The translations under genes were made by a program, and so were the position numbers. This document shows positions 1 through 64,000 of a DNA stretch of 64,000 bases, piece after piece (the first letter of the stretch is position 1; each line of letters begins with the position of its first letter). The stretch is from Anthoceros angustus. Lineage: Eukaryota > Plantae > Anthocerotophyta. Location of the stretch: positions 620,001 through 684,000 of the forward strand of contig VJWM01000126.1 in assembly GCA_010909165.1 (NCBI GenBank), written 5' to 3'. Below the pieces are notes generated by a model. That model searched no databases. It was not told where the DNA came from and saw only the letters and a list, made by a program, of their open reading frames with translations.

Positions 1-1
1 A

Positions 2-1703
2 GTGCACTGTGATGTGTTGCACAGTGGCATTCCTCCTGACTTGTTTGTTGGCACCTGCCTGGTGGACATGTATGCAAAATGTGGTGAACTGAAAGATGCA
101 CGCCAGGTTTTTGACAGCATGGCCACAAAGGATGTGGTGACATGGAATGCCCTGATTGCTGGGTATGCACAGCAAGGACTCGGCCAAGAGGCGCTTGTTG
201 TGTATGGACAAATGGAGGAGGAGGGCCTTATTTTGGCTGACCATGTTACTTGCCTTCTGAAGGCCTGTGCAAGCACTGGTGCCTTACAGAAGGGCAGGCA
301 GCTGCACTCACAGATTGTCGAAAGAGGACTGCTGGATGACGTAGTGTGGCAACTGCCTGGTGGACATGTATGCAAAATGTGGTGAACTGAAAGATGCACG
401 CCAGGTTTTTGACAGCATGTTGGCATGAAGGGTATGCAAAATGTGGTGAACTGGAAGATGCACGCCAGGTTTTTGACAGCATGGCCACAAAGGATGTGGT
501 GACATGGAACGCCCTGATATCTGGGTATGCACAGAAAGGACTCGGCCAGGAGGCGTTTGTTGTGTATGTACAAATGGAGGAGGAAGGCCTCATTTCGGCT
601 GACCGTGTTACTTTTGCTTGCCTTCTGAATGCCTGTGCAAGCAGTGGTGCCTTAGAGAAGGGCAGGCAGCTGCACTCAGATTGTCGAAAGAGGACTGCTG
701 GATAAGTGGTGGGCACCTGCCTGGTGGACATGTATGCAAAATGTGGTGAACTGGAAGATGCACGCCAGGTTTTTGACAGCTATGGCCAGAAATGATGTGG
801 TGACATGGAATGCCCTGATATTTGGGTATGATACTTGTGATGATAGTCACAGAGCACTAGCTTGTTTTAAGGAGATGTTAGTTGCCGGTATTCAGCCTAA
901 TGAGGTGACTTTTACTTGCCCTCTAGCAGCATGCAGTCATGAGGGACTGGTCCAGGAGGGTCTTCGATTCCATGGCTGAACATCATGGCATCAAACCTAG
1001 TGTTGAACATTACATTTGCATGATTGACCTGCTTTGGCGTGCAGGCCATCTAGATGAGGCAGAGGACATGCTCTTATCATGTGAGAACCAAAGTAATCTT
1101 GTGGGGTTGACCACTTTGCTGGCTGCCTGCAAAAGTCATGGTGATGTAGAGAGGGCTACGCGGTGCTTTGAAAGCCTTGTAAAACTGGACCCTCAGCGGG
1201 CGTCCACATATACGCTCATGGCCCAAGCGTATGCAGATGCAGGTATGTGGACGGATGTAGAGACGATTGAAGCACAGAGAATGGTTGCAGGAGCGAACAA
1301 GTAACCTGCAGTGGCAACCATCGAGGTGAAGGAGCAGGTTCATACATTTCTGGTGGGAGAAAGAAGAGAGGATATTGCGCCTACAGTAGAGATCACGAAT
1401 CCACGACTGAAGCAGGAAGGTGGCCACGTACCCCACACAAAGTTGGTGTTGAAGCCACTGGGTGAGAAGGAAAAGGAAGATGCGCTATGTGGGCAAGCTG
1501 AGAAGCTAGCTCTGGCGTTTGGTCTGTTGAACACTCCGAGTGGCACACCTCTGGTGGTGACGAAGAATCTACGCATATGCAGTGACTGCCACAGTTCCAC
1601 GGAGATCATGTCAAGGCTTGAACAGAGAGACATTGTTGTAAGGGATGGGTACCGTGTGCATCGATTTGCAAATGGTTGTTGCAGTTGTAAGGGTCGACCG
1701 TGA
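2..1703 (+). pseudogene. PLS-class PPR gene with DYW:KP domain ending GRP; disrupted; 5' end lies outside the window
   Basis: P/L/S motifs (VDMYAKCG, VVTWNALIAGY) are spread over several frames from 2 to 980, then E1/E2. In-frame TAA at 1302-1304 (NK*PAVATIEV), then HTFLVG...CGQAEKLALAFGLL...KNLRICSDCH...HRF.NG.CSCKGRP*. Confidence 0.85.
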
Positions 1704-1969
1704 CAGTAACCTCTTGAAGAACTGATGGCCAGTGCCTCAAGTGTGTCGCCAGAGAATATTGCTCTCCCTTGAGGCTGAATCGGGTTGATTAACCCCGTCC
1801 CTGTTCAAACTGGGACAGGGACACGTGAAGAAATTGAGCTGATTGCAAGTGGGAATGGGCCTTTATCAAATGTGTTCTGATTTAAGGGAGAAGGATGCAC
1901 CTGCCATGGTGTAAAAGAATTAGTAAAAATTATTTTATTTATATTTTCTTTTATCCTTTGGCGTCAACC

Positions 1970-2041
1970 GGGCATTTGGTCTAGTGGTATGATTCTCGCT
2001 TCGGGTGCGAGAGGTCGTGAGTTCGATTCTCGCAATGCCCC
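1970..2041 (+). tRNA. tRNA-Pro (anticodon CGG)
   Basis: Acceptor stem GGGCATT/AATGCCC, anticodon arm CTCGC-TTCGGGT-GCGAG, T arm GTGAG-TTCGATT-CTCGC; T-runs follow downstream. Confidence 0.95.
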
Positions 2042-2062
2042 TCCTACTCTTTCAATTCTTGC

Positions 2063-2316
2063 GATCCTTTTTACCATCTCTATCATGCACCCCTAGTGAT
2101 CCTTTTTACCATCTCTATCATGCATCTCTAGTGATCTTTTTTACCATCTCTTTCATGCAACTCTAATAATTCTTCTTACCATCTTTGTAATGCACACATA
2201 GTGATTTTTTTACCATATCAATATGATCTTTTTTACTATCTCTCTTATACACCTCTAGTGATTCTTTTTACCATCTCTATCATGCATTCCTACTTGATCC
2301 TTTTTACTATCTGCAT
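2063..2316. repeat. 35-bp tandem repeat, about 8 degenerate units, directly 3' of the tRNA
   Basis: Unit gatcctttttaccatctctatcatgcacccctagt starts at 2063, 2098, 2133, 2168 and 2203 and continues more degenerately. Confidence 0.9.
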
Positions 2317-3253
2317 GCGAGAGGTGGTGAGTTCACTCTCGCAATTTCTTTCTCGCAATGTTCTTAATTGGAAACAGAATAATCAGAAAAAAGAACATTT
2401 CCAATCCAAGGACTAATACAGACCTTTCCATTTCATATGTGTCAAACATCATGGAGGTACGATTGATTACATATACAAATTATAATTAATATGAAATAGA
2501 TATATATACAAATTATAATTATTATGGAATAGATATATACAAATTATTTGAGCTGATGCATAAGTCATGATGTGGCATGAAATTAACTTTATCCCTTCAA
2601 CTTGAAGATGTTGTATACATTATGATGTGCTGTAACATTGACATAGTCATGGCGAAAATCAAGCACACCACTCCAAGATGTTGTGAATATTATGTGAAAT
2701 TGAGTTAGTTGTGGTGAAAACCAAGTAGTACACAAACTTCGAGATGAGTGTTGTCATATTGCATCTAATTAGTTGTTCACTTTCAAAGCTCTTTCACTTC
2801 ACTTTCAAGGCAATTAGACAAATTTAACACAAACTCTGCAAGTGGTAGTCATGTTTTGTATTCCTTGTTGTTTATTTTGATAAGATTCTAAAAACTATAT
2901 ATTTTCTTTCAAGCTAACTTAAAATTATCTTTATAAATAAATAAATAAATAAACAAATCTATATTAATATTAAATAATAATATACATAATCATCTTCATT
3001 GATTCAATGAACGAATTGAAGTCCATCATATTTGAAACACGAGGTCCCGACGTACTTCTCTCCCGTGTCCTTGATGGTCTTCCTTGAACGCGCTGTATGG
3101 TTCGTGGGTTTAGTTGATCAATAAATGAAAGCTTGTTTTTGTATTACGGCGATTGTGGGAAATGGGTCTGACGCAAGTGAAATCCCAACTCTGCGACGAC
3201 AGAGCGGGTGCGCCTAGGCGGGCCCTTAGCTCGTCGAGGCTTTGGGAAGGAAC

Positions 3254-6200
3254 ATGTTCTGGAGCTGTGCACGCACGGGACTTGCTTTGACGGTGCATTT
3301 GATTTGCAGGGCGGGTGGCAGTCTAGGCCAGGTCGGTGGGGAAATTGAAGCATTGGAGAGTCTGGTACAGCGAGGATTTTATGTGTCCGTCGCACTCTTC
3401 TGTGGTGTTCTTAAGAGGTGTGTCGAGCAGAGGGATGAGGCTGTTGGCAGGCGTGTTCATGCTCTTACTCTTGAAACTGGGTTAGAGTCTTGTACATTCC
3501 TGGGCAACAACATTATACGGATGTATGCTTCTCTTGGGAGATTGCATGAGGCGTTCCAGGTGTTTACGGACCTGGCTGCACCGAATACGTTTTCCTGGGC
3601 AATCATCATTTTGGCACAGGCTAAGCTGGGAGAGCCTGCGCAGGTTATAAAGTTGTATCAGCAGATGCGACACTTGACTGTGAAGCCAACCAACTATGTT
3701 CTTGTGGCTGTCCTCAAAGCATGCACCAGCGAGGCAGATTTGGCATCTGGGAAGCAGGTCCATGCGGACATTTTGGAAACTGAGGTTGAGCCGAATGTGT
3801 TTGTCTGCAACTGCCTTGTGGACATGTATGCAAAATGTGGGAGCTTGAAGGATGCTCGCAGAGTGTTTGATGGAGTTGCCAGGAGAGATGTGGTTTCATG
3901 GAATGCCATGATCGCTGGATACACTCAGAGTGGGCGGGGGCAAGAGGCCCTCACCCTGTATGCAGATATGGTACAGGAGGGCATCATTTCAGCCAGCCAT
4001 GTGACATTTGGGTGCGTCATTAAAGCCTGTGCTAGCCTTGGTGAGCTACATCGAGGGAAGCAGCTGCACCTAGAGATTCAGACAAGGGGCATGGAATCTG
4101 ATGTTGGTGTTGGCAGTAGCCTGGTAGACATGTATGTGAAATGTGGCAGTTTGGAGGATGCACGGAGAGCTTTTGATAGTTTGCCGGTGAAAGATGTGGT
4201 GACATGGACAGCTATGATTGCAGGGTATGCACAGCATGGGCGTGGTCATGAGGCTCTGTCTCTTTATGGGAGAATGCAGCATGAGGGCGTCACTCCAGCT
4301 AATCATGTTACATTTGTGTGCCTCCTGAATGCATGTGCCAGCATCAAAGCGTTAGACGCAGGCAGGGAGCTCCACTCCAAGGTTCAGGCGAGAGGACTGG
4401 AAGCTGATGTGGTGGTCGGTAACAGTTTGGTGGACATGTATGCCAAATGCGGCAGCTTAGAGGATGCTAGGAGAGTATTTGACCATTTGCCCACAAAAGA
4501 TTTTGTGACATGGAATGCCATGGTTGCAGGGTACACTGAGCAAGGTCGTGGACAGGAAGCCCTGACTCTTTATGGAAGGATGAAACAACTGGGTATTCCT
4601 CTGATTGATCGAGTTACCTTTGTGTGTCTCCTGAAAGCATGCTCCAGTGTCGGGGCTGTACGTGAGGGGAAGGAACTTCATGACCAGATCCGGGAACAAG
4701 GACTGGAAACCGATGTGGTTGTTGCCAATTGCTTGGTGGATATGTATGTCAAATGTGGGAGCTTAGAAGATGCCCGCAGAGTGTTCGACATTTTGCCAAC
4801 AAGAAATGTCATAACATGGACATCAATGATTGCAGGATATGCCCAGCAGGGCCTTGGTCAGGAAGCCCTCAATGTATATGCACGCATGCAAGAGGAGAAC
4901 ATCACGCCAGCTAATCTAGTCACATTTGCCTGCCTGCTGAAAGCTTGTAGCAGCACAGGAGCTTTACGTCGGGGCAAGGAACTCCATCTTCAGATTCAAG
5001 AGAGAGGGCTAGAAGCTGATGTTGTCGTTGGTAACAGCCTGGTGGACATGTATGCAAAATGTGGTAGCATGGAGGATGCAAGCAGAGTGTTTGAAAGATT
5101 GCCAAGAAAAGATGCGGTGACTTGGACGGCCATGATTGCAGGATATGCAGAGGAAGGGCTTGGTCAAGATGCCCTTGCTCTTTATGCAAGGATGCAACAG
5201 GAGGGCATTAGACCAGCTGATCGTGCCATGTTCGTCTGCCTCTTGAAATCATGTGCCAGTGTAGGAGCTCTGCTCCAGGGGAAGGAGCTGCATCTGCAGA
5301 TTCGGTCAGCAGGACTGGAATCGGATGAAGTTGTTGGCATCAGCCTGTTGGACATGTATGCAAAATGTGGCAGCTTAGATGATGCTCGCAATGTCTTTGA
5401 CAGACTGCCCACTAGGAATGTCGTGGCCTGGACTGCGTTCATAAATGGGTTTGCACAACATAATCAGGGCCGGATGGGATTGCAGTGCTTTGAAGAAATG
5501 CTTCAGTATGGGGTGGAGCCTAATGAAGCTACATTCCTGTGTGTACTGGCGGCCTGCAGTCACGAAGGCCTGGTGCATGAGGGTCGACACTATTTCAAGC
5601 TGATGGTGGAGGCCCATGGAATTAATCCCAGTGTATGTCACCACAATTGCATGGTTGACCTTCTTGGACGGGCAGGCCATCTACATGAGGCTGAAACCAT
5701 GCTGCAGACTATGCCGTTCAAAGCCAACTGTGTAGGGTGGATGTCTTTGCTCAATGCATGCAAGAGCCATGGTGATGTAGAGCGTGGAAGACGTTGCTTT
5801 GACCTCCTTATCAGATTAGATCCTCAAAACGCAGCTCCCTATGTCTTCATGGCAAGTATGTATGCAAACGTCCACATGTGGTCAGATGTAAGCAGGATCG
5901 AAACCCTGAGAAGGTCAGCAGGTGCATGCAAGAAACCTGCAAGGGCCTGGATTGAGGTGAACAGCAAGGTTCACACGTTTGCTGTGGGGCAAGAAAGGGA
6001 TGACGTCTCGTCAAAGCTGAAGAGTGTTAATCTCCAATTGGAGGAGGAAGCAGGCCTGTACTCATCTCCGGAGGTGCTAGACGCTCTCTCTGGTCGGGGA
6101 AAGGGAGATGCTTTGTGTGGACATGCCGAGAAGCTTGCATTGGCATACGGGCTCTTGAACACCCCAGATGGTATGGCTTTGCTAGTCACCAAGAACCTTC

Positions 6201-6331
6201 GCATGTGCAATGACTGCCACAATGGCACCAAGGCCATGTCGAGAATTGAGAAGAGGGAAATCATTGTCAGAGACGCACACCGTGTTCACCGTTTCGTGGA
6301 TGGTTCTTGTTCTTGCGGAGATGGGCACTGA
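3254..6331 (+). CDS. Intact intronless PLS-class PPR protein (23 repeats, E1-E2) with DYW:KP domain ending DGH; candidate organellar RNA-editing factor
   Basis: First ATG at 3254. Regular L-S-P triplets, KKPARAWIEV (KPAxA), CGHAEKLA, KNLRMCNDCH, RVHRFVDGSCSCGDGH*. Confidence 0.93.
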   Translation: MFWSCARTGLALTVHLICRAGGSLGQVGGEIEALESLVQRGFYVSVALFCGVLKRCVEQRDEAVGRRVHALTLETGLESCTFLGNNIIRMYASLGRLHEAFQVFTDLAAPNTFSWAIIILAQAKLGEPAQVIKLYQQMRHLTVKPTNYVLVAVLKACTSEADLASGKQVHADILETEVEPNVFVCNCLVDMYAKCGSLKDARRVFDGVARRDVVSWNAMIAGYTQSGRGQEALTLYADMVQEGIISASHVTFGCVIKACASLGELHRGKQLHLEIQTRGMESDVGVGSSLVDMYVKCGSLEDARRAFDSLPVKDVVTWTAMIAGYAQHGRGHEALSLYGRMQHEGVTPANHVTFVCLLNACASIKALDAGRELHSKVQARGLEADVVVGNSLVDMYAKCGSLEDARRVFDHLPTKDFVTWNAMVAGYTEQGRGQEALTLYGRMKQLGIPLIDRVTFVCLLKACSSVGAVREGKELHDQIREQGLETDVVVANCLVDMYVKCGSLEDARRVFDILPTRNVITWTSMIAGYAQQGLGQEALNVYARMQEENITPANLVTFACLLKACSSTGALRRGKELHLQIQERGLEADVVVGNSLVDMYAKCGSMEDASRVFERLPRKDAVTWTAMIAGYAEEGLGQDALALYARMQQEGIRPADRAMFVCLLKSCASVGALLQGKELHLQIRSAGLESDEVVGISLLDMYAKCGSLDDARNVFDRLPTRNVVAWTAFINGFAQHNQGRMGLQCFEEMLQYGVEPNEATFLCVLAACSHEGLVHEGRHYFKLMVEAHGINPSVCHHNCMVDLLGRAGHLHEAETMLQTMPFKANCVGWMSLLNACKSHGDVERGRRCFDLLIRLDPQNAAPYVFMASMYANVHMWSDVSRIETLRRSAGACKKPARAWIEVNSKVHTFAVGQERDDVSSKLKSVNLQLEEEAGLYSSPEVLDALSGRGKGDALCGHAEKLALAYGLLNTPDGMALLVTKNLRMCNDCHNGTKAMSRIEKREIIVRDAHRVHRFVDGSCSCGDGH

Positions 6332-6665
6332 GAAAGATGTACGCCCACATTCCAGCAGGCATCCCGATATGCCTGAGTACATATGTACAAAGCGTTGAAG
6401 CAAGCACCTAATTCATTCGATCAAGTAGCTGACCTAATTCTCGATGTTGAAGCATGTCTCTTGGCATGGTAGAGGTGAACGACGGACGAGCAATGAGACA
6501 AAGAAGCGACACTGACGGGTGTTCTCGCCGAGCGAGGAAAATTGCACACCGTCTGTAGCAACTCTGAGGGAATGTGTCAGTTTCAAGTCTATACATGTTT
6601 CAATTAACGGAGTCCGGAAGAGAGGATGTCCTGCAACCCTGTCAACGATCTCAACTCCTCAGTGG

Positions 6666-9921
<3,256 letters not shown>

Positions 9922-10761
9922 AGCTCAGGAGCAGCTGGGTCCGGAGGTGGGACAGCAACGGCAGAGGGGAAGCAGCAGATCGCCGTTCGCGGAGCGCAAG
10001 TCCATGGACCGAGTCCAACGGGACATCGAATGGGGAGAGACCTAGGTCACAACAGAGCAGCAAGTGTGAAACCCGGTACCTCCCTCTCTGGCTCCAACCC
10101 GGTGGGTGGGTTGCCCCTGAAACTCGGTGGGTCGTGTTGGGTAGACCCCTGTGGCAGGCAGGGTCCGGGAGTGGGGGAGAGGGGCCGCGCGGGGCCTAGC
10201 CTGGCCTGGGTAAGCATGCTTTCTGCGCCTGTAATGCACCTGCCGTTTTGAGACCAAGTCCTGTAATGTCGTCTGCTCCTGTGCATTCCATTGTGCATCC
10301 CGCTGGCCGCATTCTGCATTCAGAATGTTGCTGCATTTGAAGAGTCTACCAAGCGCATGTGTCTCTGCCTGCCTGCCTGCTGCTTCGGCTGCTGCATCTG
10401 GCATGAACGCGTTCTCACCTTGCTGGATCCTGGGAGGAAACCTGGGCCCCACGGCTGGACAATGCGGGCTGAGGGAGAGCCGGCCCAAGGAACATGACCC
10501 AAATTCTGCGAGGAGGGAGTCTCCGGGCTGCCCACTTGCCGGCCTCCCGGCCCCTTCTTCGCAGCAATTGACTGTTGCTTGGATGCGCAGGCAAGGTTTG
10601 CATTCTACGCACCCCCTGCGCCAGGGCCAGCAACTGCTCTAGCTCAAGTTCCAGTTCCAGCTCCAGCTCCTGGCGGGTATTTCCAGGTCGCCCGTCGCAG
10701 CCCAAGTCGGTGATGCTCACCTGGGAGGTGAGGAGGAGAGCCTGCAGAAGGAGGTTTAGTC

Positions 10762-12984
10762 ATGATGCAGCAGCAGCGGCCTCGCCAAGTGAGGCAAGCA
10801 GGGAAGGGCCGGGGCCCGGGCCCAGAGGAGGACTGGATGAAGCCCTCTCTGGCTTACCCGCCAGGATTCACTGACAGGGAGTATGACTTCGAGTATGATG
10901 AGGCTCTGCCTGGGGTTACTGCACCCAACATGCTGGCGCAGCGAGCCATCAAGTATGGCTCCTCCACTGAGCACTCGCAGGACTGGGGAGCGGACAGGAG
11001 CTTGAGGTTGGAACGCCTGTGGATCGAAAGTGCCTCCAGCTTGGAAGTGTCATCCCCAGAGCAGGAGCATGAGAATGAGCATTCGCAGACTGATGCTCAC
11101 GGTGGTCGGCCCACTGAAGTGTCCGCGGGTTCCAGGCACGAGAGTCGGAGTCCGGTGTTTGTGGAGACCGTCACAAATTCCTCCCGTGCAGCAGTTGGCA
11201 GCCCAAGGATCAGTGCCCGTTGGATGTCGTGGCTGTGTTCCATGAGACGCCCCAAGCACAGTGCTGCTGTGGCTCCTCGCTTGGGTGGTAGCTCCCCTGA
11301 GGTTGTGGAAGTAGAATGTGCACCAGATGATGCGTCAACAGGACAGGGCACACCATCTAAGCCAGAAGAGTTCCTGCCTCGCCGGCAAGGGGTCGAAGGA
11401 GGAGCCGCTGCCGTTGGGAATGAGGAAGTCGTTCTGCAAGTGCCCCTGGGCATGATAGCCTTGGCTTGGCTTGATAGCCAACCTCTGCTTCTTTCTTCAG
11501 GTTTTCATTCCTATGCTTCACGCTCCTTCACCATTCAGGAATTTGTGCCGGAGAGCACAAGAGTGATCCACCATGGTTGCCTTCACAGGTGGGTTCCGGT
11601 TGTAGTCTCTTCATCAACTCTCCATGACCTAGCTGCTGCTTCTTCTTGATATTCACATGTTTGACGTGCTGCCCTTACAGGGTGGTAATGCCTCCAGGTC
11701 ATGTGGGTATTGCATGGGTGGACGGCCGGGCTGAAATCCTGGAACCAGGAGTTTTCGAACGATCCTGTATAACATTCTCATACTCTGCTTCGAATGATCA
11801 GAAGCTGTCAGACAAGGAGCTTGTCCTGGGACCTTATAGGATAATAGTAGTGAACGAAGATGAGGTCGGAATAAAGTTCTCCAATCGAAAGCCACAGGTG
11901 CTGCATTGTGGCCGGTATGTTGTCTGCTCCACACTCAGTCCAATGCCCTGTGGTGAAAGATTACAAAGCAGCTCGGGGCCGTGAACAGGAAAAGGTTCTT
12001 GTCTGTCTTTGTTAGATTGCTCAGGCAATGTGTGTGGTGCGAGAGTGGTCAGGCAGACTAGGTGTGGCAACTTACTGGTGTGTGATGTGGCTTGGTGTTG
12101 CATGACTGCAGGCACATGATAGACATATCGAAAGCAGAAGTATTTGCAGGATTCGAGTCCCTTTTGTGTAGGAGAAGCAGGATCTCAGAGCTCTTAGCAA
12201 CCACTGCAGACGACATGAGAGTTGAAGCCCAGCTTTCCTTCCACTGGCAGATCGGAGCGGAGGATGCCGCTGCTGCTCGTGTGGCAAACGTTGCTGATGT
12301 AGAAGGTGCCGTGTCTGCCAAGTTCCGCCGTGCATTTGCACTGGTGATGTGGTGCTACAAGGGCCGCGATATCGTGGATATGCATGCAAAGAGCGACTTA
12401 TCACATAATGACATGATCCACATCTCCCAGATGTCATCCTCATTTTCTTCGGACATTTCCAAAGAGTGCCTGGAAGTTGTTGTCGATCTTTTCGAAGAGG
12501 TAACCTACACCTGCAGCTGAAGCAGAAGCTTTGCATGCAGGCTGCAGTATGTCTGTCGCTGAGTCTTACAATATTGCTGAGCATGTTTTGTGTCTCCGCA
12601 GGGTTGGACTGTCACATTCTGGGAGGTCCAGTTGGAAAGACTACAACTTTATCTGGATACTCCAGGTCAGTCAACAGACGATCAGATGCAAGCAGATTTA
12701 ACCGATCAAAGCGCAGCTGACAAGGAGACAATGTATCGGCAAAAGAAGAAGGTACAATTCTGTTGAAGCTAGACATCCAACACAAGAACACAGATAACAG
12801 ATCCGTTGCCTGAAATACAGATCCGGTGCCTCGCTTTCCTCCTATCATTTCCCATATTTCTTTAAACCTTTCTAACCTACTGCCTGGTCTGTTTCTTGTC
12901 ACCGTGCTGCACACTTCCCCGCAGGTGCGGATCAGGCTGAACGAAGCCCCTAAAGTGTCTGCATCATCAAGAAGGCGGGGATGA
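10762..12984 (+). CDS. Predicted 552-aa SPFH/Band-7-like protein: disordered N-terminus, three tandem beta repeats, SPFH-like core
   Basis: Exons 10762-11588, 11681-11914, 12112-12499, 12602-12751 and 12925-12984 join in frame with GT-AG introns. Repeats VPLGMIALAWLDSQPLLLSSG, MPPGHVGIAWVDGRAEILEPG and VNEDEVGIKFSNRKPQVLHCG. Core TTADDMRVEAQLSFHWQI...EEGWTVTFWEVQLERLQL. Confidence 0.65.
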
Positions 12985-13470
12985 ACCCGGCAGCCAGTGG
13001 TGTAATCTTGCACAGTGGTGTCTCCATTCTTTGTCCAAGTTTTGCGCGTATCCCGTTGCTCGTCAACAGATGTAACTATATAATCTCCATGTAACAAACT
13101 CTTTGGCTTTTGTATTGTATCACCAGCAGCTTTCGGACGCCTTGTGCTGTGCCACGACAGAATATTGTCGGTACTCTTTCCAACGTCCCGTAGTGTACCA
13201 GGGCGCGCCAAAGTACCTGCTAGCGGAGTTGGTGCGCTAAATCAGCAAAAGCGCACGTACATAAATGTGTGGCGTATCAGCACTTTGAATCGAACAGTCC
13301 TTGCGGCACATGGCAGACACACACCTCTGGCACGGTTTCTTCAGTACATCGTCTTGGCACCATGGGATAAAAATTCCGTGGTAGACGCCACTTTCCTACC
13401 AACCCCACACAGTGCCAGCGGCATGGAGCCTAGACGCCACCAGTGAACCACCATTCTCTGCCGCAGAAAG

Positions 13471-13572
13471 CGACTCGAAAGTCGCGAGTTGTGAGTCGTG
13501 AGTCGCGACTCGGGGACCGCGAGTCGACTCGGGGTTCGTTCGAGTCGATTCCGGGTTCGTGAGAGTCGACTC
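13471..13572. repeat. Phased GAGTCG(CG)ACTC palindrome array
   Basis: Palindromes start at 13500, 13521, 13542 (one mismatch) and 13563; 7-bp-period half-sites at 13479, 13486 and 13493. Confidence 0.8.
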
Positions 13573-15152
13573 ATCCGCCTTGTCCTCCCCTCCTCCCGCA
13601 CGCCAGGCTCGCAGCAACTCGGGAGTCGCGTTCTGCATGTGGGCTGCTTGTCCGCCAAATCCAAATCCCGGTCCAAAATGCTGGCCCGCCACCATCCAGG
13701 TACCATTTGCACTCTCCCTCAAACCCGCACTCTCTCTCAACCCATGTCTGTGTATGTACATATCACACTGTGTTCATCCCATCTCTATGCATGTCCAGAT
13801 CACGCTCACACCCGGACCTCGACTCCCTTCCATGCCCTTGTGCTTCGAGACTAACCCGATTCCCACCATACATTATCTTCCTCCTCACCCCTGCCAAACC
13901 TGTCAGCTAATTGACATGACTCCCAAAGTATTCAACCCAAGAAGGATCCAACCCCAAAGTACAATACCTAATCTCAATTCCCAAAATGATGCAGCTCAGG
14001 AACAGTGACTCCACCAACAACAACATGGGTAACAGTAACTTGCTAGTTTAATGTTCAGGAAACTGTGTTACGCGTGTGTTACAGGAGCGCTGATAAACCT
14101 GTCCCAGCTCCCAACGACTCTCACACAGTGGTGGTGACGAGGCAAAATGCGGATTAGATGCGGATGAGATGCCCTTTCAAATCGTCCAAAGTACCACACC
14201 TACAGTGTGGGTGCAACAGGACAGAAATGCGGGCGTCGAAAGACTCGAAAACCTAAGAAGTGGGCCAGACTCATATCCTGGTGCAGGCAATGGGATATCA
14301 AAATTAATGGTGCGAAATCCCGGATTAGGATGTGGATTAGGGGACATGGGATTGAAGGGACAGCCGCGGCGGCCAATCATGGAGCACGTTGGCCTGGGTG
14401 GCATTCGGTGGCAAGGCATCCCGCGGGAATGTGCTGTTTAGAGAAGGTGAACTTTACCAAATCGGGGTCTGCGAGGCTGCGCCCCCCATGCCGACATGAC
14501 CTTCTGCCCGTGTCTATATAGGTATACATGTGTACAGAGGAGCTACATGGAGGAATCGAAGATAGAGGCCATGAACTGTCTACATATATGTGTGTAGATG
14601 TATGCAGGGTAGCGCAGCCGTGTAAATCGAAGCAGCAACTTCCCCGCGACTTTCTCCCGGGTGTGCCGTCCCCTTTATATTCCGCCTGCGACCCGATTCG
14701 GGCTTTTCGGCGTACGCGTTTGCGGTGTGCGACAGCGGCAGCGGCAGAGGCACGGACGGTCAGGAGGCTTCTGGTTTCCGACACAGCTCTGCCGGCGAAG
14801 TGCGAAGCTGCGCCTGGAGAGGAGCTGCGTTTGCGGGAGGTGCAGCAAGCTGGTGGCAGAAGCCGCTGCTGCTCGGCGGCTTGGTGCGCAGCCGTTTGAG
14901 GCTGCAGATCCGTTCGCGGATCGTGGTTCGCAGATCGTGAGTGATGCGGTGTCGGTGGAAAGCAATTGGAGTGCAGAATCTTCGCAGTAAGGATCGTCGC
15001 AGTAAAGGTCGAGGTCACTGGTGGTGCGTGGTTGGGCGAGCTCCTGTCCCTATTGTGTGACGGAATTGAGCGGAGGGAGAGAGCTTGTCTCCTGCATTTC
15101 TATCGCTCTGAAGGTCAGTCTGCCTGCGGCGGGTCTGGACTTTGTCACTGGA

Positions 15153-17856
<2,704 letters not shown>

Positions 17857-18340
17857 GGCGGTTTCTGGAAGTTTTAATGCCATGGTGGTCACAACGGTTT
17901 GGAGGAAGGCTTCTGCTTGATTGATGCGGAGGTCCGAAGTTGCGGAGTTACAAGCTGATAACTATCGTCGTCTGCCAGATGGCATACCCTGTACTTGTAT
18001 TCGGCATTATTTAGGGTCTACACCTGTTACCCCCTTAATCCGGGACCAGGGTGCGAGAACTCTCGAAGTGTAAATTTAATATGTACACCTATTCAATCTG
18101 TACCGGTTACAGTTCGCTCGATACAAACTGTGCCTACTCCCTGCTATGAATTTGAGCAGTTCACCGGGCGCACTTGTCGGAAGTGCGGCAGCCTGCGTAG
18201 GAAAAGCAACAAATGATTCTTCGTTCGTCAGTGTTTGAAGCGCAGCGGGCTGAAACCAATGCAAGGAACGGGAGATCGTGTGGCTCATCAGGCCAGATTC
18301 CGGGTTAACTCCATGGATTCTGCATGTGCTTGTGCGGATC

Positions 18341-21300
18341 ATGGCTGGCTGGCGGGTTGCACTTCATTCACACTTGGGGCGACATGGCCATGTGCAGCAG
18401 AAGCGTTTCTGGAGCGAACAAAGACGAATTGGCGGGATGAGAGGTTTTGCCGAAAGGGGCCTGACCTCCAAGTCCACATGGTGCTTGCCGGATGAGGATG
18501 ATCCTGACCCTCGCAGGCCTGCAGGATACGGAAGGAGCGTCACGACCGAAACCGTGAGCAGACTATGTGAACAGGGCCAGCTCAGTGAGGCTGTTGAATC
18601 TCTGCGTCTCCTGGTGCACACGAACTGTCGGATATCCCAGTCTCTCTTTTACACTGTTCTCAAACAATGTGTGGCTAAGAAGGACCTGGCTCTGGGGCGC
18701 CGTGTTCATGATCTGAGTGTGAAAAAGGGGTATGAGTCGGACACCTTCTTGTGCAACCATATCTTGCGGATGTATGCTTCTCATGGCAGGTTGCAGGAAG
18801 CCATGGATGTATTCAACATGGTTGCCAAACCGGATACCTTCACTTGGTCTTCCATAATTTCTGTGCATGCCAAGCATGGACAGGCTAGAGAGGCCATAAA
18901 ACTGTATCATGAGATGCGCAGGTCGAGTGTGAAGGCGGATGGGCATGTGTTTATCGGAGCTCTGCAGGCCTGTGCAAGGGCAGCAGACTTGGGGACTGGA
19001 CGGCAGGTGCATGCCGATTTGCTGGCCAGTGGAGTGGAGCCTGATTTGTTTGTTTGTAGTTGCTTGGTGGACATGTATGCAAAGTGTGGGAGCCTGAAGG
19101 ATGCCCAGGGCGTGTTTGACGAACTTGGTGAGAAAGATGTGGTGACATGGACTGCTCTGATTGCAGGCTATTCGCAGGAGGGTAAGGGTCAGGAAGCACT
19201 TCGCCTGTTCGACGCTATGCAAGAAGAAGGCATTGCTGCCCCCAATTCTGTGACATTTGTGTGCCTTCTGCAGGCATGCGCAAGTGTGGGTCCCTTGGCT
19301 TTGGAGAAAGGGAAGCAACTTCATGTGCAGATAGGAGAACGGGGCCTTCAAGATGATGTGTTTGTGGCCAATAGCTTGGTAAACATGTACGCAAAGTGTG
19401 GGAGCTTACAGGATGCTCAGGGCGTGTTTGACAGACTTGCCCAGAAAGATGTGGTGACATGGAATGTCATGATAGCTGGATATTCTCAGCAGGGCATGGG
19501 CCCAGAAGCTCTTCGCCTTTACAGAACGATGCGAAAGGAGGGTAACACTGCTCCCGATTCTGTGACCTTCTTGAGCCTCCTGCAGGCATGTGCAAGTATT
19601 GGTGCTCCTGTTTTGGAGAAGGGTAAGCAGCTTCATGCTGAGATTCGAGGAGGAGGGCTTCATGTTGATATATTTGTAGCTAGCAGTTTGGTTCACATGT
19701 ATGCAAAGTGTGGCAGCTTAGAGGATGCTCAGGGAGTATTCGATGGACTTGATCACAAGACTGTGGTGACGTGGAATGCCATGATAGCAGGATATTCCCA
19801 GCAGGGTATGGGTCAGAAAGCCTTGGATCTTTACAGTGCTATGCAACAAGAAGGCACTGCTTTGCCCGATTCTGTGACATTTCTGTGCCTTCTGCAGGCA
19901 TGTGCAAGTGTGGGAACCTCTGGTTTGGAGCAGGGGAAGCAGCTTCATGCCCAGATTGGAGAGCAAGGTCTTCTGGCTGATGTGTTTGTGTCTAGCAGTT
20001 TGGTCAACATGTATGCAAAGTGTGGTAGTCTAGAGGACGCTCGTGCTGCGTTTGACAGGCTTGTTTGGAAAGATGTGGTGACGTGGAATGCTATGATAGG
20101 AGGATATTCGCAGCAAGGCATGGGTCAGGAAGCCCTGGATCTTTATGGTGCCATGCAGGAAGAAGGTGTTGCTGTACCTGATTCTGTGACATTTGCATGC
20201 CTCTTGCAGGCATGTGCAAGTGTAGGCGCCTCAGCTTTGGATAAGGGGAAGCAGCTTCATGCTGAAATTGAAGTCCAAGGTCTTGAAGGTGATGTGTTTG
20301 TAGCAAACAGCTTGGTGAACATGTACGCTAAGTGTGGCAGCCTGCTGGAAGCGAAGAGGGTGTTTGACAGACTTGCTCAAAAAGATGTTGTGACGTGGAA
20401 TGCCTTGATAGCGGGATATTCGCAGCAGGGCATGGGGCAGGAAGCCCTTAATCTTTATAATGATATGCAAGAAGACGGCACTCCAGCACCCGATGCAGTG
20501 ACATTTTTGTGCCTCCTGCAAAGTTGTGCAAATGTGGCAGCGTTGCACTGGGGTAAGCAGCTACATGCTGACATTGAAAAACAAGGGCTTCAAGCTGACC
20601 TTTTTGTCGCAATCGGTTTGATAAACATGTACGCAAAGTCTGGGAGCATGGTTGATGCACAAAAAGTGTTTGACGCTTTGTTGGAAAGGGACGTTGTTGC
20701 CTGGAATGCACTGATTGCAGGATACTCCCGTCAAGGAGACAGTCAAGTGGTGCTTGACTTGTTTCGCAGAATGAAAGAGGATGGCACACAGCCGAACGGC
20801 ATTACCTTCCTCAGCGTTCTGACAGTGTGCAGTCATGCGGGGCTGGTGGACATTGGGCAAGAGTACTTCGAAGCTATGAGGAGAGACCATGTCATTACTC
20901 CCACCACTGAGCACTACACATGCATGGTGGATCTTCTGGGTCGGGCAGGCCAACTCGATGAGGCACTCGCAATGGTAAAGACAATGCCTGAGCTGCCTGA
21001 TGCTGCAGTTTGGCATGCTCTGTTGGGTGCTTGTTGTAAGTGGAGCAACGTAGAGGTGGGACGCCATGCGTTTGATGAAGCGGTGAAGCTGGATGAAACA
21101 AATGCTGCAGTGTATGTATCTATGTCAAACATTTACAGCGGTGCCCAGATGGGGGAGGAGGCAGATCAGATGCATGCAAGGAGAAAGGGAATTGGGGCAT
21201 GGAAGCAGCCAGGCCAGAGCTGGTGGACGGACATGGACGGACTCGTGCACACTTTTCTGGTTGGGGATATACAGCATCCCGAGAGTGATGGTATATATGC

Positions 21301-21385
21301 AAGATTGAGATACCTTGTTCCCAAAATGAAGAAAGAAGGGTATGTGCCATGTCTGGATTCCTCGCAGGGCTTCATACTTCGATGA
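18341..21385 (+). CDS. Intronless PLS-class PPR protein (23 repeats) with E1-E2 and a WW-type PG box; DYW truncated (E+ type)
   Basis: Likely ATG at 18341 (MAGWRVALH). L-S-P triplets, then WKQPGQSWWTDMDGLVHTFLVGD..HP...GYVP, then a stop before any HxE motif. Confidence 0.9.
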   Translation: MAGWRVALHSHLGRHGHVQQKRFWSEQRRIGGMRGFAERGLTSKSTWCLPDEDDPDPRRPAGYGRSVTTETVSRLCEQGQLSEAVESLRLLVHTNCRISQSLFYTVLKQCVAKKDLALGRRVHDLSVKKGYESDTFLCNHILRMYASHGRLQEAMDVFNMVAKPDTFTWSSIISVHAKHGQAREAIKLYHEMRRSSVKADGHVFIGALQACARAADLGTGRQVHADLLASGVEPDLFVCSCLVDMYAKCGSLKDAQGVFDELGEKDVVTWTALIAGYSQEGKGQEALRLFDAMQEEGIAAPNSVTFVCLLQACASVGPLALEKGKQLHVQIGERGLQDDVFVANSLVNMYAKCGSLQDAQGVFDRLAQKDVVTWNVMIAGYSQQGMGPEALRLYRTMRKEGNTAPDSVTFLSLLQACASIGAPVLEKGKQLHAEIRGGGLHVDIFVASSLVHMYAKCGSLEDAQGVFDGLDHKTVVTWNAMIAGYSQQGMGQKALDLYSAMQQEGTALPDSVTFLCLLQACASVGTSGLEQGKQLHAQIGEQGLLADVFVSSSLVNMYAKCGSLEDARAAFDRLVWKDVVTWNAMIGGYSQQGMGQEALDLYGAMQEEGVAVPDSVTFACLLQACASVGASALDKGKQLHAEIEVQGLEGDVFVANSLVNMYAKCGSLLEAKRVFDRLAQKDVVTWNALIAGYSQQGMGQEALNLYNDMQEDGTPAPDAVTFLCLLQSCANVAALHWGKQLHADIEKQGLQADLFVAIGLINMYAKSGSMVDAQKVFDALLERDVVAWNALIAGYSRQGDSQVVLDLFRRMKEDGTQPNGITFLSVLTVCSHAGLVDIGQEYFEAMRRDHVITPTTEHYTCMVDLLGRAGQLDEALAMVKTMPELPDAAVWHALLGACCKWSNVEVGRHAFDEAVKLDETNAAVYVSMSNIYSGAQMGEEADQMHARRKGIGAWKQPGQSWWTDMDGLVHTFLVGDIQHPESDGIYARLRYLVPKMKKEGYVPCLDSSQGFILR

Positions 21386-22407
21386 GGATATAGATGGTCA
21401 TGAGTGGGGGCAAAGGTAGAAGCCGAAGATGTGCCAGGTGAGCAGGAACTTGGCAGAGATGATGAGCAGGTGCAATGCAGGGGCAGGTGCACGGGGCGGC
21501 AATGTGCTGATTCGTGAAGATTGTGGCTCGGGAAGTCCCTCTGTGCTGTCGATTTGAGGATCTGCTTTGAAGTATTCAACTAAACTGCAACGGTTCAACC
21601 TTTTGTAGTTTCGTTCTGAAATTGAAGTTAGAATGGGTACAGTTGCGAGATCTTCAAATTCTTGTGTCAGCAGCAGCCGGAGGCTGGAGCTGGATGGAGC
21701 TTTTGGGGTGAAGTCGCAGTACCCTCGTACAACGAAGTTGGTCTCGGCTATTGCGTTCTGCCGCAAGTTGTGGAACTATCTCCGAAGAAGAGCTACGTGA
21801 GACACGAGAAAGGCGATGGTCGCCATGCCCCATGTCCCCCGCCGGCAGTCGGTGGTCGCCAACGTGGGACCTGAGTGAGGAACATGGCCCCATGGGCGCG
21901 CCGCATCGACGTGGGGCCATCGCCTTTAGAACGTGTATGAGAAGAATTTGTAGAGGTGGATGCAAGCGAAACCTCGTGGTGTTGGGGTAGCTAATCGATC
22001 TGACGAATGCCATAACACTATGTACCTTTATGGGGTCGACAAGCCCTTGGATGGAATGCCAATTTTGCTCGCACGTAGCTATCTTTGGGAAAATCCAATG
22101 TCCACACTCAGCACCCGCGCACATAGCCTAGCGCGGGCGGGTTCCATGCGCTGTGGCATCCCAGGTACATAATACAACGACAATGCCTGCTTCGTACAGC
22201 GCCGTGTCCTAAAACAGATCAGCAGACCAGGCTTTGTTCAGCGTTGGGTATCGGAACAGGCCATGCAGGCCAGATTTCACACAGCATCGGCACAGGCCAG
22301 ACTTTGCTGAGCGTTGTGTGCTGGAACGGGCCATGCATGCAGTGGTAGAACAGGCCGTGCAGGCAAGACTCCATCAACAGGAAGGAGATCTGGGCAATTG
22401 TTGATGG

Positions 22408-22524
22408 GATCTTGCCGCAAGGATCTGATCTGATCTTGCCGCAAGGATCTGACCTGATCTTGCCGCAAGGATCTGACCTGATCTTGACGCAAGGATCTGA
22501 CCTGATCTTGACGCAAGGAGATCT
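22408..22524. repeat. 24-bp tandem repeat x5
   Basis: Unit gatcttgccgcaaggatctgacct at 22408, 22432, 22456, 22480 and 22504. Confidence 0.9.
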
Positions 22525-23046
22525 CATCTCATCTCATCTTGACGACAGGATCGTCTCATCAGATCACATCTCATCAGCTTTGCGTCGGGGTGCCGTTTGT
22601 GCGCACCAGGAGCAGGTGATGCAGCGAGTTGCGGAACTGGAGTCTGAGGTAGAGTTCTTGAAGTAGCGATCGGAGGAGGTGAGTGATGACTTCTGGACTT
22701 CAGCCAGAATGACGCTGCATGGCATGGAATGAAGATGCTTCAACTCGAAAGATCTAGAGAAGGTGAAGTGAACTTGGGCTTCCTTTCGTCAAGTGCACAC
22801 CAGGTGGTGGATCGGGATCCGGATCCGGAGGGGGTGTCGTTTCCATTTACATACTCCCTGTTAACAGGAACAGAAACACGAACAGGAACAAGAACAGGAA
22901 CGAACGGTTGCCTCTAGCTAGCATGCAGCAAGCCTGGGCACAGCGCATGCATGCTACTCGCTGGAACAGCACAACGGCTGCCTAGAGCATTACTCCTTGC
23001 AACAAACAACAACCCGGAGCAACGTACGGGCGGGCACTCCATTTAA

Positions 23047-25503
23047 ATGGGCTCACAGTCCAGTCTTGGATGTCGGCAATGCATGCGCAGCAAGCCTGGG
23101 CAGCGCCCCCCAGCAAGAGCGATGGACCACCTGCGCATGGACGCCTCAAGCTCGAGCCCAAGCTCAAGCTCAAGCGGCGAGGATGAGCAGGAGAGGGAAT
23201 TCGAAGCTGCAGCCAGAGCGGACCTCAAGTCCGGGCTGCGGGTGGTCCCCAATGGCGACGGCACCTATCGCTGCCCATTCTGTGACACCAAGAAGAAGCA
23301 GGCGCTCAAGTACAAGGAGCTCTACGACCACGCCAAGGGCGTGGCGACCGGGGTGGGCACCAGGGGCACCGACGCGGGAGGCCAGCACCGCGCGCTCTTC
23401 AAATTCCTGCACCGGGAGCTGAGGCAGCACGCGGCGCCCATAGCCCCCCGGGTGGTGAAACTCCTGCAGGCTGCGCCCAAGCGGGTGCGGGCGGAGAACC
23501 TGGTGGTGCACCCCTTGGTGGGGCTCATCGTCAATCTCAACACCGTGGGGCCTGATGGGCGGAGACTGGATCCCGACACCGGGGAGCTCAGGGAGCAGTT
23601 TTCGCATTTCCACCCCGAGCAGGTGGAGACCTTCTCTGCGTACAACGGGCCGCAGGGGGTGGCCGCGCTCATCTTCGGCCGGGGCATGGAGGCGTACAGG
23701 AATTGGCGCTCGTTTGAGGAGAGCTTCCAGGCCGTGCAGCGGGGGCGGAGTGACTGGGAGCGGTGTAAGGCGAGCGGGCAGGAAGGGACGGAGCTCTACG
23801 GCTGGGTGGCTGTGGAAGAGGACTACTACGACGCGGGGAAGGCGGGCCTGTTTCTGCGCACCAAGCATTGTCTCAAGACTATGGGTGAGCTGGTGGAGGA
23901 GATGATGGACACCAAGCAGCTGCAGGGGCTGCTGGACCGGCAGAGGGAGATGCTGTCCAGGGCGGACACCGAGAATTCCAGACTCTCGAGTAGCGTCCTG
24001 GTCGCGGTGGAGGCTGAGGTGGAGGCTCAGTTGGAGATGCGGTTGCTGGAAGTGAAGAGTCGGGAAGGTGGGTTTCGTTTGCGTGGGTGCCATCTTCCGG
24101 GGGTGGCCAGTAACGTTGTGGGTTTTGTTTTTGTGGCAGAGCGGGCAGCCTTGACAGCTGAGCTGCAAGGGGTAAGAGCTGAGCTGCAAGAGGTGCACCG
24201 TCAGCAGGTGATACAGCGAGCTTCGGAACTGAAGGAGTCGGAGGAGAGACTGAAGGCCCTAGAAGAAGAGAAGGACGGCGCATTGGAAATGGTTGACGCC
24301 TTGACTGTGGCCCATCGTCAGGCAGCAGACCAACTGTCTGATGCGAAAAAAGTAGCGGAGCAGGCGAAGATGGAGGCCGAGTTGCAGATGCGGTTGCTGG
24401 AACAGAAGCATGGGGAAGGTGGATTTCCGTCAGTGCATGTTTGGCATTTTTCGTGCCTCCGGTTGCGGGGGGTGGCCAGTAACGTTGTGGATTGCATTAT
24501 GCGGCAGAGCGGGAAGCCTTAAGAGCTGAGCTGCAAGAGGTGCGCCGTCAGCAGGTGAGGCACCGAGCTGCGGACCGTCAGCAGGTGAGTCAGCAAGCTG
24601 CGGAACTGGAGCAGTTGGAGGAGAAACTGAATGACCTTGAAGAAGAGAAGGACGGCGCATTGGAAATGGTTAACGGCTTGACTGTGGCCCATCGTCAGGC
24701 AGTAGACGAACTGTCTGATGCCAAGAACGAAGCAGTGAAGGTACTAACACCATTGATGCCTGTCTGTTAGATTTAAATGTGAGGCTGCTTTTTTCCTTTT
24801 GCTTGGCCTCTGGTGTGAGCGTCTTCCGACTTTGTTGTATAGGTGCTTCAAGCTGTTGACCAGGGTATCAAGGCGGGTATTGGGGTCAAGAGGTATGGTG
24901 AGATCGACGAGAGCTGCTGGGAGGATGTAGGTGACGCCTATTTCAACCACCATCCAGACTGGCAAGCTAAACTTGCAAAAATAAAATCAGAATGGGATAA
25001 CAAGATAAAGAAGCACGACTGGACGCCGTTCAAGAAGGTCTATCTCGACAAGGAGCTAACGGAGGTGAGGATCTCATTTGTTTCACTCCCTTCCCTGACA
25101 AAGGGAACACTGCTAGCGAGCTGAGTGGATATCCTGCTGTGACTCTGTCCCATCATGCCTGCAGTGGAGAGAGGAAATAGACCCGAACGATCCCCTCTTG
25201 AAGCAGCTGAGGGCTCAATTCGGTGACAAGCCGTACGATGGGATTACCACTGCATTGAAGGAAATCCAGGCCCACAATGCCAGCGGTCGGTTCCCGGTGC
25301 TAGCTCCTTGGAACTATGCTGCAGAGCCAACAGGCCGGGCAGCAACTCTACGAGAGGTCGTTCAGCACTTGGGAGAGATGATCGAAACAGCCAAGGCCGA
25401 CAACAAGAACTTGCAGACCAAAGTCACAAAGCTTGAGGGTACTTGTAGCAGTGGAAACAAGGGTTGCACAGGTAAGAGGAAGAAGACTAGGGCTACATCC
25501 TAG
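23047..25503 (+). CDS. zf-XS/XS/coiled-coil/XH protein (IDN2/FDM family, RNA-directed DNA methylation)
   Basis: YRCPFC...HAKG...H (zf-XS); HPLVGLIVN...ELYGWVAVEEDY (XS); IGVKRYGEID...W.PFK...ALKEI..HNASGRFPV..PWNY (XH). The start may be 23047 or a downstream Met. Confidence 0.88.
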
Positions 25504-25840
25504 ACTCGTAGACGGCAGGAAGGTCTACGAATTTTGTATCGAATACACTGGAGAAGCTTCTCAGAAAGGACCTCCCCAGGATCGCTGCCTTCAGGCAGGC
25601 ATTTTTGGTAGTGATTCCGCATTTTGCCTTCAGACAGTTGCGCTTTTGCCTTCAGACCTTCAGACAGTTTTTTCCTGTCTCGTTGCCCCTGGGCAGCGAT
25701 ACGCGCCAGACCAAAGAGACAAAGGAGTAATGCGCAATCTTAATGCCCAAGAGTAGGTTTCATGCCATGCTGTTCAGGCGTGTAATCGTCACGACTGCAT
25801 GCAAACAAGCTAATGCTTTGCCAGATCATTGCAAGCAGTC

Positions 25841-26250
25841 TGCCACAGCCAGATATCAGGGCCCTCCATATCACCACATCCTTTGTTGACCCGGCGTGCA
25901 GCTTCTAGTTCGCCACATTTTGCAAACATGCCAGATTCCAAGTCGGTGGCAAATAAGCTTGAAGGGCAGCTGTAAAGACGTGAGCATCCGCCTTCGCACC
26001 TTGCGTACCCTGGTGAACACATCCATGCCCTCCTATAGCCTACCTCCACATGCATACATGCGCAAGAGACGGAGAGAAAGGGGAAGCAATTCCAGGGCTC
26101 CTACGCCTGCTCCCGCTCCTTTCGACTGACCATCGCTGGAAAATCCTTCACACACTTTCTCGAAAGTTCTAGTGCTGGGTTGCTTACACTGCTCCACCTG
26201 GAGAGTTGATTGTTTCCCACCGGTTAACTCCTTCAACAGCCTCCTCACCG
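25841..26250 (-). pseudogene. Relic of the 5' part of a PLS-PPR gene
   Basis: Fragments LLRMYACGGRL*EGMDVF, AKADAHVFTAALQA, MFAKCGELEAARRV and TKDVVIWRALISG match the N-terminal motifs of the PPR at 18341 but carry deletions and stops. Confidence 0.7.
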
Positions 26251-26632
26251 AGATGTGCGTTCTGCTTATGTACAGAGACTACATGGCTTTAGTCTACTTT
26301 CAGCCTCCGGAAGACTGCTTCACCAAGTGATGCGATCCACTACCTAATAAGTCAGTGACGACCTTCAGGCTGGCCAGGGCTCACACACATAATAGAGACA
26401 GTTCTTGCATCCTTGTGTGGAGCATGGCAATAGAGTCACGCAAAGGGCAGCAGGACAGGACTGCTTGTGGGTATCATTTTTGTGGACCTCATAGATGTGG
26501 GTCTCAACAGGGTGGTTTTATTGGTGTTGACATACTTCAATAAATGGGGGAAAACTAGGTGAAATGTACATAGGGAAGCTCTACACCAGAGATGTTGGTC
26601 ACCTACATATAACTATTAGTAGGTGAATATTT

Positions 26633-27688
26633 TCACGAGAGATGAACGGCGGCAATCATAGGAATTTTCTCCCGAAGCTTCTGAGTGACGGCCACACGCA
26701 CCGTCATTACACCAGCCGCAGGTCCATCTATCTGTATTTTCACCACAGGACCGTCGATCTTCACCAGCCTTAGTGTGCCCCCACCAGTGCCAGCCAAATA
26801 AGGTCTTATTTCCGAAAGAACCTACAGCAGCAGACAGATAAATTAGTAGCCCAACAACGACCGGCAGCAGCCGACGGTGAACAACAGCAAAATTTAACTG
26901 CAGCTGCCAGCAGGTGCTCCAGAGCTACGAGCAGAGCGGCTTACCTTCTCAACGTTCTCCTCGTTCAGAGCCAGCCCTGTCTCCTCATCCATCACCTGTT
27001 CCACACCTACAATTTCTGGAATCGCCTCTATAAGCCGCCTCTCAATCCCCATCCTCATAGTCGTGAGCGAGCTTGGACAGGACCCGCACGCGCCCTCAAG
27101 CTTGAGCCTCACAACGAGGCCATCGATTTCATGCAAGGCAACATTTCCTCCATCCGCCATGAGATAAGGCCGCACTTCGTCCAGCACTTTCTCTACATTC
27201 TCCTCTGTGAGCTCTAACCCTATAACAGGGATCTGTGGCGTTGCCACAGCCTGAACAACTGCACTGCATAAAACCCAGCGTCAACAGACTTTCTCAAGTT
27301 CTTGACAATCCCTCCTCCCCTCTCGAAACACCTCATTGTGTCAATGCAACGATCCAGCAACAAGCTGATAATCATAAACAAACAGGCAACCAAATTCCAC
27401 CACAATTACATCACCACCTCCAAACTGACCTAACTCTCTGCCTCTGGCTTTGGCTCTGGCTCTGGCTCCGGCCCCGGATCTCTCCCCCAATACACGCACC
27501 GATTTTCTTCTCCCCGTCGACGAAGACAGCTGCACCGCACTGCCTGCACCGGCCGCGCGGGAGCAGCATATTGTCGCGGAGTGAGACGAAGAAGATGCCG
27601 ATTCCGCTGCTGAAGCGGAGGTCGACACAGACGGCTTGGAGGAAAGGCGATGCAGGGAGGAGGAACAGCCTTGCAGCATGGTCGCCAT
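26633..27688 (-). CDS. NFU2: Plastid NifU-like Fe-S carrier, NFU2/NFU3 type (3 exons)
   Basis: Ser-rich transit peptide; [24 protein letters not shown]...GACGSCPSS; second degenerate NFU domain [15 protein letters not shown]...[10 protein letters not shown]. Confidence 0.92.
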
Positions 27689-27800
27689 GGCTGGCAACTC
27701 TGCGGCCCGAGACCTATGCGCCAAAACGCTAGGCTCTTGAAGCTTCACGATCCAATCCACCACCTCAATTGCGCACAATCGGAAGCCCTAGCCTCGAAGT

Positions 27801-27871
27801 GCGTCCCCAACAAGACTGGAGAGTCCCCTCCAACAAGACTGGAGAGTCCCCTCCAGTCTTGTAGGGGACGC
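27801..27871. repeat. About 20-bp inverted repeat enclosing a 23-bp direct repeat, upstream of NFU
   Basis: gcgtccccaacaagactgga ... tccagtcttgtaggggacgc (19/20 complementary); ccaacaagactggagagtcccct occurs twice. Confidence 0.8.
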
Positions 27872-29497
27872 GAACAGCCTGCTGGAGGAATGCTCGCAGG
27901 AAGCACAGGCGCAGAGAGACGAAGATTCGCGGGAAGCGGATGCCATTTCCAGCGACCCTTAACTGTCAAAATGAAGGATCGTTTCTCGTAACTTTTTATA
28001 AAGGAGAGAGGAGAGAGAGTGAACCCATCTCAGTTTTCTACACGTGCTCCTCTTTTCTACATGTGGAGCTTTAGTGCCGGGGTTAGTAAAGGCCCATTCA
28101 CACCTGTTTAGGTGTTGCCTGTGGTGTTGCTTGCGACTACAACGTGCCGTCCGGATTTCGTCGACATTTTGCGTTCTTCAGTTCAACAGCAGCGTCCTGA
28201 ATTTACATCACCTGTTCACAGATGTTAGTTGATGTGGGAATTTTTAACCATCTGGTCTACCTTAAAATTAGGCTGAACCCTAACTTCATAGACCTATATA
28301 CCTATATGTATTCCTATAAAGTTTTTCTATAGAGCTATGTTCATAAAGGGTTTGTGATTCAGTCCCGGAGGAGTTATGAGTGAGTTTTTTCTTCCTAATT
28401 TTTGTTTTTTCTTTCTTTCTATGAGTGAGCCTTGGTTAGTTCATGTACTAGCTATCTTCTGGCCCTAGCTTTAGCTAACTTTTGTAACCAGTATTTTCTA
28501 GCCCTTATATAAACGGGTCCCATGTTCACCAAAAAGAAAAAAACTCGGATTTTGGATCAAAATAAACTGCAAGATCATGATTGAGAAGCATAAAACAAAG
28601 CACAGTCAAGTAGCTACCTAGTCCAGTTTTGGATTGTCTAGAAGGAAGGCGAGGGCTTCCTTCTATTGGCAGTCTTGCCTCCAGTCTTGTAAGGGACGGG
28701 CCAGTCTTTCATATGATCTAGAAGGAACGCTTGCATTATCTTCGCGTATTAAATTTTTCGTTATGGAAAAATGGATTCAACGTAAGTATTGCCAGAGAGA
28801 TAAACACGTTGTAGACTACATCACATTGATGAGGAGCCAAAACGTTGTAGACTATATCACATTGATTAGGGTTGGCTCCCCTGGATTGCAAGGATTAGAA
28901 CCCATCATTCTCGGCTCGGCAGAATGAGAACCAGGCACGATCCCCATCATCCTTAATAAAACCCTGTTGAACCACTCAGGGAGACGGATTTTCGCCAACA
29001 CTTCAGCCCATCTCACATGGAAGCAGAGGCCGGAGTTTCAAGTCGCTTGCCCAAGCGATGGGGAAGATGACCCAAGTGAGGAATCCGAAGAAGGGATGGC
29101 TGCCATCAATGCTGCTCAACCGACAACTCTCAATGCTGACAAGTTCGGGCAGCGGGGAACACAATCCGCTAGGGGCTGATCGCTTCGACCCCAAACTTCT
29201 GCTTCGCTTGACAACCTTATCAAAAGGGCTCGCCCGTGTCGCAACTCCGAGCGTAGAGGAAAGATACATAGCAAAACTGTTCTCATTACCGAAGATAAAC
29301 GCGACGAACTCCGCCCCTTCAGGCAAGCTCTTCCCCGTCCCATGCTCAGGCATTAACTCAAGGGAGAGTACATTGAACCCCGACACAGAACCAGAGACAA
29401 GCAATCACCAGGCGTCCTGGCTTGTGCAAAATTTTGCTGCCATATTGGCTTGAAACAATAAAAGCACCAACATTTCCCTCGCAGGTTCACCAGATAT

Positions 29498-30537
29498 CTA
29501 GATACTCTTGTAGCTAATCGGGGCAAGAACCTCCCGAACTTCCCCAAGTTGGTCCTTGGCCCGCGTCTCAGCCTTAAGACGAAGTTGGATAAGCTGCTTC
29601 TTCCTGAGATAGAAAGACTTGGACTTGACCTTCCTTTTCTCTTCCAACTCCTGCATAGGTGTGGCAGCCACGTCACAGTCAGTACACTAGGTCGGCAATT
29701 CAGCCCCACTACATCCCTTCACAACTACTGCATGGTCAATTGGGAGTGGGCAAGGAACAACTAGAAGGGGGGCAAAAAAAGGCAAACCTTTATAGTCTCG
29801 TAATGGTGCCAGCCAACCTCAGTAGACAAACGGCCCAAAAGGCAAAATTTGTGCCCTGGTTGCAACCTCAGAACCCTACACATCACCAAGCCAACTCCTG
29901 TCAAACGACCGACTTTCACACCGTGCGAGCGGTCAGAACTTGTTATTCAGCTATATCTTACTTCAGGGCATCTGGAATGACCATCCTCTTCATCTTGTCG
30001 TAAGGAGCCGGAATACCCTCAAAAGCCTTCAAGCGCTCCAAGGCAGCAGCACCACGCTTCGTCTTGTGAGGAATCATACTATACCCATTGCGCAAACATC
30101 ACAACACGTCAGGAACCGTCCCGCTACAGCAGAATCCCTAAAACCCAAGCCATCTCCCTCCACCGGTTGAGACTAGTTACCCGCGAATAGTTCTCCACAA
30201 AATTCGAGAGGGTGCACGGAAATGGATGGGGCCCTTGCTGGGCTTGGTGTTCATGCGCTTTCTAAGAAACCGCAGGTACTTCATCTTCTGCCGCACCAGT
30301 CCCCCGGACAGGCAGATTTCCTCCGCGCGCACGACAACCTTCAACACAGAAAAACCGCATCTCACCCCGCTGCACTTAAACCCGCTGTGCAACATCCATC
30401 AAACAATCCGGCACGGCGCTCACCACATGCTGCCCGTTCAGCAGCTCTTTCGCCAGTATCGACGCCAAACGCCCCAGCATGTGGTGGCGGGCGTCCACCA
30501 CCACCACCTTCGCGCACAACCCCGATCCGGACACCAT
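29498..30537 (-). CDS. RPL13A: 60S ribosomal protein L13a (uL13)
   Basis: [26 protein letters not shown]; [25 protein letters not shown]; [27 protein letters not shown]. Confidence 0.97.
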
Positions 30538-30653
30538 TGCAGCTGCCGCCGGCAAGCACACGTTCACGAGCACGCCGGCCCTGAAAAGTAGACGAGAGAC
30601 AGAAAGGAGAACAGCATCGGGGTGTCACCAAATAAACCTCACGCCCAAAAAAG

Positions 30654-30668
30654 AACCCTAACCCTAAT
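30654..30668. promoter_or_regulatory. Telo-box-like motif in the divergent RPL13A/VHA-e promoter
   Basis: aaccctaaccctaat upstream of a ribosomal-protein gene; telo-boxes are common in plant translation-gene promoters. Confidence 0.5.
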
Positions 30669-30871
30669 TACCTACTGTAGGGTCCTGAATGGTCTTTCTC
30701 CAAAATTGTTCCATGGTTATTGAACTAGAAAGAGACCTAACGTATTCCTGCATCCCCTCTCTCTACACGCGCTCCCTTCCAATTCCGCGTTATGTGCCTT
30801 TGCCAGTTCCCTTCTCGCCTTCAGCTGATTGTTTCTGCGATCAGCTCAGATCTGCGCCATCGCGGCCCGCC

Positions 30872-31338
30872 ATGGCGTTCGTGGTGACGACGCTGTCGTT
30901 CCTGTTGGTCGGTTTGTTCGGCTGCCTCGGAGCCCATGTCGCCGCCGGCAACAAAAGCTCTACAGCCCTGTACACTCCCTCAACCCTCGCCGTTCCTGAT
31001 CTTTGCTTGTTTTGAGGGGTTGGGACTGGGATAAGGGCAGGATCTGGGGAGGTATACTGACGGATGGTAATATTTTACCTTGCAGATTCTACGTAACTCT
31101 GGTGCAGCTCACTGTGATTTCCTGCTGGATGCTGTAAGCTCGAATTCGAAACTCTTTTGCTGCATCAGGATTAGGATGCGCAGTCATGACTTGTTTGCCC
31201 TTGCTCTGGAGCAGAAGGTGCTTCCGCACTGAGATTGGTGTCTGATCTTGCGGTTTGGCTTGGTGCAGTTGGGCTATCGTATACATTGCACAGATGCATC
31301 CCCTGATTAGTCCTATTCCGAAAGGGGAGGGTGAATAA
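30872..31338 (+). CDS. VHA-e: V-type H+-ATPase subunit e (3 exons)
   Basis: MAFVVTTLSFLLVGLFG...STAL|FYVTLVQLTVISCWML|WAIVYIAQMHPLISPI. Confidence 0.92.
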
Positions 31339-31858
31339 GTTTGGCCGAAATTCCACGCTTGATCCAGTATTTGGGATGTTGAATTCTTCGGTAAGGTTTG
31401 TGACATTCGCATTCCTCGTGAGATCTGGATGACGTTGGCTGATCTGCCCGAGACCTCGCAGGGCGAAGGGGTCGTGCCGGTGCTGTTTGCACTTCGGCAG
31501 TGTCAAGGGATAACAGGGATTAGACTTTGTTATGGAGGCTCAAAGAGCAGTACTGTGCAGTCAGCAATGCTGGAGCCTTTTGGAATTCTGTAATATATGA
31601 AGAATTTGAGCATTCGGCGCTCGAGCATCGCCTGCTCTTACCACGTGTGCACTTTGGTAACATGATGGTTTCAATGCCTCAATTGGATTGCCGTGGAGAA
31701 ATTACATCGACAATGCCCAGTGCTCTTCGACATGAACTGAGCATAGAATGCCGACGGCAACGTCCGCGGCAGACGAAGAGGGTAGTACTGGGATCAGAAC
31801 TTGTATTGTGCTTTAATAGGCTCGGTGTCAGAAGTTCATTACCACAGCCTGAGTCACA

Positions 31859-34800
31859 TCACCCAAGTCCAACGAAGCCAAAAAGACCACCTCCACCCAG
31901 CTCCGCTTGACGAAGCTCCCTTTTCCTCTGCTCCTCGAGCGGATCGGGGCTCCTCATCAGCCTTCGCACTCGTCTGTGGTCACAAAATGCAAACCATGAG
32001 CACCAGCGGGCCACCCCAGGACATCACTCGATCTGCAAAAAAGGAATCGGGCAACGTAGAGATACCTGTCATGCTCACACAGCGCGGGAAAGGTGGGCAT
32101 AAACTCTTTAGCCTTGGGCATGGGGACCTGCTGGAACCAATCGTGCTTCAAAGCTTCCTCGGCTGTTATGCGCTGAAAAGAGCCACACATGAAAAGACCT
32201 GGTCAAAAGCCTGCAAGCATGGAACAGGATCATCGCCAGCAAGCACAGAGTAGGATCACAGACCAACAGAGAATATGTGCTACCTTTTGAGGATCGTAAG
32301 TCAAAAGCTTGTTCAAAAGATCAAAACCACTTTCAGACAAAGCTGGCCTTCCAGCAAACGCTGTTGCAGGAAATTTTTCCCTCAACCTGTTGTACCTGGA
32401 GACAATGACAGAAGGAGAGCACAAATCAGGTCAATTGTCCAGCTACATCACAGCCTAGCAGTCTGTTGCCACCGTTGGTTACTTACGGTTGCTTAACAAA
32501 GTTGCATTTAATGCCTGGCAACTTTGGATAGTCTGGCCAAATAGTTTCTGTTGGTGTGCCAAGGACTTTGAAAATCTGATGCAAGCAAATGACATAAGGG
32601 GTTAAGAAGACCAGTCGACCCAACCTACAACAACAGTGTGAGTAAAAAGACACTCAAACAAACAAAGCGCACCACTTGTGGGCCTACCAATGATCATAAA
32701 TACAGTAAATGGAAACTAGATCCTACACCCAATATCAGTAGAGCATGTCCATAAAACCTGGGTTCAAACATCGAGGTCACCAAAAAATCATTGGTCAAAC
32801 ATACCACGATCCAATCAGCACAACATGCTGTACACTCAAGCACACAATGTAAATACACAAAGCACAGGGCAAGGAGCCACACCTTATCCAGTTGCTCTAT
32901 CTCAGTCGTGCCACTGAAAAGCGGTGCCTTCGCGAGAAACTCAGCCATGATGCATCCTAACGACCACATGTCTATTGCCGTTGAGTACAGCTTAGTTCCC
33001 AGCAGCAATTCAGGCGCCCTGAAAACAGACACCAGACTAAACATGTGATAATCTGACTTGGGCTTCCCACAGTTGGTGGGATCAAGCTACATACTAGACC
33101 ATCACACAGTCAGAAAACTGCTCCAAACAAAAATCCACTAACCCATATTGACCATCAACAGGGCATGAACTGCCATACCTGTACCAAAGGGTGACCACCT
33201 TGTGCGTGTAGGCCTTCAAGGGGCTGCCATACTGCCGAGCCAAACCAAAATCACAAATCTTCAGTTCACCACGGTTGTTCAGAAGGAGGTTCGACGTTTT
33301 CAAATCCCTGACACAGAGACAAGCTCAAGATCAGCAAACGCAAACACAAACACAAACCCAAAGCACCACTTTGCGCCAAAGATACTTACAATGAGCTGCA
33401 ACATAGAACTATACCTGTGGAGGACCCAATTGTCATGAAGGTACTTAACACCTTCAAACAGTTGAAGCATCAGGCATTTGACTTCACTTTGGCTGAAAGG
33501 CTGCTTCATACTTTCCATAAGACCCTTCAAATCATGTTCCATATACTCCATGACCATGAAGATAGAATCTAGATTGCTCCCTACGACAACTTCTTTCACA
33601 TCCACCACTGAGGGATGGTGGAAAGACAGCAGCACATTGATCTCCCGCAGAGAAGTCATGGGAAAACCTTCTTGCTCCTGTTGCATCTTCACCTTCTTCA
33701 AAGCAACAATCTCACCAGTCCTCTTGTCCCTTGCACGATATACCACCCCATAGGTGCCCTCATCAATCCTGTTTAATCTGGTTTCACAATCAGAGTGGAA
33801 GTCAGGGCATGCCATGGTACATATAGCATAGAGCGGCTGTCAGAACCTAATGTCAAAGAAAACTGAAGACCACGCTCATGACTAACGTAACATCGTACCT
33901 TTCAAATTCATCAACACTGCGACAACCTTGCAACATATCAATGGTACGTTGCATTAAGCCATTTATTGGCTGCACAGGTTCATCCTCTGACTCTGATTCC
34001 AGTTCAGGCCGTTGTTCTTCCACATCTTCAGTGTCCCCTTCTTCATCAAGCTCCATAAGCTCTCGCTTATTTAGCTCTCGTTCATCCTCTTCCTCATGTT
34101 CTCCACCACCCCCGCTGCCGAGGACCTCACTGCCATCACTTTCACTTCCTTTCCCCTTCACTCCACGACCATCATCACCCTTATCTCGAATGTACTCACC
34201 TGGCTCAGGGGATGCACTCAGGCCAAGATTTGCCTGACGCCTTTCCGGAGACAGGTGCTCATCGTCACTATTATCGGACAAATGTCGACCCAACACGTTT
34301 TGCCCACGGTTTTGCATCATCCTTGACTTCGATCCCAGGAGTGGCGACTTCACATGCTCAGGACTATGAGTCTCCTCTGCCCATCTCGATGCTGCTATTG
34401 TTATGGGAGGTGCAACCTCATCGTCCTCCACTTGCAAGTGCAGCAGCTGGCCAGGCTCAGGCTCATCATCCGACGACATCGGTGACTCAGCCACATTCTC
34501 ACGGTCAGCCATCACAGTATCTCCAACTTCCTGCTCGTCATTGCTGGTTGATACCTCAACCCTACTCTGCTGATGAGCTGGCGGTGAGACCGGGGACACA
34601 GACCTTTCCCTATCCCTTCCTGAAGACACCTTTGAGACAGGGGTGGCCGAAGACACCACAGGCGGTGTTTTGCGGCCAACACTTGGGGCGACAGGAGACC
34701 TACGCTGTACAGACGAGGAAGGGGAAGGCCGCTTTGACAGGGAAGGAGAAGGCCGTTTAGACAAGGGGGGAGTAGACCTGCCAGACGAGGGCGGAGTACC

Positions 34801-35859
34801 ACGACCAGACACAGGAGTGGACCCCCGACCAGCTAAAGGGGAAGTTCGCCTGCCAGCTTGAGAAGCCAGAGAGACGGACTGCGGAGGCACAAGACTGGCA
34901 CCAGCAACAGAACCTGGAGTAGTTGAAACTTGTGACGGTGAAGGAGCCATGCTCTTCGCAGGTAAGCGTTGTGAGGATGCCCGCTGCGAAGAGGCCTCCT
35001 GAGAAGCACCAAACCTCAATACGCTTGTAGATGATGCACCTGAGGGTTTCGAACGAGCACCAGACTTTTCATCAAGATCCCACACAATGGGAGAGAACTT
35101 ACGCTTCTTTGCTGGCGCCGGATCTCCTCCTCCAGATCCTCCTTCCCCTCCACCTTCCTTTCCCTGCATCTGCCGGCCCGGATCGGCCGCTACCGAGCTC
35201 CCTTCTTCTCCTCGACTGGCCTGGTCCCGAGACTCCACAGAATCCATCTGATTCTTGTCTCCGTCCTCGTTTCTGCTTCCACTAGAGAGCTCCCCGGGCT
35301 CCCTTTCCGTGTCCTTGCTCCCCGGCTTGCCGGCCGAGGCAGGAGCCCCCGCACCCGGGTGCTCCCTCTCAGAAGGCGTGTCACTCCCTGACGAGGCTCC
35401 GACAGCAGCCATAGCCTGAGCCGCCGTGCCAAGCACCAAACCCCGCTCCTTCACCGGACTCTGCCTTCTATCCGCTTCCACCTCCGGAAGCCATCTCATT
35501 GCCCTAGCCCCTTGTTCCCTGTCCCTGTCCCTCCCCCTATCCCTCCCTCGTTCCCTCTCCCTGTCTCGAGCTCCCTTGTCCGGATCCCGATCCTTGGAAC
35601 GGTCCCGCTCTTTCGAGTGCTCCTTTTCTTTCTCCTTCCTGCCCGAGTAGCCATCTCCGCTGCCGCGAACATGCGACAATGCCCTGTCCCGTTCCGAGCC
35701 CAAGGCATTCCGGTCCCGGGTGCTCTCCCGATCCCTCTCCCTGTCTCTCTCCCGCTCCCGTTCCCTCTCACGCTCACGCTCTCGGTCCCGATCACGATCC
35801 CGCAGCCCCCGACTGCGTGTGCTCGGCAAAGAGGAATTGTGGTGCCGTCCCGCTGCCAT
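31859..35859 (-). CDS. CDKG: Cyclin-dependent kinase G (CDK11-like) with a long RD/RS- and Ser/Pro-rich N-terminus
   Basis: [10 protein letters not shown]|[30 protein letters not shown]|[19 protein letters not shown], end [13 protein letters not shown]. Confidence 0.95.
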
Positions 35860-36210
35860 GGCATTCAACCTAGTCACATCTCCGACACACCATGCAATTT
35901 CATCTACCCGACCTTCCTTACACGGAAGAGAGGAACATCAACACCGCCAGGGCTGCTCCTCGCACACCGCCTCAACGCAAATTACGTGAAATGAAATATT
36001 AGGGGGCTTCAAAGTTGGGTTCGGCAATAAAACGGAATTGCCGTTTAGGGTGCGAAATAGGTTCGGTGTCTCCATTCGGGACGCGCTAGACGGGACCGGT
36101 TTCGTGTGCCTCGTTTTGGTGCGAACCGGGAATGCCGATTTGTTAAATGCCGGTCTCAAAAGTCCTTGACGCCCGCCAGCCCGACTTGTTCCTCGTTTCC
36201 TATCCGTTTT

Positions 36211-36372
36211 AAAAAAAACACGACCTCGTTCAAACGTTTAAGTTCCATTTCCCCTGCTATCCAGTTTAAAAAAACACGACCTTGTTCAAACGTTTAAGTT
36301 CCATTTCCCTTTCTATCCGGTTATATAAACATACACTACCTCGTTCAAACGTTTAAGTTCCATTTCCCTTTT
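36211..36372. repeat. About 57-62-bp tandem repeat x3
   Basis: Core cctcgttcaaacgtttaagttccatttccc occurs three times. Confidence 0.85.
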
Positions 36373-36769
36373 TCTAGGTCCGGCTTTCAACTTTGAGACC
36401 CACTGTTTGAAGACCTCCATTACGTATTAGAGGATAACGGAGTATTCGGTGAACTAGGAAATTCCCGTGTAGGTGGGAGCTGTGGAGCGAAAGAAGTTGC
36501 AACTGTGGGCTAAGGGTTGTAAAGTGGAGGAGACTCGGCTCTTCAAGGCAGCTAATAGAGTGCTGAGACTTTATGTATGGGGCAAGGAAATCCCGAAAAT
36601 CTTGTTTGAATGTCAGGATTGTCATGCCATGTGATAGTAATCTCTGCACTTGGGTTTAGTGTTTGATAAATCTAATTACTTATCTTTAAGTAAGTAATTA
36701 GTGTTAAATAATCTAAGGTGCTTATGTTAATTAAACATGGTTAGCAATAGAAAAAGAAGAAGAATTTTA

Positions 36770-39700
36770 TTTAAGTCCACTAATATTTAAGTCCACTAAG
36801 GACGGATTTCCGTCATGGAATTGATCTGACAGACATAGAGAGAGACTTTCATGAAAATTACCTGCTATTCTAGGTCTGGCCTGGAGACTAGTGCTGTGAA
36901 GCATAATCAAATATCCGGCAAGTTGAGAAGTTGAATTTGGTTGGTCCTCATTTCCCACATTTGTTTCAAGCAAACTCCTGCAATAATAGGGTCAGGAAAA
37001 TTGACAAAACCCATGAGTGAAGATCGAGTTGTTGTAAATAGATTCATAAATGTATGCCTGATATCTTTATATATGGGACAGAGGAAAACAAAGTGTTCCT
37101 CAGTCTCAACATCCTTGTTGCATAACTTGCATATTCGGGTCTCCTTAGGTGGCTTTGGACGCAGCCATCTATCAGTCTCAACTCTAAGATGGTGGAACCC
37201 CACCCAAAGATGACCCACAATCATCCTAAGCTTGAAGGACACATGGGTGCGAAGATAGAGAGGAAGCATTAGTTTCCCAGAGTTGCAGAGGATACGAAAA
37301 AGTTGTTTGTAAGTTTGGAGCTTAGTGGGTAAGAAAGAGATAGAGGACCAGGTATAAGACAAATAGGTAGTTTGCAATTCAAAACAGATGGACTTATTCG
37401 GAGGAGGGGGAAGAAACTAAAAGAGGGGGTGGGCAAGCTCGGGACAGAATCCAAACTTCTCGAGCCAGGAAGAAGACTGGGCATACCAACAAGTCTTCTT
37501 TCCTAAGGAGGCTAACTTTCGAGATTACTAGAATGCAAGAAGGAGGTATGAGGGAGTGGAGGTGGGGTGATTAAACTGAGCTTCTTCTAAAGAGTAAAGG
37601 CGGTATAGGAAGTTGGTTAGGCTAAATAGACCCTCAAGTTCAAGCGGGAAAGTGGCAAACTCTGCAAGAAAGATGGCAAGGGGGACAAACTTCTTACATG
37701 CAATGTGGGGCCGAAGAAAAGATGTCTGAACCTCCTCCACCCTGCACCAGTTGTCGAGGGAGAGATAGTGTCCCCAGCACTCGGCCGCATACACAGTCGA
37801 GGGAATAACAACTGTGTTGAAGAGCCATTGCTAAGTGGGGATGTCCTTGATGTGCATCCCAGAGCACTGTCTCCGAACTCCACATGCAGATGCCACACCC
37901 TTGACAATGCGAGCAGAGGTAGAGAGCTTCCACTGGAGTGTCGGGCCATAGAGAGTGCCACCTACGTAGACATAAGATTGGACAACCTCCACAGGCTCAC
38001 CCTTGTAGAAGAACTTCAGATTGTGCTGAACTGGATCCCGCCGGTTGAAAAACATGACCTTGGTCTTCTTCAAGTTCACTTCTAAATCTCTTGCCGCGTA
38101 GAAGCGGGACAATGTGTCTAGTTGCTGTTGGAAGCCCTCAGGAGAATGGGACAAAAGGGCAATGTCATCTGCAGACAAGAGAATAGCTATACGCACGAAG
38201 AAGAGGAGGCAACCAGGATTCCCAGACTCCACAATCCAAGACTCCAGCTCATCAATGTACAGGCCAAATAAATTAGGAGAAGACGGATCTCCCTGCCGCA
38301 CCCCCATATTGCGAAGCAAATCCAGAAGGTCAAAAGCACCATAGGGTGTGCGGATCCTAGCCTTCACCTTTTCATAGAGGATCCTAGTGGCATGCAAAAG
38401 ATGAGCAGGCATCCCCAACCTATGGAGGCGGGCAAAGAGCTTCTCCTTGGAGATAGAGTCGAAAGCCCGCTTGAAGTCAACAAAACAAATATACACATGT
38501 CTGTCATCCTTCCGTCTGCTTTTTGCCTCCTGAATAATAGCAATGAGGGTGAAGAGATTGTCTTGGGTGTTCCGTTTCGGACGAAACCCAGCATGGCCCC
38601 TTGCTCTAATGTCAGCATTCTCAGCCCAAGAAATACTGAGAATTTCCAAGCAAGAATTAAAGTCTTCATTTCTTGGCACATCTTCTATGACAAGCCTGAT
38701 GCCATAGTCGAATGTCATAAGTCCTCTAGAATCCGCTTTTCTCTCAACCATCGTCTTGCTTCCCAATACTCCTCTCTTTTGAAAAAGTCCTTGGCTGGCA
38801 TTCCTCCTAGCCTTCCCTTCTCCCAACAAGCCACTTCTCTCACCTCTACCATGCTGTCTTCCGTACATGAAATCTTTCCCCACCGCGTGAGGCTCCTACG
38901 AAGTTGCCCTTGCCTCGGTCTTGAGATAGAGTCGAAAGCCCGCTTGAAGTCAACAAAACAAATATACACATACATCATCCTTCCGTCGCTTTTGCCTCCT
39001 GAATAATAGCAATGAGGGTGAAGAGATTGTCTTGGGTGTTCCGTTTCGGACGAAACCCAGCATGGCCCCTTGCTCTAATGTCAGCATTCTCAGCCCAAGA
39101 AATACTGAGAATTTCCAAGCAAGAATTAAAGTCTTCATTTCTTGGCACATCTTCTATGACAAGCGATGCCACATAGTCGAATGTCATAAGTCCTCTAGAA
39201 TCCGCTTTTCTCTCAACCATCGTCTTGCTTCCCAATACTCCTCTCTTTTGAAAAAGTCCTTGGCTGGCATTCCTCCTAGCCTTCCCTTCTCCCAACAAGC
39301 CACTTCTCTCACCTCTACCATGCTGTCTTCCGTACATGAAATCTTTCCCCACCGCGTGAGGCTCCTACGAAGTTGCCCTTGCCTCGGTGCGCAGATACCA
39401 AAGCGGAGGATCCATTTCATAAGTTTATCAACTATGTTCAACTTCTCTTCTTCTGGGAATCTATTCCCCCCCTCCCCATTAGGTCATAGGATCCCGAGAT
39501 CAAACTGTTCACTCCTGACCTCATCTTAACAGCGATCAACAACCTCGGATCTGGGAGAGCCTTCGACCCTGCAGATATCCCCGCCGAACTTTTCTCCTAT
39601 GGAGCTCCTTCTATTATTGCCCTTCCTTAACTGCATTATTCATCGAGGCCTTAGTCCATGGATTTTCTGACGCATGGTGTTGGAATGACATCCATTCCAT

Positions 39701-40199
39701 CTTTAAGACAGGTGATCCACAGCTCCCATCCAACTATAGGTATATCATGGTCGAGTCCATCTTTTGCCAAGATCCTTGAAGTCAGAGACCTGCAGAAGGT
39801 GAACGGAAGAAAAAAATGAAGCTTCATTGAGCAAGTCCATTGAAGATGAATAAGCCATGTGACTCCACGAGGTTGAGAAGAGCCCTGCCAGAAACGTTAA
39901 CCTGGTGCGGGTCATCAGGCCTTCTGTGCAGGCCAAGGTCAGCGAGATCAAACGGAAATAATTTGTGGTGGTCATCTAGTCCATAGATAGGAGATTGCTG
40001 AGAGGAAGTCCAAGCGTTGAAGTCTCCAACCAGCAAGATATCTCCCAGTGGCACAAAATACATGAGATCTTCTAAGAGGTCATCAAATGTCGTAGAAGGT
40101 TGACCTTTCGCATGGGGAGAGCCCTGGGGTGGAAAATAACAACATGCTATAAATAAAGGACGGTTAGATGGAAGAATCATTGCCGACACCTTGATCCAC
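36770..40199 (-). mobile_element. Degenerate LINE, 3' part (end of endonuclease, RT, C-terminal zinc motif); rearranged
   Basis: ILLVGDFNAWT; HAGFR, CFVDFKRAFDS, GVRQGDPSSP, LSADD; RICKLC..ETEEHFVFLC. Many stops and frameshifts; 3' boundary approximate. Confidence 0.9.
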
Positions 40200-40406
40200 T
40201 GTTACGGGTTAAGCTGCCATTAGCTTAACTTATCATATTTAGATATACCTTTTTGTTTTTAGGGTTTGGCTATTTAATGAACACATATGAGACCTTTTTT
40301 GATATGTTCAATTAATTCATTCTGGATACACATGTTTGTGTGTGCTCTGCCTAAGCCTCTTAGCTATAGTCAAATCTAGCAAATGATTATCTAATGATAC
40401 TTCACA
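40200..40406 (+). repeat. 5' LTR
   Basis: tgttacggg...ttcaca, followed by a Met-initiator-type PBS. Confidence 0.95.
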
Positions 40407-42719
40407 TGGTATCAGAGCCTTTTAAGGATCTGATGTTTTTCTCTCGTTATTGATAATGCCTCGGCGGTGGATCTGTCGGTCAGGGGCGTGGCTCACGTTT
40501 TTGCAGATGTGATAATTACACACAAGCCCCTAGGACAGCTCCAGCCGGACTCAACGCCCTTGCATATTCACTGGTGGGAAGAACTGGTCTTTGTAACCAA
40601 AATTGGTCAAGGGACAGAGAGCGTGCCGAACTACTTCGGCAACTCCAGCAAAGGGATTTTCAAATTAGAGATTACCAGGCCCGTGACCGTTTTTACAAAG
40701 ATCAGAGGAGGGACAGGCAGCAGAGGCAATCTCGCATACCGCGGGCATCTGCTGCTACTACCAACTCCACGACCACCAAGACCGGTTCGATCTGTGGATA
40801 CAGTTCCTTCTTCTAGTGGAGGCTCCTCCTGCGATTGCCACAACGAGGCCGCCTCTAGATTGCTGAATTCTTCCCTCAAAGAGATTCTCAACACAACAGA
40901 ATCAATCAACACAAGAATTTTCGTCAACAACATGCAAGCTCAGGCAAATTTCGATGTTTTCAACGAGAAATGGACATTGAAGATCAAGGAAATCACTGAT
41001 CACCTGCAAAGATTGGAGATTGCTGCTCCGATCATTCAGCAGGCTGCAGTGTTCCCACATCTTCCACCTTCCGCTGCCTGAGAGCAACGAGGTGTGAGGC
41101 GTCGCGTGTGTCTTCACGCCTCTTCGCAAGATCGCCACCGCGTAACGGCACACCGGAGCTTTGAGGTCGGCGCGTGTTCTCCAGCGGCGCCTGCGTGATG
41201 TGAAGCGCCGCATCGCAACCGCCGACCTATTCCGGCGTTATGGTTGCGCGGATGTCTGACGAGGATTCTGCGAGTTGAGGCGTAGATTGACACCGCCGCA
41301 ACCCTTGTTGTTCTCATGAGTCCTCAAGAGACGTCTTTGCTCGCTTAACTTGAAATCAAACACCAACCGTCGTTTCTTGCATAAGTTAGGCAAACCGGCG
41401 ATAAGTCGCTTTTTTTTGTTTTTCCGCCACCCAGATGCATAGTAACAAGAGTTATTGACCTTGGACATCAAGACACCGAGCTAGGATAGCTTTTCTATCC
41501 CTTCTCCGTATGCTGACCGTACCCGATCTTATCTTGTTAGGTACACATCAGGAGATGCTGTAATTTTCATAGCAAAGTCTAAGGGCATTTTGTACTCGAC
41601 TGTAGTTTGAGCCATAGCTCACATTACCTCGTTAGCTTCATATGTCCACGGGACCCCTCTTATCTGTGGATACCTTAAGTAGCTTGTTTCAAGCACTTAG
41701 TCTTGGACGCTTGTAAATCACGCAATCCATAACGAATACTCCGAATCATGTCTCTGATGGTTAAACCCACATACACGTCGAGCTGAAAGAAAAGATCGGT
41801 TTAACGGCTCACACTCGCCGTCCGCATGTCCGGATGAAGTCCATCTTGTTAGCTCGACGTGTCCGGAAAATAGTGGATGGGACTACCCCACCGACCCCAA
41901 TGCAACTCCGGCACCATCTGCGGATCGGATCGAGTGGGATGAATTGAACAAGATTGGAGATTGCTCCGATCAGTCGCAGTGTTCCCATCTTCCACCTTCC
42001 ACGCTCGAGAGCAACGAGGTGTGAGGCGTCGCGTGTCTTCACGCCTCGCCAAGATCGCACCGCGAGCACACCGGAGCTTTGAGGTCGGCGCGTGTTCTCC
42101 AGCGGCGGCGCCTGCGTGATGTGAAGCGCCAGACTGCAACCGCCGCGACCTATTCCGAAGCAGCGTTATGGTTGCGCGGATGTCTGACGAGGATTCTTGC
42201 GATCGCTGAGGCGTAGATTGACACCGCAACCCTTGTTGTTCTCATGAGTCCTGAAGAGACGTCTTTGCTCCTGCTTAACTTGAAACTGAAACACCAACCG
42301 TCGTTTCTTGCATAAGTTAGGGCAAAACTGAAGCGATAAGCTGTTTTTTTTTGTTTTTCCGTCCACAGTCTGTATGCATAGTAACAAGAGTTATTGACCT
42401 TGGACATCAGCACACCTGAGCTAGGATAGCTTTTCTATCCCTTCTCCTGTATGCTGTTGACCAGGTAACAGCTCCTGCATCTTATCTTGTTAGGTACACA
42501 TCAGTAGATGCTGTAATTTTCATAGCAAAGTCTAAAGGGCATTTTGTACTCTGACCTGTGTAGTTTGAGCCATAGCTCACATTACCTCGTTAGCTTCATA
42601 TGTCCACAGGACCCCTCTTATCTGTGGATACCTTAAGTAGCTTGTTTCAAGCACTTAGTCTTAGTAACGCAATCCATAACCGCAATACTCCGAATCATGT
42701 CTCTGAGTTAAACCCACAT

Positions 42720-45700
42720 ACACGTCAGAGCTGAAAGAAAAAGATCGGTTTAACGGCTCACACTACGCTGTCTGGCATATCCGGATGAAGTCCATCTTGT
42801 TAGCTCGACGTGTCTGGAAAATAGTGGATGGGACTACCCCCCAGCCCGACCCCAATGCAACTCCAGCACCATCTGCAGATCAGATCGCTGAGTGGGATGA
42901 ATTGAACAGCATTGCAATTGCTCTACTAATAGCAGGATTGCATACTGACCTCATTTCCCAGGTCGAGTTTCTCGACAAAGCTTCTGAAATCTGGACACAA
43001 CTGGAGAAGACATACAAGGCTACAAATGTACTGACCCTTGTTGGTGTTAAGTACGAGTTTTATGCCTTGAGGATGAAAGAGGGGGATAAGGTAGCGGCTT
43101 TCACAAGTAAATTCCGTCACCTTAGAGCCCAAATGGCTTCTCTATCTGGTACGAAGATGGAGGAAGTAGATGCTGTGGCTGAACTCCTCGCGAGACTCCC
43201 TTCATCGTACCAATCCTTTGTTACTAGCCAGAATGGACCCTTGAGAGCTGCGAATGTTGCTGCTGCTGGAAGTGCTGCAAACATCACATTAGAGGATGTC
43301 ATAGGCGCTTTGTATCGGGAGGAGCAAAGCGGATGTTTTCTTCAAACACTTCTAAAAGTAGAACGGAGAAGGCATTATTCACAGCTCCCAAATCATTCAA
43401 AGGCAAAGGAAAAGTTGGAGGTAAACCTGGCCAAGCTTCTGATTCCGCTGGTCCAACTAAACGTCCAGGCAACTGCAATTGGTGTGGTATAGCTGGACAT
43501 TGGGCCAGGGAATGCAAGAAAAAGAAGGCAGGGGAACCTAAACGTGCTCCTAAAAGCTCAACTAGTTACGCATTGCGATTAAGGAGAAGACATCCGTGAC
43601 ACCAAACCTGGTGAAGATCCTAACAATGTGCCTTGCTCGTTCCATATGTGATGAAGATGGCTGGTACTTGGATTACGGTGCCACATCTCACATCTGCAGA
43701 AGCAAAGATCAGTTTTATGTGCTGCAATCTAACAGAATGGCTGAAAGAGTACTGTTGGGAGATGAGCGACATCATTCCGATCTCAAATCCATGGCGATGG
43801 CATGTGTAAATTTACTTTGCACGATGGATCCATTCTTACCTGGAAAATGTACTCTATGTGCCATCCATGGCGAAGAACTTGGTCTCTCTCAAGAACCGAT
43901 GACCGAGCATATGACATGACAGCTAGTGAGGATACTTGTCTCTTCTACAAGAGGTCAGAGCCTTCAATGCTGGCATTTAAAGGTACATTAGATCACGATC
44001 TGTATAGACTTGATTTATGCACCCTCCGACACCAGGCTAGCCTTGTCTCTGAGAAGTCCCAACGTCTTGCTGTCCTGTGGCACGCACGGCTTGGTCACGT
44101 TAATAAGAGAAAACTAGTTGACATGTCACTGCAAGAGTGCCATCTTGAGCCTCTTCCACAGATTTTCAAGGACTTACCTTCTTGTGAAGCCTGCATTGTT
44201 GCTAAACAGAAGGCCCATCCCTTTCCAGTTTCAGCAACCTACAGAGCATCAGTTGTCCTTGAGTTAGTTCATGCAGACATCTCAGGTAAGATACATGTCC
44301 CATCTCTGGGTGGTTCTATCTATTACCTCTGCATCACTGACGACTATTCTCGATATACTTGGACGTTCCCGATGCACTTTAAGAGTGATACATTCGAGCT
44401 CTTCCGTGATTGGCTATTGACTGCTGAAAAACAGACTGGTTCTTTTGTCAAGTACCTTCGGACTGACAATGGAACAAAATTCGTCAATGAGGCTTTTGAC
44501 ACATTCCTGCAAGAGAGGGGGATCCAACGTCAACTTACAATCCCCTACACTCCGCAACAGAATGGCGTAGCTGAAAGGAAAAATCAAACCTTGCTGGCCA
44601 TGACACGGAGTATGTTATTGTGGGCTAACTTACCTCAAGAGTATTGGGTTGAAGCCATTGTTGCTGCCATCTATATTCTCAATCGACTTTTTACAAGTTC
44701 AGTCCCCTCTCAGACTCCATATGAGGCTTTCTGGAAACGCAAACCCAGTTTGCTACATCTACGCATGTTTGGTTCACGTGCTTTTGCTCTCATCCCAGAG
44801 GAGAAGCGTAAGAAGCTGGATCCGAGAGCCCAAGCACTTGTTTTTGTCGGGTATAGTGAGCAGTCCAAAGCTTACAAACTTTATGACCCTGCAAATCAGC
44901 GCGTTGTGTTAGCACGTTCTGTCACATTTCTTGAGATTGACAGGCCCCTCATAATCGGCCACCCAATAGCAGAGGGAGAAAATGGCATACCTCAGCTACC
45001 AGACGACGCTGTTCATTTTCCTGATAATGACACTCATGACGAGGGAGATGATACAACTGTCCAACCTGCTGATATTGCACCTCCCCCTGCTCAAGATGAA
45101 GAGCGATCCTCCTCATACCCCTCCACTGCAAAGATCACCGGCAAATGTTGCGTTAATCGACCACGATCCATATGAGTATGAGGATGTACCTTTCCCTAAT
45201 CCAGATGCTGATCTAGCAGCTGGAGATGATGATTATCAAATGGTCATGGAACATGTACCTGAGGACGATGAACAGCCTTTTCCTGTTCAAGATGAAGAGC
45301 CAGATCCTCCTCTACGACGTTCTACCAGAAATCGTCCTCCACCAGAGCAATGGAAAGAGCCACGTTATGAATCAATCGACTTTAGAACAACATATGCCGA
45401 CATCTGCAATTCTGCTTCTAGCACTATACACCTGGAGCCCAAGTCTTTAACAGAAGCATATTCAGGTCCTGAACGAGATAAGTGGAAGTTTGCAGTAGAC
45501 GATGAATACAATTCTCTCGTCAAGAATAACACGTGGAAGTTAGTAGACCTCCCACCTGGCAGAAAACCTACCTCCTGCAAGTGGGTTTTCAAGTTAAAGT
45601 TGAATGCTAAGGGAGAGATTGCCAGATATAAAGCACGACTGGTTGCACGGGGATTCACGCAAGTGGAAGGGCTAGACTATCAGGAAACATTCTCTCCTGT

Positions 45701-46975
45701 TGTTAGGGCACAGTCAATTAGGATGATAATCGCCCTAGCAGCCGAGTTTGACCTGGACTTGCAGCAAATGGACGTATGCACTTTCTTGTATGGTGCGTTA
45801 GATGAAGACCTTTACATGGTAGGAAAAGGGTATGAAGACTCTAAGTATCCAAAGAAAGTTAAGCTCAAGACCATTTATGGTCCAAAAGAGCGAGTCCGTA
45901 TTTCACTATACATGAGCACTTGATTAACAACTCATTTGTTCAAAGCTCAACTGATGGTACTGTTTACAAGCTAACGAAGGGAACTGCCTACGTCATTCTA
46001 GCACTGTATGTTGATGACGTGATTTTGGCCACTAATAGCCAACCCTTGTTAGCTGAGGTCAAAGAAATGCTAAGCAACAAGTTTGAAATGAAGGATATCG
46101 GTGAGCTACGTTTCTGCCTTGGCATTCAGTTACTAAGGGTCAGACCTGAGAAGTTGATCATCATTCATCAGTATCAATATATTCAAGAACTGCTACATAA
46201 GTTTAAGCTTGAACATGCCCGGCCATCTACTACACCATATGCTGTAGGGACTAAGCTCACTAGTCTGCAATGTCCACAAGGTGCAGACGAGGTGAGGGAG
46301 ATGGCACAGGTCCCTTACAGGCATGCCATAGGAAGCTTAATTTTTATAGCTAACTGGACAAGGCCGGACATCCAGTATTCAGTCAGCACCCTATCCCAAT
46401 TTCTGGAAAATCCAGGTCGAGTTCATTGGCAGGCAGCCAAACGTGTCTTCCGTTACCTAAAGGGTACTCAGTCCTATGGACTAGCATACAGAAGCACTGG
46501 ACAGCAGAAACTTACGCTGAAAGGCTTCACAGATGCTGATTGGGCATCGGACACAGAATCACGTCGAAGCCTTTCTACATATTGTTTTCTCCTCTCCTCA
46601 GCTGTCACCAACTGGAGCTGCAAGAAACAAACATCGGTTGCCCTCTCGTCAACTGAGGCCGAGTACAAGAGTCTGACAAAGGCCTCTAAGGAGGCAGAGT
46701 GGATACGAACCTTTTTGACAGATTTGGGGCAACAGCAAACAGAGCCAACCCCACTTCTATGTGACAACATGTCCACTCTTGCGCTTGTTGCAAATCCTAA
46801 ATTTCATGCACGCACGAAACACATTGAAATTCAACATCACTATATTAGAGATGTGGTTCATCGTGGTATTATAAAGGTCTGCCATGTTCCAACAGATGAA
46901 AATACGGCAGACATCCTTACAAAGGGCCTTCCCAAGCATCTACACTACCGATATGGAAGGCCTAGGGCTTATTGA
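42720..46975 (+). pseudogene. copia gag-pol, frameshifted in this sequence
   Basis: RFNGSHYAVWHIRMKSIL (gag), CNWCGIAGHWAREC (zinc knuckle), WYLDYGATSH (PR), WHARLGH/VHADISG/LRTDNG/QQNGVAER (INT), KARLVARGFTQ/YVDD (RT), FTDADWA/KHIEIQHHYIRD (RNase H). Confidence 0.92.
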
Positions 46976-47837
46976 TTTCATGACCTATGAGCGAACTAAG
47001 TAACTCTTATCGTGAGAGGGGTTCCGGATGACCACATCCTGAGTTTATTGTGATGCTCTCCAGCTATGTTCCTCCTGCCCAGATACATCACACAGCTATA
47101 AGTTACTGGAAAACCCTGACAAACCAGGTTGGATGAAGCTCCAGTTCAGCATCTAATCACCTGGCTGTTTGGTTCGGCCTTCACTCCTCCTCTCTCGGCA
47201 TCACGTCCTTAATTCTGTCCAGCATTTCAATGGTGTCCTCCAGCTGGCTGATCAAGGTCTGTTTCCCTTCCTCCTCAATAGCGTACAAAGGCAGATTAGG
47301 AGTCTCCCCTCGCTTCACCTTTCCCCAGATTAGGTTCACGCTCAGTTCCATGTGGTAGGCACCCAAGTGAATCCTCCGCCCCAAAGACGCCTTGTAGTCC
47401 CGATTATGCAGGCGATCGCCTCTTGTCCAGCTCGTAAACATTTCTTTGGCAGTGGTGTGTGTTCTTCCTGTTTTTCCTCGGTGGCGCAGCTCCCTTGTAC
47501 GCCTTGCCACTTCGAGTCTTCATGGTGCACCGCAGGAGAAGATGTATGCACAGGAAACACAGCAGTTCAGCTCCGGCGATCAAAGAGGCAAGGTTGCTAG
47601 CCATGGCTCCAGCGCTTGGCTTTATTCTTCTTCAGCTGCCGCGGTACAGAGGTTGTTGGGCGCTACTCAAGCACAGTGCTAGGAACGTGACTGTGAAGCT
47701 ATGAGTTTGAGTCGTCCAGCTGCTATGAGCAGCTTTACGTGGGAGCGCGTACCGCTTTCGTTTACGAAGGGTTTGCTTTAGGATGATGCCGGGCTTGTTT
47801 ATTGTTCGTTAGTTAAGCTTATGAGCTTAAGAGGGGG

Positions 47838-48041
47838 TGTTACGGGTTAAGCTGCCATTAGCTTAACTTATCATATTTAGATATACCTTTTTGTTTTAGG
47901 GTTTGGCTATTTAATGAACACATATGAGACCTTTTGATATGTTCAATTAATTCATTCTGGATACACATGTTTGTGTGTGCTCTGCCTAAGCCTCTTAGCT
48001 ATAGTCAAATCTAGCAAATGATTATGTAATGATACTTCACA
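47838..48041 (+). repeat. 3' LTR
   Basis: Differs from the 5' LTR by one substitution and a few homopolymer-type indels. Confidence 0.95.
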
Positions 48042-49400
48042 TCCACAAAACCCTTGCAAAGAGTCCTCCCTTGCCACAGTGATGAATTGTGAGAGAGAAG
48101 ATCGGAAAAAGCAAGCCACACCACCCGTAGCTTTGGGTGTCTTGGAAGAAACATAATTCCTGAATAAAGAGAAGGAAAGGAAATTGGAAAAAGTAGGGAG
48201 ATTTTTGACCTGATGTTCGTGAGTTTCCGTGAGAAAGATGACGTCGTGGCCCATTGTGAAGTGGAGCATACCACCTGGTTGTGCCCATAAAGAACCATTG
48301 CAATTCCAGAAAGCCATCCTCAGGATGAACCCGGAGTGGGCCTTGCGGGCCGCAGATCTTCATAACTCTAGACACTCACCCTGGATTCGTGAGGCCTCCT
48401 TGATAATCAGGCGGTCAACATGGAAAAATGCGATTTTCCCCGCCACCCGAGCCTCCTTGAAGGCAAGCATCTGGGCCTGCTTGGTCTTGACCTACAACTT
48501 GGTTAAATCGTCAGCGATAAAAATATTTTGGCCACGCAAATTAGTGCGGGCCCGCAAGACTTGGAGCCTGCCCTGGGCAAAGTAGAAACAGATAAGGTAA
48601 ATGGTTGGGCGGCCAGGGTTCTTTCCAACCAGTCAAGCTTTTTGGAAGGATATCCCAGGTAGATGGAGCTTGGTGGCTGGGAACTCAAACACCACCTCCT
48701 GCGCACTTCCAGAATTACGTAGGCTCGTCACTCAAAGGTTAAGGGAGCGCTTGATCCGTTCGTGAGATTCAATAACAGTTGCATGAAGTCCGTCTGAAGG
48801 CGCGGTCGGTAAGTCTTGAGAAGCAGGCACCGGCGGAGTTGGTTGTTGGGCCAAGCCATTGCTCAATTTTTCCACCTCTTGTTGCGCAAATAGCTTGGCT
48901 GCTGGGGCCTGGTTGGCCACTTTGAGTCTTGAGATAGACAATTTACCAAAGATGGCATGCAATTCTCCTTGCACAAATTGTTTAAGTACCGAGCACTTAG
49001 CATCCATAGAAGTGAAGGCACACTGCAGGATGTCCTCTGCGAGTTGTGGCATACCCTTGTTGAGCACATAAGTTGCCGAAACATCCTACTTGAAAGAGTC
49101 CATTTGTTGTTGGTGATGTTCCAAGAGATTTGATTTGAGCTGAGGGACAGCCGTCTTGGGCAAGTAGGTAGACAATTGCTTGTTCAGAGAAGCAATTTGG
49201 TGGTGGTGCTGGATGAAATCCGCCTTTATGGTTGGGACTTCAAGAGCCAACTTCTTTTGAAGTGCTGCAATATCTAGTTGTTGAGACTGAATATTATTTT
49301 CGTAATGGTGCTTGGAAGCCCGAAACTCTGACTTCAAGTCCTGTAGCTCAGCCTAAGAGGCCACAAGGTCCGCTCGCAACTTCTTAATGTCCGTTTGGAA
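48042..49400 (-). mobile_element. Same LINE, 5' part (ORF1 remnant and endonuclease N-terminus)
   Basis: ORF1-type LRGQNIFIADDLTKL*...AFFHVDRLII; FWNCNG, DVIFLTETH, GGVACF. Removing the copia and one TSD restores RVLWIKVSAMILP. 5' boundary uncertain. Confidence 0.85.
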
Positions 49401-51345
49401 AGACCTGAATAGTTTCTCAACTTTATTTTTGCACCTTGCACCCTTGGAGGACGGGGCCTGTGGTTCCGAGTAATTCTTAAAGACCGTCAATGATGCATTA
49501 TCTCCTAAAGGAGAAGCCTGGCCTGCTATCCTCCAGATCGTGCGATGCCATAGTGAATACTCCGGGTATCGTAGGACCTAGGTGGCTGCGGAAAAAAAAC
49601 CGCGTGCGGGAGGAAATGAGAAGTCGTAGAGATGACAGCGCGTTTTCCCAAATCAGACATCGCAAATTGTAGAAGCCAAGGTGCACGGTGAAAGGAGTAG
49701 CAGTGTATGGAAATGCCGATATGGAAATCGGTAGTAGAGCCTACAGAGGGAGAGGATTCCTGTTACAGCGAGTTCGTGCAGCCTGTAGTCTAATAAATCC
49801 TGCTGCATACTAAAGCCTGGCTACAAATGGATCCTGTAACCTGAGATCAGATAGGCTGCCTTCTCGCCTTCACTGTGAATTGTGAAGGATGCGGACACTG
49901 ACTGCCACAAATGGTACAACAGTGTTGTGGACGAATCACAGCCTTCGCCACGACCACAAGCGAGCGTGGATAGACGGGGAGGGAGTGTTTACAGTCGTAG
50001 CTAGGAGTGATTGGAATGACGACCGCCCCACCTGGAGGGCTGCACACCCACGATCCGACGGTGAAAGGCAGGTCGGGTCGTTGACGGCGAGCCCAATGGT
50101 TCCTGGTCGACAAGCCCCCGCTAGAGGCCGCGGGGCCTCCAACTCCCCGCCGCCCGGCCCCCAGTTGCTGGGCGGGCGACCTCAAGCTAGTGGGCCGGGC
50201 CCCAACTCCCATTGCGGCTCCTCTCCACCGGGCCACTAGCCCCTCGCGCCAAGGCTCGGATCCGGGCCTCCAACTCCCCGCCGCCTTGAGGTCCCGGATC
50301 TCGCCGGCCTTGTGGTGTCTCGAGGATATGTTTGAAGCTCATATTCCTTTGTAAGTGCAACAAAACATAGGAGTCTGCGAGAAGTCTGATTTCTTGTCCA
50401 TCTCACCATCTGAGGAGAGGGCCAACTTCGTGTGTAAAAATGTCCTACCCTTCTCCTTTTCCATAAATCCATTTGCTAGGTCCAAGGTGTAAGGATACAA
50501 ATCTTCATTAATTACGATATTGCATCTCATATTTTTTTTCTTACTCCAATTTTTTTTTCATGCATTGTGGGAAAATCTTAATCTGATTTTGGCCCCAATG
50601 GTCGAGAGGACATTCTCATACCATAACAATATGTACTTGCTAGATATATTCATCAATTTAATATATATTTACTTAATGTGTTCACTCACACATAAGATCC
50701 CAAGACAAAAAGAGAATAGACTTACTTTTTGATAGGAGTGATATGTTTTGGCTTTTGGCTTCTCCAGTCATAAAAATAAAACCCCCCACACGGCTGAAGT
50801 GCCAGGAGTACCTTTTTTCCTTTTCAAGTTTGTTTCTTGTTTCCTTTTAACTGTAGAGCTTCTTTGCCGTTTCTGGATGGATAGGCCCACAAGAAATGAA
50901 CACCTGCAGCACAGTTGTTGGGGGAGGGGGAGCCAGCGCAGCGTGACGAAAGCCAAGGAATTCCTGTTCTCACCAACGGTAGGCCGGTAGGCTTTTATTT
51001 CTGCCTCTGCTGTCTCACAGGCCAGAGCAGCTGGCTTCCAGAGCCGTAGATGGTGTGATGGTAGAATGGCTCGCTGCATTTTATCCTCCTCTTGGGGCCA
51101 GTACCGGTGACCGACTAATGAATCTGGGCGGCAGGGCAGTGCATGCGCCGAAATGCAGGCGCAGGGTTGAAGGGCTGGGGAGCTGGAGAATCAGGTTGCG
51201 GGATGGATGAGGGGTATTCGGCACCGGCACCGGGACAGGCACAGGTTGGGGCCCGGGTGGTGAGGAGGCTGGATTTGGGCAGGAGTGGCTTCTTGTGAGA
51301 AAAACCCAGCCAAGACAGGGCAGGCTCAGCTGCTGTGCGGTGGTC

Positions 51346-53173
51346 ATGGCCATGGGGTTCACCACCAAGGGCCTCTCGGACCTCAGGCCCCTCTTCCAGG
51401 CCTCCAGCTCCCGCAGCTTCCAGGAAGACGGAGCCCGAGAGGGGGCGTTTCTGGGCTACGGGGAGCTCACCTCCTCGCAGTCGGCGCTGGAGGCGCTGGA
51501 AAAACCTGGGCGGTTTAATTTCGAGTTCGCCTGGAACGATCCTTGCCTGTCGGATCGCGTGCTGGTGCTGCATATTTCGGATGAGGCGGGAGATGGGAGT
51601 GCGGGGGCTTTTGGTGGTGGTGGGTGTGGGGAAGGGGATGGTGGTAGGGATGTGGATGGGGATGGTGAGGGGGGAGGAGATGGGGATGTTCGGAGGCAGG
51701 CTGGGTTTGGTGAAGGGATGGCGGCAGATGGCGAAGGTGAGGTGTTGTTGCGTTCTTGCATGGTGATGGGGTTGTTGGTGGTGTGGAGCTTTCTGGGAGG
51801 TTGATAGATGGTTGTGGAATGTCGGCAGGTGATGTGGAGAATAGTGCAGTGCAGGCTGCCTCCTCGTTGTCCAAGGCCAGGACCATCTCCCTGAATGTGG
51901 CCTCCCTTGTTCTTGCTGAGAAGTCTCCGTTCTTCCGTTCCATGTGGCAGAAGGGGGGCATGAGGGAGTCACTGTCCAAGTGCCCCACAACTCTCAAGAT
52001 CACTGAAGAAGGTGAGTGTGGGATGTTGTTTCTGTGATTTGGTGCTGTCTCCTCACACCCATCGCATAGCTTCATCCGTGTGTGGTTGTGGCAGAGGAGG
52101 CGCCGGTGCTGGAGTTGCTGAGACTGATATACAGCGGGCAGCCGAAGCCGATCTCAACCCACCCCAGAGAGATTGTGAACCTCCTCAAGGCTGCAGACAA
52201 GTTCCTGGTGTCTTCCTGCATTAGGATCAGCGTCGAGGCGTTGAAGCACTTCCCCTACACTCTGGAGACGAGCTTGCTGTACCTGGGGCTGCCGGAGAGT
52301 CTGCAGCAGAAGCTGGAGCTGAAGCCGCTGATTGTGGGAGCTCGGAACTACATTACAGAGGAGTTCAAGGACCTGGAGGTGGCCAAATGTCAGGAAGAGT
52401 TCCTCACTCTGCCGCTGTACGTGATCGAGATGCTGTTGCAAGGAGATGGGCTGACTACGGTCTCGGAGGATGTGGTATTCGATGCCACCCTGACCTGGGT
52501 GAGGTACAACTACGACTGCCCTGTGCAGCGGGAGAAGGCGGTGGCAGCCCTGGGCGAGCACATCAGGTTTGCCTTCATGTCTGGGGACTATCTCCTGGAT
52601 GTGGTGGCAGGGATTCCAGAGATGTCCGGGGAGGCTGGCCATAACTTCATCCTGGAAGCCCTCAAGTTCAAGGCCCACTCCCCGGACCGGCGGCAGCACG
52701 TCGTCCTGGCGATGAAGGGGCACAGGAGGTTTATGAAGAGGCCGGGGACGGAGTCCGTCACCTCCTTCTACTGGGACGTGCACAGCCATGGGTTGGAAAT
52801 GCCCTCTAAGCTCTGCCTCGTGCAAGGCATCCTGTGCGAAAGCCAGAGATTCTGCGTGGGCGGAAAGTGGTTCAGGCTACAGTTTCGCAAGACCAAAGCT
52901 GGGGATACATGTGGACTGTACCTGTACATGGATCACTCGTGTGGCTTGAAAGGATCCGTGGAAGTGGACTACAAGTTCTATGTCAAGAGATGGCCGTCGG
53001 GTGAGTACGTTGTGCTCCACCCTTCCAGCAAAGTTCTCTTCTCTGATGCCGAGACCACTGCCTGGGGCTACGAAGAGCAATGGCTTCCCTTCACAGGCTG
53101 CCCCCACGTGAACTCGGATGGATACATGTCCATCCGAGCAGACCTGTTCCTGAAGCGCGTCTCCCCGGCTTAG
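51346..53173 (+). CDS. BTB/POZ-BACK protein with a C-terminal MATH-like region (POB1/LRB family)
   Basis: FNFEFAWNDPCLSDRVLVLHI; SLVLAEKSPFFRSMW...MRES; EEAPVLELLRLIYS; LLKAADKFLVSSC; HIRFAFMS; FCVGGKWFRL. Introns at about 51738-51807 and 52012-52093. Confidence 0.85.
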
Positions 53174-53471
53174 AGCATCCTGCATGCTTCACACACAGCT
53201 CCTCTGTGTACACACATCCGCTTGTATTGGCATTGCAACAACATCCCGTATCTTCCATGGCGATCTATCACCCCGTCTCTTGCACTGGCGACAAAACGCT
53301 GTCTTCTCTGCTTCGTCCTTCCTCCGTTTTTTGAAATGCAACGCCTTGCAACCAATGCTACACAACAGAACCAGGAGATGGTGCTGCCTCTCTACAATCT
53401 TCCTCCTCTAACGCTGGTGAAGCACCTTTTTAAACCCTAATTCCGTCAGATGCACCTGTTCCTGAGCTACG

Positions 53472-54400
53472 ATGCAAGCAGTTCAATGGCGGCTTCTCCC
53501 CCGCTTGCTCCAGCGAGGGCTGGCCAGTCACGCGGGGGAGGCAGCTCGGGCAGGAGCTGCAGCTGTGGATCCAGCTGATGTCGTCTGGGCCGTGCCTCGG
53601 TCCGATTCCGGCAAGAATTTCTGCAAGAAGGAGCGCAAACAGGGCAGGGTTCCGAGCATTGTCTTCGAGCAGGAAAGCGGGGAGACTGGCGGCAACAAGA
53701 GATTGATATCCGCCAATCTCATGCACGTCCAAAGGCTGCTGCAGAAGTACGGGACGAGCTTCTTCCTGTCGAGGACATTCATGCTGGAAATCTATCCGCA
53801 TCCGGACGCAAAGGAGCCGGAGGTGCGGGAGCGCGTGCTGCCGAAAGGGGTAAGGGTAGCCGCTTCCATTCAGTGGATGCTTGTGGCAATGACTGTGCGC
53901 AATTTTGCGCTCGAGGATGAATTTTTTGTGTTGTGGTTGTTGTTCGTAGGTGCATTTGCACGCGGGAACCGACAAGCTTTTGAACGTGACCTTCATCCGG
54001 GCTCCTGATCACGCCTTCCTCAAGGTGCATGTCCCTTTGGTCTTCCAGGGAGAGGATGTGTGCCCTGGGCTGAAGAAAGGTATGTGCTTTACTAGCAATT
54101 CCAAGAGGAGGTTGTTTTCCTGTAATGCAGTTCATTTGAATGAGCTTATGTCTCACCAGAAAACGATGGTTTGCTGCAGGGGGGAAACTGAACACGGTGA
54201 GGAGGACAGTTTGCTACAAGTGCCCTGGGGACGCCATACCCCGGTTCGTGGAGGTGGATCTGAGCAACCTGGACGTGGGCTCTTCCATCCTTGTGAAGGA
54301 CCTTAAGGTGGATCCCCGTCTCAAGCTCCACGGTGTGGACGAGACCTGGCCGGTGTGCAAGATCATGGGGACCCGCACTGTGGAGTCCAACAGGGGCTAG
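53472..54400 (+). CDS. Organellar (probably mitochondrial) ribosomal protein bL25/CTC-type (3 exons)
   Basis: Presequence-like N-terminus; KERKQGRVPSIVF; RERVLPK|VHLHAGTDKLLNVTFIRA; KVHVPLVFQGEDVCPGLKKG; IPRFVEVDLSNLDVGSSILVKDL. Confidence 0.88.
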
Positions 54401-54706
54401 CTAGCTAGGGTGTGCGGATGCTGCTGACATCAATTCCACAGACAAGAGCTCCACTTGTCCATGTTCAACACTCAAATGCAGGCACTTCACAGCTGTAGGT
54501 AGGTCACAATTGTTGTAAACATAGCCTACTTAGTCCATCACCTGGGATGAATTCATCCAGACTCGGAGTATGCCATCTCCCATGTTGACAGTATCCTACT
54601 GTAAGTACATCCCATCCCATCCCTTCCTGTCTTGCCTGCTTACAGTCACATCAACTTCGATCCTGCTAAGCCATGGCCAGAAAATGCAGGTACATGCAGC
54701 ACCTTG

Positions 54707-54961
54707 TCAGCCCCCGCTGATGGGAGGAATGAAGGCGAGCTCATCCCCGTCCTTGAGCACCACGGGCTCATCCACGTATTCACGGTTGAGCGCCAGCACC
54801 ATCCCCTCCCGCACCGGCTGCAAAGCGGGAAACTGCTTCACCACCCGTGCCGCACACTTGTCCGTCGTCTCCCCCAGCTCCACCTCCATCACCAGCTCCG
54901 CCACCCCCGCCAGCTCCCGCGCCTTGGCGAAAAGCAGCACCTTCACCTTCACCAGCGCCAT
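54707..54961 (-). CDS. CNX7: Molybdopterin synthase sulfur-carrier subunit (MoaD/MOCS2A), 84 aa
   Basis: VKVLLFAKARELAG...LALNREYV...DGDELAFIPPISGG*, with the C-terminal GG. Confidence 0.95.
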   Translation of the reverse strand: MALVKVKVLLFAKARELAGVAELVMEVELGETTDKCAARVVKQFPALQPVREGMVLALNREYVDEPVVLKDGDELAFIPPISGG

Positions 54962-55394
54962 CTCCTTCCTCCGCCTTCTGCCCCCGCAGCGTGCGCAAGG
55001 CGTTATTCTCACTTAGACTACATGCCATTATTATTTATTTTGTTGGCGTGCCCGTTTCGACAAGTCATGATACCACAGCGGGGTATGCATTGGTAGAGTA
55101 AAAGTATTGGTGAAATAAGATATATGATGGTGAAATAAGATATAAAGATGAAAAGTTAAAAGAGGTAAACGTTGATTAGTAGCTGCTCTCAACAATCTCG
55201 TCTTGTCGATGAAGAAGAAGAAGAAGAAGAATTTTATTAGATGAGCTGCTTGAAGATTTTTTTAGAAAAAGAGCTGCATGACAAGGACAAGTCGCCGTCC
55301 TCACAATTTTTTTCAGAAGAAGAGCAGCATGTCAAGGAGAAGTCACCATCCTCATGGATAGCTGCAAGGAGAAGTCACCATCCTCATGGATAGC

Positions 55395-55800
55395 TGAGCC
55401 ATCGACAGAAAAGTTGGACGATTGGAAGAAGCAAATGGTCGAAGCTCTCGATCAAGTTCTTCCAGAAGTTTTAGAAGATTTGAGAAGAAAGCAAAAGAGG
55501 CCATAGTTCGTGACGACTAAGTTGCCGAAGATCAAAACAGAGAGATCTATCCAAATGTAGCAAGCATCTTTGAAGTGCCTTGAAGTCAAGCATGAAACTT
55601 GCCCTACCAGATAAGCATGAGGGAGAGAGAGATCTCCAAAATATTGATTCTTGGATCTATCCTATGGAGACTTATCTTGACTCATTTGGTTTTGAGCTGC
55701 AGTACTACTTGAGGTTTGTCAGAAATTATCTACAAGGTTTTGTCTTGGTCTAGTGACGAAGTTATGGTGCTAATGTTGCCCAGGGCAATCGAGCTCATAC
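55395..55800 (+). mobile_element. Relic of a gypsy-type gag N-terminal region
   Basis: MKLALPDKHEGERDLQNIDSWIYPMETYL...VRNYLQG, with stops. Confidence 0.55.
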
Positions 55801-56029
55801 CATCATTGAATGGGTAGGTTTTTGTTTCGCCTGAGTGGGTAACTACTTAATGATATTGAACACAATTAAGCAAATAAATAGGTATTCCCTCAGAGATCCA
55901 TCCATGTCATTCTCTTAAAGATTTCGAGGCCATACTTATGGTCGGTATGCCCAAACGAGAGAAATGGCCTCCATACCGACAACGAGGATCGAAATCTTCT
56001 GGAGGATGACATGGATGTACTTGAATGAA

Positions 56030-56560
56030 AAGTGTATGGAATGGCCTATGCTGCGGTGATTGCTTCTGTCAAAGTTGTGTGAATATACACCATAATTTTG
56101 TTAGAAGCCCCATCTTTCAAACCGAACATAAAGCGACATAGTTTGTCAACCTCACTCATGGTTATGTAGTGCATTACAGCTTCACTAAAGGTACTTACAT
56201 ATTCTCGTCCTGTACAACATCTGTTTGCTTCATACCATCAAGCAACTACCGACTTACATACTCTCGTCCTATATAATACCTGTTTGCTTAATGCCATCAA
56301 GTAGCTACCGACTTACATACTCTCGTCCTGTACAGCACCTGTTTGCTTAATACCATCAAGCAGCTACCGACTCACACGGGAAGTAAAAACATGCCCAGTC
56401 CAGTCTTTCAACTTTTATGCAAATGGCTCAACTATCTCTTTCGACTTTTATGCAAATGGCTCAGCTATCTCTTTCGACGATAACTTCTCTTTGTCAAGCT
56501 GTTCTTTTCCCGATGGAGAAAAATCTTTAGGCGGTAGATCGACAAGAGACCTCTTGAGCA
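56030..56560 (-). mobile_element. Relic of a gypsy-type gag C-terminal region with a 59-bp triplication
   Basis: KQTGAV...REYVSTFSE...MSEVDKLCRFMFGLKD...LTEAITAA; repeat units start at 56193, 56252 and 56311. Confidence 0.6.
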
Positions 56561-58063
56561 TCTTCTTGCACTTCTGTTTGACCATCTTGTGTACTCTCTA
56601 GTCACTGGGAGGAATGTACTAGGCTCCTGAATTGGCAAGGTCCTAGACCACTGGGAAGCCAGCACTTGTCGCTTCGTTACTAGCTACGTAGGAAGGGGCG
56701 TTACTTTGTATGATGAGAGACATGCACCAAGTCTCAGAGCTCTCAACCTCACGACACAGCACTAGGCTTCAAGTAGCCCGCCGTCACTTCAAGTAGCCCG
56801 CCGTCAGCTGACGACTCCCAGACCATCTCCTCGAGGAGCTGCTCTTCATACACAGAAATACACACTTGAGTCCGGCTATCTACACCCAACCGGCTACTAC
56901 CTTTGACTCCAAGGGTTGCACTGTCGAATGAATGAATGAATGCTTTTAAGCTCTTGCTCTAGCCCTTACATATCCCGCAAGCTCACCTCAACTAGGCAGC
57001 CGCTGACCTCGAGAATTTTTGCAGACCAACCATCACCAAAAGTCCCCTCTACACAACTTTTCATTCGTGTCCCTCACAGTTCCTCTCTTCTAAAAGATTG
57101 CATGAACGATCAACACATGAGGGCTTACCTATTGATTAACGTTTTACTTTTTTTTTAACTTTTCACCTTTTCATTTTACTTAACCAGTAACGTTACTCTA
57201 CATGCTATTGTGATTTCTGCTGTTGGAGTGACAAGTCATGGATGAGACAAGAGTGGGTTATAGTGCAGGCAGGAAATGAGAGAATCTAAGACGCGTGTGC
57301 CGGCAACGTGGCGAGGAAGGTGTGAGGCACCGCACCTAAAAGCGTCAAAACAGACCTACCTAACCCGGGCGGTACGGGCACTAGGTGCAGTATGGCGGTC
57401 ATCCATGGGATTCTTCCTCCTTCCTTGAAGGAGAGAGGAAAACTAATTTGTCGCGGCTGCAGTTGGAGTGAGTATCGAGACCCCGGCTTCCGCGACAACT
57501 CCTGCTCCAGTTGCAGCAGACATGTGGAGTTCCCGTCCGCAGGAGGTGCCGGGATGGGGCCCGGACGGAACGTGTGGGACGCACGGCCCGACGACGCCTG
57601 CGGCTCTATCACCGGGCTCGCCAGCACAAACGGGCCTCTCGCAAACAGGGACAGCCGTAACATGAAAAACCAGGCAAGGGAAAGGAAATGACACGAAAAT
57701 GAGCCAAGTTAGGTGAGCTTTGTTCCTTCATGAAGGCCGAGAATAGGAACATTAGGGCAATGTGTTAAGCTGGATATACACACTTTTTTGTGTTGCGTTT
57801 TTGCGTTTTTGCGTTTTGTGTTGCATTGTGCGACGCAATTCAGGCGCGCTGATCACGCAACACAGATCTGCGGGGAAAGAGGGAGAGGAGCGGCAGTTCG
57901 GCGACGCATCCATCGCTGGCAGCGCGCGAAGGGCGCGGAAGCCGCGGAAGCGGGGAGGGAAAGAGGAGCAGCAGGCGGTGGAGACGGACGGGAGAAGCGG
58001 AAGAGCAGGGGGAGAAGCCGAGGCTCATGATTGACACAAAATCTGCTACTGCAGAAGGAGAGG

Positions 58064-61000
58064 ATGATTCCTGCAGCAGTGGCGAGTGCTGCACGCTTCC
58101 GCCTCGCCTCTTCCTCCCGCGGCGTCCGTGAGCTAATGCAAGCTGCCATCTCGGTGCCAGGCTCGCCGCTCGCCCGCGCCCCGCGCCTCTCCTTCCTCTC
58201 CGTCTCCCGCCCCGCCTCCTCCTTCTGCGTGCGGGGCGCGGCGCTCGCCTGGCCCCGGGCCTCTTGCGCGCTCGCGGGCGTGCCCCGGGCCGCGGTGCTG
58301 CTGCAAGTCCCGCAACGCCGAAGGCTCAGCATGGGTGCGTGGGGTGCTGTTTAATGTTTCCTCGCCGGCGCAACGGTGTCTCGGGTTTCCCGGCGCCTCA
58401 TGGCGGTGTTTGGTGCAGGGTCGGAGAACCCGTTCCAGAATTTGGTGAAGACCCTGCCCAAGGAGGGGGGCGGGAGCTACGGCAAGTTCTTCAGCTTGCC
58501 CGCGCTGGACGATCCCAGAGTCGGTGAGTGGTGTGTGCCGGATCTGGTTTGTGTGGCGAGGAGTGGGTCTGAGGCTGAATTTGTGGCTGTGCTAATGCAG
58601 ACAAGCTGCCCTACTCGATCCGGATCTTGCTGGAGTCTTGCATCCGCAATTGTGACAATTTCCAGGTCACCAAGGATGATGTGGAGAAGATCATTGACTG
58701 GGAGAACACTTCTCCCAAGCAGGTCGAGATCGCCTTCAAGCCCGCGAGGGTCATCTTGCAGGTGCGCTGTCTTGCGCGGACGTCTTCTGGTCGCAGGAGG
58801 GAGGGACGGGGGTGATGTGGATCTGCCCTGTTGTTGCAGGATTTCACCGGAGTGCCGGCGGTGGTCGATTTGGCGGCCATGCGGGATGCCATCAAGCGGC
58901 TTGGCGGTGACCCCAAAGTGATCAATCCCCTGGTAGGTTGGGAGTGGTTCGGATGGCCGATTCGGTGCGCAATTTGCCCGGCGTTGGCTCGTGACACGCT
59001 AGGTCGTGTGGTTTTCAGGTGCCTGTGGATCTTGTGATAGATCACTCGGTTCAGGTCGATGTTGCGCGGACTTCCAATGCGCTGCAGTCGAACATGGAGC
59101 TGGAGTTTGAGAGGAATAAGGAGAGGTTTGCGTTTTTGAAATGGGGCGCGTCTGCGTTCGAGAACATGTTGGTGGTGCCTCCTGGCTCGGGAATCGTGCA
59201 TCAGGTAAGCCCGTATCCTCGGCGATATCCGTGTACATTCTTATGGCTGCCTTGCAGCGTCATGGACTGGATTGAGTCAGTTTTTGCAATGCAGGTCAAC
59301 CTAGAGTATCTCGCACGGGTTGTTTTCGACAGGAAAGGGTATCTTTATCCGGACAGTCTTGTTGGCACGGATTCTCATACTACTATGATCGATGGTTTGG
59401 GAGTCGCTGGATGGGGAGTGGGTGGCATTGAAGCTGAAGCAGCCATGCTTGGTCAGGTGCGGTTTGGTCGCTGTAAAAGCAGGCCCGGCTGCGATACTGG
59501 TGTGTTTCTGAATACACGGCTTGTGTGTTGCTCACTTGTGTGTTGGTGGTGCTTGCAGCCCATGAGTATGGTGCTCCCGGGGGTTGTTGGGTTCAAGTTG
59601 ACAGGCAAGCTCAAAACTGGAGTTACGGCCACCGATTTGGTGTTGACTGTAACCCAGATATTGAGGAAGCATGGGGTTGTAGGCAAGTTCGTTGAATTCT
59701 ATGGTAAGGGCTCATTGTGCAAGCTTTTCCGTCACCGGGTCTTAAGGTGTGTCACCGTGTTAGTGAAGTCTTCGGTGGCGTTGGGTTTTCTGACCTCTTT
59801 AACTGCTTGTGCACAGGGAAGGGAATGGCAGAGTTGTCTCTCGCTGACAGAGCAACAATTGCAAACATGTCCCCAGAGTATGGGGCAACTATGGGATTCT
59901 TTCCTGTCGATCACGTCACTCTTCAGTACCTGACGATGACTGGGCGGTCAAAGGATAAGGTATGGTTAACATCTCTTTAGTTTCTCTTCTTTTTGCAGAT
60001 TCTAAATACTTCCTTGATGGGCTTTTTTACTTAAGTGCCTGTTGGACGAAACTCTTCTAGGTTTCACTGATTGAGGCTTATCTTCGTGCCAACAATCTAT
60101 TCATTGACTACGATGAGGTGAGTGTTTGTGTCAGTGATCAGTCACGTCTTTGTGGGCGTTTGCATGAGTGAAGCTTTTTTTTTTGTTTATTCAAGTCTGT
60201 TTGTCAATGGCCTGCAGCCCCAGACAGACAAAGTTTATTCCTCGTACCTGGAACTTGACCTGGCTACAGTTGAACCATGTGTTTCTGGCCCCAAACGGTA
60301 ATGCCCATTCTAAGTATACGCTTACAGGCTACAAGTTGTCTTGCAGAGTTCCCCTGTTTTGTCTGTTATGTCTGCACTTTTGTACCTGTCTCATTAAGCT
60401 TGGGTAGGTAATGCAGGCCCCATGATCGGGTGCCTATTGCGGATATGAAGAAAGATTGGCATGCCTGTCTTGACAACAAAGTTGGATTCAAGGTATTGTC
60501 TCGTGACTGGTGGTGGTTTTGTCAAATTTTTCATCTTCAGCGATTTTTTAGATTGAGACGACTTCCAAGATGTTGATGATGCCTGTTTGATTTGGTTGTT
60601 CCCTATCAGGGTTTTGCGATTCCCAAGAAGGATCAGGGGAAGGTTGCAAAATTCGATTTTGATGGCCAGGAAGCGGAAATGAGGCATGGGGATGTAGTCA
60701 TTGCTGCAATCACGAGCTGCACCAACACATCTAACCCCTATGTTATGCTCGGGGCTGGTCTTGTTGCCAAGAAGGCTACGGATTTGGGTTTGGAGGTGAG
60801 AAGAGGCTGTCACCCTAGAACTGTGGGTTTGATTCAATTAAGCTTCTGTATCTTGCACTCATGGTCGTGTTTCTGGGCACATCCACAGGTCAAGCCGTGG
60901 ATAAAAACCAGTTTAGCTCCTGGGTCGGGTGTTGTCACCAAATATCTTGAGAAAAGGTGTAGTATGCCTGTCAGCTGCTAAGAACCAGCATATGTGAAGC

Positions 61001-62784
61001 TTTTTGTGAAACATGTTTGTATGTCTGCGTTCACCACGCTCACTTTAAGCGCTTGTGTTGCCAGTGGGTTGAACAAGTATTTGGATAAGCAGGGCTTCAG
61101 CCTTGTAGGATATGGCTGCACGACGTGCATTGGCAATTCAGGAGAGCTCCACGAATCAGTGTCATCAGCCATTGCTGACAATGGTGTGTAACTCTGGTAA
61201 AGCCAGTGGCTGTTTCTGTGGACTCTGGAGAGGAAATTTGTCAGCTAATTGTGTTGTATCTGGCGGACTGGATTGCAGACATTGTTGCTGGAGCTGTCTT
61301 ATCTGGAAACCGTAATTTTGAAGGCCGTGTGCATCCTCTGACACGTGCAAACTATCTTGCATCACCACCCTTGGTGGTTGCATATGCCTTTGCTGGCACG
61401 GTAAGCAAGTTCGTAGGCATTTGCAAGATGCCTGTTCCTGGATTGACTTGAGGCTGTACTCAGATTATGATGGGTGGTCATGCTTATGGAATGCAGGTTG
61501 ATATTGACTTCAAGACTGAACCAATTGGTGTTGGAAAGGGAGGACAGCAAGTATTCTTGAAGGATATCTGGCCGACCACTGCTGAGGTTGATAAGGTATG
61601 GCATGACATCTGAATTTTCTACAGTGTGGACGTTGCAGCTCACAGGGTGGATGATCCCCGTCTAGTCTGTTGGCCTTACTAGATGGGCTTCGGGTGATGC
61701 TACAGGTTGTGCAGAACTCAGTTCTTCCAGAAATGTTCAAGGAGACATACCAGGCGATAACAGAGGGGAATGCCATGTGGAACTCGTTGAGTGCCCCCGA
61801 GGGGGCGTTATATGAGTGGGATCCTGCTTCCACTTATGTACATGAGCCGCCCTTCTTCAAGTCCATGTCAAAGACTCCCCCTGGCATTCATGGTGTGAAG
61901 GATGCGTATGTCCTTCTTAACTTTGGAGACAGCATCACTACTGATCACATATCACCAGCAGGGAATATTCAGAAGGACAGTCCTGCGGCCAAGTTCTTGA
62001 ATGAGCATGGCGTGGAAAGGAAAGACTTCAATTCTTATGGAAGTCGACGTGGAAATGATGAAATCATGGCTCGGGGAACTTTTGCCAATATTCGGATCGT
62101 CAACAAGTTTTTGAAAGGGGAGGTTGGTCCGAAGACCCTCCACATTCCCTCTGGGGAGAAGATGTTCATCTATGATGCTGCCATGGTAAGAATTATTTCC
62201 GTCACCTGAACTGCCAGATGCCTTCTGAAAAGGGTTGAATCTTTCTCGGTCGATCTCATTTCATCTGTCGCCGTGCAGAGATACAAAGATGAGGGTCATG
62301 ATACCATTATTCTTGCTGGGTCTGAATATGGGAGTGGAAGCTCACGGGATTGGGCTGCCAAGGGCCCTTACCTGCAGGTATGTACTTGCGGCAACCTTCC
62401 AAACCTGAAACGTCTCAGCTAAGCCTTGCATTTTAAATAATAGGGCCCTGTTGTTTTTCGGCGGTGTAGGGTGTGAAAGCTGTGATTGCCAAGAGCTTCG
62501 AGCGCATCCATCGCAGCAACTTGGTTGGAATGGGCATCATTCCCCTGTGCTTTAAGCCCAAGCAAGATGCGGACACTTTGGGTCTCACTGGGCGCGAGAA
62601 GTTTACCATTGATCTGCCTAGCAGCATCTCGGACATCACTCCAGGCCAAGATGTGGAGGTGAAAACCGATTCTGGCAAGAGTTTCACGTGTGTGCTCCGG
62701 TTCGATACTCAGGTGGAGCTGACATACTTCGAGCATGGTGGAATTCTGCACTATGTCCTGCGGCAGCTACTGAATCAGGGTTGA
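58064..62784 (+). CDS. ACO: Aconitate hydratase (plant ACO, IRP-like) with N-terminal targeting peptide, many exons
   Basis: [85 protein letters not shown]. Confidence 0.97.
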
Positions 62785-64000
62785 TTTTGAGTTTTTGGAA
62801 ACTTCCGTGGAAAGAGTGGAGGCATCGCTGTTTCGAGGAGCCTCATCTCTAAACAGAGAACAAGAGGGGAGGGTACGTGATGGTCAGCCCAGCCGAAGTG
62901 GTCAGTGTCGCTGCTCGCAGTCTCTTGACGCGGGCAGCTCGTCATGCAGGTGGTCACCGCGCAAAGTATGAAGTATGTAGGTGTGACTTGATAGTTCAGT
63001 ACTTCTGCCGGCTGACACGACCTTGTGTGACTTTTGTCTTTTCATTTGTGAACGATGATGTCATTGTACTCACGTACCTTTTGCACAACTACCCAACATC
63101 CGAAAGCGGTATGAAGCTTCCTTACATTTCTGTGCACGGATCGGCTAAGTTCATTGCCTTGAATTAACGGCTCCAACATTATCGGGAAGTTTGCAGCACC
63201 GGTTTGTAAAGGAGTGTGGTTTTCCAAGCTAACGGTTTGTGGGAACGCGGGTTAGTGGGTGCCCTGTGGGCAGATTCTGCTGATGCCATACTTTGGTGCT
63301 ATGGTCATGCCGCATGAGCAACGGCGGGACGATTACGTCCGGGATGGGATCAGCTTGATCAGCGCTAGCTTAGAGCCGGACGGGCACACTCGACAATGGA
63401 GTGCGCCTTGTCTGATAGCGCCACATGTGAGCTCACATACACAGCTCTGTCAATGGCTCAGTTTGGTTGGATGCTAGAACAGATTCCAGATTCTCGGAAG
63501 GACTGCTGCAGCGCACAAGAACTTGTTGCATGGCGGGTAAGTGAGGGAAGCGCACTGTTGCGAAAGCAGCCCACCTTACCCTGCTGCCGCAATTTCACGT
63601 GCCTCTTGTTTGTACGAAATGAATTGGCATGGGGACGGCGTGGCAGGCAGAATAGCTTTTAAAGCAGAAAAGAAGAACAGCTGACATGAAGCAGAACAGG
63701 GGAATAGCTGACATAGCAGAATAGGAGGAAAGCTTGACATAGCACATTAATTCACACATATATATTGATGGCGGGCCATGGCGGATGGCTCATGTCACCT
63801 TATCCCACCCAGCAACCCAGCAATGACATCCTGCATGAGACAAGACAGAGAAGGAGCGGATCTCAGCTGTCTAAAAATGCAGACAAAGCAGGAAAGGTCG
63901 AGGCCGCAAGTTTCTCCACTTACAGACATGTAGGGCCAGACGTGTGGTGCGGATAGCATAGATAGCAGATCCCGGTTGCCATTCCCAACATCGGAGTCAA

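Follow-up and report, generated by a model that had tools for sequence, protein, structure and literature searches.

Two neighboring DYW:KP genes in plant nuclear DNA: a GRP-type pseudogene and an intact DRH-like candidate for U-to-C editing

Two PPR genes lie close together, both on the plus strand, at the start of the stretch of DNA analyzed here (the window, 64 kb of plant nuclear DNA), and an initial annotation had proposed them as candidate factors for U-to-C RNA editing. U-to-C conversion is the least understood of the pyrimidine editing reactions, and editors that can be programmed for it are in demand as tools. The question raised by this locus is whether either of the two genes is still able to work and, if so, what it might do. 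Using the protein of the second gene as a tblastn query, we found PPR loci at only three places in the 64-kb window (2-1688, 3242-6328, and 18551-21337). The first two are the genes in question, referred to here as gene 1 and gene 2, which are separated by a spacer of 1550 nt.

Gene 1 is a GRP-type pseudogene

Gene 1 (2..1703, plus strand) is a GRP-type PPR-DYW:KP pseudogene of which only the 3' part falls inside the window, since it runs off the window's start. Searched against Pfam as separate open pieces, it matches PPR, the E motif, and DYW_deaminase (2.4e-33). The pieces are collinear with residues 399-950 of a GRP-type protein (P0005), yet they are spread over three reading frames. Three-frame translation and tblastn, together with a comparison of the DNA with its own internal repeat copies, placed six frame-breaking indels within 620 nt (345..965, plus strand). 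These are an extra T (+1 nt) near 347; a 65-nt duplication, consisting of a 52-nt direct repeat and a 13-nt spacer, by which 368-419 appears again at 433-484; losses of 2 nt near 670 and of 1 nt near 703, with an in-frame TAA between them; a second extra T (+1 nt) near 781; and a deletion near 962 whose length is not a multiple of three. None of the single-base changes is located inside a homopolymer.

The damage extends into the DYW:KP domain (1302..1700, plus strand), which comprises 133 codons with the stop counted and is of the GRP type, ending in KGRP as initially described. Relatives carry KKPAxA at the KP box, and the initial annotation had read KPAxA in both genes. In gene 1 the box is interrupted, since the codon for the lysine of KP is now TAA (1302..1304, plus strand) and the sequence reads N-K-stop-P-A-V-A. 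Given that the proline is kept while the lysine codon has become this TAA, the ancestral box was KP. The AEK motif ascribed to both genes is indeed present in each, but in gene 1 the full motif has to be corrected to QAE, with Gln (1494..1496, plus strand) replacing the zinc-binding His of HxE that is found in 18/18 clade relatives. Gene 1 keeps the Ala of the HxE motif, CSDCH, and the Lys at domain position 88 (the K of TKNLR).

GRP and DRH endings mark two subgroups of hornwort DYW:KP proteins (Gerke et al. 2020, as cited in PMC9478123), and gene 1 resembles the hornwort GRP-type proteins on which the designer proteins KP2 and KP3 are based in its GRP end, its 133-codon domain, and its HAE-type spacing. 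It also has Glu (STEIM) where PG and DRH types carry Lys after CxxCH, a trait of GRP proteins (PMC9478123), so that, as in the GRP type, Glu takes the place of the Lys which in other types is paired with the terminal Asp. It differs from GRP-type proteins in the stop at the KP lysine, in having QAE rather than HAE, and in the six upstream indels. With the stop in the KP box set aside, 49/52 clade-conserved columns are still intact in its DYW domain, and the decay is therefore fairly recent.

The good preservation of these 49/52 columns would also be expected of a working gene whose breaks were errors of assembly or sequencing. Against that reading stand the six frame changes in 620 nt, which are without homopolymer context and of which one is a 65-nt duplication, as well as the TAA stop and the replacement of the zinc-site His by Gln. 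Moreover, the same contig carries two PPR ORFs of 3.1 kb (3242-6331 and 18278-21385) that run without a break. Since the lesions avoid homopolymers and include the duplication, and the neighboring long ORFs are clean, we consider errors of this kind extremely improbable as the source of the breaks. Gene 1 is thus a dead GRP-type paralogue.

Gene 2 is unbroken and encodes a DRH-like DYW:KP domain

Gene 2 (3254..6331, plus strand) is a single ORF for a PLS-class PPR-E1-E2-DYW:KP protein of 1025 aa, counted from the first ATG. The ORF is unbroken over 3242-6331, with the first ATG at 3254 and the stop codon at 6329-6331, and with gene 1 carrying six indels and a stop, the initial description of one decaying and one intact gene holds. 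Pfam models match PPR (5e-110), the E motif (5e-12), and DYW_deaminase (9e-30). The PPR tract (3494..5728, plus strand), delimited by tandem period and motif parse, shows a tandem period of 306 nt at 3795-5403. The order of motifs is S, six P-L-S triplets (36 + 35 + 31 aa, about 102), P2-L2-S2, E1, and E2; the PPR units are 35/36, 35, and 31 aa long, with N, T, or S at position 5 and D, N, or S as the last residue. E1 and E2 occupy 5729..5932 (plus strand), as located by Pfam E_motif (residues 843-905) and the motif parse. A search of 1704-3253 for an upstream exon of gene 2 or an OSB-type PDF motif turned up nothing beyond short ORFs, a tRNA-Pro gene, and AT-rich repeats, and a search for a poly(A) remnant past the gene found none. 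An exact-sequence look-up of the gene 2 protein in a collection of 15 billion sequences returned no identical entry.

The DYW:KP domain of gene 2 (132 aa; 5933..6328, plus strand) begins with a KPARA box, where the proposed KPAxA is therefore borne out, and ends in DGH (6320-6328). It reads VHTFAVGQERDD and is without the xHP segment after VHTFAVG. As a yardstick, DYW:KP domains, which are without xHP, measure 132/133 aa versus 136 aa for the PG type, and the His of their zinc site is followed by Ala (or Cys). The zinc site consists of HAEK (HAE) and CNDCH, with His64/Glu66 at 6122-6130 and Cys92/Cys95 at 6206-6217, and Lys87 (the K of TKNLR, 6191-6193) corresponds to Lys88 in the numbering of 133-aa domains. 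The terminal CSC is retained, and the protein ends in GDGH, in agreement with the ending first reported. The C-terminal 182 residues (E2 plus DYW) match the solved structures 9kfx (a synthetic PPR-DYW protein; 2.4e-46), 7o4e (OTP86; 4e-30), and 7w86 (DYW1; 1.7e-27). Relative to 9kfx and 7o4e, gene 2 shows a 4-residue gap exactly at the SHPQ of PG-type domains. On the strength of these sequence matches to solved DYW domains, we regard the fold of this domain as settled.

In its overall PLS-E1-E2-DYW layout, gene 2 is like the DYW:PG C-to-U factors (OTP86/At3g63370, PDB 7o4e; PpPPR56), with which it also shares the HxE...CxxCH zinc motif, the terminal CxC, and the active-site lysine. Unlike them, it has a KP box in the place of PG, the 4-residue xHP deletion, and HAE where they have HSE, and it is without the DYW tripeptide. 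Its identity to DYW:PG factors is 41-44%, and the two fall into separate clades (100/100). The likeness to the hornwort DRH type (the basis of KP1) is closer: gene 2 has a 132-aa domain, KPARA, HAE, and CNDCH, it keeps the third-last Asp together with its partner Lys, and its closest database proteins, at 65-72% identity, end in GDRH. It departs from the DRH type in its DGH end, in a position outside the core DRH+GRP group (97/90), and in the substitutions P45Y and E60G.

These two substitutions emerged when we compared gene 2 with the columns conserved in 17 or more of the 18 members of the clade. It has the conserved residue in 50/52 of them, including all zinc ligands, Glu66, and the Lys88 equivalent, and the two that it misses are Pro45, changed to Tyr (P45Y), and Glu60, changed to Gly (E60G), both just before HAE. 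The segment that holds P45Y and E60G gates the active site in PG-type domains. The DGH end had been singled out in the initial annotation as a departure from DRH, but the last residues of relatives vary widely, with DRH, DAH, DHH, DNH, VDH, DRY, DRP, and DSP all found among close ones. Given that the middle residue is free to vary in this way, DGH is a minor variant, and P45Y and E60G are the more notable departures of gene 2. The stretch 6056-6121 of gene 2 (DYW residues about 42-63), which includes both of these changes, is unusually diverged, reading LYSSPEVLDALSGRGKGD versus GHVPHTELVLK..SE.EKED in relatives.

The initial annotation had noted that both gene 1 and gene 2 are without the D..HP segment after HTF.VG that a third, WW-type gene retains, and this is confirmed. 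The WW gene (18341-21385, plus strand; ATG at 18341, ORF 18278-21385) carries a PGQSWW box, and its xHP segment is retained as GDIQHPESD after VHTFLVG. The ORF comes to an end inside the DYW domain, about 55 residues from where the domain begins, and past 21385 the deaminase core (HxE/CxxC) is absent in any frame. Because the ORF stops early and the core is missing downstream, we take the product to be an E+-like truncated protein, a class reported to be enriched in hornworts (PMC13386178).

Kinship of the two genes and their surroundings

To place the two domains among known sequences, we ran a word-index search with the last 200 residues of gene 2. The best matches are 56-67% identical, and the top ones end in GDRH or GGRP. 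Run assemblies are the source of the best 19 matches and of most among the next 16, and the best match among named organisms is from the lycophyte Diphasiastrum (56%). We then inferred a maximum-likelihood tree from 65 DYW domains of the KP and PG types, for which the domain of gene 1 was taken from the residue after its stop; a search of the 120 matches for WW-type references found none. P0006 and P0015, KP proteins with a KPG box, were counted as KP, and the split between KP and PG types is then clean, with a support of 100/100. Both window domains are on the KP side, supporting the assignment of both genes to the DYW:KP type. Gene 1 nests inside the GRP clade (100/98), and its labeling as GRP-type therefore stands. 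Gene 2, which had been called DRH-like, is found within the DRH+GRP clade (100/97), where it is basal and lies outside the core (97/90). Its terminal branch (0.30) is about as long as that of the pseudogene gene 1 (0.29).

The common orientation of the two genes and their distance of 1.55 kb could be taken to mean that they arose by a recent local tandem duplication, after which one copy died, and the initial annotation had accordingly regarded the pair as showing the turnover of editing factors. The domains themselves argue against this: those of gene 1 and gene 2 are 54% identical to each other, whereas each shares 66-72% with proteins from other samples, and they belong to different subclades. 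In addition, a tRNA-Pro gene and unrelated repeats occupy the spacer. A recent duplication at this locus is thus very unlikely, and on the basis of the 54% identity and the separate subclades we reject it. The lower mutual than outside identity indicates instead that the two genes are old paralogues that are neighbors by chance, and what the locus presents is a pseudogene beside an old paralogue, not a turnover event legible from the locus itself.

The spacer contains a nuclear tRNA-Pro(CGG) gene (1970-2041, plus strand). Behind it come a 35-nt unit repeated in tandem about 7 times (2063-2312) and then a short second copy of the 3' part of tRNA-Pro (about 2316-2345). The tRNA gene, the 35-nt repeats, and the partial tRNA copy could together be a tRNA-derived repeat element. 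On the other side of the pair, a gene for a CDC48/p97-type AAA ATPase, split by introns (6869-9491, minus strand), begins about 540 nt past the stop codon of gene 2 and points toward it. The window also carries an XS-domain gene, an aconitase gene, and copia-type retroelement ORFs. Remains of retroelements are located at 37831-38883 (minus strand) and 43802-46975 (plus strand); they comprise one ORF with an RVT_1 reverse transcriptase and a copia-type integrase/RVT_2 set spread over three overlapping ORFs. Pfam has no match for a further ORF of 674 aa (33853-35877, minus strand), which lies in GC-rich DNA (about 58%).

Candidate U-to-C editing by gene 2

What gene 2 might do can be judged against the published work on U-to-C editing by designer proteins. 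U-to-C editing has been achieved with the synthetic proteins KP2, KP3, and KP6, both in human cells and in E. coli (PMC9478123). In E. coli they are the 3/7 designer KP proteins that are active, KP2 and KP3 being GRP based and KP6 fern based, and the DRH-based KP1, the type nearest to gene 2, is outside these three (PMC9478123). The mutations HAA or AxxA abolish the activity of the designer proteins, showing that HAE and CxxC are needed (PMC9478123). A mechanism by way of a lysine-uridine Schiff base has been proposed (PMC11332814), and the crosslink at Lys88 has been both proposed and tested (PMC11332814, PMC11845758). Lys88 is essential for U-to-C editing, and its replacement switches the enzyme to C-to-U (PMC11845758). 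The chemistry of the reaction had been called unresolved in the initial annotation, a statement that is now partly outdated by the activity of KP2, KP3, and KP6 and by the tests of the Lys88 mechanism (PMC9478123, PMC11332814, PMC11845758). The assay in E. coli and human cells that the initial annotation called for has already been run with designer proteins, and the KP proteins assayed so far are all synthetic (PMC11845758). Given that the active designers are GRP or fern based only, the intact, DRH-like gene 2 comes closest to a subtype without demonstrated activity, and the GRP subtype, for which activity has been demonstrated, is present here only as the dead gene 1.

Judging from its sequence, gene 2 is probably a functional nuclear gene of a hornwort-type plant and likely encodes a site-specific U-to-C editor of an organelle that acts via a Schiff base, next to the dead GRP-type paralogue. 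Its about 24 PPR motifs would read RNA, one base per motif. With the published PPR code applied to position 5 and the last residue, the P and S motifs are predicted to spell, from N to C, approximately Y ? n U C n G A n U U n Y A n U G n ? A n Y. S2, E1, and E2 would hand the DYW:KP domain the base located four nucleotides 3' of the tract, and this zinc-dependent, deaminase-like domain (HAE, CxxCH, and the Lys88 equivalent) would most likely convert a specific U to C, the U-to-C step proceeding through a lysine-uridine Schiff-base intermediate. In this scheme, we infer the targeting to an organelle, the RNA target, and the presence and direction of editing.

A different reading is that gene 2 is intact but is not a U-to-C editor, its product being silent, an RNA binder or helper only, or an editor of the C-to-U type. 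KP domains turn to C-to-U editing after small changes (PMC11845758), the DRH-based KP1 is not among the three active designers, and gene 2 has P45Y and E60G before its active site as well as a long branch, all of which fit such a protein. On the other hand, all catalytic residues are kept in gene 2, together with the Lys88 equivalent and 50/52 conserved columns, and a lesion-free 3.1-kb ORF beside a riddled pseudogene argues for selection. We therefore regard a role other than U-to-C editing as the less likely one, though it deserves some weight. There is also a slight chance that the DRH lineage has in gene 2 a naturally occurring, active member, with DGH and P45Y/E60G as possible marks of a different behavior; this could be, for example, the release of product without a lasting crosslink or a mixture of U-to-C and C-to-U editing.

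Site-specific U-to-C editing thus remains our preferred reading for gene 2, as a candidate of a familiar kind. Hornwort genomes hold hundreds of such genes; the two described here are ordinary annotation, and nothing at the locus singles gene 2 out. The family, its two hornwort subtypes, the link to U-to-C editing, and the expansions of PPR genes in hornworts were all known already (PMC9478123, PMC13386178). Within this framework, the dead gene 1 adds a further example of a decayed PPR gene, and the intact, natural, DRH-like gene 2 is a reasonable candidate, as the activity shown so far is that of consensus-designed KP domains only. If gene 2 is an active variant of the DRH lineage, U-to-C base editors could usefully be modeled on it as a natural template.

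Follow-up and report, generated by a model that had tools for sequence, protein, structure and literature searches.

In solved SPFH cages, CC1/CC2 helices form the walls and roofs, and an N-terminal transmembrane segment or hairpin serves as the anchor (PMC12624060). In erlin and prohibitin, the module that faces the membrane is SPFH1 (PMC12624060). FliL is reported to form rings without CC helices (PMC8794807), and vaults are thought to have been lost from plants (PMC3762200).

Here we analyse a gene found in a 64,000-nucleotide stretch of Anthoceros angustus DNA (the window). With the canonical SPFH proteins (prohibitin, HflK/C, erlin, stomatin and flotillin), its family shares a predicted tandem core of SPFH1 (beta) and SPFH2 (alpha/beta). 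In contrast to them, it is devoid of a hydrophobic anchor, be it a transmembrane helix, a hairpin or another kind, lacks the CC1/CC2 helices and the C-terminal cap region, and carries two extra beta modules in front of the core together with a long, probably disordered N-terminus. Sequence comparison and structural models lead us to regard the locus as probably a functional nuclear gene of a small family with an SPFH fold, found only in the hornwort lineage of the window, Selaginella and ferns, and distinguished by its extra beta modules and by the lack of anchor and coils. Our verdict is that this family represents a new architectural variant of SPFH that is old in land plants.

Gene structure and relatives

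Joining five exons of 10762–12984 on the plus strand yields 552 codons and a stop in a single frame. All four introns are of the GT-AG type, with lengths of 92, 197, 102 and 173 nt. The features are as follows.

9923–10761, no strand assigned: spacer between CDC48 and the gene, 840 bp between divergent start codons (CDC48 ATG at 9922, minus strand); presumably a shared promoter region
10762–11427, plus strand: first part of exon 1, residues 1–222, low-complexity N-terminal region
11428–11588, plus strand: last part of exon 1, beta module R1, residues 223–276, collinear with homologues
11589–11680, plus strand: intron 1, 92 nt, GT-AG, phase 2
11681–11914, plus strand: exon 2, module R2 (residues 277–329, nucleotides 11682–11840) and the first half of R3 = SPFH1
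11915–12111, plus strand: intron 2, 197 nt, phase 2, within the Arg codon of G-R-H
12112–12499, plus strand: exon 3, second part of SPFH1 followed by the bulk of the alpha/beta SPFH2 domain, residues 354–483
12500–12601, plus strand: intron 3, 102 nt, phase 0, after DLFEE
12602–12751, plus strand: exon 4, final SPFH2 strand GWTVTFWEVQLERLQL (residues 484–499), then an acidic tail to KKK
12752–12924, plus strand: intron 4, 173 nt, phase 0, after KKK
12925–12984, plus strand: exon 5, basic C-terminal tail VRIRLNEAPKVSASSRRRG and stop codon

Full-length homologues bridge each exon junction with the exon pieces in collinear order (HGxLHR-V, G-R-H, DLFEE-GW and KKK-V). Exon 4 has 21 residues that are identical in L001, a genomic contig of a sister species carrying a diverged orthologue, and aligns with the GWS/TVT.W of all homologues, while VRIRLNE in exon 5 corresponds to VQIVLTE in Selaginella. 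In six other genomic contigs the exon 3 frame continues beyond ...LFEE/LFDE into unrelated sequence whose first residue is V, which is what a GT donor at intron 3 should give. Read-through of intron 4 in the window would produce an alternative end, ...KKKVQFC. The five-exon, 552-residue splice proposed in the first-pass annotation was thus recovered in full, and homology together with conserved intron positions supports its junctions. We found no paralogue of the gene within the 64-kb window.

The neighbouring CDC48 gene lies on the minus strand, has its ATG at 9922 and encodes CDC48_N, CDC48_2 and two AAA domains. The divergent arrangement noted at first pass, with start codons 840 bp apart, is correct (ATGs at 9922 and 10762). 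No CDC48 gene lies upstream of the orthologue in L001, and the neighbours of the Selaginella orthologue are a bHLH gene and a GH18 gene. Because the adjacency is absent from both L001 and Selaginella, we treat it as incidental and reject it as functional evidence.

An exhaustive phmmer search with exon 3 (129 aa, a single sequence) against 1.84 billion representatives at E ≤ 1e-3 gave nine matches, eight of them true relatives. The closest, P0001, is 84% identical to exon 3 and is the exon-3 frame of L001, a 6.2-kb genomic Logan contig. The matches further include two Selaginella moellendorffii proteins of 645 aa annotated as 'uncharacterized' (exon 3 identity to Selaginella, 56%), a 'hypothetical' Ceratopteris richardii protein of 696 aa, proteins deduced from transcripts (442 and 498 aa), and three exon-3 fragments from ENA and JGI contigs. 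Word searches contributed two Adiantum proteins (about 737 aa) and a few further transcripts and fragments, and a search with the Selaginella domain returned only itself, so that no full-length protein from the lineage of the window came to light. One fern-type orthologue, P0003, sits on an intronless, mRNA-like contig of 1840 nt, which indicates expression in a relative.

Neither the exhaustive 129-residue phmmer search, which may miss more distant relatives in mosses, liverworts, seed plants and algae, nor the word-limited searches revealed a relative in any of these groups, in protists or in prokaryotes. Scanning 185,579 prokaryotic genomes by pattern likewise turned up none. As judged by these sequence searches, members occur only in the hornwort lineage of the window, in Selaginella and in ferns. 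We found no description of the family in the literature, and its database entries read only 'uncharacterized' or 'hypothetical'.

The SPFH core and the modules in front of it

Band_7 (PF01145) is the sole recurring Pfam family among the homologues, and the match is marginal: 11 of the 16 alignment members match at E ≤ 1 (E 3.6e-6 at best), P0005 reaches 24.1 bits where the gathering cut-off is 23.6 bits, and P0022 carries a precomputed PF01145 match. Pfam and NCBIfam scans of the window exons, taken singly, gave no meaningful match. Against PDB sequences, phmmer with exon 3 and with family profiles retrieved no SPFH chain, and the family profile reached no prohibitin, stomatin, flotillin, erlin, HflK/C or MVP (major vault protein) chain even at E 10. 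By sequence, then, the gene is indeed unlike the usual land-plant SPFH classes, as had been suggested, with no standard SPFH protein appearing in either the exhaustive or the PDB profile searches. Nor is a kinship detectable to any one class of the cage-forming proteins (prohibitin, stomatin, flotillin, erlin, HflK/C and plant HIR).

Evidence on the fold comes from a model of the Selaginella orthologue rather than of the window protein, and from a shallow alignment of 16 rows. With this family alignment, AlphaFold2 modelled Selaginella residues 330–645 at a mean pLDDT of 75.8, with about 19 strands in residues 1–184, then helices, a long final strand and a disordered tail. Foldseek matched the model to 42 PDB chains at E ≤ 1e-3, all of them SPFH proteins or MVP, with E values of 4e-6 to 1e-4 for the SPFH chains. 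In VIA-align, the model superposes on prohibitin at Z 12.6 (rmsd 2.6, 145 residues) and on HflK/C, erlin, stomatin, flotillin and QmcA at Z 10–12. These SPFH alignments span model residues of about 107–281, corresponding to SPFH1 and SPFH2, with the classes effectively tied and an overall rmsd of 2.4–3.4 over about 145–155 residues. Language-model features point to Band_7 clusters as well, and an ESM Atlas shape search placed diatom and bacterial (proteobacterial) Band_7 clusters nearest, at TM 0.44–0.51. The modelled fold of the orthologue confirms, and Pfam marginally confirms, that the protein has an SPFH fold; the SPFH-like core proposed at first pass is borne out on the same two grounds.

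An additional resemblance, to vacuolin- and slipin-type proteins, had been proposed for this gene. Likeness to these proteins is limited to the SPFH fold in its generic form. A bacterial cluster labelled 'putative slipin' is among the ESM Atlas neighbours (TM 0.44), but the exhaustive search yielded no sequence relative from amoebozoans or bacteria, and structurally the SPFH classes all match equally well; the specific resemblance is not supported. Vacuolins and slipins also retain the anchor and C-terminal helices. A further parallel is FliL, a bacterial protein associated with the flagellar stator that has a lone SPFH2-like domain: the Selaginella model matches FliL periplasmic domains at Z 8.8–9.1, and both have an SPFH-type domain without a coiled-coil wall. 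FliL differs in being bacterial, membrane-anchored and periplasmic and in having no SPFH1 repeats, and we found no sequence relation between the two.

In front of SPFH2, three repeats begin at residues 223, 277 and 330 and follow the pattern V-x-V-x-x-G/E-x-h-G/A-h-A/K-W/F ... L-x-x-G, with the segments VPLGMIA, PPGHVGI and NEDEVGI leading to LSSG, LEPG and LHCG. Aligned with each other, the R1 and R2 family profiles give P 1.7e-6, and hhalign pairs R1 with R3 and R2 with R3 in the same register at P 0.005 and 0.013. The three repeats reported at first pass are therefore real in view of the R1/R2 alignment, although the motif as first written (V-x2-G-x-V/I-G...L-x2-G) is approximate. The Band_7 match in homologues always begins at R3, and this Pfam register and the modelled structure together identify R3 as SPFH1. 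R1 and R2, of about 54 residues each, are thus extra modules ahead of it. An invariant Trp is present in R1 and in R2, and a conserved His/His/Cys/His set is spread over HHGxLHR in R1, SC in R2 and GRH in R3.

R1 is modelled with a pLDDT of 80–95 in the orthologue, and R1-R2 folded alone (pLDDT 80.4) has no significant Foldseek match. A Foldseek-independent search with the R1-R2 model aligned R1 with the SPFH1 of prohibitin (Z 4.7), QmcA (4.4) and HflK (4.0); all VIA matches of R1-R2 remained below Z 5, with SPFH1 matches interleaved with half-cupin matches. We considered and rejected a cupin identity for R1-R2, given that Cupin_2 matched at E 0.03–0.13 and over half a barrel only, which points to a generic beta-hairpin similarity. 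By sequence profile, R1 and R2 are related to one another and, more weakly, to R3, which is SPFH1; we infer that they arose through duplication of the SPFH1 module.

Both ends of the protein differ from those of known SPFH proteins. S, E, A, R, G and P abound in residues 1–222, and residues 32–173 are about 37% identical to the L001 orthologue; local BLAST of the window N-terminus against the Selaginella and fern N-termini gave no significant match. Across lineages the N-terminal 160–460 residues are not conserved, and the region is fast-evolving and probably disordered. No hydrophobic anchor was detected in any family member. The highest Kyte-Doolittle mean over 19 residues is 1.26, this maximum falls within the beta modules, and no N-terminus contains a hydrophobic stretch. 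CC1/CC2 coiled coils are likewise missing, and in the Selaginella model the final strand is followed by the disordered tail. About 50 residues follow the last SPFH2 strand in the window protein, about 30 disordered ones in Selaginella and about 12–30 in ferns, and a polybasic tail (RQKKK-VRIRL...RRRG) is common to the window and Selaginella only. Of the earlier description of a low-complexity N-terminus and a short C-terminal helix, the composition of residues 1–222 and the shortness of the C-terminal end, at about 50 residues after SPFH2, are upheld.

The combination of a row of small beta modules, a following SPFH2-type alpha/beta domain and no membrane anchor is also found in MVP, and we asked how well the family could be read as a cut-down relative of this protein, with R1-R3 as vault repeats, the alpha/beta domain as the MVP shoulder and the cap helix lost, that is, as a relic of the ancestral eukaryotic vault in spore-bearing plants. 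The top Foldseek matches of the model are in fact MVP chains (325–380 columns, E 1.7e-6), VIA aligns model residues 5–281 collinearly with MVP 322–646, corresponding to R7-R9 plus shoulder (Z 8.7–10, 178–238 residues), and 5 of 30 language-model neighbours are MVP_shoulder or Vault_3 clusters. The absence of a membrane anchor from both proteins fits as well. Yet these long alignments have an rmsd of 11–12 Å, and SPFH1-SPFH2 is closer to canonical SPFH proteins (Z 12.6, rmsd 2.6) than to MVP R9 plus shoulder (Z 8.9, rmsd 4.3). R1-R2 alone reaches MVP repeats, namely R6-R7, at only Z 3.5 and without a significant Foldseek match. Whereas Band_7 matches, none of the Pfam Vault repeat domains (Vault and Vault_2-4; PF01505, PF17794-6) nor MVP_shoulder (PF11978) does so up to E 10. 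Moreover, MVP has nine modules to the three of this family and requires a cap helix, whereas the family has neither cap helix nor cap ring, and no long helix follows the alpha/beta domain in the Selaginella model. We therefore consider descent from MVP unlikely.

Ancestry and rival readings of the locus

The intron positions bear on the age of the gene. The window, Selaginella and Ceratopteris all have a phase-2 intron within the Arg codon of G-R-H and a phase-0 intron following DLF(E/D)E. The phase-0 intron after KKK is common to the window and Selaginella (RKKK|VQIVLTED), the ferns lacking this tail. Three of the four window introns are thus matched in place and phase in Selaginella and two of the four in Ceratopteris; intron 1 is missing from Selaginella, and Ceratopteris has another intron 22 residues upstream. 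These shared places and phases imply that the gene had introns before the lineages of the window, Selaginella and the ferns split, which favours vertical descent with later losses and disfavours separate acquisitions. The common ancestor of these lineages would already have had at least two, and probably three, introns, and seed plants, as well as probably mosses and liverworts, would have lost the gene later. Of the two origins entertained at first pass, we prefer that of an old family which seed plants have lost, since it fits both the occurrence in the hornwort lineage, Selaginella and ferns and the shared introns. The other, a horizontal acquisition followed by intron gain, is disfavoured by the same introns and by the lack of prokaryotic relatives.

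Some observations do invite a transfer scenario, whether from bacteria or protists with introns added later or from plant to plant among hornworts, lycophytes and ferns. The distribution is patchy, being limited to the hornwort lineage, Selaginella and ferns; the exon-3 tree, which has no outgroup, groups the window and L001 with Selaginella (100/99) against a fern-type clade that also contains metagenome fragments; and the ESM Atlas shapes closest to the model belong to Band_7 clusters of diatoms and proteobacteria. Those shapes are generic SPFH folds at TM 0.44–0.51, and neither the exhaustive search, which found no prokaryotic or protist relative, nor the 185,579 prokaryotic genomes provided a donor-like sequence. 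With two introns common to three lineages and a third to the window and Selaginella, the gene either acquired its introns ahead of the split between these lineages or was passed on in the form of genomic plant DNA. Transfer is, in our judgement, quite unlikely.

A fast-evolving HIR, stomatin-like, prohibitin, erlin-like or flotillin-like protein that has lost its anchor and helices would explain why the fold matches all classes about equally (Z 10–12.6) and why Pfam recognises only the general Band_7 model. Against this, no standard SPFH protein was found at E 1e-3 in the exhaustive search or at E 10 with PDB profiles, both being searches of limited reach, and the architecture departs from every class at both ends; we hold this origin to be very unlikely.

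Comparison with the diverged orthologue in L001 indicates that the gene is under purifying selection: the exons are 67–77% identical at the DNA level while the introns cannot be aligned, and over 280 codons pN is 0.13 and pS 0.84 (saturated), giving a pN/pS of 0.16. A mis-modelled or decaying locus, made up of chance open frames or a pseudogene, would account for the blank exon-wise Pfam and NCBIfam scans but is highly improbable and largely refuted by the intact frame over five exons, by this low ratio against a relative with saturated synonymous sites, and by the collinear full-length homologues and conserved intron positions.

Possible modes of action and significance

The reading we prefer remains that of an old land-plant family with an SPFH core, extra beta modules and neither anchor nor coils. 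By analogy with the systems discussed above, its members could act as cytosolic or peripheral scaffolds rather than as integral membrane proteins, a suggestion that we offer tentatively. The row of three SPFH1-type modules, with a Trp in both R1 and R2, might dock on a membrane surface or on a partner, so that these modules and their invariant Trp could substitute for an integral anchor. SPFH2 may supply lateral contacts of the kind seen in the vault wall or in rings of FliL, and the disordered N-terminus may recruit clients. Lacking coiled coils, such a protein is probably unable to close a dome. The membrane scaffold suggested at first pass would likewise have to work with neither the usual anchor nor coiled coils. 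It is tempting to go further and imagine a hitherto unrecognised, soluble type of SPFH assembly, in which three modules resembling SPFH1 or vault repeats are stacked on a shoulder-type domain and form open rings, sheets or half-shells without coiled coils. It could be a relic of the vault wall in plants, or a parallel to it, that survives in hornworts, lycophytes and ferns alone, and the His/His/Cys/His set might link the modules through a metal ion; we regard this extension as speculative and improbable.

To our knowledge, all solved SPFH assemblies, the vault excepted, have a membrane anchor, and long helices make their domes. Retention of the SPFH core without the anchor and the helices in a conserved family therefore raises the question of what this core is capable of on its own, and does so in proteins that appear to have tripled the module which faces the membrane elsewhere. 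The distribution of the family and its shared introns would also make it a clear example of a gene that is old in land plants and has disappeared from seed plants. Since the transformable spore-plant models include Anthoceros and Ceratopteris, the family should be testable in plants that belong to the lineages in which it has been retained.

Conserved His and Cys residues in the beta modules

Each of the three tandem beta modules of the SPFH-fold protein (R1, R2 and R3, the last being SPFH1) carries one His- or Cys-bearing motif, located in the window as follows.

nt about 11569-11588 plus 11681, HHGCLHR motif, His-bearing
about nt 11763-11768, SC motif, Cys-bearing
about nt 11910-11914 plus 12112-12115, GRH motif, His-bearing

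These motifs are invariant in all nine full-length domains of the family alignment A5, the residues concerned being H54, H58, C88 and H138 (A5 numbering), and the same four residues are likewise kept in the window and in L001, the genomic contig of the sister species that holds a diverged orthologue. Judged from sequence, the set could form a putative inter-module metal site.

Copies in other plants and in environmental assemblies

The two Selaginella moellendorffii homologues, P0002 and P0010, lie on different scaffolds, cluster together at 90% identity and show no difference in their exon-3 region; they may be either haplotypes or paralogues of recent origin. In the Ceratopteris orthologue the last intron spans 11,997 nt (L010:3923-15919), and the intron at the same position measures 102 nt in the window; in Selaginella its length is 64 nt.

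Fern-type exon-3 copies were also found on low-coverage metagenome contigs (L003-L007 from ENA ERZ1034373/75/95 and ERZ27227283/92, and L002 from JGI 3300047537), where the exon-3 reading frame continues beyond ...LFEE/LFDE. These contigs are plant genomic DNA within environmental assemblies, and in the exon-3 tree, which has no outgroup, their copies make up a separate subclade (100/98) within the fern-type group.

Neighbouring genes

Neighbours in the window include the following.

3242-6331, plus strand, long PPR open frame without introns, 1029 aa
6666-9922, minus strand, intact multi-exon CDC48/p97 gene with an N domain and D1 and D2 AAA domains

The first exon of CDC48/p97 encodes 17 residues ahead of a GTAAGT donor.

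The N-terminal region and its short motif

The exon-1 open frame reaches 465 aa in L001 (3366-4763), as against 295 aa in the window; it is enlarged by stretches of Gly, Ala and Ser, in DNA of 58% GC, and retains the short motifs FTD..YDFE.DEALPG, LRLE.LWIE and ARWM.WLC..RRP. One short motif stands out within the otherwise unconserved N-terminus of the window.

11205-11240, basic/aromatic/Cys motif, ARWMSWLCSMRRP

It recurs in L001 as ARWMTWLCATRRP and has a loose counterpart in Selaginella, ARMSGWLACRGCCHRP (P0002, about residues 225-245), while ferns carry R/K-KGLF(A/G)LL in its place. This motif is a candidate membrane contact, which could be amphipathic or lipid-modified.
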